This document shows positions 1 to 20,000 of a stretch of 20,000 nucleotides of DNA, piece by piece. A model generated the notes under the pieces. The model was not told where the DNA came from and searched no databases. It saw nothing but the letters and a program-made list of their open reading frames with translations. Both the position numbers and the translations under genes were made by a program. The stretch lies in the IMG/VR virus record IMGVR_UViG_2541047320_000011, positions 115,823 to 135,822 of that record, one strand, 5' to 3'. This DNA is from an uncultured virus (IMG/VR IMGVR_UViG_2541047320_000011) (lineage: Duplodnaviria > Heunggongvirae > Uroviricota > Caudoviricetes). Numbering within the stretch: the stretch's first letter is position 1; every line of letters begins with the position of its first letter.

Positions 1-372
1 TGGGATATAAAAAATGGAACTTTAACTAAAGTATTAGATATTTATAAGGAAATCATTTCAAATAAATTTTCAGATGTAACATTTTCAGGAGGAGACCCAC
101 TTCTACAACTGCAAGGATTTGTTCATTTAGCTAAATTAATTAAAAAGAATACAAACAAAACAATATGGTGTTATACAGGTTTTAAGTTTGAAGAACTCAT
201 AACAGACAATGAAAAGCTAGAATTGTTAAAATTAATAGATGTTCTTGTAGATGGAAAATTTGAAGAAGATAAAAAATCTTTAGAGTTAATTTTTAAAGGT
301 TCATCAAATCAAAGGATAATTGATGTTCAACAATCATTAAATAAAAAACAAGTAATACTATATATGAATTAA
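1..372 (+). CDS. nrdG: Anaerobic ribonucleoside-triphosphate reductase activating protein (radical SAM), 5'-truncated by window edge
   Basis: Manual frame-1 translation WDIKNG...VTFSGGDPLLQ...IWCYTGF...IDVLVDGKFEED...FKGSSNQRIIDV, typical NrdG C-terminal motifs; stop TAA 370-372. Confidence 0.93.
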   Translation, partial: WDIKNGTLTKVLDIYKEIISNKFSDVTFSGGDPLLQLQGFVHLAKLIKKNTNKTIWCYTGFKFEELITDNEKLELLKLIDVLVDGKFEEDKKSLELIFKGSSNQRIIDVQQSLNKKQVILYMN

Positions 373-393
373 GAAGGGAAATTTCCCTTCTTA
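370..393. repeat. Perfect 24-bp palindrome TAAGAAGGGAAA/TTTCCCTTCTTA
   Basis: Read directly; starts at the nrdG stop and abuts SD AGGAGGTG (393-400). Confidence 0.85.
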
Positions 394-404
394 GGAGGTG
401 ATTT

Positions 405-431
405 TTGACTAAAGAAGAATTTATGAAATAA
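405..431 (+). pseudogene. 8-codon micro-ORF or gene stump MTKEEFMK
   Basis: Strong SD AGGAGGTG 393-400, TTG 405, stop TAA 429-431 inside the left arm of the TAAAA-N6-TTTTAA motif. Confidence 0.4.
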
Positions 432-450
432 AATATGTGTTTTAATATGA
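429..450 (+). repeat. Intergenic motif copy 1: TAAAA-TATGTG-TTTTAA-TATGA
   Basis: Same pattern at 2289 and 3680. Confidence 0.7.
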
Positions 451-466
451 ATTGGAGGTAAAATTT

Positions 467-1000
467 ATGTTGAATTTATTAATAAAAGATATACATGGTG
501 GAGATACGATATATTGTATAAAAGATATTGAATGTTATAAAAAAGGAGAATTTTATACAGTAGGTACTGGAGAATATATAAGTCAATTTTATAAAATGAG
601 AGGTGGGACTACAATAGGGTATTGTTTCATTCGTGTGCCAACTGAAGATGAGCTAGAAAATGAATTTATTCAATTGAAGTTTTTAAAAGATGATTTATCT
701 AAAGATAATATTGCAGAAATAAATTGTAAAAATTTTCAAGAATTTAAAGATAAGATAGCATCTTGTGATTCAATATGTTTTTTACATAATAAAGATTTCA
801 ATTTTAGTGATTTGGATGATAATTTCATGAAAGATGTAATAATAGAATTTGGAGAAATAATAGATTGGGGAAGAAGAGTAAATCAATTGATTAATTTCAC
901 TAATTTATATATTAGGTCAGAAGATAAGCTTAAATCAATGACTAAAGAAGAAATAGAAGATGAATTAGGATATAAAATTAAAATAGCTTCTAAACAATAA
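467..1000 (+). CDS. Hypothetical phage protein with C-terminal MTKEEIEDELGYKIKI segment
   Basis: ORF track 452..1000; SD GGAGG 454-458 favours ATG 467. Confidence 0.8.
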   Translation: MLNLLIKDIHGGDTIYCIKDIECYKKGEFYTVGTGEYISQFYKMRGGTTIGYCFIRVPTEDELENEFIQLKFLKDDLSKDNIAEINCKNFQEFKDKIASCDSICFLHNKDFNFSDLDDNFMKDVIIEFGEIIDWGRRVNQLINFTNLYIRSEDKLKSMTKEEIEDELGYKIKIASKQ

Positions 1001-1017
1001 AGCGAGGTGATATTATA

Positions 1018-1824
1018 TTGAATATCTTCAATAAAAAATATGGTAGAAATGTAAAAATAACAGAGGCAGAACCTCCTTCTCCTCCTCCCAAACAACCAAA
1101 CTTCGATATGGATAATATACAATATGATAAAGAAATGAAAAGAAAGCTATTAGAAATGGAAAAAATAAAAATAGACTCAGAAATGAAAAAAAATAGTGAA
1201 GAATGGATTTGGATTGAAGGATATAAGGGTACAGATAGAGATATGAAATGTAGAAACTTTCAGTATGAACTAAATAAAACTTATAGTGTTGAAGAAATAC
1301 ATAGAGGAAATATAAATATATATGACTATGGATTCCATTTGTGTTTAGATTTAAAAGATGTTTTCAGATGTTATAATTTAAATTTAAGTAATAGATTTTT
1401 CAAAGTAAAAGCCTTAGTTAGAAGAGAGGATAAATATAAGTATGAGATGGAACAATCTTTTTCATCAATACGTCCAGGAGCAAAATATAGCATAGGTGCT
1501 AAAGAAATAATACTTTTTAGAGAATTAACTTTTGAAGAATTAAAACAAGATATCCAAGACAAGTTTCCTAAAATAAACAATGAACTGGAATGGAATCTTA
1601 TCAAAAAATTAGGTATTTATAAATATTACAATAAAATATTTATAAATAAAATGAAAGAAATTGGTTATTCAGATATTTTTTCACAGGTTTTATTTGATGA
1701 ATATCATCCGTTAATAAATCCACATAGAACTATGAATATACTTGACAAGGCAATTGCATATTCAAAAGAAAATTTATCTAAAGATATGATAATATATTTG
1801 CTTATGAAAGATATAAGAAAGTAA
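1018..1824 (+). CDS. Conserved phage hypothetical protein (YKG..KCR..QYE / GFH.C motif, DUF7666-like) with Pro-rich N-terminus
   Basis: 268-aa ORF, SD GAGGTG, TTG start; motif GYKGTDRDMKCRNFQYE...GFHLC...NRFFKV. Confidence 0.75.
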   Translation: MNIFNKKYGRNVKITEAEPPSPPPKQPNFDMDNIQYDKEMKRKLLEMEKIKIDSEMKKNSEEWIWIEGYKGTDRDMKCRNFQYELNKTYSVEEIHRGNINIYDYGFHLCLDLKDVFRCYNLNLSNRFFKVKALVRREDKYKYEMEQSFSSIRPGAKYSIGAKEIILFRELTFEELKQDIQDKFPKINNELEWNLIKKLGIYKYYNKIFINKMKEIGYSDIFSQVLFDEYHPLINPHRTMNILDKAIAYSKENLSKDMIIYLLMKDIRK

Positions 1825-1847
1825 CATCTTAAAAGAATGGAGATAAT

Positions 1848-2291
1848 ATGGACAAAATAAATAAGATAGATTTGATTAAGTTAAAAGAAATGAACATATA
1901 TGATAATTATCAATTAAAAAAAATAGCAAGTAAAATGATATTACATCTAAGATATGAAATAATGGATTTTTGTGGTTGTGGTTCTCCTGATGATATATCT
2001 TTTATGATAAAAGGAGTACTGACTGCAATACAAAATAAAGAGAAAAATTGTAATTTAGAATACACAGAAAGATGTTACATATTTGAAATAGAGTTTAATA
2101 ATGTTTGTGGAATAATTGGTAGTAAAAATAATTTGATACAAGAATTTATATTAAATGCTTTAAATTCATATGGGTTGTTAGAACATGGTAGTAGTATTTG
2201 GGGGTCATGGCTATCTGATTATGGTAAACAAATATTATGTGCTTTTGAAATAGTTGGTGACTGTATTTTAGATGTTAGCTATTTAGATTAA
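1848..2291 (+). CDS. Hypothetical phage protein (CGCGSP and EHGSSIWGSWL motifs)
   Basis: 147-aa ORF with GGAG SD. Confidence 0.8.
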   Translation: MDKINKIDLIKLKEMNIYDNYQLKKIASKMILHLRYEIMDFCGCGSPDDISFMIKGVLTAIQNKEKNCNLEYTERCYIFEIEFNNVCGIIGSKNNLIQEFILNALNSYGLLEHGSSIWGSWLSDYGKQILCAFEIVGDCILDVSYLD

Positions 2292-2310
2292 AAAGTTAGT
2301 TTTAATAGGA
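2289..2310 (+). repeat. Intergenic motif copy 2: TAAAA-AGTTAG-TTTTAA-TAGGA
   Basis: Left arm contains the upstream stop codon; right flank overlaps the SD of the next gene. Confidence 0.7.
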
Positions 2311-2320
2311 GGTGGTAATT

Positions 2321-2977
2321 ATTAAATATGTAATGAGTGACCTACATGGTATGTATGATAAATTCATTTCAATGTTAGAGAAAATCAATTTCAATTCAAA
2401 TGACCATTTATATATTTTAGGAGATGTATTAGATAGAGGGGATAAATCTTTAGAGATTATAGATTATATAAGAAAGTATAAGAATATAACTCTTCTAAAA
2501 GGTAATCATGAGTTAATGTTTCAAGAAAGTTATACAGATGTAAATAGTAGTTTTCTTTGGTTTTATAATGGAGGTAAAGATACATTTTATGATTTAGGAA
2601 TGAAGTCTTATGAATATAAAGAAAATTTTTATAAATATATTAAGAACCTTCCATATTTAGAGATAATAGATAATTTTATATTAGTTCATGCTGGACTATA
2701 CCTTCCAAATAACTATGAAAATCTCAGTATAGAGCAAATAATTGAGTTACAAGAAGAAGATATTTGTGTGTGGGATAGAGCAATATTAAATACTAATAAA
2801 CATATAAAAGGATACACAATTATTATTGGTCATACACCAACTCAAAACATTAAAGATTATGAAAAGGCTGAAATATATAAACAAGAAGGAATTATAGATA
2901 TAGACTGTGGAGCATGTTTTGATAATGGTAAGTTAGCTTGTTTAAGATTAGATGATATGAAAGAATTTTATATTTAG
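2321..2977 (+). CDS. Calcineurin-like metallophosphoesterase (PPP / lambda phosphatase-like)
   Basis: Motifs DLHG, GDVLDRG, GNHE, HAG, GHTP, IDCG; start uncertain (GTG 2312, ATT 2321 or ATG 2333). Confidence 0.92.
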   Translation: MKYVMSDLHGMYDKFISMLEKINFNSNDHLYILGDVLDRGDKSLEIIDYIRKYKNITLLKGNHELMFQESYTDVNSSFLWFYNGGKDTFYDLGMKSYEYKENFYKYIKNLPYLEIIDNFILVHAGLYLPNNYENLSIEQIIELQEEDICVWDRAILNTNKHIKGYTIIIGHTPTQNIKDYEKAEIYKQEGIIDIDCGACFDNGKLACLRLDDMKEFYI

Positions 2978-2986
2978 GAGGTATAT

Positions 2987-3241
2987 ATGATACAAGAAGT
3001 CAGACAAGAAATGCAATTAAAAAATGGTTTAGTTTTATATACAGGAGATATTATAAATGTAAAATATAAAACTATAGAAGATATAAAAGAACAATTTTGT
3101 AAGGGAAGATTAAAAAATGTAGATGAGCAATTTATACAACTAGATACAAGTGAAAAATATAATGCAACAGAAAAAACAATCTATGCATGGGATTTAATAG
3201 ATATAAAAAAGGTGAGTGATGAAAATGAAAAAAATAATTAA
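2987..3241 (+). CDS. Hypothetical protein
   Basis: 84-aa ORF, SD AGGAGG. Confidence 0.8.
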   Translation: MIQEVRQEMQLKNGLVLYTGDIINVKYKTIEDIKEQFCKGRLKNVDEQFIQLDTSEKYNATEKTIYAWDLIDIKKVSDENEKNN

Positions 3242-3560
3242 TAGTAAATATAGAGCCTTGTATTTGATAATATTTTTTCTAATATTTAATTTTGGATATA
3301 GTTTATATTTTGGAAGAAATACTGAAATTGGATTCTATTCTAATCCATCCTGTGTGGAAGAATATATATTAGATATTATAGTATTGATAGGAATATTCTT
3401 CTCAGTCATGTTAGCTAGTTTTGATATTACAAATAATTTTATTAATAATTTTAATAAAACAACAGCAGAAGAAAGTATTGAAATAAATGCTACAATTTCT
3501 AAAGAATTATATAAAGAAATTAAAGATGAAATAATGAAAGAAAATAGCATTAAAAATTAA
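3219..3560 (+). CDS. Hypothetical membrane protein (two predicted TM helices)
   Basis: Hydrophobic stretches ALYLIIFFLIFNFGYSLYF and ILDIIVLIGIFFSVMLASF; exact start uncertain. Confidence 0.75.
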   Translation: MKMKKIINSKYRALYLIIFFLIFNFGYSLYFGRNTEIGFYSNPSCVEEYILDIIVLIGIFFSVMLASFDITNNFINNFNKTTAEESIEINATISKELYKEIKDEIMKENSIKN

Positions 3561-3679
3561 TTAAAACAGCTAGATTTCAACGATGAGAGTGTTTGGTGCA
3601 AAAATGATGACAAAAGTAATCTGTAAAGAAAAGATTATAACACAAGGAAAACAAGGGTTTTAGAAAATCTAAATCACAA

Positions 3680-3701
3680 TAAAATGTGAATTTTAATAGG
3701 A
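3680..3701 (+). repeat. Intergenic motif copy 3: TAAAA-TGTGAA-TTTTAA-TAGGA
   Basis: Directly upstream of the gmk SD. Confidence 0.7.
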
Positions 3702-3716
3702 TTGGAGAGTGTTTAA

Positions 3717-4289
3717 ATGAATAAAATATTTGTATTTTTAGGATATTCAGGTTCAGGCAAAGACAGTATAGTAACAGAAATTTCAAAGCAATTCAATATT
3801 CCAATTCTAATATCACATACAACAAGACCTCCTCGTGGCCAATCAGAAATCATCAATAAAACCTATCATTTTGTAGATAATAAATTCTTTAAAAAAGAAA
3901 AAAATAATTTTATAGAAATGAGAAAATATATAGTTCATGATGGCGGCACTTGGCTATATGGTATACATAAATCTGAATTAGAGAATAAAAGATATGCTTT
4001 GGCTATAGTAGATGCAAGTGGATATAAGGCGTTAGAAAAATATTTTATAGGAACAAAAACTAAGTTAATACCATTTTTTATAAATACAGATGAAAATATA
4101 TTGAGAAAGAGACTTATTAATAGGGGTGATAATCCTAAAGAAATTGAGAGAAGATTAAAAGATGATAAGCTTAAGTTTAAAGATTTCCTAAATAATGAAA
4201 ATTATATTGCAATACCAAATAACACTAATCTAATTAATGCAGTAGAGCAAGTTAAAATACATATGAAAGAAGGGATTAAATGGTATTAG
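3717..4289 (+). CDS. gmk: Guanylate kinase-like NMP kinase
   Basis: P-loop GYSGSGKDS, SHTTRPPR, YHFV, WLYG, LRKRLINRGD...IERRL. Confidence 0.9.
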   Translation: MNKIFVFLGYSGSGKDSIVTEISKQFNIPILISHTTRPPRGQSEIINKTYHFVDNKFFKKEKNNFIEMRKYIVHDGGTWLYGIHKSELENKRYALAIVDASGYKALEKYFIGTKTKLIPFFINTDENILRKRLINRGDNPKEIERRLKDDKLKFKDFLNNENYIAIPNNTNLINAVEQVKIHMKEGIKWY

Positions 4290-4774
4290 CCTTAGATGTA
4301 TCGCTATCTTCAACTGGATGGGCAATTATAAATAGTAATAAAGAAATATTAGAATATGGAAAAATAGTAACTAAAAAGGAAAACTTCGATACTGAAGATG
4401 AGAGAATGTGCTATATCTGTAATACAATTCAAGAGATAATTACAACTCATAATATTCAAATAGTTTTAGTTGAAGACCAATTCACTTCAAGAAATTCTAA
4501 AACAATTCTTAGTTTAAGAAAACTCTTAGGAGCAATAATGAGAACTGTTAAATTAAATAATATAGAAATTGAATATATGTATCCAGTTTCTATTAGAAAA
4601 TATCTTATGAATAGTGGTAAAGTAAAAAAAGAAGAAGTAGCTATTTATGTAAGAGAAAATATTATTGATATTGGAGAGTACATTGATAGGACTTGTAAGG
4701 CTAAAACAAGTGATATATATGATGCTATAGCACTTGGGATAGCTTATTTAAACAAACTTAATACTAATAAATAA
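4280..4774 (+). CDS. ruvC: RuvC-like Holliday junction resolvase
   Basis: LALDVSLSSTGWA, VEDQF, KKEEV, DIYDAIALG acidic catalytic pattern. Confidence 0.85.
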   Translation: MVLALDVSLSSTGWAIINSNKEILEYGKIVTKKENFDTEDERMCYICNTIQEIITTHNIQIVLVEDQFTSRNSKTILSLRKLLGAIMRTVKLNNIEIEYMYPVSIRKYLMNSGKVKKEEVAIYVRENIIDIGEYIDRTCKAKTSDIYDAIALGIAYLNKLNTNK

Positions 4775-4797
4775 TTTTAAAAAGGGAGATTAAATTA

Positions 4798-5304
4798 ATG
4801 AGTATAAATATTAAAGTAAAAAAATTAAACCAAGATGCAATAGTACCATCTTATGCAAAAGAAGGTGATAGTGGGATAGATTTATATACACTGAAAGATA
4901 CAGTAATTCCAGCTAAGTCAACAGTAGCAATACCTACAGGTATAGCATTAGAAATTCCATATGGATATGAAATGCAAGTCAGACCTAGAAGTGGTATAAG
5001 CTTAAAAGGAATGTTATTTACAAGAGATGCGACTGTATGTGATAAAGAGCAACTTAAAAAACAAATTAGAAAAGCTTTTGTAGTACATCCAACTGTGCGA
5101 CTAGGTACGATAGATTCGGGATATCGAGGTGAAATTAAAATAATTACATATAATGAAGAGAATTTTGAGATTCTAATTTCTAAGAACACTAAATTAGCTC
5201 AAGGTGTATTTCAACAAGTTCCAAGAGCTATATTAAAAGTTGTAGATGAATTGACTAGCTCTGAAAGAGGTAATAGTGGTTTTGGAAGTACTGGTATAAA
5301 ATAA
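4798..5304 (+). CDS. dut: Trimeric dUTPase
   Basis: Motifs SGIDL, RPRSG, GTIDSGYRGEI, LAQGV, RGNSGFGSTG. Confidence 0.95.
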   Translation: MSINIKVKKLNQDAIVPSYAKEGDSGIDLYTLKDTVIPAKSTVAIPTGIALEIPYGYEMQVRPRSGISLKGMLFTRDATVCDKEQLKKQIRKAFVVHPTVRLGTIDSGYRGEIKIITYNEENFEILISKNTKLAQGVFQQVPRAILKVVDELTSSERGNSGFGSTGIK

Positions 5305-5444
5305 TGCCTAAATATATAATCCTAGAAAAATACAATTATTACTATGATGACAAGTGTCATACTTTATATCATTTAGAAAATATCTATACAGGATTAAGAT
5401 TTTCTATTGAAAAAAATGAATTAGAGTACTATAATATATCCTAG
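5304..5444 (+). CDS. Small hypothetical protein, 46 aa (MPKYIILEKYNYYYDD...)
   Basis: Manual translation; ATG overlaps the dut stop (TAATG). Confidence 0.55.
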   Translation: MPKYIILEKYNYYYDDKCHTLYHLENIYTGLRFSIEKNELEYYNIS

Positions 5445-5467
5445 ACTAACTTTGGGAGGAGTATTAA

Positions 5468-5641
5468 ATGTACAGATATGATGATTATGTAAATTTAATA
5501 AATGACTTAGAGTTACCAGAAGAAATTAGGAATAAATGTGTTAGAGTTGTAATGACATTGGAAAATATGCAAGATATTATGGTTGTTCATAAATTTAAAA
5601 CGTATGTTGTTAATGAAAAATACATTGAAAAAGTAGCATAA
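5468..5641 (+). CDS. Small hypothetical protein, 57 aa (MYRYDDYVNLINDLELP...)
   Basis: Manual translation; SD GGAGG about 8 nt upstream. Confidence 0.7.
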   Translation: MYRYDDYVNLINDLELPEEIRNKCVRVVMTLENMQDIMVVHKFKTYVVNEKYIEKVA

Positions 5642-5649
5642 AACTGATT

Positions 5650-5683
5650 AAGTCATCTATTAATTTAGGTGGCTTTTTTATTT
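5650..5683 (+). terminator. Intrinsic terminator ending the early operon
   Basis: Stem AAGTCATCTA/TAGGTGGCTT (with G-U pairs) followed by a T-run. Confidence 0.75.
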
Positions 5684-5684
5684 A

Positions 5685-5744
5685 TGTCGAATATTTCATC
5701 TACTTCATATTGTATTAGACGCTATAATTAAAATATATGTCGAA
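5685..5744 (+). promoter_or_regulatory. Putative promoter of the NERD gene flanked by two TGTCGAA (Spo0A-box consensus) sites
   Basis: TGTCGAA at 5685-5691 and 5738-5744; TATAAT at 5723-5728; no good -35. Confidence 0.45.
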
Positions 5745-5750
5745 AGGTAG

Positions 5751-6509
5751 ATGGTGAGGATGTTTAAGGAGATATTTGAAAAGGTATTTATGTCAGAAGA
5801 GATTAGTAAAACTGTAAAAGAAGTTAATAATATTATTAAGGATACTAAGATACAAGTAAAAGGTGGATTTGGAGAACTTAGATTAGATTTTATACTTAGC
5901 AGATTAGGCAAAGATTACATAATAATTAAAGACATTATTGTACCAGGCTCAAATAAGACTACACAAATTGATAGTATTGTGATTTCTATGTATGGAATAT
6001 TTGTTATAGAATGTAAAAATTTTAGTGGATATATTTACGGAAATGATAAAGATAAAGTATGGACTCAAATTGTAGGAAAAACTAAAAGTACATTCTATAA
6101 TCCGGTAAGACAAAATTATGCTCATATTAAAGCAATAGAAAATATAATAGGAAATAAATATAATATATATTCAATAATTGTTTTTTCAGACAAAGCTACA
6201 CTAAAAAATGTAATGATAAGTGGAAATAATATTAGAGTTATAAATGAAAGTGAAATATTAAGTACAATAAGTAAATGCAAAGATGTGACTATTGATAAAG
6301 AAGAAATAAAAATTATCAGAGATAAAATTTTTGATTGTATGAAAACCACTAATCAAAATACTAGAGAGCATGTTAGAAATTTAAAAAATATTACTGAAGA
6401 GGATAAATGTCCTAGATGTCAAATTGGACATTTGATTAAAAGAAAAGGTCAGTATGGTGAATTTTGGGGATGTAGTCAATATCCAAAATGTAAATATACT
6501 AGAAAATAA
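5751..6509 (+). CDS. NERD-domain nuclease-related protein with C-terminal topoisomerase-type C4 zinc ribbon
   Basis: KGGFGE, TTQIDSIVIS.YGIFVIECKN, FYNPVRQN..H; C-terminal CPRC...GEFWGCSQYPKC. Confidence 0.9.
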   Translation: MVRMFKEIFEKVFMSEEISKTVKEVNNIIKDTKIQVKGGFGELRLDFILSRLGKDYIIIKDIIVPGSNKTTQIDSIVISMYGIFVIECKNFSGYIYGNDKDKVWTQIVGKTKSTFYNPVRQNYAHIKAIENIIGNKYNIYSIIVFSDKATLKNVMISGNNIRVINESEILSTISKCKDVTIDKEEIKIIRDKIFDCMKTTNQNTREHVRNLKNITEEDKCPRCQIGHLIKRKGQYGEFWGCSQYPKCKYTRK

Positions 6510-6529
6510 AAAACAACCTCTTAAATTCG

Positions 6530-6551
6530 ATTTTAAGGCTTTGTAAAAATT
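6530..6551 (+). repeat. Left inverted repeat flanking the integrase (ATTTTAAGGCTTTGTAAAAATT)
   Basis: Reverse complement of 7970-7991 at 21/22; 18-bp perfect core. Confidence 0.8.
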
Positions 6552-6626
6552 AATACTTATAATTAATCCTATTCAGAAATTTGATTGCTTAAAACGCAAA
6601 ATATAAAAAAATAATAAATTACTAGT

Positions 6627-6659
6627 ATAAGACATAGAATTGTGTATTCTATGTCTTAT
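6627..6659. terminator. 14-bp stem hairpin, probable terminator for the NERD gene
   Basis: ATAAGACATAGAAT-TGTGT-ATTCTATGTCTTAT followed by T-rich sequence. Confidence 0.65.
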
Positions 6660-6757
6660 TTCTTTATAATTAAGTAATTTCAATAATTATATAAATAAAA
6701 GAATTAAAAAAGTCAGTTGAAAGTCAGCTAAAATGACTATTTTTTGCCTCCTCTGTA

Positions 6758-6766
6758 TGGTATAAT
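6758..6766 (+). promoter_or_regulatory. Extended -10 promoter (TGGTATAAT) for the integrase
   Basis: TGnTATAAT about 30 nt upstream of SD AGGAGG / ATG 6798. Confidence 0.6.
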
Positions 6767-6797
6767 AAGTATATGAATTTTCATAGGAGGGATAACC

Positions 6798-7910
6798 ATG
6801 AACGCTTTTATAAGAAAAAGAAATAAAAATTATGTAGTGTACTTAGAATTTAGAGATGATGAATCAGGAAAAAGAAAACAAAAAAATATGGGAGCATTTG
6901 ATAAAAAAAGAGATGCTAATAAAAGATTGGCTGAAGTTAAGGACAGTATATATAAAGATAGTTTTCTTGTCCCAAATGAAATCACTCTAGCTGGATTTCT
7001 ATTAGACTTTCTTGAAAAATATAAAGATAATATTTCGGCATCTACATATAAAAGCTATATTGCTATTTGTAAAAATCATATTAATCCTTCTATTGGAAAA
7101 TATCGTCTTCAAGAGTTGAGAAATATTCATATACAGAATTATATAGATGATTTAGCTGGTAACTTAAACCCTCAAACTATTAAAGTACATATAAATGTAT
7201 TGAGACTTGCAATAAAGAGAGCGTATAGAATTAAGTTAATAAAAGAAAATATTATAGATGGAATAGAGAGTCCAAGAATTAAAAAATTTAAAAATGAAAT
7301 TTATGATAAAGAGCATATGTTAAAATTATTAGAAGTAGCTAAAGGAACTAATCTTGAGCTTCCTATTAGTTTGGCTATAGGTCTAGGATTGAGACTTTCA
7401 GAAGTTTTGGGATTAACTTGGGATAATATTGATTTTGATGAAAATACAATAACAGTAAATAAGATAACTAGTAGATTAGATGGTTCTGTTATACTTAAAG
7501 AGCCAAAGACAGAAAGCTCTGTTAGAAAAATATTTGCACCAATAGAGCTTATGAATTTACTAAAAAATTATAGGCTGGAGCAGAATAAGAAGTTATTGAG
7601 AAGTATTGTTAGAAATGAATATAACTTACTATTTTTTGATAGAAAAGGGAATCCAATTGCTGAAGATGTAATGAGTAAGAAATTTAGAAAATTCTTAGAG
7701 AATAATGACTTGCCTCATATTAGATTTCATGACTTAAGACATTCGCACGTTACTTTACTTATAAATTCTAAAGTACCTATAAAAGTTATATCTGAAAGGG
7801 TAGGACATTCAAATATTAATACTACTCTTAATGTATATTCTCATGTACTTAAAGAAATGGACAAAGAAGCTTCTGATAGAATATCTGAAAACTTATTTAA
7901 GGCTAATTAA
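6798..7910 (+). CDS. int: Tyrosine site-specific integrase (arm-binding N-terminus, ICEBs1/Tn916-like)
   Basis: GLRLSE, KEPKT, HDLRHS, RVGHSN, VYSH catalytic R-K-H-R-H-Y set. Confidence 0.95.
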   Translation: MNAFIRKRNKNYVVYLEFRDDESGKRKQKNMGAFDKKRDANKRLAEVKDSIYKDSFLVPNEITLAGFLLDFLEKYKDNISASTYKSYIAICKNHINPSIGKYRLQELRNIHIQNYIDDLAGNLNPQTIKVHINVLRLAIKRAYRIKLIKENIIDGIESPRIKKFKNEIYDKEHMLKLLEVAKGTNLELPISLAIGLGLRLSEVLGLTWDNIDFDENTITVNKITSRLDGSVILKEPKTESSVRKIFAPIELMNLLKNYRLEQNKKLLRSIVRNEYNLLFFDRKGNPIAEDVMSKKFRKFLENNDLPHIRFHDLRHSHVTLLINSKVPIKVISERVGHSNINTTLNVYSHVLKEMDKEASDRISENLFKAN

Positions 7911-7969
7911 TAATTATTATCAATAAATACAAAATTAATAATAAAAGCAAAGGTATAAACATAAAGGGG

Positions 7970-7991
7970 AATTTTTACAAAGCCTTAGAAT
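7970..7991 (-). repeat. Right inverted repeat flanking the integrase (AATTTTTACAAAGCCTTAGAAT)
   Basis: Pairs with 6530-6551. Confidence 0.8.
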
Positions 7992-8047
7992 GGCATATAG
8001 AGCGTCAGATTTTAGAAGATATTAAAATTTTATATTTCCAATATTTA

Positions 8048-8056
8048 TGATATAAT
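8048..8056 (+). promoter_or_regulatory. Extended -10 (TGATATAAT) of the type I toxin mRNA
   Basis: Upstream of a structured 5' UTR. Confidence 0.6.
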
Positions 8057-8146
8057 AAACATAGCAAGGAATAAATATTTGAAAAAAGCTGTGAGTGGTG
8101 TTTCCATAGAAATTTCCTCACTTTCTTATGAAAGGAGGTGAAAACT

Positions 8147-8281
8147 ATGGAAAATCTAATGATGAGTATTATAGCTGGTGTTATAGCTAGTTATATCTAC
8201 GATAAATTAAAATGCCACTCTGAGCGACCAACTAAGAGTGGCTGGGAACTTAATATTAAGTTCCATAAAAACAAACATTAA
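8147..8281 (+). CDS. Type I toxin-antitoxin toxin, 44 aa (MENLMMSIIAGVIASYIYDKLKCHSERPTKSGWELNIKFHKNKH)
   Basis: Manual translation (absent from ORF track); SD AAAGGAGGTG; hydrophobic N-terminus and basic KSGWE..IKFHK tail resemble C. difficile type I toxins. Confidence 0.85.
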   Translation: MENLMMSIIAGVIASYIYDKLKCHSERPTKSGWELNIKFHKNKH

Positions 8282-8333
8282 TAACTAATTAATGGAAACA
8301 TCACTCAAAGTTAAGTAAAATATGTTTCCTTGC
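8210..8333 (-). ncRNA. Putative antisense antitoxin RNA (ends approximate)
   Basis: Minus-strand TGGTATAAT at 8346-8338; hairpins GGAACTTAATATTAAGTTCC (8245-8264) and GCCACTC...GAGTGGC (8214-8242) as candidate terminators. Confidence 0.65.
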
Positions 8334-8486
8334 TTTTATTATACCACAAATTAAGAATATTAAAACAAAATTTTGTAAATACATACTTAATTATCAATTT
8401 AATCATTTGGAAAAAATTGGATTTGATTGTATGAAATTATTGCTGTAATATTTAAATTAAATAAACAAATGATGGGAGAGATAATT

Positions 8487-8864
8487 ATGTATTTAAGAAA
8501 ATTATCAAAGTCAGAATTAATTGTAATGAAATTTATATGGAATTTAGATACAAAAGTAAAATCATATCAAATCATTAATTATATGAAAGAAAAATATAGT
8601 TGGTCAGAAAAAACAACATTAAAAACTTTATCTAAGTTATCAAATAAAAGGTTCATATATGTTCAAGAAACAAGTCAATGTACATACTATACAATTTCAA
8701 TTAAAGAAGATAAGTATCATGAATTTATATCACAAAAAATACATAAGCTCTTAGGGTGCAATTCTATAAAAAGCCTTTTAGCATCATTGTTTCAAGAAGA
8801 ATTAACAGATGAAAAAATAACTTCATTGGAAGAATGGGTAAAAAACTGGGAAGAAGAGGAATAA
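8487..8864 (+). CDS. BlaI/MecI/CopY-family transcriptional repressor
   Basis: LSKSELIVMKFIW...WSEKTTLKTLSKLSNKRFI; SD GGGAGAG favours ATG 8487. Confidence 0.88.
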   Translation: MYLRKLSKSELIVMKFIWNLDTKVKSYQIINYMKEKYSWSEKTTLKTLSKLSNKRFIYVQETSQCTYYTISIKEDKYHEFISQKIHKLLGCNSIKSLLASLFQEELTDEKITSLEEWVKNWEEEE

Positions 8865-8954
8865 AGATAATATATACTATTCCTTAAAAATCTATTTAAA
8901 GAATAATTGAAATTTTGATTTTAATATAATTTCTTTAATCAACTCTAACATACA

Positions 8955-8996
8955 AAAATAAGACTCTTTTCAATATTAACTAAAGAGCCTTATTTT
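8955..8996. terminator. Terminator between the convergent BlaI-like and cwp genes (possibly bidirectional)
   Basis: AAAATAAGACTCTTT...AAAGAGCCTTATTTT inverted repeat with A/T runs on both sides. Confidence 0.7.
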
Positions 8997-9004
8997 ATAA
9001 TTGA

Positions 9005-10267
9005 TTATATTTTAGTTAACTTTTGTGTATCAAAACTATACTCATATACTTCTAATGTTTCAGAATTTACAATTAGAGTTCCTACTGTTTTAATGCTATC
9101 TTCTTTATCAGTATAAGTATCAGAACCATCAGTGCTAGATTCATCTTGTTTAACATTTTTAACACTGATTATTTCAAACTCATAGTGTGGAAAATCTATA
9201 TTTTCAGCTTTTTTATATCTTGAGTTACCATAATTATATGTATAACAATATTCATGTGCTTTTGAACCTTTTGCTTTATATATAGCATCTAAAGCTTTTG
9301 AGATGTCACTTCTTTTAGTATTACCAGTTAACATATAATCTGGAGTTAAGCATTGGTCTAAAATTTCATTTTTTATATCACCTATTATTATTGGGAAATT
9401 AGCACTAGTAACTAATGATTTGTCATTAGTTTCATTTACTAAAAATACAGGATATTCTTTGTGTATTGTAGAAGATAATAGTGCATCTATTAAATTATCA
9501 GAACTTACAATACATATTTGATTTGGATGTTTTAATTCATCTTTATAAAAATGCTTAATTATTTTTTCATTAGTGTCAAGTCTATCAACACCACCAATTC
9601 TAGTTGCTTTTGTACTGTTCACTAAAGAGTCGTTTATTGATGCTGTTCCTCCAATAGCATATGTTTTTACCCCATCTGTTTTAAATGGTATATTCTTTCC
9701 ATTTGTTAATACAACTGGATTTTTATATTTAGCAGCAACTGGAGATATACTTATAGAATCAGCTTCTCCTTGATAAGCATTTGTAAAATATACTTCATCA
9801 ACCTTTTTTAGATTGCTTATTTCTTTTGCAACATTATAACTTGTGTCTATTCTGTCTCTTCCTTCTATCCTAATAACCTTTATTTTTTTGTTTTTTAGTA
9901 TATTTTCTACATTTTTGCTTATAGAATTAACTCCACCTATTAAATAGATTTTTTTAAATTTATCTAATCTTTTAAGAGTAGAATTTGGTATAGAATTTTG
10001 TTTAGTAAGTAATATTGGCGAGTTAGAAGCTCCAGCTAAACCACTAGCACTCAACCCATCTGCAAGACTTTTATCTGTGTTTATAATTATTGCTTGGGTG
10101 TATTTTCTTCTGTCTGCTATTAAACCTGCTGTTTCATACTTATTTGCTCCTTGTATTCTATGAGCTGGAGGTCTAAATTTTAGTTCTTTAGCTGAAACTA
10201 ATAATGTGCTAGACATGACAATAGAAGATATTATAGCTAAGGTTAATGCTTTTCTTTTGAATTTCAT
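9005..10267 (-). CDS. Secreted cell wall protein with three cell-wall-binding-2 (CWB2) repeats and a unique C-terminal domain
   Basis: Signal peptide MKFKRKALTLAII...; RIQGANKYET, RIEGRDRIDT, RIGGVDRLDT; PILL-like motifs SPILLT, NPVVLT, YPVFLV; SD GGAGG favours ATG 10267. Confidence 0.92.
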   Translation of the reverse strand: MKFKRKALTLAIISSIVMSSTLLVSAKELKFRPPAHRIQGANKYETAGLIADRRKYTQAIIINTDKSLADGLSASGLAGASNSPILLTKQNSIPNSTLKRLDKFKKIYLIGGVNSISKNVENILKNKKIKVIRIEGRDRIDTSYNVAKEISNLKKVDEVYFTNAYQGEADSISISPVAAKYKNPVVLTNGKNIPFKTDGVKTYAIGGTASINDSLVNSTKATRIGGVDRLDTNEKIIKHFYKDELKHPNQICIVSSDNLIDALLSSTIHKEYPVFLVNETNDKSLVTSANFPIIIGDIKNEILDQCLTPDYMLTGNTKRSDISKALDAIYKAKGSKAHEYCYTYNYGNSRYKKAENIDFPHYEFEIISVKNVKQDESSTDGSDTYTDKEDSIKTVGTLIVNSETLEVYEYSFDTQKLTKI

Positions 10268-10300
10268 ATTGTAAAATCCTCCCATCCTTTTATACTATGA

Positions 10301-10329
10301 ATGATAGTGTATATTATTTTAGTTGTCAA
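10301..10329 (-). promoter_or_regulatory. Sigma-A promoter of the cwp gene
   Basis: Minus strand TTGACA (10329-10324), 17-nt spacer, TATCAT (10306-10301). Confidence 0.75.
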
Positions 10330-10421
10330 CTCTCTATGTATATTTTCTTATATATATAAGAATAAATTGTATTAATTATATCGTTACGAAAACTTTTTGT
10401 ATATAATAAAAGTTCACTTCT

Positions 10422-10742
10422 TTATTTATTCTTATAACAATCCTCTAAAGAACTAATTAAGCTTTCTATAGAATTAGAATGTACTTCTTCTAAAAATCTC
10501 TTTGTTTCAAATATTTTATATTCTTCTTTTGTAATAAGTATTGTATAATGTGTAATTCTTTTTATCCTCTCAGAATCTAAAAAACGTTTAATAGTGAGTC
10601 TTGAAAGAAGAGTTAGTGTAGTTGTCGCCTTCCAGTTATATTCTGATTCCATAGCTTCCATAACTTCTTTTGATGTTACTATATCATTCTTATTCCATAT
10701 GAATTTCATAACTTTTAATTCAGCTTGTGGTATTTTTTGCAT
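10422..10742 (-). CDS. BlaI/MecI/CopY-family transcriptional repressor
   Basis: IPQAELKVMKFIW...WKATTTLTLLSRLTIKRFL; start codon uncertain. Confidence 0.88.
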   Translation of the reverse strand: MQKIPQAELKVMKFIWNKNDIVTSKEVMEAMESEYNWKATTTLTLLSRLTIKRFLDSERIKRITHYTILITKEEYKIFETKRFLEEVHSNSIESLISSLEDCYKNK

Positions 10743-10836
10743 GGATATGTACATTCCTTTCTGCAATTAAAATATCAACATATATAGACGTTAAAATAAT
10801 AAAATATATGTTATAAGTATATATTAACATAAAGTA

Positions 10837-10870
10837 AAAGAAGATGTCTCAATCTTAAGACATCTTCTTT
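10837..10870 (-). terminator. Intrinsic terminator after the XRE gene
   Basis: 13-bp IR AAAGAAGATGTCT/AGACATCTTCTTT. Confidence 0.7.
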
Positions 10871-10879
10871 ATTAAATTT

Positions 10880-11239
10880 TTATTCTTCAAATTTTCGATA
10901 CTCAATTATTTCTTTTATCAATCTAATTATCGCTTTTTGTTCTTTTACTGTTAAACTATCAATTAACTCATAGGCTTCAGACGAAAGAGTTTCAACATCA
11001 TTTTCATTCTGTATAATATTTTCAAATAAAACTTCTAAAGGTATCTCTAATGCATTTGCAATTTTAAAAATTGAACGAAGTGATGCTTTACTTTCACCTC
11101 TTTCAATTTGACCAATATAAGAAGGAAACAAACCAGCCTTCTTTGCTAATGTATTTTGATTATACCCTGCTTTTCTTCTATAATTTCTTATTCTTTTACC
11201 AATTACATTATATATTTCATCTTCTAACATTTTTATCAT
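10880..11239 (-). CDS. XRE-family HTH transcriptional regulator
   Basis: IGKRIRNYRRKAGYNQNTLAKKAGLFPSYIGQIERGESKASLRSIFKIANAL. Confidence 0.92.
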   Translation of the reverse strand: MIKMLEDEIYNVIGKRIRNYRRKAGYNQNTLAKKAGLFPSYIGQIERGESKASLRSIFKIANALEIPLEVLFENIIQNENDVETLSSEAYELIDSLTVKEQKAIIRLIKEIIEYRKFEE

Positions 11240-11374
11240 TCCTTATTAGATTATATTAGTTTATTTATCTTAATGATATGTTATACATGTCAAAAATATA
11301 CTTATATAACATGTAATATTATTAAATATATATTATATAAGTATGTATATATTTAATAAGAAGCTATTGTAGAC

Positions 11375-11430
11375 AAAAAAAATAAAGCCCTTTAAAGAAA
11401 ACTCATTTAAGAGTAATCCTTAAAGGGCTT
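11375..11430 (-). terminator. Long-stem terminator ending the minus-strand recombinase transcript
   Basis: AAGCCCTTTAA...ACTC..GAGT...TTAAAGGGCTT with an A-run on the + strand. Confidence 0.75.
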
Positions 11431-11439
11431 ATTATTTAT

Positions 11440-11481
11440 CTATCTCTTTTTCTTACCTTTTTTACGACTTTTACATGCCAT
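11440..11481 (-). CDS. 13-aa highly basic micro-peptide MACKSRKKGKKKR
   Basis: Manual translation; SD-like AGAAAGGAAGTG just upstream; lies between recombinase stop and terminator. Confidence 0.55.
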   Translation of the reverse strand: MACKSRKKGKKKR

Positions 11482-11511
11482 GATATCACTTCCTTTCTAC
11501 TTTATATCTAT

Positions 11512-12459
11512 TTATAAACCTATCATATCTTTAGACTTAGAAATTTTGCCTTTGTCTTCTTTTATATAAATCTTAGTTGTATCAGTGGATTCGTGATTGA
11601 GGATAGTTGATATATCTTCAAGTGGTAAATTATTCGCTTTAGCTATAGTTGCAAAACTTCTTCTTAATGAATGGGGAGCTAAGTTATCTATATCTATTAA
11701 TTTACCAGCTTTCTTAGCCCAACTTCTTAATACATTAGATGTAGCCTTATGATATTCTTTATCATATTTAACTAAGAAAACATAATCATTTACTATATCT
11801 TCTTTTTTTCTAACTTCTTTAAGTTTTAGTAATAAATCTTTTACTTTCTCACTAAAATAAAAATCTACTATTTTCCCACCTTTTTCTTTAATATTTTCAC
11901 ATACTCTATTATCAAAGTCTATATTATCCCATCTTAAATTACTTGTGGCTGTAACTCTACCAGCAGTTGATAGAGCAAAATTTATATAAACCTCTAATTG
12001 TAAATCATCTCGTTTTGATAACTTATCTTGTAGCTCTTTAGCCTGTTCTATATTCAAGAAATGTTTTTCCACAACAGGTAAACCCTTTTTAGGTCTTTCG
12101 ATTAGAGATACTGGATTCTCTGTAACAATTCTCTTCCTTCTAAGATGGTCATATAGAGATGAAATGCCTGAAAATATTACTTTTATTCTATTAACATGAT
12201 TGTCCTCCATCCTAAATGAAATATATTCCATTATATCGTCTTCAGTACAATCTTCGATTAATAAATCCTCCATTTCATCATGCAGATATTTAGCCCAAGT
12301 ATATAAGTCACATTTATATACATATATAGTTTTTTCACTTAAACCAGCTATTTTCTTAGCTTGAAGAAATCCTTTAATTAACTTTTCATTATTTTTATTT
12401 ATGTTGCCTTCTATCTTAATTCTTTTACTTCTTTTTTCAAATGTTGCCAAATACTTCAC
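11512..12459 (-). CDS. XerC/D-like tyrosine recombinase (no arm-binding domain)
   Basis: GRVTA, EKGGK, HSLRRS, LNHES, IYIK catalytic residues; start may be TTG 12450. Confidence 0.92.
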   Translation of the reverse strand: MKYLATFEKRSKRIKIEGNINKNNEKLIKGFLQAKKIAGLSEKTIYVYKCDLYTWAKYLHDEMEDLLIEDCTEDDIMEYISFRMEDNHVNRIKVIFSGISSLYDHLRRKRIVTENPVSLIERPKKGLPVVEKHFLNIEQAKELQDKLSKRDDLQLEVYINFALSTAGRVTATSNLRWDNIDFDNRVCENIKEKGGKIVDFYFSEKVKDLLLKLKEVRKKEDIVNDYVFLVKYDKEYHKATSNVLRSWAKKAGKLIDIDNLAPHSLRRSFATIAKANNLPLEDISTILNHESTDTTKIYIKEDKGKISKSKDMIGL

Positions 12460-12467
12460 TTCCTTAT

Positions 12468-12498
12468 AAAAAAGACTAGAGAAATTAATCTCTAGTCT
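12468..12498 (-). terminator. Terminator-like hairpin at the end of the lysis cassette
   Basis: AGACTAGAGA-AATTAA-TCTCTAGTCT with a minus-strand T-run. Confidence 0.65.
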
Positions 12499-12796
12499 CT
12501 AATTTATCTTTAATTTTTGTTATGTCTGTTTCAACTCTTTCAAGTCTGCTGTTATTAGTATTTAATGCTTCAGCAAATTTATCTAATTTATCATCAAACT
12601 TATCTATTGTATTACCAAATAAAGTTCTCTGCTCTTTAATTTCTCTTGAAAAATAAGCTCTTTCTTTTTTTCTATCATCTTGTTCTAGTTGTCTATTCTT
12701 TTCTAAATATTTTCCAAGCCATAACATCAATACCATTAAAAGTATGGCTGTATACCCATACTGACTTAATAATTCAACCATTTCTTTAGATAACAT
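12485..12796 (-). CDS. Holin-like protein (single N-terminal TM plus coiled coil, BhlA/UviB-like)
   Basis: LLSQYGYTAILLMVLMLWLG then a charged coiled coil; located in the lysis cassette. Confidence 0.65.
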   Translation of the reverse strand: MLSKEMVELLSQYGYTAILLMVLMLWLGKYLEKNRQLEQDDRKKERAYFSREIKEQRTLFGNTIDKFDDKLDKFAEALNTNNSRLERVETDITKIKDKLETRD

Positions 12797-13048
12797 CTAC
12801 TTTTCCTTTCTGTTCTGTACTTGTATTTGATTTATCCCTATAGATGCTCCCCAACACAAAATACCTTCAAAGACAGCTTCTATTGACAGCTCTTTCATAA
12901 ACAAACAACTGCTTATCATTGCTATAACTAACAAGATAAAAGGTATGTATTTATTTTTAATATTAGATTCTTTTATAAATGTTCCTAATATGTAAAGCCC
13001 ACCTATTAACATTATTAAATTTTCAGGTATAAATTGCATTATATCCAT
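12797..13048 (-). CDS. Phage holin
   Basis: 83 aa, hydrophobic helices, IKNKYIPFILL and GINQ motifs; adjacent to endolysins. Confidence 0.85.
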   Translation of the reverse strand: MDIMQFIPENLIMLIGGLYILGTFIKESNIKNKYIPFILLVIAMISSCLFMKELSIEAVFEGILCWGASIGINQIQVQNRKEK

Positions 13049-13059
13049 GTGATTTCCTC

Positions 13060-13677
13060 CTATCCAAGAATCTCATTTAATTCTTTTACTTTAGTTTTTA
13101 TTTGCTCTAATTTTACATCATTGTTTTCTACCTTCATTGAACTTATCTTATTACATATATTTATTATGCTTTTGCCATAATTCATATCTGGACACCATTT
13201 GCCTGATAAACTTTCTACTGTTTTAGCTTCTCCATGTAAATATGGAAAATGTCTAGGGTCTAATGTAGTTCCATTTACTTTATATTCAACTTTACCAACT
13301 AATTCACTATATTTTGGATATCCCTTAGCTCCAGCATATAATGCTAGATGGTCAATAAATGCTGATACTCCATCCTCCCAACAATTAAATCTTGTATGAG
13401 CTGTTGGGTCTAAATCTCCTCCACCTTTATTTCCTTTAAGACCACACATATTGCAATAAGAAGGATTTAAAACTCTACCAAAATTAAAATATCCAGTTTC
13501 TACAAATGCTTGAGCAATTGCAATAACTGGATTTACACCTTTTTTCTCTGCTTCTTTATATATAATTGGTACTATAGCTCCGCATAAAAAATGTGGTGGA
13601 TTAGAGTTATTTTTTAATGTATCTAAATACGAAAAGACTTGTTCTAGTGTAGCTGTTGATTTATCTAATATATTCAA
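13060..13677 (-). CDS. Glucosaminidase (GH73-like) endolysin
   Basis: GVNPVIAIAQAFVETG, NMCGLK, LSGKWCPDMNYG. Confidence 0.85.
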   Translation of the reverse strand: MNILDKSTATLEQVFSYLDTLKNNSNPPHFLCGAIVPIIYKEAEKKGVNPVIAIAQAFVETGYFNFGRVLNPSYCNMCGLKGNKGGGDLDPTAHTRFNCWEDGVSAFIDHLALYAGAKGYPKYSELVGKVEYKVNGTTLDPRHFPYLHGEAKTVESLSGKWCPDMNYGKSIINICNKISSMKVENNDVKLEQIKTKVKELNEILG

Positions 13678-13688
13678 TTCATTACCTC

Positions 13689-14504
13689 CTACTTGCCTAT
13701 AAAATCTAACACTTTATGAAGTGTAGCCCATCTATCATCACCTTGTAACTTAGTGAATCTCTCGCTAGTTTTAATTTTACTGGATGCTCCACCAATTACA
13801 TATAGGTTTTCACAATGTCCAGGAACATAATTTTCCAAATCACATACAGAGACTTCATTAGTCTTATAATTCATGGCCATTAATTGGGCTATAACTTTAT
13901 CTACCTCACCCTCATAAACTATTGCATATTTCACTTTGTTATCTTGTGGTTTACCAGCTACAGACTTATTAAATATTCCTTCGTAAATGTCTATGGCCAT
14001 ATCTTTAGCATTATATTTTTTAGTGTCAGATGTGTCTACAAAGCAGCACTCGACTAAAATTGACTTTGCCTTCGTTCTTCTTAAAAATGCTAGAGTTTTC
14101 TTTTCTTTAACTCCACGATTTTTAAAATCTTTATCACCTTTTGCATGATAAGTTTCAGTTATTTTTTTACATATTCTTGATGCTATTTCAACAGTTTCTT
14201 TGTCATTTAAATTATAAACTAAAACTTCTACTCCTCGACCACCACCACTGTTGAAATGGATACTTACATTTAGATCAGTATTATATGAATTACATTTAGC
14301 TATAATTTTATTCAATATATCACTTTGAGAAGTTCCATTGTTACAAGTACAGTCATAAACTTTACATTCCTTTTGAGCTAAAGGTAATAACTCTTTTAGT
14401 ACATTTCTTGCTTCTGTAGATTCCTTTATATTTCCTATTGCTCCAGAACCTATCTTATTATCTGGATTATGTCCTGCATGAATTGTTAATGTTTTTATAT
14501 TCAA
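13689..14504 (-). CDS. N-acetylmuramoyl-L-alanine amidase (Amidase_3) endolysin, CD27L-like
   Basis: HAGH, KES, SIHFN, ILVECCFVD; C-terminal AIVYEGEVDK...NLYVIGG domain; SD AAGGAG favours TTG 14504. Confidence 0.93.
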   Translation of the reverse strand: MNIKTLTIHAGHNPDNKIGSGAIGNIKESTEARNVLKELLPLAQKECKVYDCTCNNGTSQSDILNKIIAKCNSYNTDLNVSIHFNSGGGRGVEVLVYNLNDKETVEIASRICKKITETYHAKGDKDFKNRGVKEKKTLAFLRRTKAKSILVECCFVDTSDTKKYNAKDMAIDIYEGIFNKSVAGKPQDNKVKYAIVYEGEVDKVIAQLMAMNYKTNEVSVCDLENYVPGHCENLYVIGGASSKIKTSERFTKLQGDDRWATLHKVLDFIGK

Positions 14505-14581
14505 AATTACCACTCCTTTTAATTAAAAGAGAATTGAAATTAATCAATCCTCTAAAATTGACATAAAAAAACCTTTATACT

Positions 14582-14752
14582 TTAGATAATAGGTTCTACT
14601 AGTGTATCTTCTTTATTTAATAAATTTGTTAACTCTGTGTATTCACTTTCCTTTATCCTGTTCATAGCGTAAAATACATCTAACTTAGTCTGCAATTCTT
14701 CTCTAGTTTCATAATTCTTTTGTTCAATCATTCTTTTTAAAATATTATACAT
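14582..14752 (-). CDS. Small XkdX-like tail-associated protein, 56 aa (MYNILKRMIEQKNY...)
   Basis: Manual translation; SD GGAGG; KLDVFYAMNRI..SEY.EL pattern. Confidence 0.75.
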   Translation of the reverse strand: MYNILKRMIEQKNYETREELQTKLDVFYAMNRIKESEYTELTNLLNKEDTLVEPII

Positions 14753-14777
14753 GTTGTTTCCTCCATTTTTTATAGTT

Positions 14778-15098
14778 TTATAACACGTTATTTGTGTTAA
14801 GTTCTAACATAGCAATTCTATAAGCATTATCTACTAATAAACTGTCTTGTTGCTTTTGATTTTCTATTAAAATTGTAATTTTATCCGCATTTATTTCCTC
14901 TATGCTTGGTTTAGGTGGATTATTTTGTAATTCTATCCACTCATTATAAACCTGTTCTCCTGTTTTAATTAGCTCTCCGTTTTTTATCACTGGAGTAAAT
15001 ATTTTTTTACCCTCTGCAATAAAGTAATTATCTATATTATTTAAATCATTCTCAAATCCATATTCTATTAAAATTTCTATTTTCTTTTCTATATCCAT
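14778..15098 (-). CDS. Tail-fibre-associated hypothetical protein (putative chaperone)
   Basis: ORF track 14778..15146; SD GAAAGGA favours ATG 15098; C-terminal coiled coil. Confidence 0.7.
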   Translation of the reverse strand: MDIEKKIEILIEYGFENDLNNIDNYFIAEGKKIFTPVIKNGELIKTGEQVYNEWIELQNNPPKPSIEEINADKITILIENQKQQDSLLVDNAYRIAMLELNTNNVL

Positions 15099-15112
15099 CT
15101 TATTTTTCCTTT

Positions 15113-17014
15113 CTAAATTAAATAGTTTACATATAAATACAACCAACTACGATAAGTTATATCATTATAATATATCTCAATTTCTCCATTTGTACGGATG
15201 ATTCCGTTATAATACTTTCCATCTGTTGTTTGAAATATTACTATTATGCCTTTACGAGGTGCATATTTTGAAGGTATCTTTCCAATGATAGTACCTGCCG
15301 TTGTAATACCTCCATTAATAGTTGCATTAATTGTTACAAGGTTATTATTTGTGCAATAGTTTCCAACAGAACTAGCATATCCAAGATATGGCTGCCACCC
15401 ATTAAGAAAGTTTATTGAAAATGGAAAATCAGTTCTAACATTGTAATTTTTTATATTATTTCTGATAACTTCTATATGACTTCCTAAATTTTGTGTACTT
15501 TCAAAACTAATGTCTGGTATCACAATACCTGTGTTGCAAATAAATTTAGTTTGATTATTATATTGTTCTAAATTTAGTGATGTTAATTCAATTTCTTGTG
15601 GTTTTGAAAGTTGATAGATGATAGTTATTGGATTATTTTTTATCCATTCACTAAACCCATTTCCATCTTGTGTAGTAAGTTTACTTTTTAATATTTTAAA
15701 TGCTATATCACCACTACCAGTAGTTGAGCATCCCTCTATGTCATTATTGTTAAAATCATTTCTACTTTTCCCATTTAAATTATTACATAAAACATATGCT
15801 GTGTCTAAACTATCTACAACAGCTTGAGGAGTTAATGTTCCCATAAATTGCAGAGTATTATCATATACATGTGATAAATTAAGATTTCCAATATCAGTAT
15901 AAGTATGTTCCTCACATCTTTTTATTAAGTAATATTTATCATTTTTATAAACTATTTCATCTTTTACTCCATTTGGTAAACTTCTTAATGTATATGGAAT
16001 TGTCTTTTTATCATATTTATTTCCTTTAGTTATAATTGTTTTATTCCCATTATCATGTAAATCTTTTATTATAGTAACTCTTAGATACTTTGCATTTTTA
16101 GGGCTTCTAGCAATATAAAAAATATCTTTATCTCCTATTATTCTTTCGTTTAATGATGCTGGTATAAAATTTTTATTTATATCATACCAACAAATATTTC
16201 TACTGCAATTATAAAAAGTATACTCTGTATCTGGTTCTATTTCTATATAGTCTAGGGTATATTTATGATTACTAGCTTCAGAAATAAGTTCCTCTCCACT
16301 AAGATATTGTAAAATATAATTATCTTTAAAATCGGCATTCTTATTAAAGATATTAATTCCACTATATTGATAACTTAAAAATTCTATTTTATCTCTTTGC
16401 CCAACACTTAATAGTTCATTAGAGTAATCTATATTAATATCTGTATAATCTCCTTCTAATATGGTAATTTTCAAACTTATTTCATAACCAGATGTAAGTG
16501 TATCGTTATCTAAAACACTCCTTAAAACAACATTACAATCATTTAAGTCTGATATTGTTGTAAATGTATATTTAAATTTACCAATTACTCCTCCTGGTAT
16601 AGCTATATTTGTCAGATTAGGAATAAATACTGAATTTTCTTCGCCTAAGCTATGAATATATATTCCACTTGTACTCGGTAAAGTGTTTTTATCAACATCA
16701 ACTATGATTGTATATATGGTATCTGGTTTATATGAAGTGTAATTGATTGTAAAAAAATTAGAATATCTTATATCATTTTCTGTTAGTATATTTATTTTTC
16801 CATCCACAAAAGTTGCTTTCCATAAAGAAAAATCTGAACTAGTTTTTCCCCATAAATCAATTAATGTCTTTCCTTCTACATTAAAATTAGTTAAATAGCC
16901 CTTTTTACTATTTTCTATAGTATATTCTCCTGTATCAGTACTACATTTTATATTGTCAACCTCCTTGAGATTTTCTATATCATTGACCTTTTTAAGTAAA
17001 TCTTTATATATCAA
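15113..17014 (-). CDS. Putative tail fibre / receptor-binding protein
   Basis: 633 aa, beta-rich; VEGKTL, LRSLPNGVKDEI, NPITIIYQL and C-terminal NGW...IPSKYAP segments typical of clostridial phage tail proteins; genomic position. Confidence 0.7.
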   Translation of the reverse strand: MIYKDLLKKVNDIENLKEVDNIKCSTDTGEYTIENSKKGYLTNFNVEGKTLIDLWGKTSSDFSLWKATFVDGKINILTENDIRYSNFFTINYTSYKPDTIYTIIVDVDKNTLPSTSGIYIHSLGEENSVFIPNLTNIAIPGGVIGKFKYTFTTISDLNDCNVVLRSVLDNDTLTSGYEISLKITILEGDYTDINIDYSNELLSVGQRDKIEFLSYQYSGINIFNKNADFKDNYILQYLSGEELISEASNHKYTLDYIEIEPDTEYTFYNCSRNICWYDINKNFIPASLNERIIGDKDIFYIARSPKNAKYLRVTIIKDLHDNGNKTIITKGNKYDKKTIPYTLRSLPNGVKDEIVYKNDKYYLIKRCEEHTYTDIGNLNLSHVYDNTLQFMGTLTPQAVVDSLDTAYVLCNNLNGKSRNDFNNNDIEGCSTTGSGDIAFKILKSKLTTQDGNGFSEWIKNNPITIIYQLSKPQEIELTSLNLEQYNNQTKFICNTGIVIPDISFESTQNLGSHIEVIRNNIKNYNVRTDFPFSINFLNGWQPYLGYASSVGNYCTNNNLVTINATINGGITTAGTIIGKIPSKYAPRKGIIVIFQTTDGKYYNGIIRTNGEIEIYYNDITYRSWLYLYVNYLI

Positions 17015-17041
17015 ATTAAAACACCTCTCTTCACAAAACCC

Positions 17042-17224
17042 CTATTTTGTAGTTTCTACTCTTTCTACTACTCCACTTTCTTTAATTATACAATCTTCTA
17101 CTGCTTTTCTATAATCCTCGTTAGTTACATCATCTAATTCAAAAGGTCTATTTTTTAAAGGATTCAATCCTCCATTTAAAATCCTCTCTGCTAATATTCT
17201 TACCACAACATTATTTATATTCAT
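17042..17224 (-). CDS. Small conserved phage tail-region protein
   Basis: 60-aa ORF coupled to the upstream gene, SD GGAGG. Confidence 0.75.
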   Translation of the reverse strand: MNINNVVVRILAERILNGGLNPLKNRPFELDDVTNEDYRKAVEDCIIKESGVVERVETTK

Positions 17225-17517
17225 TATAAAATTCCTCCTACTTTTTCATTTTCATTTAATAAAATTTGATTTTCTAATTCTTGTATTCTCTTTTCTTCTT
17301 CTGTAACGAATATTGGTATTTCTTCCAAAATTGGTTCTTTCGTTTCTATATTTATACCTGTAATTCTATTTTTTGTATAATCTATATTTCCATATTCAAC
17401 ATCAATATAATGTAATTCTGTTATTGTATCATGCTCTAATATATCTCCTGTTGCTTCTCCAGTTTGTAAAAGTATTTTACCAGTTTGGTCGTAAATTATT
17501 CTATTTGCTCTATTCAT
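17224..17517 (-). CDS. Tail-fibre assembly-like hypothetical protein
   Basis: 97 aa, NRIIYDQTGKI...EEKRIQELENQILL. Confidence 0.75.
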   Translation of the reverse strand: MNRANRIIYDQTGKILLQTGEATGDILEHDTITELHYIDVEYGNIDYTKNRITGINIETKEPILEEIPIFVTEEEKRIQELENQILLNENEKVGGIL

Positions 17518-17538
17518 TTTAAATTACCACCTTTCATT

Positions 17539-19170
17539 TTATTCAAAAGCATACCAAGTAATATTATTTTGACTAGGTACAGTTTGAAGTGAAGTAAGGT
17601 CAGTTCCATCTTTTTTAATAAAGCGAACTCTAAAACCTTTACTATTTATATCGCTTATATAAGTACGTGTTGAAAAAGGTCTATCATTTTCAGGATTACA
17701 CCATATTGTAGTAAGATTAGTTGAAAAAGAAACATAAAAATAATCATAATACGGAAAATTACATTTAATATAAACTATAGAAGGAGTAAAATCCAAGTTA
17801 GTAGTTATTTGGTAAGGAGCATAATTGGTATAAACACCTGTAGCAACACCAGTGGCATACCTTTTACGTTGACTTAATTGATTAGTCAATTCTGTTATTC
17901 TATTTTGCAACTCCTCAACACTAGCGTCTGAACTATCAAAACTTGTTTTTATTTTCTCTGATAACTCTACTAGCGTATTATTTAAACTTGCTTCTATATT
18001 CTTTAATGCTAAAGTGTTTATAATACTTGTTTTACCAGTTTTAAATCCTGTATTAATTTCAATTAGTTTAGAAGATATGTCTTGCAAATTTACATTTTCG
18101 GACAATGGCATTATATTCTTACTTATACTTAATACTTTTTCTGCTGTAGCATTATTACTGTCTGTAACAACTATTTTAAGCGTGTGTAGTGCATTATCTT
18201 CTAATGTATAGTTAATTGTTTTCTCTTCTGTTAAATCTGTTGTTATAGTTTCTTTTAATACATCATCTATAAAGTATTCTATTTTTGTAAGTAATGTAGG
18301 GTCTGTGTGGTCAACTTTGAATGTAGCTTGTGTGGAGTTATAAGAGGATACGGTTAAAAAAGGTAATGCTTGTAATAATGTTATCTTAGCGTAGCCATCT
18401 GCTTTTGTAGTATTACCACCTGTTGTCATAACAACATTTTGTAACCAATATTTCGAAGTAGGTATATATCCTTGTGGTTTGTAACTCTCTTTAGTCAGTG
18501 CATAACCACTTCCACCTCCTGCACCATACATAGTTTCACCTGCACCACCATACCAACCACCACCACCACCTACATCATTATCGCCACCGCCTTTACCAAA
18601 TGAGCCACTATGCATTAAATTTCCACATACGCCACCTTCGTATTGTGTACCACCACTTGAAAAATTACCATCATTACTAAAACCTCTACCACCTATAATT
18701 CCACCACCATTACCACCTAAATAACTTCTTTGACTTGCATTAGAAACATCAGCTTTAGTAGCTCCACCACCACCAGCTACAAGTATGCGTGACAACAAAC
18801 CTTTTGAATCCATCCATGATGTACTACCATGAGGAAGTCTTATATCTGTGGCTCCACCACCAAAAGATGACCATTTAAATGCACTATTACCAATTCCATT
18901 ACCTTTTCCACCACCATTATAACCACTTCTAGTAAAAGATGAATCACGAGGAACTTTTTCAAAGCCCGATTGACCAACACAAACCAACAAATCAGCTTCC
19001 TCTTTTAGCGTAATTTCTCCTTTAGCATAACCACCTTTTGCACACTCACTCCAAGTGTCGGCACAATATGCACCTCCACTAGCACCCCAACACTCCAATT
19101 TATACTTACCAGGTTTTAATATAACAGCTTGATTACCTGCACTATAATTAAAATTCCATTCTGTTTGCAT
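17539..19170 (-). CDS. Glycine-rich tail fibre / receptor-binding protein
   Basis: PGKYKLECWGASGG, GGGATDIR, VAGGGG, GGGGGWYGG; Ig-like middle, coiled coil, C-terminal domain ending WYAFE. Confidence 0.8.
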   Translation of the reverse strand: MQTEWNFNYSAGNQAVILKPGKYKLECWGASGGAYCADTWSECAKGGYAKGEITLKEEADLLVCVGQSGFEKVPRDSSFTRSGYNGGGKGNGIGNSAFKWSSFGGGATDIRLPHGSTSWMDSKGLLSRILVAGGGGATKADVSNASQRSYLGGNGGGIIGGRGFSNDGNFSSGGTQYEGGVCGNLMHSGSFGKGGGDNDVGGGGGWYGGAGETMYGAGGGSGYALTKESYKPQGYIPTSKYWLQNVVMTTGGNTTKADGYAKITLLQALPFLTVSSYNSTQATFKVDHTDPTLLTKIEYFIDDVLKETITTDLTEEKTINYTLEDNALHTLKIVVTDSNNATAEKVLSISKNIMPLSENVNLQDISSKLIEINTGFKTGKTSIINTLALKNIEASLNNTLVELSEKIKTSFDSSDASVEELQNRITELTNQLSQRKRYATGVATGVYTNYAPYQITTNLDFTPSIVYIKCNFPYYDYFYVSFSTNLTTIWCNPENDRPFSTRTYISDINSKGFRVRFIKKDGTDLTSLQTVPSQNNITWYAFE

Positions 19171-19186
19171 TTTATCACTCTCCTCT

Positions 19187-19726
19187 CTAACAATAAGTTA
19201 TCAACTCATTTACACTTGTTGCAATATTAGATAAACTCCCACTCAATTTTTCTTCTATATTAACCAATCTATCTTCGATTTTCTTAGATGAATAAGTAGT
19301 CATTTCAGACACTCTGTTATCATCTACAGTTGCATTTATAAAATGAGTTTCTGCATTTCCATTTATCACATAAACGTTTAATTCTGACCTTGTTTCACTT
19401 CTAATTTCTATAGAATTATCATCTATAATTTTAAAATTTGTAACTACATTTTCTTTTGTAGTAGCATCTATAATATTTACAACTATTCTCTGTGTTAACA
19501 AACCATGTGTTACAGTTGCTTTAAATCCATTTTCTGTATCATCCACCCAATCATCAATTGTTATTGTTTGAGTAGATGCCACATTTGAACCACCTGCGAT
19601 AAGTTGGTCAATCTTAGTATTCAACTCTGTTTTAGCAGTTTCTATATTTGTATTAACTTTTTCTATTTCTGTATTAGTGTTATTAGGTACATTTTTTAAT
19701 TTTTTTACTACATCTTCATTTAACAA
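19187..19726 (-). CDS. Tail-region hypothetical protein
   Basis: 179 aa, TTYSSKKIE motif, SD GAAGGTG, TTG start. Confidence 0.75.
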   Translation of the reverse strand: MLNEDVVKKLKNVPNNTNTEIEKVNTNIETAKTELNTKIDQLIAGGSNVASTQTITIDDWVDDTENGFKATVTHGLLTQRIVVNIIDATTKENVVTNFKIIDDNSIEIRSETRSELNVYVINGNAETHFINATVDDNRVSEMTTYSSKKIEDRLVNIEEKLSGSLSNIATSVNELITYC

Positions 19727-19783
19727 TTTATCACCTTCTTTTTTATTTAGAGAGCTACGTTAGTAACTCTCTATTTTGAACAT

Positions 19784-19807
19784 AAAAAAAAGAACTCTTA
19801 CAGTTCT
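19784..19807 (-). terminator. Terminator-like hairpin
   Basis: AGAACT-GTAAG-AGTTCT followed by a T-run on the minus strand. Confidence 0.55.
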
Positions 19808-20000
19808 ATGATAATGAAATCTCTAGTACTTCACACATTTTTCTTACTTCTTCTCGATATTTTACAGGTACTTGGTCAATTGTTTTTAAACCTCTCTCTA
19901 TTAATCCTACGTAAATTGCTGCCATACTACTTCCTCCTTCATTTAATTTTATATTTTTTAATGACATAGTAGATGTCTGTTGACTACTTAATACCATTTC
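19806..20000 (-). CDS. CD1375-family small protein (MAAIYVGLIERGLKTIDQVP..., 19925-19806), in frame with an upstream ORF running off the window edge
   Basis: SD GGAGG before ATG 19925; frame open to position 20000. Confidence 0.75.
   Translation of the reverse strand, partial: EMVLSSQQTSTMSLKNIKLNEGGSSMAAIYVGLIERGLKTIDQVPVKYREEVRKMCEVLEISLS

Follow-up and report, generated by a model that had tools for sequence, protein, structure and literature searches.

In the window, the whole stretch of 20,000 nucleotides that was analysed, a short motif of the form TAAAA-N6-TTTTAATA recurs. The genes and features to which the analysis refers are the following.

1-372: nrdG, the real gene upstream of motif copy 1
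373-390, plus strand: an 18-nt perfect palindrome, forming a terminator-like hairpin right after nrdG and overlapped by a terminator-like match
405-431, plus strand: an 8-codon gene remnant; the small gene is intact in phiCD211 and ES-S-0107-01, where it lies downstream of nrdG
429-447, plus strand: motif copy 1 (TAAAATATGTGTTTTAATA), followed by the Shine-Dalgarno (SD) sequence GGAGG at 454-458 and an ATG at 467
2289-2307, plus strand: motif copy 2 (TAAAAAGTTAGTTTTAATA), with GGAGG directly after
2312/2321-2977: Ser/Thr phosphatase gene, downstream of copy 2
3680-3698, plus strand: motif copy 3 (TAAAATGTGAATTTTAATA), then the SD GGAGAG and a guanylate kinase gene at 3717-4289
6798-7907, plus strand: tyrosine integrase with an arm-binding domain
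8908-8926, plus strand: degenerate motif copy (TGAAA...; 1 mismatch, 15.2 bits), at the end of the plus-strand gene block with no gene after it
11515-12459, minus strand: XerC/XerD-like tyrosine recombinase
14865-14883, minus strand: fourth exact motif copy, inside the minus-strand ORF 14778-15146 in sense orientation, with no SD after it

The initial annotation had read the first three copies and the degenerate copy correctly and had missed the fourth exact copy, which is also found in phiCD211 and is possibly non-functional. The degenerate copy is conserved in L001, L002 and L004. That the right flank leads into an SD was seen at all three intergenic copies. The left arm had been said to supply the stop codon of the upstream ORF at copies 1 and 2; this is true of copy 2, whose TAA ends the ORF at 1848-2291, but at copy 1 nrdG has already ended at 372 and the TAA at 429-431 closes only the gene remnant.

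Occurrence and placement of the motif

Against the four exact matches in the window, 200 shuffles that preserved dinucleotides gave 0.12 on average and never more than 2. With one mismatch allowed, 9 matches were found against 2.02 expected, and 1 of the 200 shuffles reached 9. The scan was extended, as had been proposed, to the whole 135.8-kb phiCD211-like phage of Clostridioides difficile, which holds 12 copies (11 forward and 1 reverse; none in the reversed-pattern control), and to five relatives, which hold 9-13 copies each with a strong strand bias toward the gene strand (controls 0-1). The claimed spacing of exactly 6 bp is also borne out: between 60 and 125 kb of the genome, TAAAA-N(gap)-TTTTA gave 18 matches at gap 6, and any other gap between 3 and 10 gave only 1-5. 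Among dyads of the early block the motif ranks first (count 20 vs 6 in a Markov control), and its extended consensus of about 27 bp, AAGTAnT-TAAAAT-N4-A-TTTTAATA-tRA, is nearly pure A/T. About 13 strong sites lie within the 63-kb early/replication block, between a stop codon and the next SD.

In the host chromosome the motif is at chance level. One host chromosome (4.17 Mb) has 22 matches, in a genome where the reversed control gives 18; a second host genome has 13 vs 26. The 132-kb phage plasmid has 14, and only 1 of the 30 host contexts examined was followed by an SD and start codon. A scan of viral contigs with the exact pattern gave at least 122 stretches, mostly lone matches in unrelated contigs, and is uninformative on the distribution of the motif. 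What emerges is a real gene-start element of some 27 bp, strand-oriented and specific to this phage family. Full-text searches on phiCD211 and phiCDIF1296T gave no description of it, and neither 'promoter' nor 'motif' occurs in the accessible text of PMC5786514; an earlier description cannot be excluded.

The association with gene starts is close. Across five genomes, an SD-like sequence and a start codon follow within 12 nt in 36 of 66 unique contexts, as compared to 7.2% of 5000 random positions. The SD begins 0-9 nt past the motif, and therefore scant room is left for a transcription start. At most strong sites the distance from the upstream stop codon to the motif is -3 to 31 nt; several sites share bases with the 3' end of the gene before them and therefore lie inside transcripts. 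A canonical sigma-A promoter can be ruled out for the motif, since the -35 signal is lacking: whichever -10 candidate is taken, the sequence upstream of it shows no enrichment of -35-like hexamers (mean best match out of 6: 2.2-2.6, vs 2.63 at random positions). A sigma-70 consensus scan of window positions 1-9500 (66 sites vs 77.4 expected) is uninformative because the DNA is AT-rich.

Two readings at the level of gene expression have to be weighed against this placement. According to the first, the motif would be a promoter with only a -10-like element, used by host RNA polymerase together with an unrecognised phage sigma factor or activator; T4 late promoters are an example of such an arrangement. 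The motif is gene-oriented, intergenic and AT-rich, holds TAAAAT and TTTTAATA, and at copy 1 is preceded by the terminator-like hairpin, all of which agrees with a promoter. At copy 2, however, the SD follows at 0 nt, so that a transcript begun 6-7 nt downstream would lack it, and position 6 of TAAAAT varies among sites (T, A, G or C). Moreover, no sigma factor or RNA polymerase appears in a crude map of 169 ORFs (Pfam for all 169; PHROGs for 77, mostly of the early block), and the DxDGD motif is in none of the ORFs. This promoter is therefore considered improbable.

According to the second, the motif would act as an RNA element directly upstream of the SD in the polycistronic early mRNA, either as the operator of a translational regulator, comparable in logic to the T4 RegA sites, or as a processing or stability signal. 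The orientation of the motif with the genes at the strong early-block sites, the adjoining SD, the missing sigma-A signature and the sites inside transcripts are all consistent with this. Against it, the hairpin predicted at the motif is marginal (mean MFE -1.3 kcal/mol, best site -2.2), and the arms carry no compensatory changes. In addition, some conserved copies have neither SD nor gene after them (8908, genome position 112024, and, in phiCD211 and pCD1602_4, copies with a terminator hairpin after them), and no RNA-binding protein was identified. An RNA-level role is considered unlikely.

Exchange of gene modules around the motif

The same 19-mers, with the same spacers, recur in different relatives between flanks that are unrelated on both sides. 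The order of the sites TCAAC, ATTAA, GAATGA and TATAT is conserved while their spacings differ (412/677/347, 412/302/731 and 193/486/1025), and the proteins encoded between these ordered sites are unrelated among relatives. LIBA6276 has a chimeric site whose left flank and spacer come from one site and whose right flank comes from another, with the crossover placed within 11 shared bases. The copies in the window have similar histories. Copy 1 has three different left flanks in G000, phiCD211 and LIBA6276, and homology to relatives begins at 414 or 426. At copy 2, homology to L004 starts at 2287 and to L005 at 2284, the upstream genes being different. Copy 3 with its SD stands before a small hypothetical gene in L002-L007 and before a Dam methylase gene in phiCD211. 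The shared 19-mers with changed flanks, the kept order with differing genes and the chimeric site indicate, from genome comparison, that the motif does mark boundaries of swappable gene modules.

The boundary role proposed in the initial annotation is thus upheld, with sites and their order kept and homology starting 2-5 nt 5' of copies 1 and 2. The proposed blocks, 467-2291 and 2321-3560, are not swapped whole, since breakpoints lie inside them at 561/916, 1811, 2968-2989 and 3442-3451. Breakpoints had been expected to coincide with the motif, and they do fall there: within -12 to +40 nt, 33 HSP ends were counted at 13 motif sites, as compared to 11 at 10 sites of another repeated motif. Junctions without the motif, however, break nearly as often (61-79%), and the excess at motif junctions disappears when junction length is controlled (26/30 vs 89/112, permutation p=0.25; 11/11 vs 36/42, p=0.32). 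Along the plus-strand block the motif is present at 12 of 93 junctions and missing from the other 81.

A dedicated site-specific recombination site has to be considered here, at which the conserved integrase or another recombinase would exchange DNA at the 6-bp spacer. With the spacer as the address, recombination between co-infecting relatives would be limited to like-numbered sites. The window does encode two tyrosine recombinases, as first noted. The integrase is 94-100% identical in four relatives, while the XerC/XerD-like protein is of two types among relatives (95-99% or 44% identity). As in dif and loxP, inverted arms flank a 6-bp centre and the outer parts of the arms, conserved in the motif, are asymmetric. 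The same spacers keep their positions across relatives while both flanks change, and breakpoints are denser than at the other repeated motif. The integrase is conserved although related phages are described as extrachromosomal in the accessible part of PMC5786514, which would also suit a role at these sites.

The anatomy and the observed events argue otherwise. The arms of dif and loxP measure 11-13 bp, whereas the perfectly inverted part of each arm here is only 5-7 bp, and the spacers, although shared at orthologous sites of relatives, differ from one another throughout the 13 strong sites of G000. In the only clear event between sites, that in LIBA6276, the sites joined had differing spacers. 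The crossover beside copy 1 was made by an 11-bp microhomology at 414-424, outside the motif, shared with the flank of the LIBA6276-type site. The frequent breaks at motif-less junctions and the many junctions without the motif weigh in the same direction. A dedicated recombination site is accordingly regarded as quite unlikely. About equally doubtful, or slightly more so, is the fuller version in which the spacer is the address and exchange is promoted by the conserved integrase or guided by a 190-aa protein with winged helix-turn-helix and ribbon-helix-helix-like parts. If true, co-infecting relatives would swap content between like-numbered sites while each genome avoids self-deletion, which would amount to a phage-borne, integron-independent ordered cassette exchange.

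The integron-like, recombinase-served array suggested initially is not supported. A likeness does exist, in that same-orientation sites stand at ORF junctions before apparently promoterless genes with variable content between them. By contrast, the NCBIfam integron-integrase scores are far under the cut-off of 265 bits (67 and 29.8 for the window recombinases, 44.6 for a third), so no IntI-type integrase is present; the motif occupies few junctions, the spacers all differ, and the blocks do not move as units. An attC is an imperfect repeat of 57-141 bp with long inverted parts and a GTTRRRY core, whereas the phage element comprises 19-27 bp of A/T with short perfect arms and is not attC-like.

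A second motif and candidate reader proteins

Two proteins encoded outside the window bear on what may bind the motif.

Genome 72592-73164: 190-aa protein, candidate reader; predicted winged helix-turn-helix at the N-terminus, ribbon-helix-helix-like C-terminus
Genome 74538-75428: integrase-fold repressor of the SroF/MrpR/YopR-like kind

The repressor was recognised by profile search (PDB 9RD5_H, E=6.9e-10; YopR, 4e-6; MrpR, 1.4e-5) and by Foldseek (top match 9rd5_H, 7.6e-7), with I124/M125 aligned to the first catalytic arginine. In SPbeta-like phages, MrpR (YopR, SroF) binds SPBRE and Phi3TRE boxes, according to the accessible parts of PMC10516654 and bioRxiv 10.1101/2025.11.27.690993. The motif might be such an SPBRE-like operator: this too is a large temperate phage of Firmicutes, its AT-rich box is dispersed over many intergenic sites, and it encodes a repressor homologue, SroF boxes being described in those parts as long, AT-rich and dispersed. 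By eye, the ends AGTAAT and TTAAT are common to the extended motif and the phi3T box as printed there (bioRxiv 10.1101/2025.11.27.690993).

The repressor comes in two types, however, being 93-99% identical in two relatives and 30-32% in two others, and the aligned base-reading residues differ. Both groups share one motif profile (39 and 24 unique contexts). The repressor type is tracked by another motif instead, (C/A)AACTAAATAAAATA(C/T): it has 15 sites in G000 (at most 2 mismatches), is present in the first repressor group and falls to background in the second (2 in phiCD211), and it overlaps sigma-A-like promoters. This second motif is likely the operator of the SPbeta-type integrase-fold repressor. 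The gene-start motif, in comparison with the SPBRE and Phi3TRE boxes as far as these are described, neither co-varies with the repressor nor sits in promoters, and was rejected as an SroF-like operator; that reading is now very improbable.

Among 169 ORFs, only 19 have 70% identity or more in all four relatives, and the clear sequence-specific DNA-binding candidates among these are the 190-aa protein and the integrase; RuvC was also listed and set aside. The phage encodes Erf, RuvC and an exonuclease. By elimination, the 190-aa protein would be the best candidate reader of the motif, with the conserved integrase as the other candidate. The predicted model of the 190-aa protein is poor (pLDDT 60.7); Foldseek gave no fold match at E<=0.001, Atlas gave weak RHH/HTH leads only, below 0.9, and all NCBIfam and Pfam matches were below cut-off. 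In a contig with a 45%-identical homologue, neither the motif nor a variant or replacement motif was found, an observation that is neutral at best as weight against this reader. The LuxR-type 433-aa protein was rejected because its co-variation with the repressor type (identity 36-37% vs 88-92%) conflicts with the invariant motif. Resemblances to CodY, LexA, IHF, CsrA, LytTR and Type I restriction sites were considered and dropped as poor fits.

A putative regulator site and recombination linker

The reading that we tentatively prefer, with a probability of roughly 40%, is that the motif is a putative binding site of a conserved phage protein at gene starts, doubling as a short-homology recombination linker. 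The motif would be the docking site of a phage-encoded protein conserved in the family, and the bound protein would control expression of the gene that follows. Genome comparison shows that, because near-identical copies of 19-27 bp occupy many gene starts, they are the places at which short-homology recombination joins modules. The outcome is a cassette-like mosaic, a fixed scaffold of sites with variable genes between. A regulator operator had been the main alternative in the initial annotation and, in its general form, is the better fit, with a regulator that is putative. A regulator acting on the DNA is difficult to place, given the missing enrichment of -35-like hexamers and the short distance to the SD.

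The PeSLs of T4-type phages offer a parallel. As described in the accessible part of PMC2839356, they are short repeats, conserved and intergenic, that lie in variable, gene-dense regions and bound insertions, deletions and replacements between close relatives; recombination was inferred from chimeric junctions, and mini-circles were shown. The phage motif is likewise intergenic, bounds indels and replacements and has a chimeric junction, with an excess over motif-less junctions that is weak once length is controlled. A PeSL, by the same description, consists of a strong sigma-70 promoter and a terminator stem-loop, whereas the motif has neither a -35 signal nor a stable hairpin and adjoins the SD. 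By analogy, the best reading is that the motif would work like the PeSL regulatory cassettes and not like an integron.

Accessory genes are numerous in the large plasmid-like phages of C. difficile, and how they are traded is poorly understood. Here a sharply defined gene-start signal forms a fixed scaffold, the genes between are replaced, and crossovers can be mapped to about 11 bases, so that in a Gram-positive system the old linker model of phage mosaicism becomes open to direct test. Additionally, two dispersed motifs can now be told apart in these phage genomes, a likely repressor operator and the gene-start motif, and their separation provides concrete targets for studying the silencing and expression of these phages.

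Phage genome and window gene content

The window forms the final 20 kb of the 135.8-kb virus record, and its positions 1-9000 match large C. difficile phages at ~92-94% identity over 73-83%. The closely related C. difficile phages are phiCD211/phiCDIF1296T, LIBA2945, LIBA6276 and AR1086-1. According to a crude map of 169 ORFs, the genome is arranged as follows:

Genome 0-56 kb and 125-136 kb, - strand: gene blocks
Genome 62-125 kb, + strand: block of ~95 genes (anti-restriction, anti-repressor, nucleotide metabolism, recombination with Erf and RuvC, replication)
Window 1-8900: terminal part of the + block, with nrdG, unknowns, Ser/Thr phosphatase, gmk, ruvC, dut, NERD protein, integrase and BlaI-like regulator

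Several local features of these genes can be observed. The phosphatase gene (window 2312-2333) has a strong Shine-Dalgarno sequence (SD) without an ATG at the normal distance; the start options are GTG (2312), in-frame ATT (2321) and a distant ATG (2333), and the annotated start varies among the records of the relatives. At locus L012, a match to RNA 2'-phosphotransferase (Tpt1/KptA) is divided between ORFs L012:1246-1422 and L012:1557-1841, which cover profile positions 3-38 and 95-176; possibly the gene is interrupted or broken. An IS200/IS605-type pair (Y1 transposase and 482-aa partner) lies at L012:9133-10841 (genome 85133-86844); it is 100% identical to the phiCD211 copy, and three other relatives are without the pair.

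Distribution and placement of the motif

The motif consists of TAAAA, a 6-bp spacer and an inverted right arm. Direct reading of the sequence confirmed the three copies reported in the initial annotation:

Window 429-447, + strand: copy 1
Window 2289-2307, + strand: copy 2
Window 3680-3698, + strand: copy 3

The enrichment claimed for the motif was also borne out, with 4 occurrences in the window vs 0.12 expected, a number reached in 0 of 200 shuffled sequences. Across the genome 12 exact copies were found (11 forward, 1 reverse; reversed-pattern control 0), and each of five relatives carries 9-13 with the same strand bias (controls 0-1). The 6-bp gap between the arms gave 18 matches, vs 1-5 at each of gaps 3-5 and 7-10, and the motif ranked first in the early block in an unbiased dyad count. 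The full conserved region is wider than described in the initial annotation. The extended consensus, AAGTAnT-TAAAAT-N4-A-TTTTAATA-tRA, contains a 7-4-7 palindrome (TTAAAAT/ATTTTAA) within asymmetric outer flanks. When the genome was scanned with a weight matrix, 14 + sites and 3 - sites scored at least 17 bits, and Markov controls gave 0-1 sites at a 16-bit threshold.

Within one genome all 13 spacers differ. Between the site at genome 100261 and its LIBA6276 orthologue the flanks are identical on both sides and the spacers are reverse-complementary (TGATAA vs TTATCA); by sequence, the pair looks like a minute inversion between inverted arms. One exact copy, at genome 38051 (+), is antisense to a conserved structural gene on the - strand, and three relatives retain it with a slightly different spacer.

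The 13 strong sites of the + block mostly overlap the upstream stop codon or start 1-31 nt past it, and an SD begins 0-9 nt downstream. An SD and start codon within 12 nt follow 36 of 66 unique contexts in five genomes, vs 7.2% of random positions. A canonical sigma-A promoter was rejected because a -35-like hexamer is not enriched 16-18 bp from any of the three -10 candidates; the motif may be a -10-only promoter. A stable RNA hairpin was likewise rejected, and action at the RNA level is another reading that the motif may have.

In two host genomes the motif is present at chance numbers only. One chromosome has 22 matches (whole-genome reversed control 18) and a second host genome has 13 (control 26), and among the host contexts examined an SD follows in only 1 of 30. 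A 132-kb phage plasmid within one of these two assemblies carries 14 copies. Because host copies are at chance level and the phage plasmid carries 14, whatever reads the motif is probably phage-encoded.

Candidate readers and a second motif

Searches of the crude ORF map (Pfam for all 169 ORFs, PHROGs for 77, mostly of the early block) gave neither a sigma factor nor an RNA polymerase. Just 19 of the 169 ORFs keep an identity of 70% or more across the four relatives, and the clear sequence-specific DNA-binding candidates among them are the window integrase and a 190-aa protein (genome 72592-73164), with RuvC conserved as well. In the model of the 190-aa protein, the N-terminal winged-helix segment is confident and the C-terminus is built as strand-helix-helix; some NCBI records name the protein 'integrase', with no family model behind the name. 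By elimination, this protein or the integrase is the candidate motif reader.

The 297-aa product of genome 74538-75428 (L011:17538-18428, +) is clearly related to SroF, YopR and MrpR. According to two reports (PMC10516654; bioRxiv 10.1101/2025.11.27.690993), these repressors bind long AT-rich boxes scattered across SPbeta-like genomes. The SroF-like ORF exists as two very different types among five genomes, and the same two types are seen in its neighbour, a true XerC/D-like recombinase (L011:16342-17337), and in a LuxR-type 433-aa gene (genome 54702-56003, -). Since genomes with either repressor type share one identical motif profile, an operator of an SroF/MrpR-like repressor was rejected for the motif.

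Screening the intergenic sequence for further repeated words revealed a second motif, (C/A)AACTAAATAAAATA(C/T), with 15 sites in the phage genome (at most 2 mismatches; loci L009-L014):

34809(-), 54300(-), 56159(-), 56278(-), 60162, 65796, 73239, 73276
76034, 82064, 82162, 101807, 112094, 113397(-), 113444

Several of these sites are flanked by a -35 and a -10 hexamer of sigma-A-like sequence. The second motif is present in three genomes with one SroF-like type and at background level in two with the other, and it is the likely operator of the SroF-like master repressor.

Module boundaries and proposed short-homology recombination

The proposal that the motif marks module boundaries survives, with the same 19-mers, variable flanks, a conserved site order and one chimeric site. 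Across relatives the same 19-mer, spacer included, is found beside sequence that is unrelated on one or both sides. At genome 65.8-67.3 kb three genomes have four sites in one conserved order but with different spacings and genes, and the BLASTP families of the ORFs between the sites are mostly unshared. LIBA6276 has a single site in place of phiCD211's three, with left flank and spacer from the first and right flank from the third; the crossover lies within 11 common bases, TTTTAATATAA. In the window, homology to the relatives starts 3 nt 5' of copy 1 and 2-5 nt 5' of copy 2. Copy 3 and its SD are followed by gmk in this phage, by a small unknown gene in five relatives, and by a Dam methylase gene in phiCD211. 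When four relatives are compared, each of the 12 motif-bearing junctions is broken in one or more of them, vs 54 of 81 others (p=0.016), and 33 HSP ends fall at 13 motif sites vs 11 at 10 second-motif sites (7 at 9 once a site overlapping the first motif is removed).

The integron-like mechanism suggested in the initial annotation is unsupported: the whole block is mosaic, breakpoints lie inside the proposed units, all 13 spacers of one genome differ, and the recombinases are ruled out as integron integrases. Both proposed exchange units (window 467-2291 and 2321-3560) contain internal breakpoints. Counted per comparison, 28/33 motif junctions are broken vs 122/201 others (p=0.019); when only junctions of 35 nt or longer are counted, the values are 26/30 vs 89/112 (p=0.25). 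The + block is mosaic throughout. The crossover beside copy 1 lies outside the motif and involves the following feature:

Window 405-431, + strand: 8-codon ORF, the start of a small gene intact 3' of nrdG in two relatives

This remnant is fused to a LIBA6276-type flank via a common 11-mer (window 414-424). The deletion placing copy 3 beside gmk occurred between two ATGAATA start regions, not via the motif. Crossovers of ~11 bp, within or outside the motif, fit short-homology recombination, and the phage encodes Erf, RuvC and exonuclease as functions of this kind. True site-specific exchange at the motif may also occur. The 2.8-kb nrdD-nrdG module (window 1-431; genome 113454-116246) stops here 5 nt 5' of copy 1, leaving the 8-codon remnant; it is 97% identical and placed elsewhere in the genome in phiCD211, and its nrdG end has a different genome position in ES-S-0107-01 as well.

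The motif is real, oriented, family-wide and phage-specific, and it is linked to the starts of genes and the boundaries of modules. Most economically, it is read as a putative protein-binding gene-start element that is also a short-homology linker: a putative phage protein would bind the motif at gene starts, and its copies would also provide the short homology by which modules are joined.
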